From an uncultured delta proteobacterium (GTDB lineage Bacteria > Myxococcota_A > Polyangia > Polyangiales > Polyangiaceae), in assembly GCA_963696385.1 (NCBI GenBank), contig CAVOKF010000004.1, positions 512,001 through 576,000 of the forward strand: 64,000 nucleotides of DNA, written 5' to 3'. Positions within the stretch are counted from its first letter, which is position 1. Each line of letters starts with the position of its first letter. The translations under genes were made by a program, and so were the position numbers. Shown one piece after another: positions 1 through 64,000 of this stretch. The notes beneath the pieces were generated by a model, which worked only from the letters and a program-made list of their open reading frames with translations, ran no database searches and had not been told where the DNA came from.

Positions 1-461
1 GGCAGGCTCGGCGTCGCGCGCGCTCGCTCGAGTACCGCGAAGACGCGCGCCTCCGCCAAGTGCCGGGACGGCTGGCCGCCGTCCCAGACGAGCTGCACCC
101 CGGCGACGCCCGCGGCGCGCAGCGCCTCGACGATCTCGCCCACGCGTCGCAGGTTCCGCGGGGTGACCGGAACGATCGCGATGGCGCCGGCGACTCCCAG
201 CCCGAGGCCGGCGAGGGCCTTGCGCGACCGTACGCGGACGACCGGGAGTTCAGCCGGCGCTTTCGCAGCGGCTCGTCGCAGCGCCCGCGCCATCGCGACG
301 GCCAGCTGTCGCGCGAGCGCGGCGTCCTTCACCGAAAGGCCGATTCGCGCGACTGCGTCGCCGGAGGTGTCCGCCTCGCCGACGGAGAGCACGATGCCTC
401 CGGGATGCTGGGCCGCGGCGCGCGCCGCACGACGCGCATCACGCCGGACGACGATCGCCAT
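1..461 (-). CDS. Partial hypothetical protein running off the window edge; resembles the C-terminal beta/alpha part of a radical SAM barrel
   Basis: My own translation from ATG at 461 (MAIVVRRDARRAARAAAQHPGG...AIAIVPVTPRNLRRVGEIVEALRAAGVAGVQLVWDGG) is open to position 1. It overlaps the end of the upstream rSAM gene and is absent from the ORF track because it has no stop in the window. Confidence 0.55.
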   Translation of the reverse strand, partial: MAIVVRRDARRAARAAAQHPGGIVLSVGEADTSGDAVARIGLSVKDAALARQLAVAMARALRRAAAKAPAELPVVRVRSRKALAGLGLGVAGAIAIVPVTPRNLRRVGEIVEALRAAGVAGVQLVWDGGQPSRHLAEARVFAVLERARATPSL

Positions 462-1764
462 CGCGGTCCGTTCCCGTCGGGCGGAAGAAACAGTTGTTCA
501 TGCACGTGAGCGGGCACGACGCGATCATCGCGCGCGTCTTCGCGTAGGCCTGCGAGTTCCAGAGCTCGCGCAGGCTCACGTGGCGCGCATCTCCGTGCGA
601 CCAGGGGAGCCGGTAGCATGGCTTGACGAAGCCGCGGTGATCGACGCCGAGGAAGGTTTCGCCCACGTGGCACGAGACGCCGAGCGCGGCGCGCGAGGAG
701 TTGTCGAAGTACCGACGGAAGAGGGCGAGCCGCTCTTGCGACAGGTTGAGGAAGCGCGGATGCTCGCGTGCGATCGCGGTGAGGTCCTCTGCCATGCGCG
801 CGATCGCGGGTCCGTCGGCGCGCATCGGCCACAGCGTGGCGAGCATCTGCACGTCGTCCTTGCGGGTGATTCGGTCACCGTCAATGACGCCGTGCTGGAG
901 GTTGACCGGCTGCACGTTGAAGCCGTTGCAGCCGGTATCGTGCGCCCAGCGCGCGAGATTGGCGATCTCGGCGATGTTCGCTCGCTGGATGACCGTCGAG
1001 ACATTCACGAGCAGCTTCGACGGCCTCGCGTCGCGCGCGGCGACGAGCCGGCGCACCGCGCGGAAGGCGTTGTCGCGGGCCCGCGGGACGCCGGTGATGG
1101 CATCGTGCATCGCGGCGGTCGCGCCGTGGATGGATACGGAGACCGAGACCTCGCGTCGCGCGAGCTCGGTGGCGACCGCTTTCGAGATGCGGAATCCGTT
1201 GGTCGTGACGTTGACGCGCAGGCCGAGGGCGTTGGCGTCGCGGATGTACGCGAGCATCTCGGGGTCTCGGAACGGCTCGCCCTTGCCCGTCAGTGCCACA
1301 CGCCCCACGCCCCACGCCGCCACGTCCGCGAAGAGCGCGCGCACGTGGTCCGGCGTCATCGTCTCAGGATCGCGCTTGGTCACTCGGTTCTTGCACATGA
1401 CGCACTCGAGACCGCAGAGATCGTTGGTCGAAATGTCGACCGCCGGGGGAGGCAGCGTGTATGGGCGGCCGGTCGAGAGGCGGACCAAGACGCCGCGCGC
1501 GTGCAGCCGTCGGAGCGCCGGGACGAGGGCGCCCTCGTGCGAGACCACCGTGCGATCGGGCGTCTCGTCGACCGCGCGGACGACTACCGTAACCGCCGGC
1601 GGGGCAGCGTGCGCAGGCGCGCCCGCGATGCGAAGGAGCAATTCGAGGTTTGCGGGTTCGACGTGCCAGACGAGCGAGCGTCCGGTCGCTAGCGCGGCGC
1701 GTGCGGTGGCAAGGGCCTCTGCGGGCGCCGGCGTGCCGCTCGCGAAGAGGTCTACCGCGTTCAT
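439..1764 (-). CDS. Radical SAM protein with SPASM/twitch domain
   Basis: CxxxCxxC (LCGLECVMC), TGKGEP, VTTNG, SVSIHG; C-terminal SCHVG...GFVKPCY...CPLTCMNNC. ATGA overlap with the upstream fusion gene. Confidence 0.9.
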   Translation of the reverse strand: MNAVDLFASGTPAPAEALATARAALATGRSLVWHVEPANLELLLRIAGAPAHAAPPAVTVVVRAVDETPDRTVVSHEGALVPALRRLHARGVLVRLSTGRPYTLPPPAVDISTNDLCGLECVMCKNRVTKRDPETMTPDHVRALFADVAAWGVGRVALTGKGEPFRDPEMLAYIRDANALGLRVNVTTNGFRISKAVATELARREVSVSVSIHGATAAMHDAITGVPRARDNAFRAVRRLVAARDARPSKLLVNVSTVIQRANIAEIANLARWAHDTGCNGFNVQPVNLQHGVIDGDRITRKDDVQMLATLWPMRADGPAIARMAEDLTAIAREHPRFLNLSQERLALFRRYFDNSSRAALGVSCHVGETFLGVDHRGFVKPCYRLPWSHGDARHVSLRELWNSQAYAKTRAMIASCPLTCMNNCFFRPTGTDRDGDRRPA

Positions 1765-4700
1765 TGTGCCGCAACCTCCTCGATCGCCGCGAAGAGGTCA
1801 TGGGTACCTCCCCTGCAGTTCATGCACACGGGCATCGCCGAACGCCCCGCGAGCATCGCCGCGCGGAACGCGCGGTACCTCTCGCCGCCCCAGATCTCGT
1901 CAAACGGCGTCTCGAAGACGTTGCCCATGACGAAGGCGTCGCCCATGTCCGGCCGGAGGTAACAGCACGGGGTAACCGAGCCGTCGACGTTCACGACGGT
2001 GTGGTCCCAGGGCATCGTGCAGAAGGGGTGGTGGGCGTTGTGCGTCCCGTCCTCGCGGTAGCGCGAGAGCAGCTTGGTCGTCGGCACAAGATGGCGCGTG
2101 GCGTCGTCTTCGGCGCCGACCGTCTTGATGCGCAAGTGGTCGGTGCCCCAGACGCCCGCGAGACGCCGGATCTCGTCGAGCTCGTGCTCGTTGTGCCGCA
2201 TGACGATGAACTGGAGGTCGATGATCGGATGCGTGAGATTGCGTCGCTTCTTTTCGGCGCAGATCCAGGCCACCTGCTCGGCGACGCGTGCGAAATCGCC
2301 GCCCTTACGGAAGACCTCGTAAGTCGCCTGGCTCGCGCCATCTACGCAAAGGATGAGCACGTCCAGGCCGGACGACAGGAGCCTTCGGCCCTTCTCCCCG
2401 TCGAGGAAATGGGCGTTCGACGAGACCTTGACGACGCGGACGCCGGCGGCCTTCGCCTTGCCGATGATCGCCGGCAGATCGCGGTGCAGAAGCGGCTCGC
2501 CGTAGTTCCAGAGGGCCAGGGTCTGGAGGCGCGGGGTCAGGGCCCGCACGACCGAGTCGAACCGCTCGACGCTCATCTGCGGCTTGGGCTTGATCTTCCC
2601 CTTGCCGGTCGGGCACGTCGGGCAGCCGAGGTTGCAGAGGTTCGTCGGCTCGATCATCGCCGCGCGCGGGCCCTCGGCCGGGGCGTCCGACAGGTAGCGC
2701 GCCAGGTCGGGCGGTGGGATTACGCGGACGCCGTGCGCGGCGAACAGCCGCTCCAGGGCGTGCGCTTCGGGCACCGCGGCCATGGCCATGGGCCACGAGG
2801 CCTGCGCCTCGCGCGAGAGGAATATGCGAACGCTCGTGATCTTCGCGAACGACGCGTCGGGTAGAACCGCCAGGCGCTGGAGGAGGGCCTCACCGTCCTG
2901 CATCGGCACGACCTGCACCACGCGAGCGCCGCGGATGAACGGGAGCGCGTAGTCCTGGAACTCGGCCCCGACGAAGCGGCGAAGCTTCATCTCGACGAGA
3001 GGACGGTGACCGAGCGCCTGGCAATCCGACAGCGCCCCGGCGAGAAGCGACACTCCATCCTCCATCGCGCGCAGGCGCACGACGCCGCCCTTGTTCACGA
3101 TCTTCGCGAACGTCGCGCGCCGCTTCGCCGCCGCTACGCGCCGCAGCATCGCGTCCTCCTGCGCGAGACGTAGCAGCGCGACGCCTGTTGTCGCCTCGCG
3201 GAGGGCAGCCCGCTGTGCGAGGGCCCGGGCGCTCGCGGCGGGGCCCGGATCGCCCGCGAGCGCGGCTCGGAAAGCCCGGAGAGGGCGCAGCGCGACCCCG
3301 CGGCGCAAGATCGAGGTCCAGCGCTCCACGATTTGCGCGGTCCGTGTCGTCGTCGAAAAGCGTTGGGCGGCACGCGCCCGTCCGCGGTTCCCCATCTCGC
3401 GCATGCGGCAGGGGTCCGCGAGGAGCGACGCGAGCGCGCGCGCCGTGGCCGAAGCGTCCGCCGGCGGCACCAGGACGGCTGTCGAGCCATCGGCCACCGC
3501 CTCCGGGATCCCGCCCGTGCGCGTCGCGACGACCGGAAGGCCACTTGCGGCTGCCTCGAGCAGCGCAACGCCGAAGCCCTCGACGTCCGTTGCGCTCTCC
3601 TCCGAAAGGAGCAGGAAGACGCGGGCCATGCGGTAGATCGCGGGGAGATCGCCGTCGTCCACCATGCCTATGGCGCGCACCCGGTCGACGATTCCGAGCT
3701 CCCTGGCGAGCGCTTCGAGCTCGGGGGATAGGCGCGCGCTCTCGCCGGTATAGACGTACAGGGCGCGAGGCCGGTGTCGCAGCACCTCGGCCATCGCGCG
3801 CAGCGCTGTCGCGTGTCCCTTGCGCGGGACGAGGCGCGACACGGTGAGGACTACTTCGTCGTCCGGGGCGATCCCCATTCTCGACGCGAGCAGGACCTCT
3901 GCTGGGCCCGGACGGAAGCGGACGGAGTCGACCCCGTTCTCGACGACTTGGATCGCGGCGCGGCGTGCGCCGGCCAATCGGGCGAGACGTGCGGAGAACG
4001 AGGAGACGGCGATGACCACGTCGGCGGCGCGGAGGCCGCCCACGAGCGATGCGCGGTAGGCGGCTTCCTGTCCGTCGTGCCGCGCCCACGGGGCGAGCAG
4101 GTCGTTGCCGTGAACGTTGATGCTGACGGCTGCTGGGAAAGCCGCGCGGAGCGCGGGCACCCAGGGCGCAAGGCCCGCGTTGCATAGATGAACGACGTCG
4201 GGCGCGTCGACGAGCAGCGCGTCGAGCGTGGCGAGCAGGTCGCTCCAGAGATTCATACCCGAAGAAAAGAGCCGGCGCACCGTGCCCTGGGGCAGCCCTG
4301 ACGTTTCGGGGCCGAAGTGTCGCGTCGCGTAGACACGAACGTCGATTCCCTGGTCCAACAGGCCCAACGCCAGCGTTCGCGCCACGGTCTCCATGCCCCC
4401 GAAGCGTGGCGCGAACTCGTGCGCGACGAGGACGACACGCCGGACCTCGCGCCCGGCGCGGAGAGGCCGCAGCACGGCGTCGGCGGTCGTCCGGTTCCCG
4501 GGCACGAGGGGCCGCTTGCGGTGCGCCTCGGTCATCGATGCGAGCGTGCCGGGCGTCAGGAGGAGAGCTTCGAGCCGATCGGCGATCGATCGGGCGTCGG
4601 GGCGGGCAAGCACTGCGGCGCCCATGTCGGCGAGGCGCCGAGCGCGCGCCATCTGGTCCTCTGCGTGGCGGTGCGCCGGCACGAGGATCGCCGGCTTGCC

Positions 4701-5528
4701 GAGCGCGCGGATCTCCGCCACCGAGTTGTAGCCCGCCTGCGAGACGATCACCGACGCCCGCGCGAGGAGAGCGGCTAGGTGGTCGCACGAGCGGGTTACG
4801 TCGAGGCCCGGGACGGCGTCCAGGTGGTCCGGCACCTCCCCGTACGGCCCCGTGACGAGCACCGTCGAGAGCCCCGGAATGCGGGCGTGCGCGAGGATGT
4901 GCGCGTCGGCGGCGGCTCGCAGGAACCGTCGCGCATCGACCGGCTGTCCTCCGCCGCCCGCCATCACCACGACGTGCGGAGCTTTCACTCTCCGCGGGAG
5001 CTTCGTGTCGAGCGCGCGGACGACCGTTCCCGTAACGATGACGGGCAGGTGTTGCTGGCAGCGCAGGTCGACCTCTCCCGCCTCGTGCGGAACGACGATG
5101 CGGTCGAACGCGGCAGATGCGTCGCTCGCCAAAAAATTCGCGAGGGCGTCGCGACGGAGCTCGCGTTGCACGAGGACCGTTCGCGCGCCGATGGACGCGG
5201 CGAAGTGCGCGAGCGCGGTGGGCGCGTGGGTGTCGAAGACGACGAGGTCGGGCCGGAAGGCGCGCAGGGCGGCCGTCATCGCGGCGTACTCGAGCGGCGC
5301 AGGCAGGGCTCGACGTACGCGTTCCGGGTCAGCGTGCGGTTCGGCAAGGCGCGGGGGAAAGCTCACCAAGTCGAAGCCTGCGCGCGTTACCACCGACGTA
5401 TCCGCGGCATTCGTGAGGACGAGGATCTGGGCCTCGGAGTGGAGCGTCCTCACCTCGGTCGCGATGGAGGTTGCCCGGACAACGTGTCCCAGGCCGACCC
5501 CATTGATGGCGTGAAACGCGATTCTCAT
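1761..5528 (-). CDS. Multidomain fusion: GT28/MurG-like glycosyltransferase + GT4 glycosyltransferase + radical SAM + SPASM (~1255 aa)
   Basis: GT28-like: NGVGLGH, QAGYNSVAE, EDQMARA. GT4: FGGME, VSRLVPRKG, EGFGVALLEAAASGLPVV. rSAM: EPTNLCNLGCPTC, NYGEP. SPASM: CTMPW...DGSVTPCC...CMNC. Start placed at ATG 5528 (MRIAFHA), which forms an ATGA overlap with the upstream stop. Confidence 0.9.
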   Translation of the reverse strand: MRIAFHAINGVGLGHVVRATSIATEVRTLHSEAQILVLTNAADTSVVTRAGFDLVSFPPRLAEPHADPERVRRALPAPLEYAAMTAALRAFRPDLVVFDTHAPTALAHFAASIGARTVLVQRELRRDALANFLASDASAAFDRIVVPHEAGEVDLRCQQHLPVIVTGTVVRALDTKLPRRVKAPHVVVMAGGGGQPVDARRFLRAAADAHILAHARIPGLSTVLVTGPYGEVPDHLDAVPGLDVTRSCDHLAALLARASVIVSQAGYNSVAEIRALGKPAILVPAHRHAEDQMARARRLADMGAAVLARPDARSIADRLEALLLTPGTLASMTEAHRKRPLVPGNRTTADAVLRPLRAGREVRRVVLVAHEFAPRFGGMETVARTLALGLLDQGIDVRVYATRHFGPETSGLPQGTVRRLFSSGMNLWSDLLATLDALLVDAPDVVHLCNAGLAPWVPALRAAFPAAVSINVHGNDLLAPWARHDGQEAAYRASLVGGLRAADVVIAVSSFSARLARLAGARRAAIQVVENGVDSVRFRPGPAEVLLASRMGIAPDDEVVLTVSRLVPRKGHATALRAMAEVLRHRPRALYVYTGESARLSPELEALARELGIVDRVRAIGMVDDGDLPAIYRMARVFLLLSEESATDVEGFGVALLEAAASGLPVVATRTGGIPEAVADGSTAVLVPPADASATARALASLLADPCRMREMGNRGRARAAQRFSTTTRTAQIVERWTSILRRGVALRPLRAFRAALAGDPGPAASARALAQRAALREATTGVALLRLAQEDAMLRRVAAAKRRATFAKIVNKGGVVRLRAMEDGVSLLAGALSDCQALGHRPLVEMKLRRFVGAEFQDYALPFIRGARVVQVVPMQDGEALLQRLAVLPDASFAKITSVRIFLSREAQASWPMAMAAVPEAHALERLFAAHGVRVIPPPDLARYLSDAPAEGPRAAMIEPTNLCNLGCPTCPTGKGKIKPKPQMSVERFDSVVRALTPRLQTLALWNYGEPLLHRDLPAIIGKAKAAGVRVVKVSSNAHFLDGEKGRRLLSSGLDVLILCVDGASQATYEVFRKGGDFARVAEQVAWICAEKKRRNLTHPIIDLQFIVMRHNEHELDEIRRLAGVWGTDHLRIKTVGAEDDATRHLVPTTKLLSRYREDGTHNAHHPFCTMPWDHTVVNVDGSVTPCCYLRPDMGDAFVMGNVFETPFDEIWGGERYRAFRAAMLAGRSAMPVCMNCRGGTHDLFAAIEEVAAQ

Positions 5529-6595
5529 GGTGCGTCCCGATCGAGCAGGTGGAGTAAAGCCTCCGCCGCGCGATCTGCCCCGCAGGGGATGAGCGTCGGA
5601 CGTGGCGCGCTCTCCATCCACTCTACGGCTGAGGCAAGGCTCTCGCCGTTGACGCGACCCAGCGAGCGCCCCAGGCCGGCCTCCTCGAAGCGGGCCGCCC
5701 GGCCGGCCTGATCGTCGAACGCACGCGGCATCGCGAAGAGCGCCATCGGGACTCCGGCCTTCGCCAGCTCGTGCGCGAGGTTGTACCCGGCCGGCGCGAT
5801 CGCGCCGTCGAAGGCCGCCAGTAGTGGCTGCAACGGCGTCTCCGCGATGCAGCGAACCCCCGCGAGTGCGGGTCGCTGGCGAGCCAGGGGTCCCACCGCA
5901 AGGACCGGCGACGGGGCGCCGTGCATCCGTGCCAGCGCCGTTGCGGCACGCAGACCCTGCTCGACCGCCTCCTCGTCTCCGCCACCGCCCGAGGCGACGA
6001 GGATCAGTCTCCCCTCTCGGGGGAGGCCCAGGCGATCCCTCGCTGCGTCGCGCGGGATCGCGTCGTCTGCTTCGAACAGCGTGATGGGCGGCACCCGCAC
6101 GACTGGGATGGGCAAGTCCTCCACCTGGTGCGGCCGAGGGTCGTCCGGGACGATCGCCAGGTTGTAGTCCGAGAGCCCCTCACCGGCCGCGCCCGCGCGC
6201 GCGCGGTCCGCTCGAACGCTCCGGCGAATCAGCGCCCGGCGCGCGATGCCACGGACGAGGCCGGAGAGCTCGCCGTGTGGCCCCCACGGGAACGTATCGG
6301 TGACGAGCAGGTTGGGTCGGAAAGCTTCGATTGCCGCGCGCACGACCCGCGTGCCCACGTCGCTGCGGACGGTGTCCGGCCAGCCGCTGCGCCGGGCCAT
6401 CCACGGTCCCGGCCAGCGCACGGCGGCGATTGGCTCGACGCGGAGGACGGCGTCGGCCTCCGAGGTCGTGGCGAGCAACAGCTCGAGCAAGTCCGTCTTG
6501 CGCCGTAGCGCGCGGGCGATCGCCAGCGCGCGAGTGACGTGACCGGCGCCCAGTCCGTCGTTGGCGAGCAAGAGGGCCCGTAGCGGTCGCATCAC
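5525..6595 (-). CDS. GT28/MurG-like (GT-B) glycosyltransferase
   Basis: ANDGLGAGHVTRA, DTFPWG, SGGGG, PAGYNLAHE, DDQAGRA; clearly paralogous to the N-terminal domain of the downstream fusion. Confidence 0.85.
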   Translation of the reverse strand: MMRPLRALLLANDGLGAGHVTRALAIARALRRKTDLLELLLATTSEADAVLRVEPIAAVRWPGPWMARRSGWPDTVRSDVGTRVVRAAIEAFRPNLLVTDTFPWGPHGELSGLVRGIARRALIRRSVRADRARAGAAGEGLSDYNLAIVPDDPRPHQVEDLPIPVVRVPPITLFEADDAIPRDAARDRLGLPREGRLILVASGGGGDEEAVEQGLRAATALARMHGAPSPVLAVGPLARQRPALAGVRCIAETPLQPLLAAFDGAIAPAGYNLAHELAKAGVPMALFAMPRAFDDQAGRAARFEEAGLGRSLGRVNGESLASAVEWMESAPRPTLIPCGADRAAEALLHLLDRDAP

Positions 6596-6924
6596 GACAC
6601 CTCGCCGACGCTGCCGGTCCCGCCGCGGTTGCCGCCGCCCCTGCCTGAGGCGCCGTCTAGTGGGCGAGCGGCGTCCCCGTCCCGGGAGGCGTCACCGATA
6701 GGCGGGTATGCGGCGTCGGCCTCCCCGTCTAGGTCGACGAGCGTGCTGTCCGCCTCGACGTCGGCCCCGACGAGGAAGTGATCCGGCGCCGCGTCGTAGT
6801 CGATGGGCGGTGCCTCGGCGTCTTCGCTGACGCAAGACGCCGGAACGAAGGCGGCGGTGGCGCCGAGGATGGCGCCTACGGACGCGTCGCGGACCCGCGA
6901 CCGCCCCTTGGGGGGTGAAGCCAT
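6592..6924 (-). CDS. Small (110 aa) Asp/Ala/Gly-rich exported or lipoprotein-like protein, first gene of the GT/rSAM operon
   Basis: GAGGAAATC-ATG ribosome-binding site; basic N-region, hydrophobic stretch, then PASC; acidic low-complexity body; stop overlaps the next start. Confidence 0.65.
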   Translation of the reverse strand: MASPPKGRSRVRDASVGAILGATAAFVPASCVSEDAEAPPIDYDAAPDHFLVGADVEADSTLVDLDGEADAAYPPIGDASRDGDAARPLDGASGRGGGNRGGTGSVGEVS

Positions 6925-7121
6925 GATTTCCTCGTGCGCGAGTCGCGAGGCTATGGCGTCCCCGCGAGCCACGCAACGGAAGAGCGGCCGGCGCGCCATC
7001 CTTTCGCCGCCAGCGGAGCCGCGCCAGCCACTAATTCGCTTGACGTAGCGATGCAGCCCGTTCCAAATCGCCGGCTGCGGGGCATGGCTCACGGCCGTCT
7101 TGCCTAGTTTCGGAGGTCTCG

Positions 7122-8666
7122 ATGGGTCGCCGTGCCGTCGTCGGAATCTGCGCGCTGGGGAGTGCACTCGCGGTGGAGGGCAGCGCTCTCGCGCAGTCGG
7201 TTCCTGCAGCATGCGACGCCGTGCAAGAACATCGTCGCGACACGGTTATCGTCTTCCAGCCGCCGTCGTCGTTCACGATATGCCGCGACGGCTCCATCGA
7301 AACGGGCGTCGGCACCGATCGTAGCGTCTATCTCCAGCTCTCGCCCAACGCGGCGGCGCCGCGCATGTTCGATTTCCGCGTTCGCAAGAACGCCGGCGAG
7401 TGGACTCCCCTCGGACTCCGGGGGTGGGAGACGCGGGCTTCCGAGATCACGGGCAAGCTGCGTGAACTCGATCATTCGGGCGAGCCGATCGCGGATGTCG
7501 TCGTCCCTGTCGACATACCTCCACCGACGCCTTTGGGCACGCTGGCCACGGCCCGGACGCGGTATCTCGCCGACGTCACTCCGCGCTACCTCGAGGCGCT
7601 GCACGCCGTCCGCAGCGAGGCGCGCGAGCTCCCGGTGCTGGCGGGCATCGCGCGGCGGTGGTGCGGAGCGCTCGCGGCGCAGCCTCCGGGCGTCCTCCCG
7701 GCCGAGGTGGAGGTTCGCGCCATGTGCTCCGCGCCAGATCTGCGCGAGGGTGCCATCGAGAAGGCCGTCTGGGATTTCGAATCGGCCGCGGTGAAGGAAA
7801 GTACCGAGAGTTCGCATGCTCGCGACGCGACCCTGGCGGCTGTGGCGCATCCGGAGGATGGCAAGGCTGTGAACGACGCCGTGCGCGCGCTTGAAGACGC
7901 GCGCGGGGCCGCCGAAGCTGTGGTCTCCGCGGGCCACGCGCTGCGCGAATCGAGCGCCGCTCTGGCGCGCGATGTGGCCCTGTTGCGCGCCACGGTCCGT
8001 TCCATCGACGCCCTTCGACCGAACATCCCCGTCTATCTCGCGATGTACTCGACGGCGGGCAACGCCGAGCTGGAGATCGAGGCGACGCCGAGCGACGTCG
8101 CCGGAACGGACTCCGACGCCGCTCACTCGAGCAAGGGGAACGTGACGGGGCGCTTCCCGATCTACGGGCGGCATTATCTCGACATTGAGGTTGGTCTCGG
8201 CTGGACGGCGGGAGTGCCCGATTCGCCGTACGTCCAGACGATTCAGGGCAACCAGGTCATCCAGACCAAGCCGGTGGACGAGTTCGTCGGCTTTGCGCTC
8301 GTCGAGCTCGAGCCGCTCCGGTTCGCTTGGCCGGAGCGCCCCCTCGCGGGCCTCCTGCGGATGCCGGTCATCGCCATTCCGTTTACGCGCGACCCGACGT
8401 CCAATTTCTTCGTCGGAGGGGGTCTCGGCTGGACTGGCGTCGGGTCGGTGACGGCCGGCCCGTACTTTTACCGAGAGACGACGCTGCGGCAGGGGTTCTA
8501 CGACAATGAGACGCTACCGAGTGGCGTCCCGTTCGGTGCCGTCACCGTGCCGGGCCTGCACGTTGGATACTTCCTGTCCGCCAGCGTCAATCTCGTCGGC
8601 CTCTATCATCTCATTGTTCCGTCGCGCGCTCCGACGATCGACGGGTTGACGGGGAAGCCAAAGTGA
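7122..8666 (+). CDS. Secreted hypothetical protein (helical middle, beta-rich C-terminus)
   Basis: GGAGG RBS; signal peptide ending SALA-Q; 514-aa ORF with GC3-rich codon usage. Confidence 0.75.
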   Translation: MGRRAVVGICALGSALAVEGSALAQSVPAACDAVQEHRRDTVIVFQPPSSFTICRDGSIETGVGTDRSVYLQLSPNAAAPRMFDFRVRKNAGEWTPLGLRGWETRASEITGKLRELDHSGEPIADVVVPVDIPPPTPLGTLATARTRYLADVTPRYLEALHAVRSEARELPVLAGIARRWCGALAAQPPGVLPAEVEVRAMCSAPDLREGAIEKAVWDFESAAVKESTESSHARDATLAAVAHPEDGKAVNDAVRALEDARGAAEAVVSAGHALRESSAALARDVALLRATVRSIDALRPNIPVYLAMYSTAGNAELEIEATPSDVAGTDSDAAHSSKGNVTGRFPIYGRHYLDIEVGLGWTAGVPDSPYVQTIQGNQVIQTKPVDEFVGFALVELEPLRFAWPERPLAGLLRMPVIAIPFTRDPTSNFFVGGGLGWTGVGSVTAGPYFYRETTLRQGFYDNETLPSGVPFGAVTVPGLHVGYFLSASVNLVGLYHLIVPSRAPTIDGLTGKPK

Positions 8667-8714
8667 CGGGGTGGCTCCCATCTGGATTTCGCATGCCGCG
8701 GGCGGAGCACCGGT

Positions 8715-8830
8715 CGGGCAGAGCGAATGCGAAGCTTCCCGCGAGCCCAACCGCAATCTCGTTGCCTTGAAGCTGAGCCTCAAGCTCGGATCGCTCATCG
8801 TCGCTAAGCTCGGCACGTCGATGCCCTTCA
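8715..8830 (-). mobile_element. Possible degenerate IS630-family transposase N-terminal remnant
   Basis: Minus strand reads ELSDDERSELEAQLQGNEIAVGLA and, after a frameshift, (R)KLRI. This resembles the IS630 HTH start 'L(S/T)xEERxEL...GLARRARIVL' as remembered. No DDE region or terminal repeats found. Confidence 0.35.
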
Positions 8831-10069
8831 CGGAGAAAGCGCTGCCGAGATGAACCGCCCCGGTAGCAGCGATGCGCCAAAGATCGACTGCGCTTCGAGC
8901 CAGTAGAAGCCCGTCGCCGCAACCACAGCGCCGGGGTCGCCCGTGAGGCGGGCCATAACCACAAAGGGAATCAAGAAGAGCGCATGCCACGGCATCGTCT
9001 GGGGAGTCATCGCGAGCATGAAACATTGCCAGACCATGGTCAGCACCAAGAGCCAGTGCCGGGCACTCGCGACATAGGCGACGATGAACACCAGAGGGAC
9101 CGCAAAGTCCCAGGTGCTCTGTCCCCGAAAGGTGAGCTGTTTGTAGAGAATGACGTTCGTTTCGGGGAATCCGCGCAACAAGGGGTAAAGGAGAAAAAAC
9201 GGGTACGCCGCCAGCCCGACCATGGCCGCCGAGAGGGCGATCTTCTTGGCGAAGCAGACGCGATCGCCGGCCGAGTCCCGGCCCTTCCAGACCTGGAAGA
9301 GGGCGACTGCGAAGAGAGGTGCGTACCAAAGCGCCCGATAGTGGAGAAAGACCCCCGCGCTTAACGCCAATAGGGCATCCGCCCCTCGTTCGCGCGAGAG
9401 ATAGTAGACGCCAAGCGAGACCGCGGCAATCGCGATGGGGTCATACATACCCGAAAGGCTCCACCCGATGATCTGGCAGTAAAGCAATGCGAACAACCCC
9501 GCGAGCAGCCAAGCGTAGACGGCGGGTGTGCGCGCCGACCTCTCAAACAGCGCGCGGAACAGCAGCCACAGCAGAAAGTGTGCGCCGCAGAGGTACTTGA
9601 GTCGGGTAAAGACGCTGATAAATCGCAGGCTTGCGTTCGTGTGGGCGAACAGCCACGCCTCGGGCGCGGAGTAGAGAAGCGAACCAGGCGGATAAGGTTG
9701 AGGATAGTCCTGCCAGTTGACAAAGAATGGCCGCCTGCCTTTGGCGCCCGTTGCTTCGCAGATGTCGCAATCGGGGACGTTACTTGCTTTGGCGTAGGCA
9801 TGGGCCTCCGGCGTATCTCTCGCGTGACAAAAGCTCTTGCTCGGCCTCTTGTAGACGTCGAAACCGTAACGGGCGAAGAGCAGTACGTGCCCAAAGTGAG
9901 ACACGCTATCGCCGTTGCCCAAAATTAGGTCCCCGGGCCGGTACACGTGCAGCACAACGAGCGCACAGAGCAACCAGGAGAGTGCGAAGGCGACGATCTC
10001 TTGCCGGACGAGGGGCATGTGGCCTTGTCCTGGCCTTGCCCCGTCTCGTTTCGTGTTCGCCGATGTCAT
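8828..10069 (-). CDS. Polytopic membrane protein, possible GT-C (GT87-like) glycosyltransferase
   Basis: Many hydrophobic segments; large first loop with GDSVSH and PYPPGSLL; GMYDPIAI. Visibly lower GC than its neighbours. Confidence 0.6.
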   Translation of the reverse strand: MTSANTKRDGARPGQGHMPLVRQEIVAFALSWLLCALVVLHVYRPGDLILGNGDSVSHFGHVLLFARYGFDVYKRPSKSFCHARDTPEAHAYAKASNVPDCDICEATGAKGRRPFFVNWQDYPQPYPPGSLLYSAPEAWLFAHTNASLRFISVFTRLKYLCGAHFLLWLLFRALFERSARTPAVYAWLLAGLFALLYCQIIGWSLSGMYDPIAIAAVSLGVYYLSRERGADALLALSAGVFLHYRALWYAPLFAVALFQVWKGRDSAGDRVCFAKKIALSAAMVGLAAYPFFLLYPLLRGFPETNVILYKQLTFRGQSTWDFAVPLVFIVAYVASARHWLLVLTMVWQCFMLAMTPQTMPWHALFLIPFVVMARLTGDPGAVVAATGFYWLEAQSIFGASLLPGRFISAALSP

Positions 10070-10372
10070 GGCCACGCAGTGAGAAATCCGCGCGACGATC
10101 TAAACTGCTGTGAAGTGACCTCGTCAAGCGGCGCCAGGGCTTGATGGTGATGTCTTCGGATCAGAGCTTTCCTCGAGAACTGGCGCACGGTCGGGTACTC
10201 GGGATCGATCTCGCCTCCTCACCTGAAGGCGTGCGGTCTTGAGCTTTCCGACAGCTGGGGCCATCGGGACCAGCGGGCGCTGCATTCGGAAGACGGATGG
10301 CTGACGCCGCACGTGGCCGTGGCGCATGCCCGGGTGGGGTCGAAGCGAACGCAACCGGGCGCCGGTCCCGAC

Positions 10373-11170
10373 TCAGCTGGCCAGGGCCATCTCACCGACC
10401 TGCTTCTTTCCCTTCAATGACCGTGCCGCGAGGCCGGCAACCATGGCGAGAACCAGGACACGTAGGATGCGCAGGCGCACCTCAGTCTCGGGGGCGCGAC
10501 TGATGTTGTCGAGATGCCCGCCGGCGTGGATCGCGATGGCGACGGCGATGCTTCGGCTTCCTCGCTCGAACATCCAGGCCATCGGCACCGACCACAAGGC
10601 GAGGTCGAGTATGTAAACGAGGATCGTCGTCGCCGGCAGCGCGCGAAGTGGATCCGGCGCGAAGAGCATTCCCAGATGCCATAGGCCCCAGACGGTGCCC
10701 AGGATGAGCGAGCCGACCACGGGACCGTGGCGCTGCGCCAAGCGGGGATACGCGAAGCCGCGCCAGCCGAACTCCTCTCCCAAGGAGAACATGACCAACG
10801 CGGCGAAGTGTTCGGGCCTGACCGGCGGGTAGAACCAGTGCGCCGGGTGGCCCCCGAGGGCGACCTCGACTCCGGTCGCCGGGAACTGCACCGCCATGGG
10901 TAGCAAGAGCCCAAGGACAATCCAGATCGGTTGGGTCCGCCACCTGCCGAAAGCATCGCGTAGCTCACGTCGACGCGCAGCCAGGAGGAACGCGGCGAGC
11001 GTAGGCCCCAGTGCACCCAGTCCCACCATGGGCATCGCGTACGAGGGCGGTGCGGCCTTCGTGGCCCACGCCAACGCCAGGGGCAGGTCGAGCGCCCAGG
11101 TGATCCCGCATGCCAGCCCGAAGAAGGTGTAAACGTCGTTTTGCCCCGGCGACACGCGGTCGTCGATCAT
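10373..11170 (-). CDS. CPBP family (type II CAAX/Abi) intramembrane metalloprotease
   Basis: GEEFGWRGF, WGLWH, AIAIHAGGH motifs in a hydrophobic protein. Confidence 0.9.
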   Translation of the reverse strand: MIDDRVSPGQNDVYTFFGLACGITWALDLPLALAWATKAAPPSYAMPMVGLGALGPTLAAFLLAARRRELRDAFGRWRTQPIWIVLGLLLPMAVQFPATGVEVALGGHPAHWFYPPVRPEHFAALVMFSLGEEFGWRGFAYPRLAQRHGPVVGSLILGTVWGLWHLGMLFAPDPLRALPATTILVYILDLALWSVPMAWMFERGSRSIAVAIAIHAGGHLDNISRAPETEVRLRILRVLVLAMVAGLAARSLKGKKQVGEMALAS

Positions 11171-11256
11171 GGCCCGACAGACAGCCGAGCCACTGCGAGA
11201 GTTCCCTTCGGTTTTCGGGTTTCGTGGGAAAGCGTAACCGCCTAAGCGTCGCGTCC

Positions 11257-11285
11257 TTGACCCACCGCCGGCGAGCCTTTACTTT
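11257..11285 (+). promoter_or_regulatory. sigma70-type promoter
   Basis: TTGACC (11257-11262), 17-bp spacer, TACTTT (11280-11285). Confidence 0.65.
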
Positions 11286-11287
11286 GG

Positions 11288-11420
11288 GGCTCGGGCTCTC
11301 CCGAGTCCTGCTCACCCCGAGCCGCCCGGCACGGCAAACGACGAGAGCGAAGAGGGCTTGGCCCTTCGGGTTCGGTTCGACCCATCCCTCCATTTATTTG
11401 CTTCGCGCCGGGGCGGAGTT
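11288..11420 (+). ncRNA. Candidate structured 5' leader / cis-regulatory RNA
   Basis: Nested complementary segments between promoter and RBS: CTCGGG/CCCGAG, CCGCCCGGC/GCCGGGGCGG, GCGAAG/CTTCGC, AGGGC/GCCCT, GAGGG/CCCTC, GGGTTCG/CGACCC. Confidence 0.5.
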
Positions 11421-11439
11421 TTGATCATCGAGGAGAGCC

Positions 11440-11745
11440 ATGGCGAATCGACATGCCCACAAGAAGTTGCGCGCCGAGGTTCGGGCCAGGATGGCGGCGA
11501 CGGCTGAAAGCTACCAGCAGGCGCACGCCCGCGTCGCGACGCGCCGGGTCTCGGCAACCGGCCCGCAAACCGATCTGGTGCCCGTGTCCTACTACGGAAT
11601 TCCGCTCGCACTTGCCACGATCGAGATGCACGGCATGTCGATCGCCGTGCTGGTGCCGTCGTCCAGATGGTGGCGCCATGGCGACCCCGCTCAGTCTCCG
11701 GTGCCCTTGATGCGTGCTGCGATGCGGTCGCCGGGCGCAGCATGA
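11440..11745 (+). CDS. Small basic hypothetical protein with N-terminal KKLRAEVRARMAATAESYQQA helix motif
   Basis: GAGGAG RBS 5 nt before ATG; stop forms an ATGA overlap with the methyltransferase start. Confidence 0.7.
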   Translation: MANRHAHKKLRAEVRARMAATAESYQQAHARVATRRVSATGPQTDLVPVSYYGIPLALATIEMHGMSIAVLVPSSRWWRHGDPAQSPVPLMRAAMRSPGAA

Positions 11746-12638
11746 GCGCGCCTGCGACGCGGCTCATGGACGACGTCTCGGACACTGCGCGGTGGGTGGC
11801 CTTCCATCGAGCCTTGGAATCCGAGCGCCCTGACGCCTTGTTCATCGATCCCTTCGCACGACGATTGGCCGGGGAGCGCGGGCGGAGGATCGCCGAAGAG
11901 ATGCCGACGGTCGCGGGGCAGCCGGGACCACGCGGGCTCGCCTCGGGGCTCGCAGTGCGCACCAAGGCCTTCGACGAGATGATCCTCGACTGCGTTGAGA
12001 GCATTGGCGCCGATGCCGTGCTGAACCTCGCCGCTGGTCTCGATGTTCGCCCCTACCGCCTGTCGCTTTCCTCCTCGCTGGTCTGGATCGAAGCCGATCG
12101 TGCGGCGATCCTCGACGAAAAGACGGAGGTGCTCGCGCGCGCGAAGCCCGCCTGCATCGTCGAGCGAGTTGCGGTGGATCTTGCTGACGACCGGGCCAGA
12201 GAAAGCCTTTTCGACCGCGTCGCCGGTGCCTACACGCGGGTCGTGGTGGTAACCGAAGGTCTCCTCGTGTACCTCGATGCGGTACGCGTTGCCTCCCTGG
12301 CAGACGGGCTTCGTGGGCGAACGCCGATGCGTCGGTGGGTCCTGGAAAGCTGCGCCCCCGAGTTCCTCAAGCGGAACATGCGAGCCTGGGGCAAGGTCCT
12401 GGCCCAGGCGAACGCCGAATGGAAGTTCGCGCCCCCGAACGGGTTCGACTTCTTCCGCCCGCGTGGGTGGTCACCGATCCTCAGGCGCCCGTTCTTCGCG
12501 GAGGCCCGTCGCTTCGGCCGGGAGCGTGAGGTGCCTCATGCGTGGCTGCTGCGCGCGCTCTCGTCCTTTTCGGGGCGGTTCCGCCGAAGGATGGAGAACC
12601 TGGTCGTCTACGGTGTCATGGAACCAAGTGCTCAGTGA
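11742..12638 (+). CDS. SAM-dependent methyltransferase (LCM/YktD-like family)
   Basis: VSDTARWVAFHRALESERPDALFIDPFA, VLNLAAGLDVRPYRL, VTEGLLVYL. Confidence 0.9.
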   Translation: MSAPATRLMDDVSDTARWVAFHRALESERPDALFIDPFARRLAGERGRRIAEEMPTVAGQPGPRGLASGLAVRTKAFDEMILDCVESIGADAVLNLAAGLDVRPYRLSLSSSLVWIEADRAAILDEKTEVLARAKPACIVERVAVDLADDRARESLFDRVAGAYTRVVVVTEGLLVYLDAVRVASLADGLRGRTPMRRWVLESCAPEFLKRNMRAWGKVLAQANAEWKFAPPNGFDFFRPRGWSPILRRPFFAEARRFGREREVPHAWLLRALSSFSGRFRRRMENLVVYGVMEPSAQ

Positions 12639-12824
12639 GTTCACCGACCTCGCTCCGCGGTTGCCGGAGACGCGCAGAAGATGGATCCGAAAGGGTCCTC
12701 GGCCGACGCGCTCCGCGACGCTCGCCAGCATGAATCCGACGCCCGCCGCCACCCTCTCGACACCCGGGACGGTGGTGAAGGGTGTCGGCCCGGCTCCGGG
12801 GCCGTGCAAGAACAAGAGGGCCAA

Positions 12825-13571
12825 GTGACGGCCCCGGCTTCTCTGTGGCCTGGTTCCGGAGTGGTCGTTTTGCTGCTTCTCGCATGGCCGCGGGACGCGT
12901 GCGCTTACCGACCCTTCGATGGCACGGACGCCGACGTGGCCGAACTTCATGAGGGGGAGTTCGAAATGCAGACGGTGGGCTACTACCGGGCTGGCGGCGC
13001 AACCTACTTCGACCCGGGGGGCGTGCTCAACTACGGCCTGATTCGGCGCGTGGAGCTCGTGCTTCAAGGGTTCGCCTTCGTCCCGTTCGATACCCAGTCG
13101 GGGCCGGCCAAGTTCACTGAGACGGGCCTCTTCGCGAAGGTCGTCTGGCGGGAGGGTTGTCTCCAGAGCAAGGACGGGCCCAGCCTCGCCACCGAGACCG
13201 GACCGCTCTTGCCGACGATCCACGATACGAAGGGCTTCGGCGCCTACTTGGGCGGTATCGTCTCGACGTGTTTCGGCGACGCTCTCATCGCCCACTGGAA
13301 CACGGAGGTCCAGATCCTGCCGCAGACCTTCAACCTGGATCTTTTCGGCGGGGTGATCCTCGAGCCACCGCCTTCGAAGTACGTCGTTCGACCCGTCGCG
13401 GAGTTCTTCGTCGAGCACGACTTCGGGGGAGTGCAGACGTACTCGGCGCTCGTCGGCGGCATCTGGCGCGCCACCGAAAAACTCGCCATGGATGTCGCGG
13501 TTCGCGAGGCCCTCGTCTCCGGACGGAACGTCAGCGAGGCGCGCGCCGGCTTTTCGCTGGCGATCCCCTAG
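12825..13571 (+). CDS. Exported, probably outer-membrane beta-barrel protein
   Basis: Signal-peptide-like N-terminus, then YRPFDGTDADVA; alternating amphipathic strands; C-terminal AGFSLAIP. Start (GTG 12825) is uncertain. Confidence 0.6.
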   Translation: MTAPASLWPGSGVVVLLLLAWPRDACAYRPFDGTDADVAELHEGEFEMQTVGYYRAGGATYFDPGGVLNYGLIRRVELVLQGFAFVPFDTQSGPAKFTETGLFAKVVWREGCLQSKDGPSLATETGPLLPTIHDTKGFGAYLGGIVSTCFGDALIAHWNTEVQILPQTFNLDLFGGVILEPPPSKYVVRPVAEFFVEHDFGGVQTYSALVGGIWRATEKLAMDVAVREALVSGRNVSEARAGFSLAIP

Positions 13572-13847
13572 GGTCGCGCGACGGGGACTTCGGCGGGCTT
13601 TCCTTCGGCCGTGGTCGGGTCTGCGCGGCCAGCGCCCGCGTTGGGAACGCTCGCGCAAGCCCCGACGAAGACGACGAGCCTTGCGAGAAGGCAACGCGCA
13701 CGCCCGTTCATTCGCGTGAGCAGTCGCGAGGCGTGTGTTTCGGCGTGGGCCGCTCGGCTTGGGCTCGTTCGCCGGTTCGACCCGTTGAATCTGAACGCGC
13801 TTGACGACAACGGGAGAACGGCCGCGTTGACGTATCAGCCGTCGGCC

Positions 13848-13988
13848 TTCGAACTTCAAGAGTCCGTGGCTCCACGATCCAATCGCGGCGCGCACCGCGT
13901 CGTACCCGGCAGCGGCCATCTGATCGTTGCGGACCGCCCTGATGTTGTGGCGGCCGCCATCCTGGAGCTGGTCGACGACGCGCAATGA
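13848..13988 (+). pseudogene. C-terminal remnant of an alpha/beta hydrolase
   Basis: FELQESVAPRSNRGAHRVVPGSGHLIVADRPDVVAAAILELV matches the catalytic-His region of alpha/beta hydrolases; no GxSxG part upstream. Confidence 0.6.
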
Positions 13989-14921
13989 CATGGGCTGAGC
14001 GGACTCGCGCGAGCGCCGAGGACTCGCGAGGACCTGGCCCGAACACCGGCGCAATCGTCACGAAAAGCCGAGATGACGGCTGTCGCCCTCCACCGCAACC
14101 CCTTCCATGGCCAGTGCGAATTCGAGTTGCAGTCACGCTGAAGTCGGCCACCAGTAACGGAACAATCTCGATCGGCCGCTCAGCCGCCAGGCGGCACGCG
14201 ATTTCTGAAGCCTCGTCAGAAGTGCTTGGAGCGCGCACGTTTTCTATCCGAGGTCCGACGCGTGGCTCGTGAGTCGGTGTATCGTCGATGCAGCACGCAG
14301 CACTTCGCGAGGATGTCGAGGCTGGCTGCGTGGCAGGATAGGGCATTCAATGACGGCTCTTGTCGGCCCGTCGATGTCTATATAGAGATATTTCGCGCTG
14401 CATCTCGTGGCCGAGCTCGGCGATGGCGATCTTCTTTTTGCGCCCGTTGGTTCGTGGTCGTCCGGTCGTGCTTGCAACCGGGCTGCGTTGCGACCCGCAG
14501 CATCCCGCATCGCGGCCGGCGCGGATCCCAGTCACGCGGGCACTGCCCGACGCGATCGGTTTCTTCCGCGTCTATGCCGATCGGTTGCGACGCAAGAAAC
14601 CAAAAAGGCGCGTGCAAGGCGACCTGGGCGTAACTTTGCGTCCGCAATGGAAATAGCCAACGTTTCTCGAGTCCTCCGAAAAAAAAACGAACGTTTGGTC
14701 GATTTCGTGACCTTCATTTTCAAGACCCTCGCCCTTATTGCTTACGAGGTGGCTTCGTACGACACGGTGACTCGAGAAGGCACGGCAATGAAGAGCGGTC
14801 CTCTCGTCAGAACAACGCGCTCGGACAGTTTTGATCGCATCAACAATTGCGGCGGGATGGGATGCCCAGAGGCTGCGCACGATGCAAAACGGCGCAGGCT
14901 CCGTCATCGGAGGAATTTTCC

Positions 14922-16907
14922 ATGAGGAAGAACAAAGACGTTATCGGGCTTCTCACTAGGTGGGGGACCGTCGCATTGGTCGCCTCGTCGGCTGGCATGG
15001 GCATAGCCGCCTGCACCGGCTCAATCGGAGGGGGCAACCAGGGCTTGGGCTCCGGGAACGGTGGCCCGGCCACGGGCGGAACTAGCGCAAACAACGGAAC
15101 CACCGGCGCCGGAAACGGAAGCCCGACCAGCAACGGCGATCAACCAGGTACGACTGGCGCGGGTTCGACCGCGAGCACGAGCACTTCGGGAACGGCCACC
15201 CTCGGCAATGTGCCCGCCGGCGGCCTCGACACGGCCGGCGTGGTGATGCGGCGCCTCAACGACCACGAGTACGACAACACCGTACGCGACCTGCTCGGTA
15301 CGACGCAGACGCTGGCCGCGACCACGTTCCCGGGCGACAGCGCGGACGACGGCTTCGACACGGTGGGTGACGCGCTGAGCTACTCGCCCATACTCTTCCA
15401 AAAGGAATTTGCGGCTGCCACGACACTCGTCACCGAGCTCATGGCGCGGGCGCCGACCGACCCCCTCTTTACGGCGGTATTTCCGAGCGGGATCCCAACG
15501 TCGGCGAACTTCAGCTCGGCTCTGACGACCGTCTTGACCAGTTTCATGCCAAAGGCTTGGCGGCGTCCGGTTACAGCGGCCGAGATCGCCACGGCGGTGG
15601 CCGTGGGCGAAGCGGTCTTGCAGCTCGCGGAAGACGCGGGCGCCGGTACCGCGGCGGACGGGGGCGCTGGGCCCGACCCCGCACAAGCTGGCGTCAGCGA
15701 TGCCCTCCAGTACGTGCTCGACTCTCCGAACTTCCTCTTCCACGTCGAACTCGGAAGCCCGGCCATCACCCCCTCGTCGACGGCGTTGGTCAACCTCAGC
15801 GACTACGAGGTCGCTAGCCGGCTCTCGTATTACCTCTGGGAAAGCATGCCGGACAGCACGCTGACGGCGCAGGCGGCCGCTGGAACGCTCGCCGCCAGCG
15901 GCACGCCAGGCTCTGGCACGCCTGGCTCGGCTGTCGCGGCTCAGGTGACCCGCATGATCGCGGACCCGAAGTTCACGACAGGCTTCATCGCTGACTTCGT
16001 CGGCCAATGGCTGGGCGTAAACACGATCTCCGCGAACGTGGACCCCGACCCGACGATATTCCCCGCTACCGCAGTCAACGGAGCCCTGGACACAACGTGG
16101 CTCAACTCGATCGGGCCCGAGACCGACGCATTCCTCGCCAACCTGATTTCGACCAACGCGCCCCTCACCGAGCTCTTGACGGCCGATTACACCTTCGTCA
16201 ACGGCCGCCTCGCGCAATTCTATGGGCTGAGTGGAGTCCCTGCGACGCAGACGACCTTTACCAAGGTGAGTCTGGCCGGCACCGAACGGCAAGCGGGCAT
16301 TCTCACGCAGGAGACCTTCCTCACGACCACGTCGTTCCCGAACCGAACCTCTCCGGTTTTGCGCGGAGTCTACGTCATGACACAACTGGTCGGCACCTCG
16401 CCGGGCACCCCGCCCGCCAACGTGCCCGCGTTCGTTGTGCCCGATGCTGGATCGGGTGAGACGGTCCGCGAGTCTCTCGATCAGCACGCAAACAACCCCG
16501 CATGCTCCTCGTGCCACAACGTGATCGATCCCATCGGCTATACCTTCGAAAACTTCGACGCCACGGGCGCGTATCGAACCACGGACAATGGGTCGCCCAT
16601 TGATGCGACCGGCACCCTGGACGGGCAGACCATCAATGCCACCACGGGGCAGGTGACTTACAACGGGGCGTCGGTCAACGGGGCCGCCGCCATGGCCGCG
16701 GCCATCGTCGCGGATCCACGCTTTCCCCAGAACATTGTCAAGCAACTGCTGACCTACGGCGTCGGTCGAACCTTCGACACGGCTGCCGCACTCGGATATG
16801 TCGAGACTGTCGCTGTGCCGCTCGCCAAGAGCGGAACGTGGCAGGCCGCGCTGCAAACGGTCGCAACGAGTCAAGCCTTCATGACCACTCGGGGTGGCTC
16901 CCAGTGA
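14922..16907 (+). CDS. DUF1592/DUF1588 (with DUF1587/1595/1585) lipoprotein with a haem-c motif
   Basis: GGAGG RBS; lipobox IAAC; RRLNDHEYDNTVRDLLG, AWRRP, SPNFLF, EVASRLSYYLW, TSPVLRG, CSSCH, FENFDATG. Confidence 0.9.
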   Translation: MRKNKDVIGLLTRWGTVALVASSAGMGIAACTGSIGGGNQGLGSGNGGPATGGTSANNGTTGAGNGSPTSNGDQPGTTGAGSTASTSTSGTATLGNVPAGGLDTAGVVMRRLNDHEYDNTVRDLLGTTQTLAATTFPGDSADDGFDTVGDALSYSPILFQKEFAAATTLVTELMARAPTDPLFTAVFPSGIPTSANFSSALTTVLTSFMPKAWRRPVTAAEIATAVAVGEAVLQLAEDAGAGTAADGGAGPDPAQAGVSDALQYVLDSPNFLFHVELGSPAITPSSTALVNLSDYEVASRLSYYLWESMPDSTLTAQAAAGTLAASGTPGSGTPGSAVAAQVTRMIADPKFTTGFIADFVGQWLGVNTISANVDPDPTIFPATAVNGALDTTWLNSIGPETDAFLANLISTNAPLTELLTADYTFVNGRLAQFYGLSGVPATQTTFTKVSLAGTERQAGILTQETFLTTTSFPNRTSPVLRGVYVMTQLVGTSPGTPPANVPAFVVPDAGSGETVRESLDQHANNPACSSCHNVIDPIGYTFENFDATGAYRTTDNGSPIDATGTLDGQTINATTGQVTYNGASVNGAAAMAAAIVADPRFPQNIVKQLLTYGVGRTFDTAAALGYVETVAVPLAKSGTWQAALQTVATSQAFMTTRGGSQ

Positions 16908-16938
16908 TATCGAAAAGTTTGAAAGGCGGAGATGTCAC

Positions 16939-18525
16939 ATGAGCATCGGAGTCAATAAGTCGCGTCGCGTGTTTCTGTCTGCTGCCGGAGTTACGCTCGT
17001 TTTGCCGTTCCTGCCGTCGGCGTTATGGTCCCGGCGGGCGGCTGCAGCGCCGGCTGCTGCCGCGGCTCCGCCGCGGCGTTTCATTGGATGGTTCAATCCA
17101 AACGGCATGGTCATGCCGAACTGGACGCCGAACGTGGCCGATGGGGTGCAGTGGACTGCAACCCAGGGCACGCCGCTCGCAAGTTCCGCTTCAGCGACCT
17201 ACACGGCGGCGAACATCGGCGCGTCGTCGATCCTGTACCCGCTCATCGCCGCCAACCTCCAGAAGAAGACGCTGATCATTTCCGGTCTTGATCACCAGAA
17301 TATCGCCATCCCGACTCCGGCTTGTACGACGGACTCGGTGCCGGGCGGTCACGGTTCGGGAACGGGCTGCTTTCTCAATATGGTGGGCGTCAACTGCGAA
17401 TCGACCGACCCGACGCGCACCAGCCTAGACCAGCTTCTGCTGCCGGTCCTCAACGCCGGCGGAGCACCACTCTTGCCGACAGGGCTGCAAATCGGCCTCC
17501 AAGGCGACAACGACATCTGCGACAATACCAACTGCAATTTCTCGCGGATGATCTCGTGGAGCAACGGGGCTGCGATGTCCAATCTCTACGACCCGCAGCA
17601 GATCTTTCTAGAGCTGTTCGGGTCGTCGCCCACGACCGGCACGACGACGCCGGCAACCACGGCCGCGGCGGCTGCCCGCTATGCCCAGCAAAAGAGCATC
17701 CTCGACGCGGTATTGGCCGACTCGAACTCCCTGGCCACGAAGCTCAGCCCGCGCGACAACATCATGCTTCAGCAGTATCAGGCGGCGGTGCGCGACCTCG
17801 AGGTACAACTGCAGAATCAATCGACGGCTGCGCCGCTCACATGCACGAAGCCCACGGAACCAGCGGCAGGACTCGGGCCCTTGCCGACGACGGGCGGAAG
17901 TCACGCGGTGATTCCGAGCACGTTTATCGAGGGCAACATGCCCTACATGCTCCAGTTCATGGCCTTGGCGTTCACGTGCGACATCACGCGGGCGATCACG
18001 TTCATGTTGGGCAACGGTACGAGCAACAACGACTACGAGTTTCTCATGGGCGTCTCGACGGCGCACCACGGGACCTCCCATCACGGCGGCGCCCCGTCGA
18101 AGTTGGCGGCGCTGACCCAGATCGATACCTGGGAAATCACGCAGATAGCAACGCTTCTAACGTCGCTCAACAGCGTGATGGAGTCCGACGGCACGACGGT
18201 TCTCGACAACACGACGTTCTACATGTCGTCCGACATTGGCGACGGCGCTACTCACAACCATTGGGATATGCCGGTCCTTCTTGCCGGTGGCGCAAGCGGC
18301 AACATGAAGATCGACGGTCGGCACGTCAATTACTACAGCGCCACCGATATGCCGCTGCCGCGAGCGTTGACGAACTATGCGGGTCCGCGAAACCCGAGTC
18401 AGTCAACCGCTCAAGTTCACGCCACCATTATGCAAGCCCACGGCCTTCCGTCAGCGACGTTCGGTCAGTCGGGTACGAACGCCGAATATGGGCCGTCGGG
18501 CCCGCTCACTGAGCTGCTGACCTAG
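16939..18525 (+). CDS. DUF1552 (HXXSHH) protein, Tat-exported
   Basis: SRRVFL twin-Arg signal; PNG, SLDQ, AFTCDITR, HHGTSHH, TVLDNT, GDGATH, PVLLAG. Confidence 0.9.
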   Translation: MSIGVNKSRRVFLSAAGVTLVLPFLPSALWSRRAAAAPAAAAAPPRRFIGWFNPNGMVMPNWTPNVADGVQWTATQGTPLASSASATYTAANIGASSILYPLIAANLQKKTLIISGLDHQNIAIPTPACTTDSVPGGHGSGTGCFLNMVGVNCESTDPTRTSLDQLLLPVLNAGGAPLLPTGLQIGLQGDNDICDNTNCNFSRMISWSNGAAMSNLYDPQQIFLELFGSSPTTGTTTPATTAAAAARYAQQKSILDAVLADSNSLATKLSPRDNIMLQQYQAAVRDLEVQLQNQSTAAPLTCTKPTEPAAGLGPLPTTGGSHAVIPSTFIEGNMPYMLQFMALAFTCDITRAITFMLGNGTSNNDYEFLMGVSTAHHGTSHHGGAPSKLAALTQIDTWEITQIATLLTSLNSVMESDGTTVLDNTTFYMSSDIGDGATHNHWDMPVLLAGGASGNMKIDGRHVNYYSATDMPLPRALTNYAGPRNPSQSTAQVHATIMQAHGLPSATFGQSGTNAEYGPSGPLTELLT

Positions 18526-18612
18526 TCGAATCGGGTGCTGCAGCAGGAGGCCGAGTCGAGGCCGCAAGGGCGGGGGTCGTCCGAGTTCTGGGCGGCCGGC
18601 CAAGGTCGCTAG

Positions 18613-18654
18613 CGCAAAGTAGCGCGCCAACGCACGCGTTGGCGCGCTTTTGCG
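18613..18654 (+). terminator. Strong hairpin, probable intrinsic terminator after DUF1552
   Basis: AGCGCGCCAACGC (18621-18633) / GCGTTGGCGCGCT (18636-18648) perfect inverted repeat followed by TTT; extendable by CGCAAA/TTTGCG. Confidence 0.65.
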
Positions 18655-18717
18655 TTTCGCGTAGGCAACTGACGGCGCGATCGTCGCTGACGTGTGATCG
18701 AATCTCCTGTCCGCCCT

Positions 18718-20010
18718 ATGCTTATCAGGGTGTACCGCATCGTTTCGGTCGGGGTTGTAGCCGCGCTAGCGGCGGCGTGTGGGGATGGGGCCCAGCATCT
18801 CGGCGGCACTCCACCGATGGATGACGGGAGCGCGGGCAGCGGCGATGGCAGCTCAGGCGCAGGCAGCTCCGCGCCGCTGGATGGTGGCGCGGCGGGCAGC
18901 GGGGATGGGGGCACGGCGGATGGGGGCACTGCGGCGTGCGTCGTCGGTGCGACCCGTTGCGCCGGTAATGGAGTCGAGACGTGCGGCTCGAACGGTAAGT
19001 GGGGTGCCGCCGTCGCCTGCGGGTCGTCGACCCCGGCGTGCGCCGAGGGCGCTTGCGTCGAGCCGCCGAGCTGCGCCGTGAGCGCCATGGGCACGACCAA
19101 CTGCGGCTCAAACAGCGAGAGCTGCTGTACGAGTCTTGCTGTGCCGGCCGGTACGTACGACCGCACGTACACCTCCGGCGCTAGCGGCGCTGCAAACTTG
19201 GCCGACGCCGCCAGCGTGAGCGGATTTCGGCTCGACAAGTACCTTGTTACGGTTGGCCGTTTCCGCCAGTTCGTCAACTACCTAACCGGCAGTGCGGGAG
19301 TGCCGCCGGCCAACGGCAGCGGAATTCATACGCACTTGAACGGCGGCCGCGGGCTTGCCAATAGTGCAAGCCCGGGTGCCTTCGAGACCGGCTGGGACGC
19401 GGCCAACTGGGACCCTGAAATCCCGACGGGGCCGGGCGGGTCGTGCGTATGGGATTGCAACCTAACCGACTGCCTTTCGGCTAGCACCTGGACCAATCCG
19501 GCGAGCACGCAGGAGAACCTACCGCTCACATGCGTCGATTGGTACGAGGCGTACGCGTTCTGCATCTGGGACGGAGGGTTTCTGCCGAGCGAAGCCGAGT
19601 GGGAGTACGTTGCCGCCGGCGGTAGTCAGCAGCGCGAGTACCCGTGGGGTTCGATGGATCCCGGTAGCGGCAACGAGTACGCCATCTATGGATGCTATTA
19701 CGGCGGCGCCGACGCCGGCTGCATGGGTGCCACGAGCATCGCGCCCGTCGGAACGGCAATTCTGGGGGCCGGGTACTGGGGACAGCTCGACATGGCCGGC
19801 GAGGTGTTCGAATGGAACCTCGACTGGTACGCACAGTATGTCGATCCGTGCACGGACTGCGCATACCTCACCTCGACCACGGTGCGAGTGATTCGCGGTG
19901 GCAACTACGGGGGAGTACTCGTGAACTTGCAGGCTGCGAATCGTGATTTCTTCGAAGACCCCACCGATCACGACAGCGTGATCGGGTTTCGGTGCGCCAG
20001 GAGCCCATGA
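18718..20010 (+). CDS. SUMF1/FGE-sulfatase domain lipoprotein, Cys-rich
   Basis: Lipobox LAAAC; FRLDKYLVTVGRF, CVDWYEAYAFC, LPSEAEWEY, DMAGEVFEW, IGFRCAR. Confidence 0.9.
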   Translation: MLIRVYRIVSVGVVAALAAACGDGAQHLGGTPPMDDGSAGSGDGSSGAGSSAPLDGGAAGSGDGGTADGGTAACVVGATRCAGNGVETCGSNGKWGAAVACGSSTPACAEGACVEPPSCAVSAMGTTNCGSNSESCCTSLAVPAGTYDRTYTSGASGAANLADAASVSGFRLDKYLVTVGRFRQFVNYLTGSAGVPPANGSGIHTHLNGGRGLANSASPGAFETGWDAANWDPEIPTGPGGSCVWDCNLTDCLSASTWTNPASTQENLPLTCVDWYEAYAFCIWDGGFLPSEAEWEYVAAGGSQQREYPWGSMDPGSGNEYAIYGCYYGGADAGCMGATSIAPVGTAILGAGYWGQLDMAGEVFEWNLDWYAQYVDPCTDCAYLTSTTVRVIRGGNYGGVLVNLQAANRDFFEDPTDHDSVIGFRCARSP

Positions 20011-20078
20011 GGTCCGGCGCGACGCTGCGGCTCCATCGTCGTGGTGGAGCCCAGACGGCTGTGTCGCGAACATCCCCA

Positions 20079-21137
20079 TCAGCGAACATAAACCTCCATC
20101 GCGACGTTGACGTGCGGCGTGATGCCCCAGTTCCAGAAGGAGACGTTGTCGACCACGTCAAGCACGAACCCGTCGGCTCCGTTGCCGCACGCATGGTAAA
20201 CGGCAGGCCACGTTTCGCCCGCGACGGGGCAAGTGAACGCCAAAATGCTTTGCGGCGCCTGCCCTTGATTGGTCGCCTTACCCGGGTCCCCCACGACCGT
20301 CCACGCCGCCTCCTCGGCGACGGCGTCTCCAACAGGCTCATTGGCGTTCGTAATGAGCCCCATCCGGAGGTTCTGGATCGGGACCGCGGTGGCGCTGGTA
20401 ACGTAGGCCAGCGGCGCGCCCGATCCACTCGCGGTGCGCACGTGGACCGTTGTGGATCCTCGGGCGAGCGCGGTAAGCGCCGCACTGGGCATGTACGCGC
20501 ACGAGCCCAGAGCGACGGTTCCCGCTGTCGCCGTGGCTGGAGTGCAGTCGCCGCCGTTCGTCGATTCGACAAGCGTCCAGCCGCCGTCAGCGAAGTTCAT
20601 GTCGCAATAAACTTCAAGAGACGATCCATCCGGAAAGATACTGTAGTTCGCGCTCGAGCTTGTTGGCGCTGCATTGAGGATCTCCCGGCATGAGGCATAC
20701 GAAGTCACCGACGGCCCCCCCGCGTCGACGGCTGAGCCGTCCGTTAGAGAGCCGTCGGCGGCGTCGCTGTCCGCCCCCGAGACGGGCCCCTCGCTCTCCA
20801 CGGTGCTTGCGTCGTCCGGCGCCGGGATCACGCCGTCGGGCGCAGAAAGGGTGGCACCGGTAGAGTCGTCTGGCCCATCGTCCTCTGCGTCGTCGGCTGA
20901 CGCGACGAAAATCGGAGGCCCGTCGCCCTCTCCCGCGGCCGCGTCGGTCTCTCCCGCAGCGGCTTCTGCCTCAACGAGGTTGGCTGCATCTCCAACCGAG
21001 CCCGCCGCCTCATCTACAAATCCGCTGTCACCCGAGGGTCGCTCGGTCAAGCCGTCGACGTTGAGCAGGGCCTCGCAGCCGAAAAGCCCGAGAACAAGCG
21101 CCGTGCAGAAACCAAGAGCACGCGCCACCTGCCTCAT
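20079..21137 (-). CDS. Lipoprotein with acidic linker and fibrinogen-like (YCDM...GGW) domain
   Basis: Lipobox LFGC; SCREIL...Y.I...VYCDMNFADGGWTLV. Confidence 0.8.
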   Translation of the reverse strand: MRQVARALGFCTALVLGLFGCEALLNVDGLTERPSGDSGFVDEAAGSVGDAANLVEAEAAAGETDAAAGEGDGPPIFVASADDAEDDGPDDSTGATLSAPDGVIPAPDDASTVESEGPVSGADSDAADGSLTDGSAVDAGGPSVTSYASCREILNAAPTSSSANYSIFPDGSSLEVYCDMNFADGGWTLVESTNGGDCTPATATAGTVALGSCAYMPSAALTALARGSTTVHVRTASGSGAPLAYVTSATAVPIQNLRMGLITNANEPVGDAVAEEAAWTVVGDPGKATNQGQAPQSILAFTCPVAGETWPAVYHACGNGADGFVLDVVDNVSFWNWGITPHVNVAMEVYVR

Positions 21138-21391
21138 CCTAGAACGTGCCATCCGCGAGGGTGATGACTGAAATGCAACTCGGCCCACGTCCCATTTATC
21201 CGATCTGCCGTCCGCGTCTCGGTGACGAACCGAAGGGTGCGGCCCGCGTAGCCGTCGTGGCCCTGGGCGTCGTATCCTCCGCGGAGCCGCATACGCAACC
21301 CGACATCTAGCTGCAGTGTGTGTACCCGGCGCGCCCAATCTCCTTTTCTACGTAGCGTGAAAAATGGAGATGATGTCCTCATAGCCCGGCG

Positions 21392-22273
21392 ATGCGGCCC
21401 CTCGCGAGAGCCACACTTCAGATTCACGTGTGCGTCCTGCTATGGGGCTTCACGTCGGTCCTCGGGCGACTCATCACCCTGCCCGCGCTACCGCTCGTCT
21501 GGTGGCGCATGGCGATCGTGGTCAGTGTGCTCGGGCTCGTGCCGAGCGTGCGGCGACAGGTGCTGATCACGTCGAAAGGGCTGCTCGCCGCGTACGCCGG
21601 CATCGGGGTGGTTGTGACCCTTCATTGGCTGACGTTTTATGGCGCGATCAAGCTTGCGAATGCGTCGGTCGGCGCCGCGTGCTTGGCGCTTGCGCCAGCG
21701 TTTCTCGCGATCCTCGAACCGCTCACCACGCGCCGTCGCTTCGATCCACGCGAGCTGTTGCTCGGCGTCGCCGTCGTACCCGGGGTCGCCCTGCTCGTCG
21801 GTGGAATTCCCCACCGAATGCGCTCGGGCGTGACGATGGGCGTGTTGTCGGCGCTCTCGGCCGCTCTGTTCAATGCGCTCAACAAGCGAGTGGTCCACAA
21901 AGCGCACCCCCTTGTCATCACTTGCATCGAGCTGGCCCCTGGTGTCATGCTCCTCCCCGGGCTCGCCGCCTTGCTGCCGCATGGCCCGGGGCCGCTTCTT
22001 CCGGTGCCCAACGCGCGTGACGCATGGCTTCTCGCGGTACTCGCCATCGCCTGCACGCTGGTCCCGTTCGCGCTGGCCCTGACGGCGCTGCGGCACCTCA
22101 CCGCGTACGCAGTGCAGCTCGCGGTCAACCTCGAGCCGGTCTACTCGATCCTGCTGGCGGTTGTGATCCTCGGCGAGCAACGGGAGCTTGGCGGCTCGTT
22201 TTACGCAGGCGTGGTGATCATCCTGGGTGCCGTGATCGGGGAGAAGGCTTGGCTCACGCGGTCGCCGATATGA
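21392..22273 (+). CDS. DMT/EamA family transporter
   Basis: LWGFTSVLGRLI, LHWLTFYGAIK, NLEPVYSILLA; about 10 TM segments. Confidence 0.9.
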   Translation: MRPLARATLQIHVCVLLWGFTSVLGRLITLPALPLVWWRMAIVVSVLGLVPSVRRQVLITSKGLLAAYAGIGVVVTLHWLTFYGAIKLANASVGAACLALAPAFLAILEPLTTRRRFDPRELLLGVAVVPGVALLVGGIPHRMRSGVTMGVLSALSAALFNALNKRVVHKAHPLVITCIELAPGVMLLPGLAALLPHGPGPLLPVPNARDAWLLAVLAIACTLVPFALALTALRHLTAYAVQLAVNLEPVYSILLAVVILGEQRELGGSFYAGVVIILGAVIGEKAWLTRSPI

Positions 22274-22299
22274 AGGCCGACCGAGATGCAGCCGTGACG

Positions 22300-22827
22300 T
22301 TACGCCTTGGTAGCCTCGATTTCGATCGCGATGTCGACCTTCTCGCTGAGGGCCAGGCCACCGGCCTCCAGAACTTGATTGTAGGTCACGCCAAAATCCT
22401 TGCGGTTGATGCTGGTGTGTGCAGAAAAGCCCGCGCGCTCGCCCATTTGCGGGTGCACGCTGCGTCCCGCGTACTCGACGTCGAGGACCACGGATTTCGT
22501 GACGCCGCGTAGCGTGAGGTCCCCGGTTACTTTGAAGGTGGCCTTGGTGCCCTGCACCTTCGTGCTCTTGAACGTGATCTGCGGAAACCTCTCGGCTTCG
22601 AAGAAATCGCCGCTGCGTAGGTGCGCGTCCCGCTGCGGCTCTCGCGTGTCGACGCTCGCAACGTCAATCGTCACCTCGACTTGCGAGGCTGCGACGTTCG
22701 CCTCATCGAAGGCCAACGTCCCCTTCCATTTTGTGAAGAGACCGTGCACCTTCGACACCATGAGATGCCGAACGGTGAAGCCGACGGTGGAGTGGACGGT
22801 ATCGATGTTCCAGTTCTCGAGAGCCAT
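22300..22827 (-). CDS. yceI: YceI family (polyisoprenoid-binding) protein
   Basis: WNIDTVHSTVGFTVRHL, RDAHLRSGDFF, GDLTLRGVTK, INRKDFG. Confidence 0.9.
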   Translation of the reverse strand: MALENWNIDTVHSTVGFTVRHLMVSKVHGLFTKWKGTLAFDEANVAASQVEVTIDVASVDTREPQRDAHLRSGDFFEAERFPQITFKSTKVQGTKATFKVTGDLTLRGVTKSVVLDVEYAGRSVHPQMGERAGFSAHTSINRKDFGVTYNQVLEAGGLALSEKVDIAIEIEATKA

Positions 22828-22962
22828 GGAAGCGCATCCTTTCGATTTCGTGCGTGGCAACCGTTCGATGCTCGAGGCGCACAATCCGTCGCCGGCGTGA
22901 ACGAGGGCGCGAACGCTACCACTAGCGGTCGCAGCCGTCATGTCTCGTTCGGGGCTATCCGT

Positions 22963-22998
22963 CCCGTCCCCGGCCCCGGCCCCGGCCCCGTCCTCGTC
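22963..22998 (-). repeat. Hexamer tandem repeat, (GGGGCC)n-like on the minus strand
   Basis: + strand cccgtc cccggc cccggc cccggc cccgtc ctcgtc; four C4 tracts at 22968, 22974, 22980 and 22986. Confidence 0.8.
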
Positions 22999-23071
22999 CG
23001 CGCCATTTCCGTGACCTGCCGGTGGCCGTGTTTTCCGTGCGGACGTTGGCCCCGACACGCTCGTGCTCGGC

Positions 23072-23281
23072 TCACCCCGGTGCCGCTGCTTGCGAGGCGC
23101 TGCGAACTCTGCGCGCCAACGTCTGGCCGCAAATGCACGTCCGGACCTCGATCACGTCGGAGTCCGGCCACGCGGTGACGAAATCGCGAACTCGCGCGGT
23201 CGTGATCTGCTCCACGACGCGAAGCTCGCCCCAGGCATCCGCGCCGTACGACCGGCCGCATCTACTGCACGGCTTGGGCAC
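23072..23281 (-). CDS. Small (69 aa) putative zinc-ribbon protein
   Basis: GTG start 2 nt after the padR stop; CSRC near the N-terminus and CIC near the C-terminus. Confidence 0.6.
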   Translation of the reverse strand: MPKPCSRCGRSYGADAWGELRVVEQITTARVRDFVTAWPDSDVIEVRTCICGQTLARRVRSASQAAAPG

Positions 23282-23282
23282 G

Positions 23283-23864
23283 TCACCGTTCCGGGTCGAC
23301 GATCGCTTCGATCTTCGCGATGGCTTCGTCAAGGACAGCGTGGAGCTTTTTGATGATGGAAGGGGTCAATCGTCCCCGCCGAGCGGAGCGTCCGATCGCC
23401 TTGAACATACGGCCCATGCGGCGGCTCAAGTCGCGCAGCTCCTCGGCAAAATCCTCCCACGAGCCCTCCCCCGCAGTCTCGTAGAAGTCGCGCACATCCT
23501 CGACGTGCTCATCGAGGTCGCGCTTACCCTCGAGGGTGATGGCGTAGACCTTCCGCGCCTCGCGCTCCTCAACGCGCGCGTGCCCAAGCTCTTCGAGCAT
23601 TTGCAACGTCGGGTAGATGACGCCCGGGCTCGGACGGTAGGTACCCGAGCTGCGTTCCTCGATCGCCTGAATGATCTCGTAGCCGTGCCTCGGCTGCGGC
23701 GCAATGGCGTCCAGAATGAGGTAGCGGACGACGCCGCGATCGGCGCGCGGGGGGGGGCTGCCGAACAGTTCCGAAAAGTCGGGCCGGCCCGGGCGACCCG
23801 ATCGGCCGAAGGGGCCGGCGCGACCGCCGAAATGCGCATGCCAGTGTGCTCCGTGCATCGGCAT
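23283..23864 (-). CDS. PadR family transcriptional regulator
   Basis: AAGGAG RBS; RGVVRYLIL, HGYEII, PSPGVIYPTLQMLEE, KVYAIT. Confidence 0.93.
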   Translation of the reverse strand: MPMHGAHWHAHFGGRAGPFGRSGRPGRPDFSELFGSPPPRADRGVVRYLILDAIAPQPRHGYEIIQAIEERSSGTYRPSPGVIYPTLQMLEELGHARVEEREARKVYAITLEGKRDLDEHVEDVRDFYETAGEGSWEDFAEELRDLSRRMGRMFKAIGRSARRGRLTPSIIKKLHAVLDEAIAKIEAIVDPER

Positions 23865-23910
23865 CTCCTTTTGAAAAGGGCGATGCGAGACGCATCGCCA
23901 AGACGTATCA

Positions 23911-23953
23911 TATAGATGTATCTATAGATAGAGCGGTAGCAGTTTCCTGTCAA
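23911..23953 (-). promoter_or_regulatory. padR promoter with AT-rich palindromic operator
   Basis: Minus-strand TTGACA (23948-23953), 17 bp from TATCTA; inverted repeat TATAGAT-GT-ATCTATA at 23911-23926. Confidence 0.7.
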
Positions 23954-24217
23954 GCCTCGCCACCCTTCCCTTCCGGCCATGGGCGTCGGGTCGCCGTGGA
24001 TCACACGACGCATCGACGACTGCGGCCGTCCGACGGCGATCGACGGGCATGGCCGGAAGGACACCCAATCACGGGGCAGGCGTGTCGCACGTGAAGGCCC
24101 GCGTTACGGGAAGCCGCGTCCAGTGACGCTGGAAGGCGCAACCATTAGCGAAATCCGGCCGAAGGTACGGGCGGGCGTCATGTCTTATGGGATGCTGTCC
24201 GAATGGGTCGCACGGTC

Positions 24218-26056
24218 ATGTCGTTGGGCGCGTACGTCCTATTTCTCGTCGCCATGCCGGGCGCGGCTGGGTGCGGCACCTCCGTCGGCAACGCGATAGG
24301 GAGCGCCACTCGAGGCTCATCCGTCAGCCAGCCGACCAGCTCCAGCAAGGCCGGAGCGAGCACGGGACTCGACGCGGGCGTTGGGACAAATTTCGGCGGG
24401 GGCGATGCGGCTCCGACGCTGGTCGGAATCAGCGCGACCGGCGACGCTTCGACGACGGCGCCTACGACGACGGCCGATCCGCAGACGTGCGCCGAGGCGG
24501 CGCAAGCGCACACGTACGTTGGCTGCGACTATTGGCCCACCGTCGTGGCCAATAACGTGTGGACCATCTTCGACTTCGCCGCAGTGGTCGCGAATGCAGG
24601 CACCGTTGCGGCCGATGTCACGGTCACCGGTCCCATGAACACGAACCAGACCGTCACCGTGCCGCCCGGCCAATTGGCAAAGATCTACCTGCCCTGGGTG
24701 CCCGCACTGAAGGGTCCGGCCGCCGACAATTGCGGTGCGGCCGCACCTCTGACCGATAGCGTCCTTGCGACCGGCGGTGCCTTCCACCTCGTCTCGACTG
24801 TGCCGGTCACCGTCTACCAGTTCAACGCACTCGAGTACCAAGGAGTGGGGGGCCCCGCAGGCAAGGACTGGAGCACGTGCCCAGGCCTCCAGGCATGCAT
24901 TGATCCGGCCGTCTACCTAGTCCCCGTAGAAGTGGGCTGCTACTCGTTCTCGAACGACGCGTCGCTGCTTCTGCCGAGCACAGCAATGACCGGCAACTAC
25001 CGCGTTGTGGGCCACGAAGGCACGGTTGAGACTGACCCAACGACGGGCCAAAGCTTGTCGAACGGGGGCTACATGGCCATCACGGCCACGGCCGATGCCA
25101 CAACCGTCACGGTCACCGTCTCGAGCGCTGGGCAGATCGCGGCGGGCACCGGCGTCGCTGCCACCAACGCCGGAGGCACGCTGACGCTGACGCTCAATGC
25201 CGGCGACGTCGCCGAGCTGCTCGGCCCCGGTGGTTCCGACTTAAGCGGGTCGATCGTGCAGGCGAGCGCGCCTGTCCAAGTCATCACGGGCAACCCCTGC
25301 TACGAGATCCCGCCGGGCACACCGGCTTGTGACCACATGGAAGAGTCGGTGCTGCCAGCAGAGACGTTCGGCAAAGATTACGTCGTCACCCGGCCCGCCG
25401 GTCCCTCGCTCCTCGACGGCGGCGGGGCCACCGAGGCACCGGTCCCGCATCAGGTGCGCTTCTATGGGAACTTCGACAACACCAACCTGACCTACAACCC
25501 CGCGGTCCCCGCGGGTTGTCCGACGACGCTCAGCGCCGGCCAGGTCGTCGAGTGCGGTGTCGGCGGCGCGTGCCCGACCACCATCAACGTCGCGGATACC
25601 TACACGTGCGGGGTCACCGACGAAGATTTCGAGGTGACCGGCGATCAGCCCTTCGCGGTCGCCACCTTCACCCTGGGCGCGACGCTCATCGACCCCCTGA
25701 TGATTCAGGGCGATCCTGCTCAAACCTCAGTCGCCGCCGTCGAGCAGTACCGGTCGAAGTACGTATTTCTCGCTCCCGAAGACTACATCGCCAACTTCGT
25801 CGATATCGTCGCCATGCCGGGCACCGTGATGACGATCGACGACCAGGACCTGGTCGCCGAGCCGCAGGCAATCGGGACGTCGGCCTACAGCGTCTACCGC
25901 GCCCAGCTGGGGCCTGGTCAACTGGGCGCACACGTGCTCATTGCGTCCCAGCCGGTCGGCCTCCAGGTCGTCGGCTACGGCGCTTACACGAGCTACCGAT
26001 ATCCCGGGGGGCTCAACCTCGCACAGATTGCCGCGCCGCCGCCGCCGCCGCGATAA
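24218..26056 (+). CDS. IgGFc-binding-domain lipoprotein
   Basis: Lipobox-like AAGC; YVGCDYWPT, VYQFNAL, SNDASLLLP, CDHMEE, VVGYG..TSYRYPGGLNL. Start is 24203 or 24218. Confidence 0.85.
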   Translation: MSLGAYVLFLVAMPGAAGCGTSVGNAIGSATRGSSVSQPTSSSKAGASTGLDAGVGTNFGGGDAAPTLVGISATGDASTTAPTTTADPQTCAEAAQAHTYVGCDYWPTVVANNVWTIFDFAAVVANAGTVAADVTVTGPMNTNQTVTVPPGQLAKIYLPWVPALKGPAADNCGAAAPLTDSVLATGGAFHLVSTVPVTVYQFNALEYQGVGGPAGKDWSTCPGLQACIDPAVYLVPVEVGCYSFSNDASLLLPSTAMTGNYRVVGHEGTVETDPTTGQSLSNGGYMAITATADATTVTVTVSSAGQIAAGTGVAATNAGGTLTLTLNAGDVAELLGPGGSDLSGSIVQASAPVQVITGNPCYEIPPGTPACDHMEESVLPAETFGKDYVVTRPAGPSLLDGGGATEAPVPHQVRFYGNFDNTNLTYNPAVPAGCPTTLSAGQVVECGVGGACPTTINVADTYTCGVTDEDFEVTGDQPFAVATFTLGATLIDPLMIQGDPAQTSVAAVEQYRSKYVFLAPEDYIANFVDIVAMPGTVMTIDDQDLVAEPQAIGTSAYSVYRAQLGPGQLGAHVLIASQPVGLQVVGYGAYTSYRYPGGLNLAQIAAPPPPPR

Positions 26057-26258
26057 GCCTCGTGCGCGCGCCCGGCGGCGCTGACGTCGAGACATCGCGC
26101 CCGGTCGCTCGACGTCCCCCGCTCACGGTCGACTCGCCATGAGCGGCGCCCGCGCAACGAACACCGCGCACGGCTGCCGTCCGGACGGCCGTTCACACGC
26201 CGTCATCGCTTCGCACGAACGGGTGCCGTGATTGCCGGGAAAGCGGATCCATGACGAG

Positions 26259-27389
26259 TTACTGCAGGCCGGACAGGCTCGTAAGCTGGCTCGGGCAGGT
26301 TACTTGCGTATACATCACGTTCGGATTGTTTGCGCCCTTCATCCAGCTGACGATGAATTCGCAGCCGGCCTCCATCGTCGCCGAATTCGCGAAGATCGAT
26401 TGGCATGCACTGGTCGTACACGCCGTGTACTCCGAATAATTGTAGTCGTCCTGCTGTTCGCACTGCAGCATGAGCCCCCCGTACTGGACGCCGAGCTGAG
26501 ACGTGGAGACCTTCCACTCGGTCGCGCAGGCGTCGTTCGCCCCGACGCCGCCTCCGGGAATCAGCAGGTCGAACTGGCCAGACTGCAAGCCACCTGTGTT
26601 GACCACCTGCACGGTGATGCTCTTTCCGCAGATCTGCTCCGACCCCGTGTCTTGCGTACCGTCGTTGGACTTGCCGGTGAACGTGAGCTGGAAACAGGTT
26701 CCGCAGCTCGCGCCGTCGTATGCCGCGAACGCGTACGCCAGCGAGTCGCTCACGATCTGCGGCGCCATGTCGTAACACTCGTACGCACTGCCGCCTTGGC
26801 ACGAGTCCTGGGCGCCGTCGTTGCGAGTGACCCCGTCGGCCGCGCACGTGTGCGACGACCCGCACGATGGCTTGCAGCAGTCCCAGTAGCGGGTCGCGTA
26901 CCCCGCCGTGCCGCTGGTCGGTGGAGTGCAAGCCGGCGCACTGCTCGATGACGCCGACGACTGCTGACTCGACGCGCTCGCGGAGCTCCCTTGCGAGCTG
27001 CCGCCCGTCGACCCGCTCGCGCCGCTCGATGTCGACGTGCTTGCCGACCCGTGACTCGACCCCGAGCTCGATCCGCTGCGGGAGCTCGACGCACCGCTGG
27101 ACCCGGCCGAGCTCGACGAGCCGCCGACGGGCGCCCCCGTCGATCCGGCGGTGCTTGAGCTGGTGCTCGATCCGCCCACGAAGCTCGCCGCACCACTGGA
27201 GCCGCTCAAGCTCGACGAGCCGCCGGCGAGCATGCCGGTCGACCCGGCGTACGAGTTCGATCCGCTCGACGCACTGCCGGCGGCTGCCGGATTCGAGCTC
27301 CCGGTTCCCGTCGACGACCCACCGCCGCAGGCAATCGCTATGATCGATCCTGCGGCGAGAGCCGCGATCGAGGTAACGCTTCGATTCAT
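26259..27389 (-). CDS. Lipoprotein GH45 endoglucanase with long Ser/Gly linker
   Basis: TRYWDCCKPSC and VVNTGG...FDLLIPGGGVG, with both catalytic Asp present; lipobox AIAC. Confidence 0.9.
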   Translation of the reverse strand: MNRSVTSIAALAAGSIIAIACGGGSSTGTGSSNPAAAGSASSGSNSYAGSTGMLAGGSSSLSGSSGAASFVGGSSTSSSTAGSTGAPVGGSSSSAGSSGASSSRSGSSSGSSHGSASTSTSSGASGSTGGSSQGSSASASSQQSSASSSSAPACTPPTSGTAGYATRYWDCCKPSCGSSHTCAADGVTRNDGAQDSCQGGSAYECYDMAPQIVSDSLAYAFAAYDGASCGTCFQLTFTGKSNDGTQDTGSEQICGKSITVQVVNTGGLQSGQFDLLIPGGGVGANDACATEWKVSTSQLGVQYGGLMLQCEQQDDYNYSEYTACTTSACQSIFANSATMEAGCEFIVSWMKGANNPNVMYTQVTCPSQLTSLSGLQ

Positions 27390-27750
27390 GATCTGGCCAC
27401 TTCTCCGCAAGATGATCCGATGAGGGACCGGCATCATGCCACGGAGGACCGCACCGTCATCGTCGTAAGGCATGGCATACCGCTTCGGCCGCGCCGAATG
27501 GAAAACTGCGAGGCGTGTCGTTCGACGTGAAAAGCGAAATAGCGCCCGGCTCATACCCAACGGTCAATGGGTTTTTTTGTTGCCACTGGAACGCGACGAG
27601 CGGGCAGGTCCGGCGCGTGATGCGACGAGACGGCGCGCCATATGCAGACCACCGATGTCACGACGCGGTGTCCATCGCCCCTCGGCCCTACCGCACGGCC
27701 TCGTTGCGACGATTGGGAGTGCCCATTCACCTCCCGCTGTTCGCGGCGAT

Positions 27751-29259
27751 TCAACGCGCCAGGTACGACATGAGCGACGACACCTCGTTCGCGGCGGTGC
27801 GCGCGTCCTCGATGCGGATTTCCCCGGACTGCACGCGGTCCGCGAGGCACCGCTCCAGCGAGAGCATCCCTTCGCGCTTGCCGGACTGGATGGTTGAGGC
27901 GACCTGGGACGTCTTTCCCTCGCGGATGAGCGACCCGACCGCGTGAGTCACGCGGAGCACCTCGATCACCGGCACGCGGCCCTCCCCCCTCGCCCGCGGG
28001 AGAAGCCGCTGCACCACGATTGCGCGGAGCGAGTCCGCCAGCTGCGTCCGGATCTGCGCCTTTCCTTCGGCTGGAAAGACGTCGACGATCCGCTCAACCG
28101 CCGAGGAGGCCGACCGACTGTGCAACGAAGACAGAATCAAATGCCCGGTTGCGGCTGCCGTAAGAGCAAGGCCGATCGTTTCCTTGTCCCGCATTTCGCC
28201 TAGCAGAAGAACGTCGAGATCTTCCCTCAGCGCGTCGCGGAGGCCCGTGACGAAGTCAGAGACGTCGCGCCCGACCTGACGGCGACGAACCAGGGACGTT
28301 TCCGGTGCGGAGAGGGCAAACTCGATGGGATCCTCGAGCGTCGTGAGCACAATCGAGCGCCGCCGCAGGGCCTCCTGAGCCAGCGCCGCCAGGGTGGTCG
28401 ACTTGCCGGAGCCGGTCGCCCCGCAGACAAGCACGAGCCCGTGGGGCAAGTCCGCGAGGTCTTCGAGCGGAAGGGGCAAGTGGAGAGACGAGAGCAAGGG
28501 CGCCGCGGACGGCAGGAGACGCACGGCCGCGGCAACTCCGGCCGACGACTGGAAGACGTGGACGCGCACTCGTCCGACGCCGACGATATCCCTGGCGGAG
28601 TCGATCGAATGACCGCGCGTCAGGCGTGCGCGCTCACCGTCGTCCAGAGCGAGGATCGTCGTGACGTCTACGCCTGCCGCTCCGTCGAGGCGGTGAAGCT
28701 GGCCGTCCACGCGGATGCAGGGCGGGTCGCCGTCCGCGAGGTGGAGATCGCTCGCCCGAAACGCGGCGGCGCGGTTGACGTAACTCGCGAAGAGCGACGC
28801 GCCCCTTGATTCATCCTGGCGCGCGTGGCGTGCAGGGCCGGCGGAGGGGGAGACGATGTCGCTCGGGGAAGCGGAACGGGAAGGCCCGGATCCCATTGCA
28901 GGAAACGCTTCGGAGGCAGGATGCTGCAGATCGACGGACGCTTCCCGGATGCGCGCGCTGCTGCGCATGAAGATCGTGTCGAACCCTCCCTCGCGGGCGA
29001 TCAAGGTGACCTGGAACGAGCCGAGGCTTGCGCCTTCGTAAGCGATCTCGAGACGGCCCTTGGCGCGCATCGTCTGCTCTCGCTCCGGGGTCAGGATCTC
29101 CCCAAGCAGATCGCGTAGCGTGCCCTCGGATGTGGTTGGGATCGATAGCCGCTTCGCCACGCCGTACGCGAGCATTTTGGGTTCGCGCTCGGTCCCCAGC
29201 CGGAGTTCATTGGCGGCCTGCTGGTTCACGATCGCGAGGAGGCTATCGATCCGCGCCAA
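27751..29259 (-). CDS. pilT: PilT/PilU-family type IV pilus retraction ATPase with an extra N-terminal domain
   Basis: ASDLHL, GATGSGKST, EDPIE, LREDLDVLLLGEMRD, TGHLILSSLH; TTG start. Confidence 0.85.
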   Translation of the reverse strand: MARIDSLLAIVNQQAANELRLGTEREPKMLAYGVAKRLSIPTTSEGTLRDLLGEILTPEREQTMRAKGRLEIAYEGASLGSFQVTLIAREGGFDTIFMRSSARIREASVDLQHPASEAFPAMGSGPSRSASPSDIVSPSAGPARHARQDESRGASLFASYVNRAAAFRASDLHLADGDPPCIRVDGQLHRLDGAAGVDVTTILALDDGERARLTRGHSIDSARDIVGVGRVRVHVFQSSAGVAAAVRLLPSAAPLLSSLHLPLPLEDLADLPHGLVLVCGATGSGKSTTLAALAQEALRRRSIVLTTLEDPIEFALSAPETSLVRRRQVGRDVSDFVTGLRDALREDLDVLLLGEMRDKETIGLALTAAATGHLILSSLHSRSASSAVERIVDVFPAEGKAQIRTQLADSLRAIVVQRLLPRARGEGRVPVIEVLRVTHAVGSLIREGKTSQVASTIQSGKREGMLSLERCLADRVQSGEIRIEDARTAANEVSSLMSYLAR

Positions 29260-29429
29260 CTCAAAGCTCCCGCGCGGTGGCGTAGCCTTTCGAGGGCCCG
29301 CCGTCTCGTCGATCCATCGATTTATCCGCGATCGACCTCATCCGTACTGGAAGCGGGTCCAGGGCCGGCGCTGGACCCCGACACCGCCGGCCGGTTCGAG
29401 ACTGGACCCTGGGCAAGCGCCGTGTTGGC

Positions 29430-30656
29430 ATGTCTTGCATGAGTCGCTCGACCGTTCTCCGCCATTGCCGGGCGCTCGAATGGGCCATCGCGGTGCGCTG
29501 TTCGGCGGCCTTGTGCGTTACGTTGGCGCTCTGGGCCTTTTGGGGGTGCGGGTCGCCGGGGTCCACCGTTGCCGATGGGGGGAGTCCGCTCGATGGCGGC
29601 CGGTCATCGGTGACCGCGGCGGATAGCGACGTGGAGGGCGGCGACGGGGGGGGCGGTCCAGGCCCGGGCAACGACTCCGGCGCCTCCGACGACAGCGGAG
29701 AGGACGCCGGCTGTACCTGGAACCTTGGCACGGGAGTGCCCGAGGGCGCCGCTCCCACGCTCGACAACTCAGCGGACATGACAGGAGCAACATTCGGGAC
29801 CGACGCCTTCGATGCCGCCCAGCAGCGCCGCACGGTGCCGCTCGACGTCACGACGTCGCTGCCCGGACTCTCGTTGGGGGAAGCCTATTTGACTGGACTC
29901 GCCTCGACCCCAGAGGCCGCGTATCTGATCCTCGCCGTCACCAATTCGGGAACGGACTTCCCGTGTTTCGTTCAGACGACGGCGTACAACTGGCTGAGTG
30001 CGACCGGTGACGTTCTCAACTCCGCGTGCGCCATCTACCTCGACGGCTCGGTCGGATCGGTGTCGAGCTTGGTCAATTCGGAGACGTGCCTCGCCCCCGG
30101 CGAGACAGGCTATTTGACGGATGTCCAACTCGCAACGAGCGGCTCTCTCTACTCAGAGGTGGCGTCGATCCAAATCGGATTGGAGTCGACAGCCACCGGG
30201 AGCACCCCGACCTCAAAACTGCTGCCCACTCGTTACGACGTCGGAACGTGCGCGGGTGTACGCACGGTGCGTATCGAGGGAACTGCGAGCGATCCCGGGG
30301 TCTCGGTTGGCAACTTCGGCGGGGACCTCGCGCCCACCGTCTTTCTCGATGCGGCCGGCCTCCCGGTCCGGTGGTCCTTGTTTTCGCAGATGCAAGCGGC
30401 CAATGTTGCGTCCGGGGCCACCGCGTATTTCACGGATAATTTAGCGGAACCGGCGGTGTCGAGGGCGCTCGTCTTTCTGTCCTTCGAGCCACCCGACCCT
30501 ACACTCATGAGTCTGTCGACGAACCTGCTTCACGAGATGCGGGCGGCGCACGCCGCCCGGCGCGAACGGGCGCGACGATGGCAGCTTGCGGTCGGATCCT
30601 TGTCTTCATGGCGATCGCCCGTGGCGACGCGCCTGCCCGCGGCTTCATCCCCGTAG
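29430..30656 (+). CDS. Hypothetical exported/lipoprotein
   Basis: Hydrophobic stretch ending FWGC, DGG-rich linker, beta-rich domain. Start is uncertain. Confidence 0.7.
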   Translation: MSCMSRSTVLRHCRALEWAIAVRCSAALCVTLALWAFWGCGSPGSTVADGGSPLDGGRSSVTAADSDVEGGDGGGGPGPGNDSGASDDSGEDAGCTWNLGTGVPEGAAPTLDNSADMTGATFGTDAFDAAQQRRTVPLDVTTSLPGLSLGEAYLTGLASTPEAAYLILAVTNSGTDFPCFVQTTAYNWLSATGDVLNSACAIYLDGSVGSVSSLVNSETCLAPGETGYLTDVQLATSGSLYSEVASIQIGLESTATGSTPTSKLLPTRYDVGTCAGVRTVRIEGTASDPGVSVGNFGGDLAPTVFLDAAGLPVRWSLFSQMQAANVASGATAYFTDNLAEPAVSRALVFLSFEPPDPTLMSLSTNLLHEMRAAHAARRERARRWQLAVGSLSSWRSPVATRLPAASSP

Positions 30657-30744
30657 CGACCCCGGCATGGCCTCGCTCGAGGGAACATGCATCGACCACA
30701 CGTCTTACGACCCGTCGTTCGCGGGTCTCCGGCGCCGAGACGAC

Positions 30745-31974
30745 TCAAGGTTGGCAGTCCGCTCCCACCGCGTTGCTGGCACTGCATCTTGAATTTGCTG
30801 GGCAACTGCCGGAATCGTCGGCGGTCCCCGCGAGACTGCAGGCCGCGAGGCACGTTCCCGAAAGTCCCGGGTTCTGCGTTACGAACCCTGTCGCCGAGCC
30901 GCCGTCGGCCCCCATCAGCTCGACGGGCTCGAAGGCATCGCAAACGAAACCGGCCGGGCATGTGGCCGTGGTCGAGTCGGTGATACAAAATTGGGTGCAA
31001 TAGCCGGCGTCACTCCCGGCAACCAGCTCGCAATTGCACTGCGCGTCTTGCGAGTTCATTGCGAGGTCCGCAGAGGTGCACGGCGTGCCCGTTGTCAACG
31101 AAGGGACCACCGTGCTGATGCAGTTCCCTACGTCCGTCTGGCACGCACTGCCGGTGGGGCAATCCGAGTTCTGGGTGCAGCCACCCCAACAAAATCCGAT
31201 GCCAAGGGCCCCGCCGTCGTCGGTTCCCGTTGCAGTTTGCGGGGGCAAGAAAATATAAGGTTGGCAGACGTCGTTCAGTTGGCACGCGGGAGCGGATCCG
31301 TTGGACCCAACGGCGACCGTCCCGTCTGCCGCAAACCGGCACCAGGGCAAACAGATGCCCGCTTGGCTCATGCCCAGCGCGGCGACCGGGACGCCGGGGT
31401 TGGGGATGCATACCCCAGGCGACGACGGGTCGTCCTTGCCGTCGCAGTAATGAAGGGCATTGTCGTTCACGAAGGTGCAAGTGCTCAGACAAATGGGCGT
31501 GGGGTAGACGACCGCCAAGAAGATCGCTTCCGACAGCGAACACGTGTTGATCCCCGGTCCGTTGGCCGCCCGGCAGTCGTCATCGGACTGGCATACTCGT
31601 CCAACCGTTCCATCGTAGAGCAATTGGTTGCCCATCCCCGCTTCGCCGGACGCGGCGGCCCCGTCGCCCGTCGCGATCGTGGCTGAACCAGTACTCGATG
31701 AGCCCGCGCTCGATCCCGACGCTCCATCGGAATGAATCGTAAATGCGAGGACATCGTCCCCCGCATCCATAGCGGAGGACTCGCCGTCCGGACTGGGCTG
31801 CCCCTTGCAGCCGCTGGCCACGAGCAGCGCGATACCGGCAACGTACACGTACCGGACCCGTTCCGGTGTCCATCCCGACAAGGGGGCCAAGCGATGCCTC
31901 CGACGGGCCGATCCGTCCGTCTGACCCGAGCCTCGCGCAACGCGAGCCAGCCTACGTCCGAATGATTGCGTCAA
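30745..31974 (-). CDS. Cys-rich hypothetical lipoprotein
   Basis: LLVASGC lipobox; many CxxxxxCP-type Cys modules. The true start is probably downstream of 31974. Confidence 0.75.
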   Translation of the reverse strand: MTQSFGRRLARVARGSGQTDGSARRRHRLAPLSGWTPERVRYVYVAGIALLVASGCKGQPSPDGESSAMDAGDDVLAFTIHSDGASGSSAGSSSTGSATIATGDGAAASGEAGMGNQLLYDGTVGRVCQSDDDCRAANGPGINTCSLSEAIFLAVVYPTPICLSTCTFVNDNALHYCDGKDDPSSPGVCIPNPGVPVAALGMSQAGICLPWCRFAADGTVAVGSNGSAPACQLNDVCQPYIFLPPQTATGTDDGGALGIGFCWGGCTQNSDCPTGSACQTDVGNCISTVVPSLTTGTPCTSADLAMNSQDAQCNCELVAGSDAGYCTQFCITDSTTATCPAGFVCDAFEPVELMGADGGSATGFVTQNPGLSGTCLAACSLAGTADDSGSCPANSRCSASNAVGADCQP

Positions 31975-32067
31975 GGTTGCCTACCACGGCATGTTGGCAC
32001 GGCTTGCTTGAACGGATCGAAGGTTTTGGGCTCCCATGAACGGCAAGCTCGATAGTCGGCCCGTGCG

Positions 32068-33483
32068 TCATCCCCTCGCGAGACGTCCCAGGCGGGTGAT
32101 CGCGCCGAGGGTCCTTTCGTCCCATCCGTGTGCAAAACTCAGGCGGATGAAGTTCCGGTATTTCTCGCGCGCCGAAAAGAGCGGACCGGGGGCGATGCTG
32201 ATGCCCTCTGCGAGCGCCCGCCTGTAGAGCGCGATGGCATCGACGTTCTTGGGTAGTTCGAGCCATGCAACGAAGCCGCCGGCCGGACGGGTGATGCGCG
32301 TGTCGCGCGGGAAGTGCTTTGCGACGAGCTCGATGAGTCGGTCGCGCGATTGCCGGTATGCCGCCTTTGCGGAGCGCAGGTGACGATCGTGACCGCCGGT
32401 CGCGAGGTATTGCGCCACCGCGATTTGCGGCAGCGTCGCGCAAGCCATGTTGCTGACCAGCTTGAGCGAGCTCACCTCATTGATCCAGCGCCCCGGTACG
32501 GCCCAGCCGACCCGCAGCCCCGGTGCGATCGACTTGGATACGGACGAGCAAAGCAGAACCTGGCCCCGTACGTCCCACGACTTGATCGCGCGTGGCCTCG
32601 ACGGGCCGTAAACGAGTTCGCCGTAGATGTCGTCCTCGATGAGGGGAACGTCGTGGGCCTCGAGCATTCGCAAGAGCGCGACCTTGCACTCGTCGGGCAT
32701 CACGTAGCCGAGGGGATTGCTGGCGTGCGGCGTCAGCACCACGCCCTTCACGGAGAACTGCTCGATCGCCATCTCGACCGACTCGAGCCCGATCCCTGTC
32801 TCGGGGTGGGTTGGGATCTCGATCGCACGCAGACCGAGCGAGCGGATCGCGTGCAGCGTACCGTAGAAGGTCGGCGACTCGACGGCGATCGTATCTCCGG
32901 GTCGGGAAATCGCCCGTAAACACAGTACGACCGCTTCCTGGCAGCCGCTCGTGATGACCACGTCGTCGGGGGTCATCGAGCAGCCCGCATCGATCCCTCG
33001 GCGGGCAATCTGGACGCGCAACTCGCGGTATCCGGGCGGCACCTCGTATGCGAGAGCGCGCGCTCCGAACGCGCGCGCGACGCTCGGCATGAGCCTTCGG
33101 ACAGCGCGAGGCGCGTCGAGCCGGACATCGGGCGTAGCGCTCCCGAAGGCCACGAGCCTCGGGTCGGATGCCGCGTGGACCACCTCCATGGCGATCGCGC
33201 CGACCGAGACCTCGGTCGGTGAGGCGCGCGGGCGCGACATCGCGGGCGCGTCCGGAGTCCGAGCGGTGATTCGAACGTAAAACCCCGACTGAGGTCGGCT
33301 CTCGATGAGCCCACGGTCGAGGAGCTGACCGTAAGCCTCGAGCACAGTCGAGATGCTGATCGCGAGGCGCCGCGCCGTCTCCCTCACCGAAGGGAGACGA
33401 TCTCCGGGGGCGTAGAGGCCCTCGGCAATCTCGCGCGCCAGAGTCTCGGCGACGCGCGCGTACAACGTTAGTGCGGAGGCCAA
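32068..33483 (-). CDS. MocR/GabR-family regulator (GntR wHTH + PLP aminotransferase domain)
   Basis: GDRLPSVR...SISTVLEAY; ESPTFYG, IEDDIY, SVSKSIAPGLRVGW. TTG start at 33483 preceded by GAGGGG. Confidence 0.92.
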   Translation of the reverse strand: MASALTLYARVAETLAREIAEGLYAPGDRLPSVRETARRLAISISTVLEAYGQLLDRGLIESRPQSGFYVRITARTPDAPAMSRPRASPTEVSVGAIAMEVVHAASDPRLVAFGSATPDVRLDAPRAVRRLMPSVARAFGARALAYEVPPGYRELRVQIARRGIDAGCSMTPDDVVITSGCQEAVVLCLRAISRPGDTIAVESPTFYGTLHAIRSLGLRAIEIPTHPETGIGLESVEMAIEQFSVKGVVLTPHASNPLGYVMPDECKVALLRMLEAHDVPLIEDDIYGELVYGPSRPRAIKSWDVRGQVLLCSSVSKSIAPGLRVGWAVPGRWINEVSSLKLVSNMACATLPQIAVAQYLATGGHDRHLRSAKAAYRQSRDRLIELVAKHFPRDTRITRPAGGFVAWLELPKNVDAIALYRRALAEGISIAPGPLFSAREKYRNFIRLSFAHGWDERTLGAITRLGRLARG

Positions 33484-33484
33484 A

Positions 33485-33522
33485 CTGTACCCCTCGTGAT
33501 TGGGCCATTCTGCATCTGTACC
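33485..33522. promoter_or_regulatory. Direct repeat CTGTACC x2, candidate MocR operator
   Basis: CTGTACC at 33485-33491 and 33516-33522 (31 bp apart) in the divergent intergenic region. Confidence 0.55.
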
Positions 33523-33577
33523 GGGCACCATGATGCCTGCATCGTCCTTTCCAGCAAACCTCGAAAGGACGGTACCC

Positions 33578-34486
33578 ATGGGATTTCCCGCCATCTGGAT
33601 GAACGGGCGCATCGTCGCTCCCGCCGACGCCCGCGTTTCGATCTTCGACCACGGACTGCTTTACGGTGACGGCGTGTTCGAAGGGATTCGCTTCTACGGC
33701 GGGCGCCCCTTCCGGCTCGACGCGCACCTCGGCCGTCTCGAGCGGTCCGCCGCGGCGATCCACCTGCCGCTGGCGCACCCGCGCGATTCGTTGCGGGCTG
33801 CGATCGACGCGGTCATCGCGGAAGCCGGCGCGCCGGACGGTTATCTCCGGCTGATCGCTACGCGTGGCGAGGGCGACCTGGGGCTCGATCCGCGCTCGTG
33901 CAGGGATCCGACTACGGTCGTGGCCGCAGCGCCCTTGCGCGCTTTCGGGGGAGCGGGGGGCGCGCAGTTCGGCATCACCGCGATCGTGGCCTCCACACGG
34001 CAGGCGCCGCCCGACGTGATCGACGCCCGAATCAAGAGCCTCAACTATCTGAACCGATTGCTCGCCCGCATCGAGGCGGTCCGCGCGGGGGCGGACGAGG
34101 CCTTCGTGCTGAACCGGCAGGGCCAGCTCGGGGAGGGCACGACCGATAACGTGTTCCTCGTGCGCGACGGGATCCTGCTCACACCTCCGGCGCGCGACGG
34201 AGCGCTCGAGGGAATCACGCGAGGCGTAGTGTTCGAGCTTGCGAACGACCTCGGAGTCCCTTTGCGGGAGGAATCGCTAGGAACCTATGACTTGCATGTC
34301 GCGGATGAGGTGTTCGTCGCTGGAACTGGCGCGGAGCTCGTGGCCGTTCGGACGATCGACGGTCGTTCGCTCAGGACATGCCCGGGCCCCATCTTCCGCC
34401 GGCTTGCCGAGGCTTTTGAAGTCCTCGTCCGTCGCGAGACGTCCGATCCCAGCCGAGGATCGCCTTCCGCATCGGCAGGTTCGTAG
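33578..34486 (+). CDS. ilvE: Branched-chain amino acid aminotransferase (class IV PLP)
   Basis: FDHGLLYGDGVFEG, IKSLNYL, EGTTDNVF, LEGITR, GTGAE. Confidence 0.88.
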   Translation: MGFPAIWMNGRIVAPADARVSIFDHGLLYGDGVFEGIRFYGGRPFRLDAHLGRLERSAAAIHLPLAHPRDSLRAAIDAVIAEAGAPDGYLRLIATRGEGDLGLDPRSCRDPTTVVAAAPLRAFGGAGGAQFGITAIVASTRQAPPDVIDARIKSLNYLNRLLARIEAVRAGADEAFVLNRQGQLGEGTTDNVFLVRDGILLTPPARDGALEGITRGVVFELANDLGVPLREESLGTYDLHVADEVFVAGTGAELVAVRTIDGRSLRTCPGPIFRRLAEAFEVLVRRETSDPSRGSPSASAGS

Positions 34487-34773
34487 CCGACGTGCGTCCA
34501 ACCCCCGCCTGCGGTCGTCGTTTCGCCATTTGCGAGACGCTCGATACGCTTGGGGTGCGCGATTCGGCTGCGGGCGGCTTCAATCCCAGAACGGTCCCCT
34601 CGGTCTCGCAGGTCGCCGTGCCCGAGCCCCCAGACGGTCGCCAAGAGGACGCCGCACGGATGGCTCGGCGACCTCGTGGGCAAATCCGTCACGCCACTGT
34701 AAAAATGCGGCACTCGGAATGATTCGGATCGGAAAACTATTTTTGAGCTTCAGGCTACGTTCGTCGCTACGTA

Positions 34774-35334
34774 ATGCACGTGTACGTGCCTCGCCAAGTG
34801 GCGCCCGAACAGCCCGCGGACGACGCAGAGCTTGTCGACCTGATCCGGCGCAGCGACAAAGACGCCTATCGAGTCCTTTACGCGCGCTATGCGCGCTACC
34901 TTGCCGGGGTCATCTTCCGCCTACTGGGCGCCGACCACGAGCTCGACGACATCGTCCAGGAGTCGTTCGTCGACGCCGTGGAGGGGATGGACGGGCTGGA
35001 GGAGGCGGCTCGGCTTCGCTCCTGGCTCGTAACGATCGCGGTCCGAAAAGTGAACCGGGTGCTCTTGGCTCGCCGACGTCGCAGGTGGCTCGAGGGGAGT
35101 TTAGCTATCCTTCTTCCCCACTCGCACACACCTGCCGGGGACTGGTCCGCCGACGAGCTCGTGCGGGCGCTCGATCAGATCCCGCCAAAGCTCCGCATAC
35201 CCTGGACCTTGAGCCGAATCGAGCAACTGGAGCTGACTGACGTGGCGAGCGCCTGCTCCATTTCGGTAGCGACCGCTAAGCGCCGGATCGGCGAAGCAGA
35301 TCAACGCTTACGGAGATGGCTTGATGCTCAGTGA
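34774..35334 (+). CDS. ECF RNA polymerase sigma factor
   Basis: DDIVQESF, LRSWLVTIA (region 2); ALDQIP...SVATAKRRI (region 4). Confidence 0.92.
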   Translation: MHVYVPRQVAPEQPADDAELVDLIRRSDKDAYRVLYARYARYLAGVIFRLLGADHELDDIVQESFVDAVEGMDGLEEAARLRSWLVTIAVRKVNRVLLARRRRRWLEGSLAILLPHSHTPAGDWSADELVRALDQIPPKLRIPWTLSRIEQLELTDVASACSISVATAKRRIGEADQRLRRWLDAQ

Positions 35335-36394
35335 ACACATCGAAAGGCTGCGGAGGCAGATGCTGCCGCCTTGGGACCATCTCCGGGAGCGCCGGGTGCT
35401 GCGCGAAATCGAGCGTAGCCTGGAACTGAGGCAAGCGCGGAGAAGGACCATCCGGCAGGTTGCCGTCGCGGCCTCGGTGTTGCTGATCGTTGCAGCGCCG
35501 TCTGTTACCTACTTGGTAGCGCTGGAGTTCGGAAGGAAACGGGCTCCCGAACGGCCCACCGCACCGGTGCAGGTTGCCGCGAGCCAACTCGTGCCGGCTC
35601 CGGCGCCGGCAGCAAGCTTCGACGTGTTCGAATCTCGTCGGCTGGCCGACGGGACGAATCTCGATCTGTCTCGAAACGCGCGTCTCGACGTTCTGAGCGA
35701 TTCGAAAAAGAAAGTCGAAATCGCACAGAGCGCGGGCTACGTGCGGTACAGCGTGCCGCCTTTGCCCGGGCGATCGTTTCTCGTGGTGGCTCGAGGGGTG
35801 AGAGTGCAAGTGAAGGGTACCCTCTTTGTCGTGGGGGTCGACTCCGACAAGGTCTCGGTCAAGGTCGAGAAGGGGTTGGTGCAGGTCTCTGCGAACAGCG
35901 GCGAGGTCGAGCTGGGCGTTGGCGACGAATTGAGTACCTGGGCCAACGAGGCGGTTCAGCTCGATGCTTCGACGCCATCGAACGGAATGCCGCCGGCCCG
36001 GACCTCGCGGGCTCCCGCCGGGTCGTTTCCTTCAGCGGATGCGCTGTTGGATCGCGCCGACGCCGAGCGGCGGTCGGGCGACCTGGTGGCGGCGGCGGCC
36101 ACTCTGCGATCCGTGCTGGGGCGCTATCCCGATGATCGGCGGGCAGCGCTGGCCTGGTTCACGCTTGGCAAGGTCGAACGCGGTCGCGATCGAGCCGCTG
36201 ACGGCGCGAGGGCGTTTCGCGCCAGCTTCTCGCTCGCTCCGGACGGCCCCCTCGGCGAAGACGCACTTGCGGAAGAGGCCGCGGCATGGGCTGCCGCCGG
36301 CGAGCCGGCGGAGGCGCGGGCCACCGCCGAGCAGTATCTGCAGCGGTTCCCGAATGGGACCCACGCGGCCCGCATGCAACACATCGTCGAATGA
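35324..36394 (+). CDS. FecR-domain anti-sigma factor with C-terminal TPR
   Basis: Single TM; LADGT, VQVKGTLFVV, VEKGLVQV; TPR helices ending YLQRFPNGTHA. Confidence 0.88.
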   Translation: MLSEHIERLRRQMLPPWDHLRERRVLREIERSLELRQARRRTIRQVAVAASVLLIVAAPSVTYLVALEFGRKRAPERPTAPVQVAASQLVPAPAPAASFDVFESRRLADGTNLDLSRNARLDVLSDSKKKVEIAQSAGYVRYSVPPLPGRSFLVVARGVRVQVKGTLFVVGVDSDKVSVKVEKGLVQVSANSGEVELGVGDELSTWANEAVQLDASTPSNGMPPARTSRAPAGSFPSADALLDRADAERRSGDLVAAAATLRSVLGRYPDDRRAALAWFTLGKVERGRDRAADGARAFRASFSLAPDGPLGEDALAEEAAAWAAAGEPAEARATAEQYLQRFPNGTHAARMQHIVE

Positions 36395-37506
36395 CGAGGA
36401 TCCTCCGGGCGAGGTGGCTCGGGGTCGCACTTGCCGCGATCGCGAGTCTGCCCGCGGTTACTGTCGCGGATCTGCCTTCGGGGGCCTCTTCGCCGGGAGG
36501 GCTGCCCCTGCAAGGCGCGGGGCCGGGCAACTCGGCTTCCGGGATCACCGCGCCCGCTTCGCCGATTGGGTCGGCGCCCCTGCGAGGCCCGGCCGGGGAG
36601 AACCCGACTTCGGGGGTGAGTGTCGCGACCAGCAGCTGCACGAGCCTTCGAGCCGAGCGCATCGAAGAGCTGCTGCGGCTCGAGATCGCGACGCTCGTGC
36701 CGGTCGTCGCGGCGCTTCCGCCACTGGAGGTCGATCTTCTCTGTGAGGGAACCCACGTACGCGTAACGCTTCGCGATCCGGTGACGGTCAAGATCGTCTC
36801 ACGTGACGTATCGATCGGGGGCACGGCTGACCCCGAACGAGCGCTCGCGCTCGCCGCTTCGGAGCTGTTTCTCGCTTCGTGGGCGGAGCTCCTCATCCTG
36901 CAGAGGCCGCACGACAGGACCGCGGCTTCGGACGTCGCAGTGGTTGCGGCCCAAGCAGCCGTCGAACGGGCGATGCCGTCGCGTCCGCACGCTCCGTCAC
37001 CCTTCTTGACGATCGATCTGATGGCGATCGGGCGCGAGAGACACCTTTCGGCACCGCTTCCTACGCTTGGTGCCGCGGTACGTGTCGGTCAAGCGACCGG
37101 AGATCAGCATCAGTTGTTTGCCGTGGCGGGCTGGGAATGGGGCAGCGTGCAGCGACCGTCGGGTCGCGTCGACGTGAACGCGACATCCGCAGGAGCAGGA
37201 ATTCGATGGCGCGTCCACTTCGGAAAGGCGGAGCTCGGCGTGTCAGGCGCCATTTCGGTCGTCTATGTCTCGCTCCAAGGCGTCTCCTCCTCTCTCGATT
37301 ACTTCGGAGCGCGTCGCGATGGCCTAACTGCCGAAGCCGCCGGGACGATCGACGTTGGCGTGACGCTGCGGGCCTTTCGGCTTGGCGCAGCCCTTCAAGG
37401 GGGAGCTCTAGCCCCCGGGCCGGTCGGTCTTGTTGACGGCGCGACGTCGGTTCAGCTGGATGGGGGTTGGGTAGGCGCGACCTGTTTCGCTGGGCTGCTT
37501 TTGTGA
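36391..37506 (+). CDS. Exported protein with probable C-terminal beta-barrel, coupled to ECF/FecR
   Basis: ATGA overlap with the FecR stop; N-terminal hydrophobic signal; alternating beta-strands in the C-terminal half. Confidence 0.7.
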   Translation: MTRILRARWLGVALAAIASLPAVTVADLPSGASSPGGLPLQGAGPGNSASGITAPASPIGSAPLRGPAGENPTSGVSVATSSCTSLRAERIEELLRLEIATLVPVVAALPPLEVDLLCEGTHVRVTLRDPVTVKIVSRDVSIGGTADPERALALAASELFLASWAELLILQRPHDRTAASDVAVVAAQAAVERAMPSRPHAPSPFLTIDLMAIGRERHLSAPLPTLGAAVRVGQATGDQHQLFAVAGWEWGSVQRPSGRVDVNATSAGAGIRWRVHFGKAELGVSGAISVVYVSLQGVSSSLDYFGARRDGLTAEAAGTIDVGVTLRAFRLGAALQGGALAPGPVGLVDGATSVQLDGGWVGATCFAGLLL

Positions 37507-37634
37507 ACGGCCAGCGTCGCTGCCCGTCGCTGCCGGTATTCGTTTCAGCTGCACAAAACCATCCCGAACATAAGAGCGCGCATTTCGGCCGATTGCTCTG
37601 AGCTCCGCACCCGCTGGGCCCGCACTCATGGTTT

Positions 37635-38941
37635 GTGAACCAACCTGCAGCAAGCCTCCGCACCCGAAAGCCGACCCGCTCCGGACGGGCCTCTTCGCGC
37701 CCGCGCCGCGCGAAGCCAACACGCGGGCATCGCTTCGCCGTCACGCTGGTTGCGTGCCTCCTCGTCTGCGCGAGTGATGCCCGGCCGGTTGCCGCCGCCC
37801 CGGCCGGCGCTCCCATTAAAGTGTCTTGCATAGGGGAGCAGACCACCCACAGCGATCTCTATCCAGGGAATACCCAGGACCAGCCGGTCGGGATGCAAGA
37901 GTATCCCGCGATGCTTCAGGGGCTCCTCGGATCCGGTTACAACGTGATGAACTTCGGCGATTGCTGCGCCTCGGTAATCAGCGGCTACACCGCGTCCGAA
38001 ACGCACCCGTACATCAACGGAGATAAGTTTGGACCGAGCGTAAGCTTTGCGCCCGACATCGTAGTCATCGGGTCGTGGGGTCGTCACGACTGGGGAATGT
38101 CTGCGCAAAACGCGCTCGCGGCCTTCAAGGCGGGGGACACGACGACGGATTTCACGAAGTTTCAAACGGACTACGACACGTTGGTGTCCAAGTACCTCGC
38201 CATTACGCCTCAGCCCAAGATTTTTGTTCTACGCCGATTCCAATCCCGTTCGGCAATGACGGCCCGGACGACGGTTACAAGACCAGCCCGGCGGCCGCCG
38301 CGGTCAAAGCCGTCTGTCAAAAATACAATCTACCGATCATCGACCTCTTCACCGCCTTCACCGGACACATGGAGTACTACATCAATCCTCCGGAGAAGGA
38401 CTCCGAAGGAGAGCACACGAGCGTCGCCGGTATGACGGAGACGGCCCAGCTCGTGTACGACGCGATCACCGGCGCGGACGCCGGCGGCATCGTCCTCGCG
38501 GCGGCTTCCGACGGTGGCTCGGCGACCGGACCCGGGGCCCAAACAGATGCCGGCCAGTCCGACGCGTCACTCTCGGGAAGCAGCGCGGGCTTGGCCGCGG
38601 ACGACGACGGTGGCGTTGCTCCCGGCAGCAGCGCCGCAAGTTCCAGCGCCAGCGCCACGGGCGGGAGCTCGGGTGCGACCGGTGCCGCGTCGACGAGTGG
38701 GCCTGTGGGGACCGGCTCGGTGACGAGCGTTCCGAGCGCCACCGCCACCGCCGCAGCCACGACCGGTCCGAACGACAACCCCGTAGAGTCCACGACGGGC
38801 TCCTCTGGAAATACGGGTGGAGGATGCACCACGGCAGCCGGGGTGACCGCGTCCGTGTCCTGGAGCGGCGCGCTCTTTACCGCCCTTGGCTTGACGCTGA
38901 TCTCGCGGCGCCGCAAGCGGCCGTCGCGCCCTGAAGCTTGA
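37635..38941 (+). CDS. SGNH/GDSL-fold protein with MYXO-CTERM-type tail, split by a 1-nt frameshift near 38228
   Basis: VSCIGEQTT, YPAMLQGLLG..YNVMNFG, PDIVVI, PKIFV|STP, LPIIDL, EHTSVAG; tail GGGC...LFTALGLTLISRRRKR. Confidence 0.75.
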
Positions 38942-39017
38942 CGCCAATCTCGCCCCGCCGCAGCCGGCGGCGGCCATTCCGTGACCGCTGAAGGATTCAC
39001 GAAAGGACTTTCGTCGC

Positions 39018-40868
39018 ATGAAAACCCATAACTACGTACCGGGCGGTGAGCATCCGGACGCTGGGGATTCGCACTCGAACCCGCGGCGCACGCGCACTCC
39101 GATTACTTCCCGTGCGACCTGGATCCGTCGAGGGTGTCTGGCGCTGGCGCTGGCCGGCTGCACCGGCAAAATCGGCGGAGCCTTCCTGACGGGTACTGGG
39201 GCGGGGGAAACTGCCGGCTCTCCAAGCGGTGACACGGCAGCCGGAGCCGCAGGCGGCACAGCGGTGGCCGGTTCGGACGGTGGCCCTCCGGGTCCGTGCG
39301 TCGGGCTGACTACCCGTCGCGCAAGGCGTCTCGCCGGGCGCGAGTACGCCAACGTCGTCGGGGGCCTCTTGGGGCCGACGGCCCAAGCCGCAGTACTCGC
39401 CGCGTGGCCCAGTGAACCGACGGTCGAAGGCTTCGACAACCAAAACAGCGCGCTCTTCGTCTCGGCGTCTCTGCAACAAACCTTGGCCGCTCTCGCGCTT
39501 CAATTGTCGGCCGCCATCGACGTGAGCACTCTCGCCCCATGCGCAACGACTGCAGGTTCGGCGAGCTGCCTGCAGTCGTTTCTCACGTCGTTCACGTTGC
39601 AGGCGTTCGGCAGGCCTCTGACAAACAGCGAAAATTCGGCCTATCTTGCTCTCGCCAACACGGCGACGGACTATCCCACGTCCGTCCAGATGCTCGTCGA
39701 TATGGTGCTGCAGTCGCCCTACATGTTGTACACGAGCGAGCTCGGCCCCGACGACGGAATCGTCGAAAACGCCGAGGGCGGATTGACCGGGCCTGACGGG
39801 GGCGTGTTGCAAGGCGAAGGGGGCGCCCCACCGTCACTGCCGCCCGTCCAACTGACCTCCTACGAGATCGCGTCCCAGCTGTCTTTCCTCCTCACGGGCA
39901 CCCGTCCCGATGCCACTCTGCTGCAACTCGCGCAGACCACGGACTTGACCAGCGTCTCGGACCTCGAAGCCCAAGCCCAGCGCCTGCTCGCGACCACCGC
40001 GGGTCAGGCCTCTCTGGCTCGATTCATCACCGGTTGGATGGACATGGGTCCCATGGCCACCGTGCCGAAGTCGCCGGACGTGTACCCCGAGTACACGCCG
40101 GCCGTAGCTGCCGCCATGCAGCAGGAGTTCGACCAGTTCGTGACCACGCAGTTGAACGGCGGCAACGGTACGTTCGCTTCGTTCTTCACGGCCTCGAGCA
40201 CCAACATCCCCGCCGCGTTGGACTCCATTTACGGCAGCGACCTCCTTGCGTCGGGAGAGCTCGACCCCACACATCGCAAGGGCTTGCTCTCGTTGCCCGC
40301 GGTGCTGACGTACAACTCGAACGACATCAACTCGGGCCCCATCGAGCGCGGGCTTCTCGTTCGCCGCCAGCTATTCTGCCAGGTCGTCGCGCCGCCGCCG
40401 GCGGCCGCGCTCGCCGCCATCGCGTCCGACCCGTTCACGCTCGACGCGGGGATGACCACACGTCAATTCTTCGAGACCCATGCCAGCCAGCCGGCTTGCG
40501 CGGGCTGCCACGCCCAGTTCGACCCGGAAGGGTTCGGCATGGAGGATATGGACGGTCTCGGGCGGTTTCGAACCACTGACAATGGCTTGCCCGTCAATTC
40601 ACTGGGACAGCTGACGGGCACGGACGTGGACGGGACGTTCACGGGTCCGGCCCAATTGTCCGTCATCCTCTCGCAGAGCCAAGAGGTGACCAGCTGCATG
40701 GTTAGTCATTACTTCAGTTTCGATCAGGCTCGCGACCCAGCGACCGCGGACGAGTGCACCGTGCAAAATTGGACCAGTCAGCTCGAACAGAGCGGCGGAA
40801 AGATCATCGCCCTGGTCAACACCTCGGTGGCCGACAAAACCTTCGTTACCAGAGAGGATGACCGATGA
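39018..40868 (+). CDS. DUF1592/DUF1588 lipoprotein with haem-c motif (second copy)
   Basis: Lipobox LAGC; RRLAGREYAN, AFGRPL, SPYMLY, EIASQLSF, PIERG, CAGCH, EDMDGLG. Confidence 0.9.
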   Translation: MKTHNYVPGGEHPDAGDSHSNPRRTRTPITSRATWIRRGCLALALAGCTGKIGGAFLTGTGAGETAGSPSGDTAAGAAGGTAVAGSDGGPPGPCVGLTTRRARRLAGREYANVVGGLLGPTAQAAVLAAWPSEPTVEGFDNQNSALFVSASLQQTLAALALQLSAAIDVSTLAPCATTAGSASCLQSFLTSFTLQAFGRPLTNSENSAYLALANTATDYPTSVQMLVDMVLQSPYMLYTSELGPDDGIVENAEGGLTGPDGGVLQGEGGAPPSLPPVQLTSYEIASQLSFLLTGTRPDATLLQLAQTTDLTSVSDLEAQAQRLLATTAGQASLARFITGWMDMGPMATVPKSPDVYPEYTPAVAAAMQQEFDQFVTTQLNGGNGTFASFFTASSTNIPAALDSIYGSDLLASGELDPTHRKGLLSLPAVLTYNSNDINSGPIERGLLVRRQLFCQVVAPPPAAALAAIASDPFTLDAGMTTRQFFETHASQPACAGCHAQFDPEGFGMEDMDGLGRFRTTDNGLPVNSLGQLTGTDVDGTFTGPAQLSVILSQSQEVTSCMVSHYFSFDQARDPATADECTVQNWTSQLEQSGGKIIALVNTSVADKTFVTREDDR

Positions 40869-42280
40869 AACCGGGAGGCAATTTCCAGTTCTCTCGCCGA
40901 GCGTTGCTCAAGGCCGCGGGGTCCACGCTGCTCGTTCCGACATTTCTCAAGCAGGCGTTCGCTCAAACGGCCACGCCGGCCATGCCGAGCCTGATTCTCT
41001 TCATGCAGACCGGGGGCACCCATCAGGCCAGCTTCTGGCCGACGGGCACGACCTACGGTCCGACGTTTACGTCCCCGATTCTCGCGAATATGCTGACCGA
41101 CACCACGGTCGGTCCAAAAACCACGCTGGTCAGTGGCATCTACCTGAACGAAATCGGAAGCCCGGGCGGAGATGGCCACGACTGGGGTTGGCACGGGCTC
41201 TTTTCGGGGCACGACAACATCTCGAGCGGTGGCGACCAGTTTGGTGGCGGTCAATCGGTCGACCAGATCCTGATCAACCAACTGCAGTTCACGACGCCGT
41301 ACAAGAACATTCATTGCGGCGTCACGGCGGCCAACTATCAGTTGGTCAACGCAGGCCGCGCCTCGTGGGTCTGCGCATCGCCGGGCCTGCAGGTGGCTCC
41401 GCAAATCGACATTTACGCGCTGTACACACAGCTGTTCGGAACCGTGACCTCCGACGGTGGAGTCCCAACCGATGCGGCCACGCAGGCCGCAACCCTTCGG
41501 TTGGCGCAGCAAAAGTCTGTGCTCGACGTGGTCGCTTCGGACCTGCAGGCGTTGGAAAATCGCCTAGGCCCCACCGAACGCGCGAAGGTCGACATTCACT
41601 TGCAAGCCGTGCGCGACTTCGAGACGCGTCTGTCGACGACGGTAACGACGGGCACCACCACGAACCCGGCAATGTGCGGCAATGTGCAGCCGTCGATGTT
41701 GGGGGTACCGAGCACCGGGCAGGGCAACGAAGCCAACGCGCCGACCTTGTTTACGCTGTTCATGCAATTCATTGCGAGCGCGATCGGCTGCAACATGGTC
41801 CAGATCCTGACCTTCCAGGCCGGCCGGGGCGGCGAGCATTTTCACTATGACTGGTTGAATCTCGCAGGCATGCGACCGGATTTTCACAACGACATCGAGC
41901 ACGCCGACCTGCCGAGCGGCACGGACACTGTGGCCGCTTCGGTCATGGTGGGAGTGGCTCAGTACCAGGCCAACATGGTCTTGAGTCTTGCGCAGCAGCT
42001 GGCCCAGTTCCCCGCGCCCAACGGACAGACCGCGCTTGATAACACTCTGCTCGTCTATGGCAATGAAATTGCCACGGGTCCGCACGGCCTTCAAGATTAT
42101 CCGATCGTTCTCATCGGAGGCGCAGCGGGCAAGTTGACCAAAACCGGGTACATGGTGAGCTCGGGCACACAAATGCACCAGCGATTGGGCTGCACCATCG
42201 AGAACATCATGGGAATGCAATCGGCGGGCTTTGGTCAGGAGCCGGCGTGCGGAGTCATCCAGGGGCTGAGCCTCGCCTGA
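40865..42280 (+). CDS. DUF1552 protein, Tat-exported (second copy, divergent His motif)
   Basis: FSRRALLK; SVDQ, KSVLD, AIGCNMV, DFHNDIEH, ALDNTL, PIVLIGG; ATGA overlap with the upstream gene. Confidence 0.88.
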   Translation: MKPGGNFQFSRRALLKAAGSTLLVPTFLKQAFAQTATPAMPSLILFMQTGGTHQASFWPTGTTYGPTFTSPILANMLTDTTVGPKTTLVSGIYLNEIGSPGGDGHDWGWHGLFSGHDNISSGGDQFGGGQSVDQILINQLQFTTPYKNIHCGVTAANYQLVNAGRASWVCASPGLQVAPQIDIYALYTQLFGTVTSDGGVPTDAATQAATLRLAQQKSVLDVVASDLQALENRLGPTERAKVDIHLQAVRDFETRLSTTVTTGTTTNPAMCGNVQPSMLGVPSTGQGNEANAPTLFTLFMQFIASAIGCNMVQILTFQAGRGGEHFHYDWLNLAGMRPDFHNDIEHADLPSGTDTVAASVMVGVAQYQANMVLSLAQQLAQFPAPNGQTALDNTLLVYGNEIATGPHGLQDYPIVLIGGAAGKLTKTGYMVSSGTQMHQRLGCTIENIMGMQSAGFGQEPACGVIQGLSLA

Positions 42281-42549
42281 ACGCCCTGTCGTTCTGCTCA
42301 AGACGGACGCCGATCGCCGCCTTAGCCTGAGGTTCTTGGTCCGGGCGGGTGGGGAACTTCCGCTTAGCGGCCGGCTCCGCGGCGAGGCGAAGTCATCGCA
42401 ATCGGACGCTTGGCGCAACGGCGTGGCGAGCCCGGACACGCACTCCGGCTGGACACCGATGGTTGGCGCGGCTTTGCGCCGGCGCTAGCGTGACGCGCGC
42501 AGACCTCAGCGCCCCGCTCCGAGGCGCGCTCTGCCTCTGGAGACGAGCC

Positions 42550-44280
42550 ATGCGAGACCCGCTGGAAGACCTGAAAGGCGCGACGGTCATCGAGACCCGC
42601 AAGGCCGGCGCGTGGCTGCTTCACAATCCGTCCACGAACCACGGAACGGCTTTTGGCCGAGCGCAGCGGGACGAGCTGCGGGTTCGCGGAATGGTGCCGC
42701 ATCGCGTGACGACCCTCGAGGAACAAGCGACGACGGCCATCGCTCAGATCCGGGCCAAGGGCACGCCGCTCGAGCAGTACATCGGATTGGCCAGCCTCCA
42801 GGACCGCAACGAGGTGCTCTTCTACCGCGTGTTGGTCGACCACGTCGCAGAGTTGATGCCCATTGTGTACACGCCGACGGTGGGCGAGGCGTGCCAGAAG
42901 TTCAGCCACATCTACCGCAACGCGCGCGGGCTTTGGATCACGCCGGACGACGTCGGCGACATCCCGCGCGTCCTGAAGAACTCGCCGTTTCACGACATCC
43001 GCTTGATCGTGGCGACCGACAACGAGCGGATTCTGGGTCTCGGAGATCAGGGTTGCGGTGGCATGGGCATCCCGATCGGCAAACTGGCGCTGTACGTCGC
43101 GGGCGCGGGGATTCATCCGTCCAAGTGCCTGCCCATCAGCCTCGACGTTGGCACAGACAACCCGGACCTGCTGGCGGACCCGCTGTATCTCGGCTACCCG
43201 AAACGGCGACTGCGTGGGCGCGAGTACGACGAATTCATCGAAGCCTTCGTGCGGGGCGTGCGAGAGGTTTTTCCGCGGACGATTCTCCAGTGGGAGGATT
43301 TCCACAAGGACCGCGCCTTCGTACTGCTGGAGCGATATCGGCGCCGCATCGTGTCGTTCAATGACGACATCCAGGGTACCGCCAGCGTGACGGTGGCCGG
43401 GATTCTGGCTGCCTTGCGGATTACCAAGCAGCGGATGGCCGCTCAGCGCATCGTCTTCGTCGGCGCGGGCGCAGCATGCACGGGGATTGCACAGCTCTGC
43501 GCCATCGCGATGCGTGCCGATGGCGCCGCCGACGACGCGATTCGCGGTGCGCTGGTCGCGATCGACAGCGGAGGCCTCCTTCACGACGGCCGCTCGATCG
43601 ATGAACCCCACAAGCGGGAGCTGGCGCTGCCGCGTGCGGCGATGGTGCGGTACGGCCTCGACCCGAACGCGAATCTCTCGCTGGTGGACGTCGTTCGCGC
43701 GGTGAAGCCGACCGTTCTGGTCGGCGCCACGGCACAGGCCGGAGCCTTCACGCAAGAGCTGATCGACACCATGGCGCGTCACGTGGAGCGCCCCATCGTA
43801 CTTGCCCTCAGCAACCCGAACAGCAAGGCCGAATGCACGCCCGAGCAAGCCCTTCGCTGGACCGACGGACGCGCGCTCGTCGCCACGGGAAGCCCCTTCG
43901 CCGACGTGGAGTACGCGGGCAAACGCCATGTCATCGGGCAGGCGAACAACGTTTTCATTTTTCCGGGCGTGGGCCTGGGAACTGCGATTGCCGAAGCACG
44001 GGAGGTCTCGACGGAGATGTTTCACATCGCGTCGGCGACGCTCGCAAGGTCCGTGAGCCAGGACAGGCTCGATGCCGGCGCCATCTATCCAGACCAGGGC
44101 GATCTGCGCCGCGTGAGCTTCGAGATCGCCTGCGGCGTCGTGAAATATGCGAGCGAGAACAACCTCGGCCGCCGCATCGACCCTGAGAACGTGGAAGCGG
44201 TCGTGCGGCGCGCGGTGTGGGAGCCGAGTTACGCTCCGATTCGGCTTACCGGCGAGGAGCCCGCCGTCGCCTCGCGCTGA
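42550..44280 (+). CDS. maeA: NAD-dependent malic enzyme
   Basis: PIVYTPTVG, TDNERILGLGD, FNDDIQGT, GAGAA, LSNP, ATGSPF, QANNVFIFPG. Confidence 0.95.
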   Translation: MRDPLEDLKGATVIETRKAGAWLLHNPSTNHGTAFGRAQRDELRVRGMVPHRVTTLEEQATTAIAQIRAKGTPLEQYIGLASLQDRNEVLFYRVLVDHVAELMPIVYTPTVGEACQKFSHIYRNARGLWITPDDVGDIPRVLKNSPFHDIRLIVATDNERILGLGDQGCGGMGIPIGKLALYVAGAGIHPSKCLPISLDVGTDNPDLLADPLYLGYPKRRLRGREYDEFIEAFVRGVREVFPRTILQWEDFHKDRAFVLLERYRRRIVSFNDDIQGTASVTVAGILAALRITKQRMAAQRIVFVGAGAACTGIAQLCAIAMRADGAADDAIRGALVAIDSGGLLHDGRSIDEPHKRELALPRAAMVRYGLDPNANLSLVDVVRAVKPTVLVGATAQAGAFTQELIDTMARHVERPIVLALSNPNSKAECTPEQALRWTDGRALVATGSPFADVEYAGKRHVIGQANNVFIFPGVGLGTAIAEAREVSTEMFHIASATLARSVSQDRLDAGAIYPDQGDLRRVSFEIACGVVKYASENNLGRRIDPENVEAVVRRAVWEPSYAPIRLTGEEPAVASR

Positions 44281-44511
44281 TTCTGCCCCCGCGGCCCGCC
44301 AACCATCGCGGGCGCGCGCGCGTGGACGAGCGCGCTCAGAGATCGCCACGGCCGGTCCCGCTTTCGCCCCGGAAAGGCGACGACCACCCATAGCGTCCGC
44401 TATATTGGATGTTCCCGGACAAAAAAATTCAAGAATGGGCTCGCATGCCTTAATCGCTCCGTCATGCGTCCGCTTTACGAGACCACGTCGACGCTTTTTG
44501 AAGGAGTTAGC

Positions 44512-46248
44512 GTGTCCGAGGCTGCGGTACACGACCGAGGCAACGATCGTTTGGGGAAGTATCGCCTGCTCGCGGTGCTCGCCCGCGGAGGTATGGGGGA
44601 CGTGTACCTCGCCGTCGCGGACGGCATGGAAGGGTTCAGCAAGCTGCTCGTCGTCAAGGAGCTGCGGCGCGAGCAGGGAGACGACGATGTCTCGGTGGCC
44701 ATGTTCATGGACGAAGCGCGGCTCACCGCGCGGTTGAACCATCCGAACATCGTGCAGACGATCGAAGTCGGCAGCGACGGCGAACGCCGCTTCCTCGTCA
44801 TGGAGCACCTCGACGGCCAGCCGTTGCATAGGGTGCTGCGCCGCGCGCGACGGAGCGGCCGACCGCTTTCGACCGACCTCCATGTGCGCGTCCTGGCCGA
44901 CGTGCTCGAGGCGCTCGCGTACGCACACACCTTGACCGAGTTCGACGGCAAGCCACTCGGGGTCGTCCACCGGGACGTGAGTCCGCAGAACGTTTTTTTG
45001 ACGTACGAAGGCCAGGTCAAACTCATCGATTTTGGAATCGCCAAGACGCACCTGGCCTCGCAGCACACGAGCGCGGGCGTTCTGAAGGGCAAGATCCGGT
45101 ACATGTCGCCCGAGCAGGCGACCGGCCAGCCCATAGACTTTCGCTCCGACATTTTCTCCGTCGGCGTCATGCTCTGGGAGGCCCTCCTGGGTCGTGGCCC
45201 CTGGGAAGGTCAGAGCGACCTGCAGACTCTGCACGGACTCATGATGGGTGCGATCCCACGGCTGCAGTCCGATCGCCCACGAGAACTGCCCCTCGGCCTC
45301 GTGGCTGCCACTCATCGTGCCATGTGCGTCATGCCCCAGGAGCGTTACCCCTCGGCGCGCGCCATGCGAGACGACTTGTTGCGTGACCGATCGTCGGCTC
45401 CTGTCGGCGGCTCGAATCAGCTCCGCGAGATCGTCTCAGGCCTCTTTGCCGAGGAGCGCCGCGAGCTCGGCGCCGTGATCGACGCCCAGCTTCGCGCGAT
45501 GAGGGCCGAGGCGTCGCTGCACCTCGTGAGCCTGACGCGCGTGCGTACTCAGACGCACGATGTCGCGGCGAACCGTGGCACAGGGGCGAGCTCTCCGGAA
45601 GAGGGATCGAGCGCGTCGATGCCGTCGCGCGCCGAGGCGCCAGCGGTACCCGCATCGCACGGCCCGATGGCCGATCCCCCTCGTGCCATGCGTTCCCACA
45701 CTCGTGTCGTGGCTGCGTTCGTGGTGGCTGCGCTCGCGGCGACGGTTGCGTCCGTTATCGTACGAGCGAGGTGGGCACCCTCCGTAGCCGCCCCAGTTGC
45801 CGCCCTTGCGATGGCGCCAACGGCCTCGGTAGCGAACGCGGAGCCGCGCGTCCCGGAGATCGAGGCTTCTCCGGCCGTGCGGGTGACCGTTCACGCGTTG
45901 CCTCAAACGGCGAAGATTTACGTCGACGACGTCTTGGTCGAAAACCCGTACGTGGCCCAATTCGCTCGCAGCGGCGCGGTCCATTCGTTGCGTGCCGAAG
46001 CTCCGGAATACACCACCAAAAGCAAGACTTTTACACAGGCGGCGAACATCGACGTGGAGATTTCGCTCGAGCGCGAGCCGGTCCGGCGGCGCGGTGTGCG
46101 CGAGGTGTCGGAGCCCTCCGTTCGGCCGGCATCGTCGAGCGCGAGCGTCAGCACGGAGCCACCGCCGCCGGTACGATCGTTCGATATTCGTGTCCCGCGC
46201 GCGCGACCGCAACGAGAACTCGACAAGGTGAACCCTTACGCCCAATGA
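44512..46248 (+). CDS. Membrane Ser/Thr protein kinase (Hanks type)
   Basis: GGMGDVY, VVKE, HRDVSPQN, DFG, YMSPEQ; TM helix and PEGA-like C-terminus. GAAGGAG RBS before GTG 44512. Confidence 0.92.
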   Translation: MSEAAVHDRGNDRLGKYRLLAVLARGGMGDVYLAVADGMEGFSKLLVVKELRREQGDDDVSVAMFMDEARLTARLNHPNIVQTIEVGSDGERRFLVMEHLDGQPLHRVLRRARRSGRPLSTDLHVRVLADVLEALAYAHTLTEFDGKPLGVVHRDVSPQNVFLTYEGQVKLIDFGIAKTHLASQHTSAGVLKGKIRYMSPEQATGQPIDFRSDIFSVGVMLWEALLGRGPWEGQSDLQTLHGLMMGAIPRLQSDRPRELPLGLVAATHRAMCVMPQERYPSARAMRDDLLRDRSSAPVGGSNQLREIVSGLFAEERRELGAVIDAQLRAMRAEASLHLVSLTRVRTQTHDVAANRGTGASSPEEGSSASMPSRAEAPAVPASHGPMADPPRAMRSHTRVVAAFVVAALAATVASVIVRARWAPSVAAPVAALAMAPTASVANAEPRVPEIEASPAVRVTVHALPQTAKIYVDDVLVENPYVAQFARSGAVHSLRAEAPEYTTKSKTFTQAANIDVEISLEREPVRRRGVREVSEPSVRPASSSASVSTEPPPPVRSFDIRVPRARPQRELDKVNPYAQ

Positions 46249-47219
46249 AGCGGCCCCTGCAGATCATTGTCGTAGTTGGGCTGCGGCTCCTCTGCCCGGA
46301 TGCGTCCTGGGCCGCCTCGCCGGACGCCACCTCCCATGAGGCGTCGATGCACTTCGAGCGCGGCGTCAAGCTCTCGGAGGACGAGGATTGGCGTGCGGCT
46401 CTCATCGAGTTCGAGCGCGCCTACGCCATTGAGCCAAACTATCGCGTCCTCTTCGATATTGGCCAATGCCGATATCAGCTGCATGAATATCCGGGCGCGC
46501 TGGCCGCGTTTCAGAAGTATCTCGCGGAGGGCAAGGACGCTATCGCGGCGGATCGGAGGGCGCTCGTCGAGTCGGACATCGATGTTCTGAAGGGTCGCGT
46601 CGCGACCGTGCGACTCTCGAGTGGGTTCTCGGGGGCCGACGTCAGCGTCGACGATGCGATCGTCGGAACGACGCCCCTGGTGGCTCCGATCGTCGTCAGC
46701 GCAGGGCGGCGCAAAGTTACTGTGAGCAAGGCCGGCGGGCCGAGCGTCACCCGCTTTATTGACCTGGCAGGCGAGGAAACCGCCGAGGTCACCATCGACC
46801 CGCCGGCGGCGCCTGCCGACGTGGCACACGCGCCCCTCGCCGCTCCGGCCGCGATGGGCGCCACGCCCGAGTCGCCCGCTCACCGCCGCTCCCTCGTTCC
46901 GGCTTGGACGGCGCTGGGACTTGGCGTGGTCGGAGCAGGCGCCGGAGCTTTCTTCGGCGTCTCGGCAATGCGCGATAAGCGCGACCTCGATCGGCAATGC
47001 GTGTCGAAGATCTGCCCGCTCTCGAGCCAATCGCTCGTCACGACCTCCCAGCGAAATTCGCTCTATTCGACGATCGGGTTCGTGGCTGGGGCCGCCAGCA
47101 TGACGTTCGGCGCGGGCTACCTGATCTTCGCGCCCGGCGCGGCTCGCGCGCGACCCACCGCTCCGCGCCTTGGGCTCTTTGTCGACACACGGTCGGTTGG
47201 GGCGGCGGGAGTCTTTTGA
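46245..47219 (+). CDS. TPR + PEGA domain exported protein
   Basis: HFERGV...ALIEFERAY...VLFDIGQC (TPR); GADVSVD..VGTTPL (PEGA); two C-terminal hydrophobic segments; ATGA overlap. Confidence 0.85.
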   Translation: MKRPLQIIVVVGLRLLCPDASWAASPDATSHEASMHFERGVKLSEDEDWRAALIEFERAYAIEPNYRVLFDIGQCRYQLHEYPGALAAFQKYLAEGKDAIAADRRALVESDIDVLKGRVATVRLSSGFSGADVSVDDAIVGTTPLVAPIVVSAGRRKVTVSKAGGPSVTRFIDLAGEETAEVTIDPPAAPADVAHAPLAAPAAMGATPESPAHRRSLVPAWTALGLGVVGAGAGAFFGVSAMRDKRDLDRQCVSKICPLSSQSLVTTSQRNSLYSTIGFVAGAASMTFGAGYLIFAPGAARARPTAPRLGLFVDTRSVGAAGVF

Positions 47220-47221
47220 CG

Positions 47222-47602
47222 ATGACCCCGACAGCCCGAAGGCTTCTGGCAGCCGCGGCAGGCGTGCGCATGCTGGCCACCGCCCTGGTGGCGAGCGGGT
47301 GCAGTACCCTCATCGGCCTCGACGGCTACACGACGCGTTCGGAGGCCCCGGATGGCAGCCAAATCGAGAGGCCCGTTGACGCAAGCGCCGACACCCTGGC
47401 CCCAATTTCCGCAGACTCCGCGAGTTGTGAAATCGATGCGTCGTTTGAATGCTACGCGTGCACCCCGACGCAGCCCTCGCAGTTTCTCAATGCATGCACG
47501 ACGGCGACGTGCGTTCCGTTCGACGATTCCGTGCGGTTGACCAATCTGCTGGACGATGGGGGCCTGCCGCCGTTGCCGGTTGCCGAAGCGGGAGCCGATT
47601 GA
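47222..47602 (+). CDS. Small Cys-rich lipoprotein
   Basis: Lipobox ASGC; ECYACTP...FLNACTTATCVPFDD. Confidence 0.75.
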   Translation: MTPTARRLLAAAAGVRMLATALVASGCSTLIGLDGYTTRSEAPDGSQIERPVDASADTLAPISADSASCEIDASFECYACTPTQPSQFLNACTTATCVPFDDSVRLTNLLDDGGLPPLPVAEAGAD

Positions 47603-47629
47603 TGCACGAGCAACCCCGGGGGGCCTGAC

Positions 47630-48916
47630 ATGAGACGTACCCGCTATTTGCATATCGCTGCGACCGCCTGTCTGGCTTGCGTCACGTCGACGCGGCTCGC
47701 TCGCGCCATCGCCTGCGACGCGCTGCCGAGCGCGAGCAACCCGTCGAGCGGCACGCTGCCTCCCGTCGTGTACATCGAAGGGGCGAACGCCGTGGGGCCG
47801 TTCATTGCGCCGCTGCAGCAGGCGCTGTCGGTCGATCCAAACCCCATCAACGTCGTCTACATCGGAGATGGCGGGTGCGTGGGAGCGAACAATTTCTTCA
47901 CGAGTACCCCGATCTCGGCCAAGCCTGCACCCATTTACTACGCTGCCCAAGTTCAGGGCACCTGCAGCCTGCCATCGACCGGCGGTCCAAACAACGGCCC
48001 CCCCGTTGCGGACATCGGAACGTCGGATGTGTACGCGCCGACCTGCGGCACGTTACCGGGAGGCCAGTTGCCCCCCAACGTCGTCGATTTTCTTGGCCCC
48101 ATCCAGCCCATGGTCTTTGTCGTGCCGAAAGCGTCCTCGCAGCGTTCGATCAGTGCCGCGGCGGCTTACTTCGTGTTCGGCTTTGGGGCCCGCTCGGGGG
48201 TGGCTCCCTGGACGGTCAACGGGTCGATCTATCGCCGCAATGCCTCGTCCGCCGTGCAGGCGTTGCTCGCCGTCGCCATCGGCGTCCCATTGTCCCAATG
48301 GGCGGGCGTCGACGCGGGCGCGCTGACCTCGAACACGGCCGCAGGTCTGTCCGGGGCCGCTGCGGTCATCAACTCGCTCGAGACCGATGCCAACCCGGAG
48401 CAGGCGATCGGCATTCTTGCCGATACAAACCTCGACTCCACGACGACCACCCACATCACCCCATTGGCCTACAAGGACTTCGACCAATCCTGCGGTTACT
48501 ATCCGGACTCGACGGCAGCCGCCCACGATAAATCGAACGTCCGCGACGGTCATTACTCGCTCTGGGGCCCCATTCATTTCTTCACGTACGTCGATGACCG
48601 CGGGGTGCCTCAGAACCCGAACGTCCAACGCCTCATCTCGTACATGACCGGGACCGCGGTGGCACCCGGTGGCGTCAATCTCGTGCAGGTCGAAGCCCAG
48701 AACAATCTCGTCGCACCCTGTGCCATGCGCGTCACTCGAACCGTCGAGCTCGGACCGCTTGCCTCGTATTCTCCGTCGGGATCGTGCGGTTGTTATTACG
48801 ATTACGTTTCCACGGGCCAATCGAGCTGCACGCCGTGCAGCAAGGAATCGGACTGCTCGGCCTCAGCACCGATCTGCAATATTTCGTTTGCCCAGGGCTT
48901 TTGTGAGACCCAATGA
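47630..48916 (+). CDS. Secreted Cys-rich protein with probable periplasmic-binding-protein (PstS-like) fold
   Basis: Signal peptide; YIEGANAV, DIGTSDV, YRRNASSAVQ, VRDGHYSLWG; C-terminal Cys module. Confidence 0.65.
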   Translation: MRRTRYLHIAATACLACVTSTRLARAIACDALPSASNPSSGTLPPVVYIEGANAVGPFIAPLQQALSVDPNPINVVYIGDGGCVGANNFFTSTPISAKPAPIYYAAQVQGTCSLPSTGGPNNGPPVADIGTSDVYAPTCGTLPGGQLPPNVVDFLGPIQPMVFVVPKASSQRSISAAAAYFVFGFGARSGVAPWTVNGSIYRRNASSAVQALLAVAIGVPLSQWAGVDAGALTSNTAAGLSGAAAVINSLETDANPEQAIGILADTNLDSTTTTHITPLAYKDFDQSCGYYPDSTAAAHDKSNVRDGHYSLWGPIHFFTYVDDRGVPQNPNVQRLISYMTGTAVAPGGVNLVQVEAQNNLVAPCAMRVTRTVELGPLASYSPSGSCGCYYDYVSTGQSSCTPCSKESDCSASAPICNISFAQGFCETQ

Positions 48917-49194
48917 ACGGAATACGACTCCGACGACTACTCGGCCATCTTTTTCCTTTCGCCGCCAGAGCCCGGCGAAGCGTTCGTGGACGATGTTGAG
49001 AGGCCTCATTGCGGGGCGCGACGGGTGCGAGCGCAGAAGCGTACTGTCGGCGCTCGAGGGTGACGAACCGGCGACGCGCGCATGCGCGCTTGCTGCAGCG
49101 GGGTGTCTCGCGGGGGTGAACAGCGAGCTCGAGCGGGCCCCTCGTTTTTTCCGCGTCTTGCGCAATTCGTCGAACGCCTCGCAGAATGCCGGCC

Positions 49195-49854
49195 ATGAAG
49201 CTCGTCTCGTTCGCCCTGCTCTCGGTGCTCACCGCTTGCACGACGCGGTCGAGCCCCAACCTCGAAAACACCGGCCTCACGGCGCCGTCTGCGTCGCTCG
49301 GCGCCACGGCCTCCGGCGCGGACTCGAGGTTTGGGCATGACGCGGCCGCGACTTCTTCGGACGCCTCCTCTCCTGCATTCGCCCAGCCGGCGCCGGGCGG
49401 CTCTGCTCCCGCCGACGATCTGGTCGGCCAGCGCGCTGCCGAGTTCACGGCGACCGCCCAGGACGGCAGCCTCGTGCGGCTGTCTGCGCTGCGGGGAAAG
49501 CCGATCGTCGTTTACTTTTATCCCAAAGACGAAACGCCGGGCTGCACGAAAGAAGCGTGCTCGTTTCGCGACGTATGGTCCGCGATCGCTTCCACCGGCG
49601 CCGTACTCGTGGGCATCTCGGCCGACCCGACCGCGTCGCACAGGCGCTTCGCCGAGCATTACAAGCTTCCGTTCCTTCTCGTGAGCGATCCGGACGGATC
49701 CATCGGCCGCTCGTACGGCGTTCCCTTCGAAGGCCGCCACCGCCGTCAGACGATCGTCATTGGTCCGGACGGCAAGGTTCGCAAGGTGTACCGAACCGTC
49801 GACGTGACGGTGCACGCGCAGCAGGTCTTGGACGACCTGACGCACTTGTCGTAG
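49195..49854 (+). CDS. bcp: BCP/PrxQ peroxiredoxin with lipoprotein signal
   Basis: YFYPKDETPGCTKEACSFRD; N-terminus MKLVSFALLSVLTAC. Confidence 0.9.
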   Translation: MKLVSFALLSVLTACTTRSSPNLENTGLTAPSASLGATASGADSRFGHDAAATSSDASSPAFAQPAPGGSAPADDLVGQRAAEFTATAQDGSLVRLSALRGKPIVVYFYPKDETPGCTKEACSFRDVWSAIASTGAVLVGISADPTASHRRFAEHYKLPFLLVSDPDGSIGRSYGVPFEGRHRRQTIVIGPDGKVRKVYRTVDVTVHAQQVLDDLTHLS

Positions 49855-50010
49855 CGGCGATGGGGGCCCAGAACGGCGTCGTCGATGCATTCCCTGAGGT
49901 CGGAGACGACGCCGGGACGCTCCGGCAGTGCCCGTGGAATGCACTCGAAGGATCCATGCGCGGGCGGCCAAATCTGCCTCGAGGGCCATGTGGAGCACGC
50001 ACGTGAGCCC

Positions 50011-50054
50011 GCTCAGTGCGGCCGAGCGCTCAGCGCGGCCGAGCGCTCAGCGCG
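50011..50054. repeat. 17-bp tandem repeat (about 2.6 copies) upstream of the encapsulin operon
   Basis: gctcagtgcggccgagc / gctcagcgcggccgagc / gctcagcgcg. Confidence 0.8.
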
Positions 50055-50142
50055 TAGCGACGCGCGCTACATCCGGTCCAGTACGGGCGCAGCGACAAGC
50101 CTCTCCCTTCGGACCACGAGGCGGTGGTATCGTCGCCGGACG

Positions 50143-50529
50143 ATGAGCAGCGAGACCTACCACGAGCCGATTGATCTTCTCTCCGAAGAGACGCGAAACA
50201 TGCACCGCGCCATCGTCTCCCTCAAGGAGGAGCTTGAGGCGGTCGACTGGTATCAGCAGCGTGCCGAGGCATGCAGCGACGAGCAGCTTCGGGGGGTGCT
50301 CGTGCACAACAAGAACGAAGAGATCGAGCACGCGATGATGAACCTCGAGTGGATCCGCCGCCACAGCGAAGTCTTCGACGCGAACATCAAAACCTACGTC
50401 AACTCGAAAGGGCCCATCCTGGCCGTCGAGAAGCAGCAGACGGCGGGCGAGCCAGGCCGTAGCGCCGGCAGCCCACCCTCCGGGGGCTCGTCCAGCTTGG
50501 GCATCGGCAGTCTGAAGGAAAGCAAGTGA
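50143..50529 (+). CDS. Encapsulated ferritin-like protein (EncFtn) with cargo-loading peptide
   Basis: HRAIVSLKEELEAVDWYQQR, HNKNEEIEH; C-terminal SLGIGSLK targeting peptide. Confidence 0.93.
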   Translation: MSSETYHEPIDLLSEETRNMHRAIVSLKEELEAVDWYQQRAEACSDEQLRGVLVHNKNEEIEHAMMNLEWIRRHSEVFDANIKTYVNSKGPILAVEKQQTAGEPGRSAGSPPSGGSSSLGIGSLKESK

Positions 50530-51375
50530 TGGATCTGCTCAAGCGCAAGCACGCACCGCTCACCGACGAGGCTTGGGAGCAGGTCGACAGGGAGGCTCGG
50601 CGCGTTCTGAAGCTCAACCTCGCGGGGCGCAAGGTCGTCGACTTCTCGGGGCCGCACGGCTGGACTTTCGGAGCGGTCAACACGGGCCGGCTCAAGCCGA
50701 TCGGCAAGGTCGCGGTCGGTGGAGTCTCTCACGCCATCCGCGCGGTTCAGCCTCTCGTCGAGGTCCGGGCTCCCTTTACGATGAAGATCGCCGAGCTCGA
50801 CGACGCGTCGCGCGGAGCCGACGATTTGGACCTGGATCCGGTGATCGCCGTTGCCGAGCGCGTCGCTCGCGCCGAAGACACGGCTATTTTTCACGGCTTC
50901 AAGGATGGGCAGATTACGGGCATCATCGAGGCGAGCCCCCACAAGCCCATCGGCGTGAACGCCATCCTCGAATGGCCGAGAGCCGTTGTCGCTGCACTCG
51001 AAGCCCTGCGCGCGGCGGGCATGAACGGCCCCTATGCCCTCGCCCTCGGCCTGCAAGCGTACGACGAGCTCGATGCCGACAGCGAGGACGGCTACCCCCT
51101 TCGGCAGCGCTTCGAGCAGAGCTTGCCCGACGTGTCGTTGGTCTGGGCGCCCGCGTTGCAGGGAGGCGCCGTGCTTCTGTCGACACGCGGGGGAGACTAC
51201 GAGCTGACCGTTGGGCAAGACCTGTCGGTCGGCTACGCCATCCACGATCGTACCGACGTAGATTCTGTTCCTCACCGAGTCGTTCACGTTCCGGGTGCTC
51301 GAAGAGAAGGCGGCCATATTCCTGAAGCGTGCCTTGCCCCGCGAAAGCGCGGGATCGGACAGGACCGGCGGATGA
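50529..51375 (+). CDS. Family 1 encapsulin shell protein (1-nt frameshift near 51263)
   Basis: MDLLKRKHAPL, LAGRKVVDFSGPHG, EDTAIFHG, STRGGDYELTVGQDLSVGY. Removing one T restores LFLTESFTFRVL...AAIFL with a stop at 51375. Confidence 0.9.
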
Positions 51376-51412
51376 CCGAGGCTTCGCGGCGAGTCCGAGC
51401 CGACGGTCTCCG

Positions 51413-51994
51413 CTAGCGACCTCTTCCGCGGACCGGATTCACCGGGGGCGAGCCTCCGACGAGCGCCGGATCGGCGGCCAAATAGAGGTCAATCACGAAA
51501 ATCAAATCGGTTCGCGGTTGGACATCGGGAGGTTTGCCCGCTTCGCCGAATGCAAGGCGCCAGGGCACGAAGACGCGGCGCTGTTCACCTGCGCGCATTC
51601 CGAGCATGGCTCTCTCGAACCCGCAGATGATCTTCGTGCTGCCGATCATGATCTCGAGCGGCGGGCCGTCTTTCCGGGTGTCATGGACGACGGTGCCGTC
51701 TGGCAGCCGGGCGATGTAGTGAACGCGAACGCTCTCACCGTCTCCGACGACCTTTCCACTGCCCGCCTCGAGCACTTCGACGCGCAGGCCCGTATCGTCG
51801 TGGAAATCCGCCGCGCATCGCTCGCCTTCAAGCCAGGGGTCGTCGGCGCGGGCGTTATCGGCCACGGTCTCGCGGGGAAATGTGGCGCCCCCGCAGGACA
51901 GACTGAGCGGCGCAGCGAGGATGGTCGTTGCAAGAAGCCGGCGGCCCTTCGTTACCTTGAAACCGATGTGCTGTAGCTTCAACATTTTATCCAT
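51413..51994 (-). CDS. FKBP-type peptidyl-prolyl isomerase (likely lipoprotein)
   Basis: VRVHY..LPDG, IICGFERAMLGMRAGEQR.VFVP..LAFG, LIFVIDL. Start is uncertain. Confidence 0.85.
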   Translation of the reverse strand: MDKMLKLQHIGFKVTKGRRLLATTILAAPLSLSCGGATFPRETVADNARADDPWLEGERCAADFHDDTGLRVEVLEAGSGKVVGDGESVRVHYIARLPDGTVVHDTRKDGPPLEIMIGSTKIICGFERAMLGMRAGEQRRVFVPWRLAFGEAGKPPDVQPRTDLIFVIDLYLAADPALVGGSPPVNPVRGRGR

Positions 51995-52189
51995 CGCGAG
52001 GCACGGTGGCGGCAACGAACGCGAACAGGGCCCGGGACTCTAGCGGTTAAGCGCGAAACGACCACATCCAATCGACCGAGAGCGGGCGCCGCCCGAGTGG
52101 CTCGATGGGGTCCGGGCGGCTCGCGTCTGGTCGTGTGAATGCTGGAGACGAGTTCGGCGCGCCACGGCGGCCCGGCCTAGGATGAGCGC

Positions 52190-52564
52190 ATGCGTTTCCC
52201 TCTCGCTCCTGGAGTGATCGCTGCGAGTCTCGCAGGCGCAGTGCGCGCTGGTTCGGCAGATGCCGGTCTGACCGTACCCGTTACGATCACGATCGTCGGT
52301 CACGGAGAGATTCGTCTCGTCGTCGCCGACGGCGCGTCCCTTCCGTGCGACGCCTCGGACAATCGGGTGCTGATAAACGATCGGGTGAGGGCCGGCGATG
52401 AGATCAAGCTCAGCTCGACCAAGGGCTCGGTCTGCGTCGATCACACGTACGGATCGCTGCGCGAGTCGCAGTGGGCTGGGCCATCGATCTGGTCGGGCAG
52501 GGCCACATGGCCCGGAGGTCCTGAGGCCGTGATTCACGGCACCGTATCCACCGACCAGCCGTGA
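52190..52564 (+). CDS. Small exported hypothetical protein
   Basis: Hydrophobic N-terminus, beta-rich body with two Cys. Confidence 0.55.
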   Translation: MRFPLAPGVIAASLAGAVRAGSADAGLTVPVTITIVGHGEIRLVVADGASLPCDASDNRVLINDRVRAGDEIKLSSTKGSVCVDHTYGSLRESQWAGPSIWSGRATWPGGPEAVIHGTVSTDQP

Positions 52565-52578
52565 AACGCGTAACGCGG

Positions 52579-52896
52579 TCACGCAACAGGGCGTGTCTGC
52601 GCTGCGAGACGCGCGATGATTTCGGGTCGCAGGAGCCCAGCGACTTCGACGACTTTGGTCTTCGACGCCGCCCCCAGAGCCAAGCGGAGCGACCGTTTCG
52701 GAACGCCCAGCGCCTTCGCTAGCGTCGCAAGGAGTTCGTCGTTCGCCGCCCCGTCGACGGGTGGTGCCGCCAACGATATTTCCACCGAGAGCCCGTCGGC
52801 GCGAAGGACGCGGGATGTCTTCGCCCGAGGCTTCACACGCACGGTGATGCGAACGGCACCATTCGCCGCCGATTCACTGCGTCGTGCCATCGCCAT
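52579..52896 (-). CDS. DUF167 (YggU/UPF0235) family protein
   Basis: VRVKPRA, AAPPVDGAAN, LGVPK, GAASKTK. Confidence 0.9.
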   Translation of the reverse strand: MAMARRSESAANGAVRITVRVKPRAKTSRVLRADGLSVEISLAAPPVDGAANDELLATLAKALGVPKRSLRLALGAASKTKVVEVAGLLRPEIIARLAAQTRPVA

Positions 52897-52987
52897 GTTC
52901 GTGCCGAGGACCCGGCCGCCTTGCCTCCCATGGGTTCTTTACCCCGCAACGGCGCGACGCACCATGAACCAAGCTCGGATTCGAGCA

Positions 52988-53851
52988 TCAGGGCTCGGCG
53001 CGCCACCACGAGCGCAGCAGCGTATGAGCCGACGTGACAACGACCGCAATGACGAGCCATTTCACCGCGTGGAGCGGCAGCGATCGCACGACCCACGCGG
53101 CCAAGAAAACGCCGGGCAGGCCGCCGACCGTGAGACCCACCGCGGCTTGGGGGGCGTACGCCTGGCGCGAGACGAAACGCGCGCTCGCGACGGGCATCAA
53201 GAACGCGCACGAGCCCATCATGATCGGAAAGGCGGCCGTCGGGTTCATTCCCAGCAGACTGACGAGCACCATGCAGGGGCCGTACAGACCGACGCCAAGC
53301 GTCATCCACGCCCCGAGAATGAAGTTGCCTGCGGCAGCCAGCGCCAGGCGTGGCCCACGAAGCGCGAGCGCGTCTCCTCCGGCGGGCAGGACGTGAAGTT
53401 GCTCGGCGCAGAGCATCGAGGCGGCCGCGACGAGTGCCACGCCGAGCCCGAGTTGAATGCGTTGCTTCGGCCACGTGGCCACGGTGCCGGCGCCGACCCA
53501 GGCGCCGGCCACCGATGCGGAAATCAGGAGGGCGAGCGTCGTGCCGTCGATGTGAACAATCGCAACATAAATGAACGCCTGCGCGATCGTCGGGATCGTG
53601 TGCCCGACGTTGAGCGTCCCGGGGATAAGGCGATCGGCGACGAGTCCGCGGAGCCTGAAAAGCGCCGTGGTCGTCGCGAACGAACCGATGCCGAGCGTGT
53701 CGAAAAAGTCCGTGACCAGGCCGACGAATACTTCGTAGGCGGAAGGCAGTGCGTCGCCGAGCGAGCGGCCCGCGCGGAGCGTTGCCAGCCAGCGATAGAC
53801 GAAGACTGCGCCCCAGATCCCGAGGACGAGGAGCAGAATGTCGACGGTCAC
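52988..53851 (-). CDS. TSUP/TauE-SafE family permease
   Basis: FFDTLGIGSFATT, IPGTLNVGH, GVGLYGPC, AFPIMMGSCAFLMP. Confidence 0.85.
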   Translation of the reverse strand: MTVDILLLVLGIWGAVFVYRWLATLRAGRSLGDALPSAYEVFVGLVTDFFDTLGIGSFATTTALFRLRGLVADRLIPGTLNVGHTIPTIAQAFIYVAIVHIDGTTLALLISASVAGAWVGAGTVATWPKQRIQLGLGVALVAAASMLCAEQLHVLPAGGDALALRGPRLALAAAGNFILGAWMTLGVGLYGPCMVLVSLLGMNPTAAFPIMMGSCAFLMPVASARFVSRQAYAPQAAVGLTVGGLPGVFLAAWVVRSLPLHAVKWLVIAVVVTSAHTLLRSWWRAEP

Positions 53852-53913
53852 GAGCGAGGACGTTAGGGCGATTTGTGGCCCCGGGATAATGTCCCTTCCG
53901 TCCGGAGGACCTC

Positions 53914-56064
53914 ATGCCCGAGAGAAACGATGGGAACGAGGCGAATTCGCCTGCGCGGCGATGGGTTCTCATGACGCTCGTCGCGGCATCCGCGTGTGCC
54001 CCCGCCGCGGATCCGACGCGCGTTCCGGTGGGCGAGGATGCGGTGCCTTCCAGTGAGCTCATGGTCGACGACCACGTCGCCACGGACAACGGCTGGCCGC
54101 GCGTCATCCGGGCGGGCAACCTCCAGGTGAAAGTGTATCAGCCTCAGGTCGAGACGTGGGACGATGACAAACTCCGCTCACGCGCGGCCGTCTCGGTTCA
54201 AACTCCCGCGTCCGCCGTGCCCGTTTATGGGGTCACGTGGCTGTCGGCGCGTACCGATGTCGACCGTGAGAACCGCCTGGTCACCTTGAACGACATTCGG
54301 GTCGACAGCGCCAGCTTTCCATCGCAGCCCGATCGTGCCGAAGAGTTCACGGCGGCCATCCGACAGCACATGCCGACGGGCCCCGTGTACGTGGCGCTCG
54401 ACCGACTCCAGGCGAGTTTGGCCGTTACGCGCGCCGAATCGAAACACCCGACCGTCCAGGTGCAGAACGATGTACCCCGGATTCTGTTCTCGACCACGCC
54501 CGCGATCCTCGTGCTCATCGACGGCCAGCCGGTGCTTCGCCCCGTGACCGACACAGGCCTGCTGCGCATCATCAACACGCGAGCGCTTCTGCTCTTCGAC
54601 CCGCGGGCCGGTCACTACTATCTTTCTCTGGCGGGCCACTGGATGACTTCCGGCGATCCTGCGGGGCCTTGGGTTGAGGCCCGCGACATTCATCCATCGA
54701 TCGCCGTCGCGCTCGATCGCGCCAAGGAAGTGGCGTCGCGCGGTCAGGCGGTCGATCTTCTCGACACGGCCGGGACGCCGCTCATGGACCAGCTGGCGCG
54801 AGGGGTGACTCCGACTCTCTACGTGAGCACAGTGCCGGCCGAGTTGATCGAGCTGCAGGGCCCACCTCAGCTCCAAGCCATTTCCGGGACCCAACTGCTC
54901 GAGGTCACGAACTCCACCTCGGACGTCTTCGTGGACACTGCGACCCCACTCTACTACGTGCTTTTGTCGGGGAGATGGTACAGCAGCCCCTCGCTCGAGC
55001 GCGGGCCGTGGACGTTCGTATCTGCGAAGAATTTGCCATCCGACTTCGCGCGAATCCCGGAAAACCATCCCAAGGGGATTGTGCTGGCTTCTGTGGCAGG
55101 GACGCCGGAGGCGCAACAAGCGGTCATTGCCAACGAGATTCCGCAGACGGTCGCCGTCGACCGCCACGCGGCGGAGCTCACGGTGAGCTACGACGGCGCG
55201 CCGAAATGGTCGCCGATCGAAGGCACAAGCCTCGCGTACGCCCTCAACTCGGCGACGCCGGTCATCCGCGTCGCTCCGACCCGCTACTATGCCGTCGACA
55301 ACGGGATCTGGTTCACAGCCGAGTCGCCGTTGGGGCCCTGGATCGTCGCTTCCTCGGTGCCGGACGTCATCTACACCATCCCCCCGAGTTCGCCGCTCTA
55401 CTACGTGACGTACGTCCGCGTTTATGACTCGACTCCCGAGGTCGTCCACGAGGGTTATACGCCCGGGTACCTGGGCTCGTACGTCGGCGATGACGATGTC
55501 GTCGTCTACGGCACGGGCTTCGTGTATCCCTGCTGGGCTGACAACGTCTGGATCGGCTCGCCGTGGACGTTTGGCTTCGACGTGGGGTGGGCCCCCGGCT
55601 TCTACTGGGGCTTCGGCTGGGGTTACGGGGTCGGCCTCGCGGTCGGCTTATGGCCCGGCATGCTCTTCCACCCCTGGTGGGGTCCGGCTGGTTGGGGCTG
55701 GGGCCACCGCGACATCGTCGTGCGCAACTACCAGGAGGCCAACTTGTACCGAAGCTCCTGGGGACGGAACGTGGTCGGCAATGCCTGGGAGCGGAATGCG
55801 GCCAGCAATCGGGCCTCCATGCCGGTGCGCAAGGTTCCGACCGTCGGCGGCGTCTATGCCGGTCACGACGGGCAAGTGTACCGGACCACGCCGGGATCGG
55901 GCTGGGAGCGCAATACCGGTGAAACCTGGCAGCGCACGGAGCCGACTCGAGATCTCGGACGCGAAGACACGGGACGCCAGGTAGGGGGCGCACACTGGCA
56001 GACCTTTCGTAGCGGCGGAGGATTCCAGGGCGGCGCATTCCACGGAGGTGGCCGACGTCGCTAG
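53914..56064 (+). CDS. Large exported hypothetical protein with Trp/Gly-rich C-terminus
   Basis: Lipobox-like ASAC; WPRV...YQPQVETW; three repeats of YY....G.W......GPW; GWG-rich segment and GGFQGG tail. Confidence 0.8.
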   Translation: MPERNDGNEANSPARRWVLMTLVAASACAPAADPTRVPVGEDAVPSSELMVDDHVATDNGWPRVIRAGNLQVKVYQPQVETWDDDKLRSRAAVSVQTPASAVPVYGVTWLSARTDVDRENRLVTLNDIRVDSASFPSQPDRAEEFTAAIRQHMPTGPVYVALDRLQASLAVTRAESKHPTVQVQNDVPRILFSTTPAILVLIDGQPVLRPVTDTGLLRIINTRALLLFDPRAGHYYLSLAGHWMTSGDPAGPWVEARDIHPSIAVALDRAKEVASRGQAVDLLDTAGTPLMDQLARGVTPTLYVSTVPAELIELQGPPQLQAISGTQLLEVTNSTSDVFVDTATPLYYVLLSGRWYSSPSLERGPWTFVSAKNLPSDFARIPENHPKGIVLASVAGTPEAQQAVIANEIPQTVAVDRHAAELTVSYDGAPKWSPIEGTSLAYALNSATPVIRVAPTRYYAVDNGIWFTAESPLGPWIVASSVPDVIYTIPPSSPLYYVTYVRVYDSTPEVVHEGYTPGYLGSYVGDDDVVVYGTGFVYPCWADNVWIGSPWTFGFDVGWAPGFYWGFGWGYGVGLAVGLWPGMLFHPWWGPAGWGWGHRDIVVRNYQEANLYRSSWGRNVVGNAWERNAASNRASMPVRKVPTVGGVYAGHDGQVYRTTPGSGWERNTGETWQRTEPTRDLGREDTGRQVGGAHWQTFRSGGGFQGGAFHGGGRRR

Positions 56065-56229
56065 AGCGCCGAACAGGATCGACGCTAAAGCTCCCGCGGG
56101 GTCTCAGGAGCACGGCCCGCTCAAGGCCTAAACCTGCGGAATAGGAGCACCGGACGCGACGGCCGGCGAACCGCGAACGATTTTGCGGTAACGTAACCCA
56201 CGCGGTTGCGGTTTCGCGTCGGAGTGCCC

Positions 56230-56838
56230 ATGCAAGCGCGTTATGGCCGTGCCGGCTTCGGAGTTCGATTTCTATCGGGGCTGCACGTCATTGTCCTGAC
56301 GGCATGCGGCGGCTCCGTGTTGCCGGATAAGGGAGCCGATTCGATCGACGCGGCGGTCAACGGCGACGCATTGGCGTCCAACTTGGACGGGGTGAGCGTC
56401 TCATTCGGCGTGTATTGCTGCAGCTCGCCTCTCTTTCCTTCGGATCTGGTGGGAAACGAGTCGACGGCGACCGTCGGTTCCGTACCGAACGGCGCCCCGC
56501 TCTTCCCTGAAATTTCGGGCACGAACGATTCGAACTACGTCGTCCCGGCCAACGTCTACGTCGGCGCAAGCTCGATCGCGATCGACTTTCTTTCATTTTC
56601 GCCCCTAACCGAGGGCGCCTTCGACGGCTATGTTTTTACGTTCTCGAGCGCCACGCCTTCGCCCACTCCGTGGATCGTAGGCGCCACGCTGGATGCCGAA
56701 AGCTCGTTTACCAAGAGCCAGGTCATCGTGACCGTTCCGAACTCGAACACCGTCTGCATCAATGCGTCCGGCATTTCAGTCACTCCGCAATCCGTCATTG
56801 TCGTGGATCTCGTGCTCGCGGCGCCCGGCGAACGTTAG
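56230..56838 (+). CDS. Hypothetical lipoprotein
   Basis: GGAG RBS; lipobox LTAC; beta-rich domain. Confidence 0.7.
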   Translation: MQARYGRAGFGVRFLSGLHVIVLTACGGSVLPDKGADSIDAAVNGDALASNLDGVSVSFGVYCCSSPLFPSDLVGNESTATVGSVPNGAPLFPEISGTNDSNYVVPANVYVGASSIAIDFLSFSPLTEGAFDGYVFTFSSATPSPTPWIVGATLDAESSFTKSQVIVTVPNSNTVCINASGISVTPQSVIVVDLVLAAPGER

Positions 56839-57001
56839 GAGTGCGTCTGGCCCGTGGTGGCTACGGCCGATGCGACGTCTGAGCCGTGGCGCCGAGCCGC
56901 CGACGCGATCGACGAAGGCCCGGTCCGCGCGGTGGGGTATGCGGCGCCGCGCCGAGCGCCGATCGTGGCAGGCTCGCGGTTCGCGTCATAGAGTACGGGT
57001 C

Positions 57002-57547
57002 GTGCGGACTGTGTCGCTCGGGCCCGTGTCGGCAGCCGCGTCGCGAGCGGCCCCGATCGGGGCGATTCCACTTTATCGCAGCACGGTCGATCTCGTGCAG
57101 CTTGCCCGATCCACGCTCGAGCCGCTCGAGCGCGAAGCGCGCAGTCTCGACGTGACGCTATCGATCGATAGCCTGGTCAGCCTCGATTCGGTATCGGTGG
57201 ATCCCGAGAAGATGGCGTGGGTGATCGCCACTCTCGCTGGAAACGCGCTCCGCTACGTTCGTCGCGGATCGCGCCGCCTGCCGGGCGGCGACATCGTCGT
57301 GCGCCTGTGCCGCGACGAGGCGGGCAAGACGGTCACGATTTCGGTGGAGGACGATGGGCCGGGAATCCCGGCCGACAAGCTGCCGTTCCTTTTCGAACGT
57401 CAAGCAGGCTCACAACACGCCGTTGGACTAGGGCTCACCCTTGTGAAGGACATCGTCGTCGCCCACGGCGGCAACGTCAAAGTCGACAGCAGCACGGACC
57501 ATCACGCACATGGCACTACGGTGCGCGTGACGCTCCCGACGACGTAA
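57002..57547 (+). CDS. Stand-alone HATPase_c (histidine-kinase-like ATPase) domain protein
   Basis: LAGNALRY (N box), VEDDGPGI (G1), GLGL (G2), AHGG, GTTV; no H-box or HisKA region visible. Start is uncertain. Confidence 0.7.
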   Translation: MRTVSLGPVSAAASRAAPIGAIPLYRSTVDLVQLARSTLEPLEREARSLDVTLSIDSLVSLDSVSVDPEKMAWVIATLAGNALRYVRRGSRRLPGGDIVVRLCRDEAGKTVTISVEDDGPGIPADKLPFLFERQAGSQHAVGLGLTLVKDIVVAHGGNVKVDSSTDHHAHGTTVRVTLPTT

Positions 57548-58859
57548 TCGCGGGCGTGCTCGCCTGGAAAACCGACTTGAGCAGCGCAGGTGTAACCAGC
57601 GTCGTTGCGATGACGACGCAAACGAGCGCCGAGTAAAGCGGCCGATCCAGCAGAGGCTGGCCGCCGATGACGATCGATCCACCGATGCTCGCGTAAATCA
57701 GCGTCACTTCTCCGCGCGGGATCATCCCCACGGCGACCGGCATTCGGCGGACTCCCGAGGCACCGACCGCGCACGCGAGCTTGCCGAGGACTGCAGCCAG
57801 CGTGAGCGCGGCGGCGACACCCAGCGCGGGTCCGGAGGCGAGAGCACGCAGGTCGACGCGAGCCCCCATGACGACGAAAAAGACAGGGACGAGGAACGAC
57901 GAGACCGGTTCGACCAGCTCGCGCAGCGATCGCTCGCCGCGAGCGACGAAACGCGCCGAGTGGAAGTCTTCGAGAATCAATCCGGCCGTAAACGCTCCCA
58001 CGATCGGGGCAAGGCCGAGGGCATCGGCGACCCACGCGTGCACGAAACATAGGGCGAGCCCGATCGCGACCAGCGCGCCGCTCGTTCGCAGTCTCGCGAT
58101 GGCCGCGAAGAGAAGCGGGGCGGTACGCGAGCCGACGAGGAATGCGACACAGAAGAACGCAGTGGCTTTTGCTAGGGTCGCAGCGAGCGTCGCGATCGAC
58201 GGACTGCCGAACGCCCCCGCGGCAGAGACCGATCCGGTGACGAGCGTGAGAATGAGGAGGCCCAGAACATCATCGATGATCGCGGCGCCGAGGATGACGC
58301 GCGACTCCGGGGTTGCGGTCTTGCCGAGGTCTTTGAGCACGCGCGCCGTGACTCCCACGCTGGTCGCGGTAAGCGCGGCGCCGATGAAAACGTGCGAATA
58401 CATGCTGGCACCGCGGCGGACCGCTCCGGCGACCAACCAGCCGCACGCGAAGCTGAAGACCGTTCCGCAGATCGCCACGGCGAGCGCTGTGCGCCCGACG
58501 GCGAAGACCTCTCGCGCGGTGAGTTCGAGCCCCACGTCGAACAAGAGCACGAGCGCGCCAAGGCGTGCGATCATGTCGATCGACGGATCGTCCGGTAGCC
58601 TGAGCCCGCCGAGCCCGGGCAGATTTCCGAGGACCACTCCGGCCAAAAGCTCGCCCAGCACGGCCACCTGGCCGAGTCGAATAGCGGCGTGACCGCACAC
58701 GTTGGCGGCAACGAGAATGAGCGCGAGACCGAGAGCGACGGGCGCCACGCGATCGGCTGGCCCCGCCGCGGCCCGCGCCGCGGTTGGCAGCAGCGTCATG
58801 ACGACGGCCGCGCACCACGCCATCACCCTGTGCAATCTCCCCCGAACCAGCCGGACCAT
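57516..58859 (-). CDS. Cation:proton antiporter (CPA2, NapA/KefB-like)
   Basis: VLGELLAGVVLG, ATSVGVTARVL, AAIIDDVLGL, GAFTAGL, MIPRGEV. Start is uncertain. Confidence 0.9.
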   Translation of the reverse strand: MVRLVRGRLHRVMAWCAAVVMTLLPTAARAAAGPADRVAPVALGLALILVAANVCGHAAIRLGQVAVLGELLAGVVLGNLPGLGGLRLPDDPSIDMIARLGALVLLFDVGLELTAREVFAVGRTALAVAICGTVFSFACGWLVAGAVRRGASMYSHVFIGAALTATSVGVTARVLKDLGKTATPESRVILGAAIIDDVLGLLILTLVTGSVSAAGAFGSPSIATLAATLAKATAFFCVAFLVGSRTAPLLFAAIARLRTSGALVAIGLALCFVHAWVADALGLAPIVGAFTAGLILEDFHSARFVARGERSLRELVEPVSSFLVPVFFVVMGARVDLRALASGPALGVAAALTLAAVLGKLACAVGASGVRRMPVAVGMIPRGEVTLIYASIGGSIVIGGQPLLDRPLYSALVCVVIATTLVTPALLKSVFQASTPAITSSGASRAP

Positions 58860-59066
58860 CTCGGGAGCGACACTAGGTTCGAAGGCAGGGTCTCCCACAG
58901 CGAAATCCGGCCGACGTCACCTTCTTTCCACTTCGCCCGCGGTCCAGCTGCCGTCGTGCGGTCGTCCGCTGCCTTGGCGTTGACTACGGATCGAGCCACG
59001 CTGCCGAGAGCGAGCCTAGCCTCTCACGAACGCCAGGCGTGCGACGCCGTGACCCGGCGCCTCGAA

Positions 59067-59819
59067 TCAGCGTCGACGCGGAGGTCGCGCCGGCGCGCTG
59101 GCATCGGGCACCATGAAGGGACTGGGCGGGGCGGGCAGCACGGGGGGCGGACCGGGTGTCGGGGGTGCAGGCGCCGCACTGCCGACTGGCTGAGCATCGC
59201 CGTACTCGCATTCCCACGTGGACTCTTCGCCGGACGCGACGCACGTGCACGTCGCGCACAATGCGCTAAGGCAAGCCATATACTGGCAGCCTGGCCAGGT
59301 TCCAACGTCCCCCGGGGTCGGCAGGAACGCCGGAAGGGGTGGGCATGCTGGCGCGCCGTTCGACGGGGGACATGATGCGCTTCCGCTCAGTCCCCCGTCG
59401 GCGCTAACGAAGCCCACGCCGACGCTCCCGCCGATGGCCACTCCGCTACCGCTGCTGACGCTGCCGCCCGCGCCGGCGCCGGTGGCGAGGGGCCCGCTGG
59501 CATTGCCGGTGCCCGCGCTGCCGCCGGAGGGCCCGCTGCCACTGTCCTCCGCACTGGCCCCGGTGGCGGAGGGCCCGCCGCCGCTGCCGCCGCTACTGAC
59601 CCCCGGAGCGTCGGGCGGCTGCACGGGCGCCAACCCCGTCCCGCTGTTGGCGCTCGTGCCAGCGGCTGACCCCAATTGCGACGCGCCGCCGGCCGATGCA
59701 GTGTCGCCGGTCGCAACGTTCGGACCGAGGCCGCCTGGCTGCTCTTCGGAGCCGGGAGTCACGAGGCCGCCGCAGGCCACAAACAGGCTCAGAGCCAGCC
59801 CCGTGATCGCCCTCTTCAT
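59067..59819 (-). CDS. Gly/Ser-rich lipoprotein with C-terminal Cys-rich module
   Basis: MKRAITGLALSLFVAC; CQYMACLSALCATCTC...WEC; Pro-rich tail. Confidence 0.75.
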   Translation of the reverse strand: MKRAITGLALSLFVACGGLVTPGSEEQPGGLGPNVATGDTASAGGASQLGSAAGTSANSGTGLAPVQPPDAPGVSSGGSGGGPSATGASAEDSGSGPSGGSAGTGNASGPLATGAGAGGSVSSGSGVAIGGSVGVGFVSADGGLSGSASCPPSNGAPACPPLPAFLPTPGDVGTWPGCQYMACLSALCATCTCVASGEESTWECEYGDAQPVGSAAPAPPTPGPPPVLPAPPSPFMVPDASAPARPPRRR

Positions 59820-59984
59820 CGCCCAAGCATAGCGCCTTTTGCGCAGTGCACATCTTTGTGGGTGTGGAGCGGAGCTCCGGAAAAGGGCGCTCTGCGCGGC
59901 AGAGCTGATCCGATCGACATTGCCCGACACTTGCGGCATCATCTGCGTCCGCTGGCCGGACAGGGTTAGAACGAGGGACCTGCG

Positions 59985-60668
59985 ATGCCATCGGAGCATA
60001 CGAGCCGCGATTTCGAGACCGAGCTTCGCGAGGTGCGCTCGCGCACGAGTCAGATGGGTGCGCGCTGCGAGCGTGCCTTGGCGCTTGCGATCGACGTCAT
60101 GTCCCAAGGCACCGCTGACTCGTCGGGGCAAGCGCAAGAGCTCGAGGCCCAAATAGATCGGGACGAAGTCGACCTCACAGCGCTGGTGGTTCGCGTCCTC
60201 GCCCTGCGGCAACCGCTCGCGCGCGACCTGCGGCTATTGACGGCGACGCTGAAACTCGTCACGGATCTGGAGCGCATCAGCGACGAGGCAAGCCACATCG
60301 CAAAGCGTGCGATAGAGGAGCCCGCGAAGACCAGGTTGCTGGCTCGCGACGAGCTCGGGCCGATGGTCGCCCGCACGCAGCAGACGCTGCGGAGCGCCCT
60401 TCATGGGTTCTTCGACGAGGACCTCCCGAGTGCCGAGAGCACCCTCGCGAGTGGCGACGCCGTGCACGAGCAATACAACGCCGTCGTAGCCGAAATGAGC
60501 GATCGAATGGCGAAAGGGTCCGCCGATGTCGTGAGCGGCGTGCTCGTCATCCGGATCGCCAAGCACCTCGAACGTATCGCCGGCTACGCGACGAGCGTTG
60601 CCGAGGAAGCCATTTTCCTCGTGCGCGGCGAGTGTGTTCGCCATTACCGAGCCAGTTCTCCGGCGTGA
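59985..60668 (+). CDS. phoU: Phosphate signalling protein PhoU
   Basis: HTSRDFETEL, LRQPLARDLR, DLERISD, KHLERIAGYA..VAEEAIFLVRG. Confidence 0.9.
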   Translation: MPSEHTSRDFETELREVRSRTSQMGARCERALALAIDVMSQGTADSSGQAQELEAQIDRDEVDLTALVVRVLALRQPLARDLRLLTATLKLVTDLERISDEASHIAKRAIEEPAKTRLLARDELGPMVARTQQTLRSALHGFFDEDLPSAESTLASGDAVHEQYNAVVAEMSDRMAKGSADVVSGVLVIRIAKHLERIAGYATSVAEEAIFLVRGECVRHYRASSPA

Positions 60669-60747
60669 AGCGCGAATGCCGATCGCTCGCCGCGTTCGAG
60701 ATCCCTCGCTCCGATGACCGGGGACGAAGGGGTCGGATCTCTCGCTC

Positions 60748-62175
60748 TCATCTCTCGAACGCGCGCTGAAGTTTGGCTATGGCTGCCGGCGGTCCCCGGA
60801 CACGCAGTCGGGCAGAGCCTTCCTCGTAGTCCTCCGCGATGACCCGGGCGTTCTCGTACACCTCGGCGAGCAAGCCCTGCTTGTCGTAAGGCACGACGAG
60901 CTCCGCTTCCACCATCGACGCCTCGAAGAAGGTGATCATCGCCTGGCGCAGCAAACGGACGTCGTTCGCGTCGTGAGCCGACAGAACCATGGCGCCCTGA
61001 GCCTCGTAGGGCCCGAGTGCCCGTCTCGCTTCGGCGCCGAGACGGTCGGCCTTGTTCAACAGGAGTCTACTTGGGACGCGGTCGGCGCCGATATCCCGAA
61101 GCACGTTGCGCGTCACTTCGAGCTGCGCGCCCCATGTGGGGTCGGTGGCGTCCACAACGTAGAGAAGCAGGGACGCTTCGAGTGCCTCGTCGAGAGTCGA
61201 TCGAAAGGACGCCACGAGGTCGTGCGGCAACTTCTTGATGAATCCTACGGTGTCGGACACCAAAATGCGTGGCTTCGTCTCGGGGTGAAGTGCGCGCACG
61301 GTGGTGTCGAGCGTCGCGAACAGCTTGTCCTCGACCAGCACCTCGCTGTCGGTCAGGGCGCGCATCAGCGAGGATTTGCCCGCGTTGGTGTACCCGACGA
61401 GCGCGACTCGGAGCTGATCTCTGCGCGCCGAGCGCCGATGGTCTTGCTCCCTTTGAAGAGCGGCCAGTTGCTCGCGCAACTCCGCGATGCGGTCCCGAAT
61501 CTTGCGGCGATCGAGCTCGATGGCTGCCTCTCCGGCGCCTTTGCCCCGCTGACGTTCCTTGCCGCCGCTCGCTTCGCGCATCCTCGGCGCGACGTAGTTG
61601 AGCCGTGCGATCTCGACCTGCAATCGCGCTTCGCGGCTGCGCGCGTGCCGATGGAAAATATCGACGATCACTCCGGTCCGATCGAGCACCTGGGCGCCCG
61701 TGGCGCGTTCGAGATTGCGTGCCTGACTCGGCGTAATCTCGTGATCGACGACGACGACCGTGGCCTTATCGGGAACGTTGCTATCGTCATCGCCGCCACC
61801 GCCCGGGACCGCGCGGGAGTCGGCGCCCGCTTGCGAAGATTTGACGTTGCGGTCGCGCAGGGCCCACCGGGTGCGCGCCTTGGTCTTGATCTCGGGCGCG
61901 CCGGACGGGACGACGCCCTTGCCCCCCGTGATCTCGGCGAGATCTCTCAGCTTGCCTTCGCCCACGACCGCCGCGGCGGCGAGAGCGTCCCGCCGCTGTG
62001 AGACGGTCGCGACGACCTCGAAGCCGAGCGTCTGGACGAGGCGGCCCAGCTCTTCGAGATCCGAGGCGTGCTCCGCATCCTCCACGCCAGGAAGCTGGAC
62101 GCCGACGAGCACGGCGCGCGGACGTGACGCGCTCGCGCCGTGTACGTGCCGAGCGGACACGGGGCTCGATGGCAT
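60748..62175 (-). CDS. hflX: GTPase HflX
   Basis: DRTGVIVDIF, LQVEIARL, GYTNAGKSS, DKLFATLDT, DTVGF, NKAD. Confidence 0.95.
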   Translation of the reverse strand: MPSSPVSARHVHGASASRPRAVLVGVQLPGVEDAEHASDLEELGRLVQTLGFEVVATVSQRRDALAAAAVVGEGKLRDLAEITGGKGVVPSGAPEIKTKARTRWALRDRNVKSSQAGADSRAVPGGGGDDDSNVPDKATVVVVDHEITPSQARNLERATGAQVLDRTGVIVDIFHRHARSREARLQVEIARLNYVAPRMREASGGKERQRGKGAGEAAIELDRRKIRDRIAELREQLAALQREQDHRRSARRDQLRVALVGYTNAGKSSLMRALTDSEVLVEDKLFATLDTTVRALHPETKPRILVSDTVGFIKKLPHDLVASFRSTLDEALEASLLLYVVDATDPTWGAQLEVTRNVLRDIGADRVPSRLLLNKADRLGAEARRALGPYEAQGAMVLSAHDANDVRLLRQAMITFFEASMVEAELVVPYDKQGLLAEVYENARVIAEDYEEGSARLRVRGPPAAIAKLQRAFER

Positions 62176-62393
62176 CGACCGTGCGTCGTAGCACGTTGCC
62201 AACAAACGGCCGCTGCACCACAAGGCTACCGAGCGAAAGAGAGACCCGTTCGCCGAATCGCCAGTCGACGTCGCGCTCGAGCAGGGGCCCCGGACGCGAA
62301 GGGAGCCTGCCGAATGCCAGGACGACATAGCCCCGTCGAGTCGCACCGCCGGGAGCACGCGTTACCGGCACCCACGACCCCGCTGCAGCGCTC

Positions 62394-63693
62394 TCAGTCG
62401 TGCCGCAAGCGGTCGAGCACCGCGAAGAAGTCGGGGAAGGTCTTGGAGACGGTCGAAGGATTTCGGATGCGAATCCCGGGCGCCGCGAGTGCCGTAACGG
62501 CGAAGCTCATGGCCATGCGGTGGTCCTCGTACGTTTCGATATCGGTCGCCCGCGGAGTTCCCGGGTAAACAATGAACCCGTCCTCCTCTTCCTCGGCGGT
62601 GATTCCCATTCGCCGCAGCTCCGTCACGACTGCCGCAACGCAATCCGTCTCTTTTCGGCGAATGAAGCCGATGCCTGTGACGCGGGTCGGACCCACGGCG
62701 AATGGTGCTATCGCAGCCAGCGTCTGCGCGGTGTCCGACAGGTTCGACATGTCGGCTTCGATCCCAGAAAGCTTGCCCGGGCCGGTCACTTCGGTCTCGC
62801 TTTCGGTCTGGCGCACGCGACAGCCCATTCGTTCGAGCAACCGGACGAACGCGGAGATCACCCTGCAGCGATCGCGTCCCCAACCCCGGTACGACCACGC
62901 GTCCGCCCGTCACAGCCGCGGCTGCAAAAAAATACGAGGCCGCAGACGCGTCGGGCTCGACGTCGTAAATGGCGCCCGCATAGTGGCCCGGGTCGACTTC
63001 GAACCGGTGAAAGCCTTCGCGCCGGAGCGTCACGCCGAAGGCCGCCATGGCCTGCGCCGTAACTTCGATATACGGCTTGGAGACGAGATCCCCCTCGACA
63101 TCGAGGGTCACTCCGAGCCGGGTGCACGGAGCGACCATGAGCAGTGCGCTGAAGTACTGGCTGCTCACCCCGCCCGTGATTCGAGCCGTCCCACCATGGA
63201 AGCCCGAGCCCTCGACGCGAATGGGCGGGCAGCCATTGGCGCGAATGCTCGTGGCCTTCGCACCCAGACTCTGCAGCGCGTCGAGCAGGGGTTGGAGGGG
63301 GCGCTTTCGCATGGCCTCGTTTCCGTCGAGTTCGTAGACGCCCCGGCCGAGGGCCATGACGGGTGTGAGAAAGCGTGCGGTGGTTCCGGAGTTACCGACG
63401 AATACGGAGGCTCGATCGACGGCGATCCGACCGCCGCTGCCCGTCACGTCGAAGCGCCGCATAGCCTCGTGCGGGACGACGCCGATCCCGAGCGCTTGGA
63501 GGCCGCGCGCCATGTGCATTGTGTCGTCGCTGAAGAGCGCGCCGTTGAGCATCGAGGGCCCTTGCGCAAGAGCCGCCAGGACGAGCGCGCGGTTCGTGTA
63601 GCTCTTCGACCCCGGCGGGCGAACGCTGCCCTCGATGGGCCAATCTTGGACTTGAATCGAAAGGAGGTCGGGTAGATTGGGGCGGGCAGGCAC
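62394..63693 (-). CDS. aroA: 3-phosphoshikimate 1-carboxyvinyltransferase (EPSP synthase), 1-nt frameshift near 62853
   Basis: PGSKSYTNR, GNSGTTARF, SSQYFSALL, SKPYI, EPDASAASYF | KETD, DHRMAM, KTFPDF. Removing one base gives LQGDLAFVRLLERMG. Confidence 0.93.
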
Positions 63694-64000
63694 GTTTGCT
63701 CGTACGATAGCGACCCGGCACCGTCGGCGGTAGGCTCGCGCGCGCGCGAGCCCGCCGCCCGCGTGCGCGTGCGAATCGCCAGCACTCGCCCCGTCCGCGT
63801 TCGGCGATACGGTGGCGCCGCGGTTCGTCGAGCGCGCACGCTAGCTCGCAAGTCGACGTTGTGCCAATCTCCAAGACGTTGGTGCGGCCGCTTGCGCCGT
63901 CGCGGTCGGTCGACGCAGCTGGACCCGCTTGTTGGTGGTGCGGTATGCGGTTCCCATGAGCATTCGCGCGCGTATGCCGCGTGTCACCTGCGTCGCGTGC

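Follow-up and report, generated by a model that had tools for sequence, protein, structure and literature searches.

Chemistry at the C-terminal residue of a protein is a feature of the siderophore-microcins, and in microcin E492 the terminal serine bears a glycosylated group. The pearlin systems, as described in PMC9303977 and PMC9016710, use scaffold peptides as carriers, and the account of mycofactocin in PMC3023750 presents a sporadic cluster in which a radical SAM (rSAM) protein and a glycosyltransferase accompany a small protein whose C-terminal motif is conserved, the motif C-x2-C-x5-C-x3-C being that of peptide-type SPASM rSAMs. Radical chemistry on sugars is represented by BtrN, the twitch rSAM dehydrogenase of butirosin, by the epimerase NeoN, for which an extra cysteine is documented as hydrogen donor (PMC10991966), and by HygY, likewise an epimerase; for blasticidin S, the BlsD/BlsE pair is described as UDP-glucuronate transfer followed by rSAM action on the uronic acid (PMC3715490). 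Stand-alone twitch rSAMs are also present in LPS/EPS clusters.

We have analyzed a stretch of 64,000 nt (the window) from an uncultured delta proteobacterium of the Polyangiaceae (GCA_963696385.1, contig CAVOKF010000004.1, positions 512,001-576,000), in which five genes, all on the minus strand, form a cassette, conserved among myxobacteria, sharing elements with these systems (Table 1). The analysis establishes its gene order, domain anatomy and residue conservation, the conservation of a C-terminal tail on two scaffolds, and the co-occurrence of its members; no description of such a cassette was found in the literature searched.

Table 1. Features of the cassette and its convergent neighbour (window positions, except those marked C4)
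Feature	Position	Strand	Size	Details
Gene A, predicted carrier/substrate	6592-6924	-	110 aa	basic N-region, hydrophobic stretch, Cys31, acidic linker, two-part tail
VDLD box, gene A residues 63-66, predicted docking motif	6727-6738	-		alignment of 32 sequences
Terminal EVS-COOH, predicted modification site	6595-6603	-		tail conservation; DVS/DIS/DLS in relatives
Gene B, stand-alone GT28/GT1-like GT-B glycosyltransferase	5525-6592	-	355 aa	H18, D99, GGGG, GYNxxHE275, D294-Q295
Gene C, fusion	1761-5528	-	1255 aa	
Gene C module 1, GT28-like GT-B, gene B paralogue	4464-5528	-	aa 1-355	H15, D99, GGGG, E272, D291-Q292
Gene C module 2, GT4 retaining glycosyltransferase	3309-4439	-	aa 364-740	GGME, R569-K570, E650-x7-E658
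Gene C module 3, predicted docking/assembly module	2664-3206	-	aa 775-955	basic helix + Cys-motif-less partial (beta/alpha) barrel, rSAM-like
Gene C module 4, radical SAM core	2169-2654	-	aa 959-1120	C965-x3-C969-x2-C972, YGEP
Gene C module 5, BtrN-type twitch domain	1815-2021	-	aa 1170-1238	four ligand Cys + extra invariant C1189
Gene D, rSAM protein	439-1764	-	441 aa	~105-aa Pfam-less N-terminal alpha/beta module, CxxxCxMC core, five-Cys twitch-like domain
Gene E	1-461 in window; whole, C4:511916-512461	-	181 aa	start at 461, end 85 bases beyond window start
Gene G, convergent exported protein	C4:511389-511919, outside window	+		directly beyond gene E

Organization and distribution of the cassette

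A reading of the sequence alone had described five coupled genes, which is confirmed by the junctions: in the order A to E these are TGATG, ATGA, ATGA and a 23-nt overlap. No promoter-like site was found at the cassette. The last gene had been taken for a partial rSAM-barrel-like ORF; gene E is complete once the genome is read past the window edge, and what is retained of the description is a weak likeness of this cysteine-less accessory protein to rSAM/TIM barrels (TM 0.46-0.51, from a poor model). Gene C had been described as a four-domain fusion, and its GT28, GT4, rSAM and SPASM domains are indeed recognized by Pfam (Glyco_tran_28_C at residues 222-335, GT4 at 376-718, Radical_SAM at 959-1120, SPASM at 1170-1238), but the protein comprises five modules, the additional, Pfam-less one spanning residues 775-955.

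A domain-architecture search recovered all four scored modules, at >60% model coverage, in 86 of the 119 non-self matches of the fusion, and homologues occur in named species (Pendulispora). The junctions between the domains are also covered by a single contig of run X2, which may stem from the source study, spanning positions 410-7200 with 13 substitutions and zero gaps. An artefact such as a lost stop or a mis-assembly is ruled out by the module-complete homologues together with this contig.

The distribution is patchy, the cassette being present in 15 of 383 family genomes and in none of 30 congeners, and its synteny is conserved in other genomes, yet the surrounding neighbourhoods are unrelated. 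Indeed, the flanks of 18 loci have in common just four families, each at two loci (an SDR, a kinase-like protein and two others), and the upstream neighbours found here, a divergent 514-aa gene and a 415-aa membrane protein, are not common to other loci. Three pairs of loci (L126/L003, L026/L116, L034/L123) are probable duplicates and not independent. Gene G, which the window boundary cut off, occurs in 14 of the 383 family genomes, 13 of these being fusion carriers; by this co-occurrence it is assigned to the system.

The synteny, the intact motifs and the sugar-enzyme relatives sustain the proposal of an uncharacterised, conserved unit in which some substrate is glycosylated and tailored by radical chemistry. 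A pathway for a bulk LPS/EPS glycan is not supported, because no flippase, polymerase, glycan export or sugar-synthesis gene is common to the flanks of the 18 loci, which do not conform to a Wzx/Wzy or ABC-type locus. Relatives of the fusion rSAM (32-40%) do adjoin GT4 genes, as in LPS/EPS clusters, although these loci were retrieved by a query holding both domains and are thus a biased sample; unlike the cassette, they have no carrier, partial-barrel or GT28-like genes according to the cassette models. Of the two options that the proposal left, a glycan or a glycosylated and modified protein, the latter gains because gene A has a conserved two-part C-terminal tail.

Glycosyltransferase, radical SAM and partial-barrel modules

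The assignment of gene B as a GT28-like enzyme holds in that it is a full-length paralogue of the N-terminal glycosyltransferase domain of the fusion (hhalign probability 99.8, 328 columns), but in Pfam it falls below GT28 reporting, with no PF04101 match and EryCIII-like_C as best entry (E 0.064). The fusion domain itself scores 45.8 bits for PF04101 (cut-off 22 bits), and the murG equivalog cut-off is reached by neither gene B nor gene C. Weak matches of gene B comprise MurG, MGT, YjiC and a sterol glucosyltransferase, and its residues H18, D99, E275, D294 and Q295 are kept in 19/19 homologues. Module 2 belongs to GT4, with PF00534 and PF13439 above cut-off and all of its motifs (GGME, RK and E-x7-E) present in 88/88 homologues. 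Judged by catalytic motifs, all three glycosyltransferase domains are intact.

Genes C and D both belong to the radical SAM superfamily (PF04055, 45.4 and 49.6 versus 29.5 bits; in gene D, Radical_SAM lies at 113-273 and SPASM at 365-425), and the core cluster cysteines are kept in 88/88 homologues of gene C and in 23/23 of gene D, the latter invariably as CxxxCxMC. The earlier description of a complete rSAM/SPASM module in the fusion goes too far for its SPASM part, and the auxiliary cysteines of both proteins are of the twitch type: each protein has five (C1170/C1188/C1189/C1235/C1238 and C365/C383/C417/C421/C425), against seven or eight in the peptide-type class of anSME, MftC and AlbA, whose C-x2-C-x5-C-x3-C motif appears in 0/88 and 0/23 homologues. 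The twitch pattern (C-x17-C ... C-x2-C) is seen in gene C, which aligns with the four cysteines of BtrN, and gene D has the variant C-x17-C ... C-x3-C-x3-C; on these alignments, each rSAM has a set of cysteines of the twitch type, predicted to hold one auxiliary cluster.

In single-sequence searches the closest solved relative of the fusion rSAM, and its best PDB match, is BtrN (E 7e-11), which has Phe at the position of C1189, and that of gene D is BlsE (E 2e-10), the match being limited to the core. By profile, BlsE (9.6e-11) ties with the peptide-modifying twitch enzyme SkfB (1.1e-10), and the BlsE equivalog TIGR04466 is not reached (60.8 versus 400 bits). Neither match is close enough to assign the chemistry. 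Differently from BtrN, NeoN and HygY, the fusion rSAM is joined to two glycosyltransferase domains and a dead barrel, in a cassette with no aminocyclitol genes; the order of a glycosyltransferase and an rSAM acting on a sugar recalls BlsD/BlsE, but a CGA-synthase-type match of gene B is absent among the NCBIfam rows. Relatives from outside the cassette often have the CC pair as well (21 of 39 examined, 27 parsed). In one fusion homologue (P0091) the rSAM is replaced by SAM-methyltransferase domains and in another (P0082) it is deleted, which fits the expectation for a tailoring module.

The SkfB tie is also what a mycofactocin-like RiPP would allow, in which one rSAM acts on the peptide (for example decarboxylating or cross-linking the terminal Val-Ser), a host protease frees the core and the glycosyltransferases decorate it later. 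The grammar matches the description in PMC3023750, a sporadic cluster in which rSAM and glycosyltransferase go with a short gene whose C-terminal motif is conserved; a precursor with recognition motif and core is clustered with enzymes, as a matter of pattern only, and an SDR gene lies just downstream at the source locus. We regard this explanation as rather doubtful, as SDR neighbours occur in few loci overall, the peptide-type motif is missing from the 88 and 23 homologues, no PqqD/RRE match was obtained with Pfam or NCBIfam and the NCBIfam mycofactocin rSAM model gives 68.1 bits against a cut-off of 265. In comparison with the mycofactocin parts (MftA precursor, MftC rSAM TIGR03962, MftF GT2 TIGR03965, MftB TIGR03967), the cassette has three GT-B domains (GT28-like, GT4) and not one GT2, two twitch-type rSAMs, a carrier of 100-320 aa that comes on two scaffolds and has a D/E-V/I/L-S tail, and an exported partner, while an MftB match and a creatininase-type peptidase are absent; it is thus not a member of that family. 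Counting also against the carrier explanation favoured below, the searches of the cassette (Pfam and NCBIfam included) gave no protease, no transporter and no RRE domain, so that it holds no known machinery for recognition and release; nor is a protease common to the flanks of the 18 loci.

Module 3 is modelled with a pLDDT of 94, and in a fold search (VIA) its top match is the 3can PFL-activase domain (Z 6.8, rmsd 4.1, 127 aligned), followed by AbmM, QueE, PFL-AE and NifB among unrelated barrels (Z 6.0-6.5); Foldseek returned nothing at E<=0.001. As hhalign found no significant match among the three accessory modules or between them and the rSAM cores (best 22.6, gene E versus the gene D core), a common origin of these modules would rest on fold alone.

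A C-terminal tail on two scaffolds

The product of gene A has a lipoprotein-signal-like N-terminus with Cys31, and its export is predicted. In relatives this slot is filled by a ~200-aa wHTH-like protein ending in D[VIL]S, so that the gene A position comprises two unrelated scaffolds, a winged-helix-like domain and a signal-peptide-plus-Cys leader, with only the tail, xDLD-(13-44 aa)-[DE][VILA]S-COOH, in common. In an alignment of 32 sequences, drawn from tail-bearing ones, L65 and D66 are invariant and D64 is kept in at least 90%. Among short forms, VDLD and E[VI]S are kept in 3/3 distinct homologues (a count of proteins, not of cassette loci), which together with one near-identical sequence retain DSTLVDLDGE[AV]D and the E[VI]S end. 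A family model search found the in-frame D[VI]S end of the long form in 13 of 14 loci, the 14th being frameshifted with the tail in another frame, and the D[VILA]S end, preceded at a distance of 13-24 aa by an xxLD box, in 18 of 25 family representatives (50% clustering), the other seven matching just the front of the model, presumably by truncation; the model itself contained the tail, one supporting search was selected on it, and 18 of 43 matches had been excluded as repeat proteins covering model positions 8-57 (two inspected). By comparison, [DE][VILA]S ends 3 of 2453 plausible ORFs of the source genome, a count whose GC filter removed gene A itself, and no further tail-bearing substrate was seen there with regex and models. 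Among the 383 genomes, the long form occurs as a single copy, in all but one of the 14 other fusion carriers and in one fragmented genome besides.

In relatives, the terminal serine is encoded by four codons and the gap to the next gene varies from -3 to 269 nt, which indicates a constraint on the protein and not on the DNA; a by-product of translational coupling or of a ribosome-binding site is rejected for them on these grounds. In the source genome, GAGG inside the E-V codons may double as ribosome-binding site of gene B.

By sequence, then, the tail of the first gene's product is kept and the remainder of the protein replaced. The conserved C-terminus could equally be a plain binding motif, which counts against a carrier role. 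In a rival explanation, the cassette makes a glycoside of a small molecule or a lipid, resembling an aminoglycoside, a nucleoside or a glycolipid, and the tail is no substrate but a docking or regulatory motif that anchors the enzymes at a wHTH protein or, in this genome, at the membrane. Such a product would suit the rSAMs that, as far as described in PMC10991966 and PMC3715490, act on small-molecule sugars in the neomycin and blasticidin pathways, in the latter after glycosyl transfer, as well as the weak sterol and macrolide-type matches of gene B, the GT4 arrays retrieved by the biased two-domain query and the lack of RRE or protease. We consider it unlikely, though less so than the RiPP, given that no aglycone-forming or sugar-nucleotide gene is common to the 18 loci, that a strictly terminal hydroxyl residue on two scaffolds is more what one would expect of a reacting group than of a tether, and that genes A and B are missing together from a decayed copy (L037) and both rSAMs from another locus (L033).

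A 450-aa helical-repeat protein that may bind the tail comes after gene E in 23 of the 24 foreign loci whose sequence continues downstream. It has a wHTH-like domain and weak TAL/mTERF-like repeats; its best fold match is a J-domain helical hairpin (Z 7.5), with PadR/MarR rows at Z 5.7-5.8, and neither this score nor that of module 3 reaches the level for naming a family. The ESM Atlas gave no usable feature match for this protein or for gene E. Since the long form of gene A is also wHTH-like by motif reading, these proteins might recruit the glycosyltransferase domains and the rSAMs to DNA or to nucleotides in an anti-phage or other nucleic-acid-directed system, and the patchy spread, a GC content above that of the genome (71% versus 66%) and weak GT4-conflict and viperin scores point the same way. 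We nevertheless find this very improbable: all of the enzymes and the tail are present in the source genome, where neither of the wHTH proteins turned up; PADLOC 2.0 models run on 8 proteins gave just weak viperin matches, of generic rSAM character (E 7.5e-5 to 6e-12); and the exported partner co-occurs.

Proposed reactions and significance

The best explanation, to which we give not quite an even chance, is that the tail is a carrier for a short sugar chain, likely built and then radically remodelled on it. The xDLD box would let the tail dock to the complex of enzymes, possibly at one of the three cysteine-less partial-barrel modules, and gene B would likely place the first sugar on the terminal serine, at its hydroxyl or carboxylate; the GT28-like and GT4 domains of the fusion would likely add the second and third, giving a trisaccharide. 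The BtrN-like rSAM of the fusion would then likely epimerise or oxidise a sugar carbon, C1189 being a candidate hydrogen donor, and the BlsE-like gene D would likely dehydrate or decarboxylate a uronic acid. The cell would likely present the glycosylated tail on its outside or release it, and the gene G product would bind it there. The fuller proposal is more tentative: a portable DLD...[DE]VS tag, transplantable from one scaffold to an unrelated one, would direct a complex that dead rSAM half-barrels hold together, and the remodelled trisaccharide would serve, once exported, as a glyco-signal or surface tag recognized by a dedicated exported partner, amounting to a new class of C-terminal modification. 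As compared with the microcins and pearlins, the cassette has no family match to their ligases, esterases and oxidases, and it has an acidic DLD...DVS tail and rSAM tailoring.

If so, glycosylation of a protein tail combined with radical sugar tailoring would be an undescribed protein modification. Radical SAM sugar tailoring is known in small-molecule antibiotics, and the combination of rSAM, glycosyltransferase and precursor in mycofactocin; radical remodelling of a glycan on the terminal serine of a protein would unite both. The system is compact, with five to seven genes, a candidate substrate of a few residues and natural domain-swap variants, and a short portable tag for site-specific C-terminal glycosylation would be a tool. 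Also, the many twitch rSAMs in glycan clusters without an assigned role would gain a tractable model enzyme.

Layout of the cassette and integrity of the fusion

The five minus-strand genes A to E, listed in the table together with related features, lie in a genome of 6.94 Mb and 66% GC and are joined to one another, the A/B, B/C, C/D and D/E junctions being TGATG, ATGA, ATGA and a 23-nt overlap, respectively. Pfam assigns gene C the modules GT28_C, GT4, Radical_SAM and SPASM, in this order, and gene D the modules Radical_SAM and SPASM; A and E have no Pfam family, B has none at the cut-off, and no NCBIfam model among the matches listed for the cassette proteins reached the cut-off. The sequence-only reading had described C as a four-module fusion, and this order stands; the description has to be extended by a further Pfam-less module at residues 775-955, which belongs to no family yet is conserved.

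The fusion is real. From 8000 candidates scored, 121 homologous proteins were retained at E<=0.001, and all four scored modules are present in 86 of the 119 non-self homologues listed, as judged with module models built from this same set. Ten of the other 33 are GT4-only strangers, and the remainder mostly appear fragmentary. Three have no radical SAM (rSAM) domain: P0082 is a fusion from which it is cleanly deleted, the last residues being kept, P0091 carries two SAM-methyltransferase domains where it would be, and the rSAM-less P0105 is apparently frameshifted. In addition, a single contig of sequencing run X2, perhaps that of the source study, covers 410-7200 with no gap and so spans the domain junctions, confirming the fusion first proposed from sequence as genuine. 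The synteny looked for in other genomes was found as well: across 33 foreign loci, three of them apparent duplicates, the order B-C-D-E is kept wherever sequence is present, with three exceptions. L002, from a MAG labelled Planctomycetia, has a third twitch rSAM between D and E, and L033 and L037 are decayed copies adjoining an SDR gene, the former having lost both rSAMs and kept E, the latter missing A and B upstream.

Genes of the cassette and related features (positions in the window, C4:512001-576000, unless the contig, C4, or a compared locus, L, is named; L136 is the cassette's own locus)
Feature	Position	Strand	Length	Remarks
Gene A	6592-6924	-	110 aa
Gene B	5525-6592	-	355 aa
Gene C	1761-5528	-	1255 aa
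Gene D	439-1764	-	441 aa
Gene E	from 461 past the window edge	-	181 aa	complete
Gene F	L121:14368-15720 and 22 other loci		450 aa	ends FAKRF[AT][YF]; no family
Gene G	C4:511389-511919 (L136:1389-1919)	+		81 bases left of window start; convergent, exported
Neighbour 1	7122-8666	+	514 aa	divergent, exported-looking; helical middle, beta-rich C-terminus; no Pfam match
Neighbour 2	8828-10075	-	415 aa	polytopic membrane protein; lower GC; no Pfam match
Third twitch rSAM	L002:16172-17362
Decayed copy	L033:429-4170
Decayed copy	L037:10001-12128
Long-form gene A	L121:7029-7634			poly-His run
Long-form gene A	L122:7053-7670			poly-His run

Glycosyltransferase, radical SAM and barrel-like modules

Gene B is paralogous to the first 355 residues of C (hhalign 99.8%), and both retain the GH histidine, DT, the glycine loop, GYNxxxE and DQ, motifs typical of active inverting GT-B enzymes. 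Their retention is nearly complete among homologues (86-88 of 88 for C, 17-19 of 19 for B), and the GGME, RK and E-x7-E motifs of the GT4 module occur in 88/88.

The two rSAMs, in which the earlier reading had seen SPASM modules, differ from the peptide-type SPASM enzymes: the motif C-x2-C-x5-C-x3-C, tied to peptide substrates in PMC3023750, occurs in 0/88 gene C homologues and 0/23 gene D homologues, which places both outside that class. The auxiliary cysteines of C align with all four of the sugar-type enzyme BtrN, and C1189, invariant and additional to these, takes the position of a Phe in BtrN; in NeoN an extra cysteine is the H donor, according to PMC10991966. The CC pair that C1189 forms is, however, also found in 21 of 39 rSAM relatives examined outside the cassette. 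Gene D has CxxxCxMC in common with BlsE, its closest match by single sequence; in profile comparison the peptide enzyme SkfB ties with BlsE. This tie, like the gene grammar, fits an alternative in which, as in mycofactocin, the radical reaction occurs on the peptide itself, which we consider unlikely. Mycofactocin-type precursor systems represent one half of the hybrid-like logic of the cassette and sugar tailoring by BtrN, NeoN and BlsE the other; the cassette was found to belong neither with mycofactocin nor with BlsE. Stand-alone twitch rSAMs, a large and as yet unassigned group in which the CC pair is frequent, are also seen in GT4-rich glycan clusters at loci L045, L068, L078, L089, L092 and L099, where one locus may contain as many as four.

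In the model of C 775-955 (pLDDT 94) a partial (beta/alpha) barrel accompanies a basic helix of some length, and PFL-activase, AbmM, QueE and NifB are among the best structural matches. Since unrelated barrels tie with these and all lie below Z 7, the module is probably, though not demonstrably, a cysteine-less rSAM-like half barrel. Gene E gives weak barrel-like matches from a poor model, and the N-terminal module of D is the third such Pfam-less module. PMC10352776 mentions pseudo-rSAMs that lie next to genes for rSAMs and precursors.

The gene A tail and genes F and G

In relatives, the gene directly before B encodes about 200 residues with a variable linker and the tail VDLD-(about 19 aa)-DYDVS; its motifs point to a winged-helix-like domain, for which no Pfam match reached the cut-off. 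In many of these long forms the linker contains a poly-His run, possibly metal-binding, ahead of VDLD. A first set of 20 long-form ORFs was chosen by their ending; counts from a family model are less biased, and as this model included the tail they are not fully independent of it: D[VI]S ends the frame at 13 of 14 loci retrieved, and D[VILA]S at 18 of 25 representatives (50% clustering), the other seven matching only the model front. Our own gene A product has no such domain; its N-terminal part consists of a basic region followed by a hydrophobic stretch and Cys31, and three distinct homologues are organised alike, carrying DSTLVDLDGE[AV]D and ending in E[VI]S. Since this short form, with its own leader, keeps both box and ending, the two-part tail is the sole part common to the two scaffolds. 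Selection acts on it as protein, given that four Ser codons are used, the gap to gene B varies from -3 to 269 nt and such an ending occurs in 3/2453 background ORFs. Class I lanthipeptides have an FNLD/FDLD leader box, which the tail box resembles; the homologues P0130 and P0132 read FDLD and FNLD, respectively.

Of 24 foreign loci with sequence beyond E, 23 have gene F as the next gene; it was not found in our genome. Its model combines a helical solenoid with a winged helix that is PadR/MarR-like and holds a helical insert, and the structure search gave no match above Z 7.5. Winged helices would suit a nucleic-acid or defence role; they were not found in our genome, though the enzymes are kept, and we regard this role as highly improbable.

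Gene G, which co-occurs with the cassette and is counted as a member, encodes a protein of no known family with 242 homologues and an EF-hand-like DxNxN-type loop. In our lineage its signal peptide has no cysteine, whereas in most relatives G is a lipoprotein (76/120, by a loose pattern); from this one genome, the lipid anchor may thus have moved from G to A.

Distribution and proposed function

The fusion occurs in 15 of 383 family genomes and G in 14, 13 of them also with the fusion; the three genomes that have one gene but not the other are 59-76% complete. It found no match in 30 other genomes of the genus and was matched in 6 of 401 genomes of a class sample, four of these in a second family. 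Named homologue sources are Polyangiaceae, Kofleriaceae, Labilithrix, Byssovorax and Pendulispora, besides one Planctomycetia MAG, and in a tree of 27 homologues P0005-P0011 and P0013 share a supported subclade with our fusion. Near-identical DNA is present in metagenomes from peat, wetland and soil. The flanks of 18 loci have nothing further in common except four two-locus families; this and the GC content of the cassette (71% versus 66% for the genome) suggest a mobile, self-contained unit. The two neighbour proteins are not common to other cassette loci; the 415-aa one gives the impression of a GT-C-type membrane glycosyltransferase.

We lean, tentatively, towards the gene A product being a carrier on which sugars are attached, extended and radically remodelled, since this is the simplest reading that employs all cassette parts. 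The xDLD box would dock, B would transfer a sugar to the terminal serine, both GT domains of C would lengthen the chain and the twitch rSAMs of C and D would remodel its sugars; the dead barrels could be docking or assembly modules, and the G product a reader or binder outside. That neither a Pfam or NCBIfam match to an RRE (a PqqD-like peptide-recognition domain) nor a protease was found suits instead a glycoside of a small molecule or lipid, for which the tail would be a mere tether, a proposal that we find rather unlikely.

The cassette was found not to belong to LPS/EPS loci, and no description of it was found in full-text searches of mainly open-access papers, including PMC10991966, PMC3715490, PMC10352776, PMC3023750 and PMC8326336. 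As far as searched, it is thus real, conserved and undescribed; if a glycan is indeed built and remodelled on the tail, the cassette would be categorically new.
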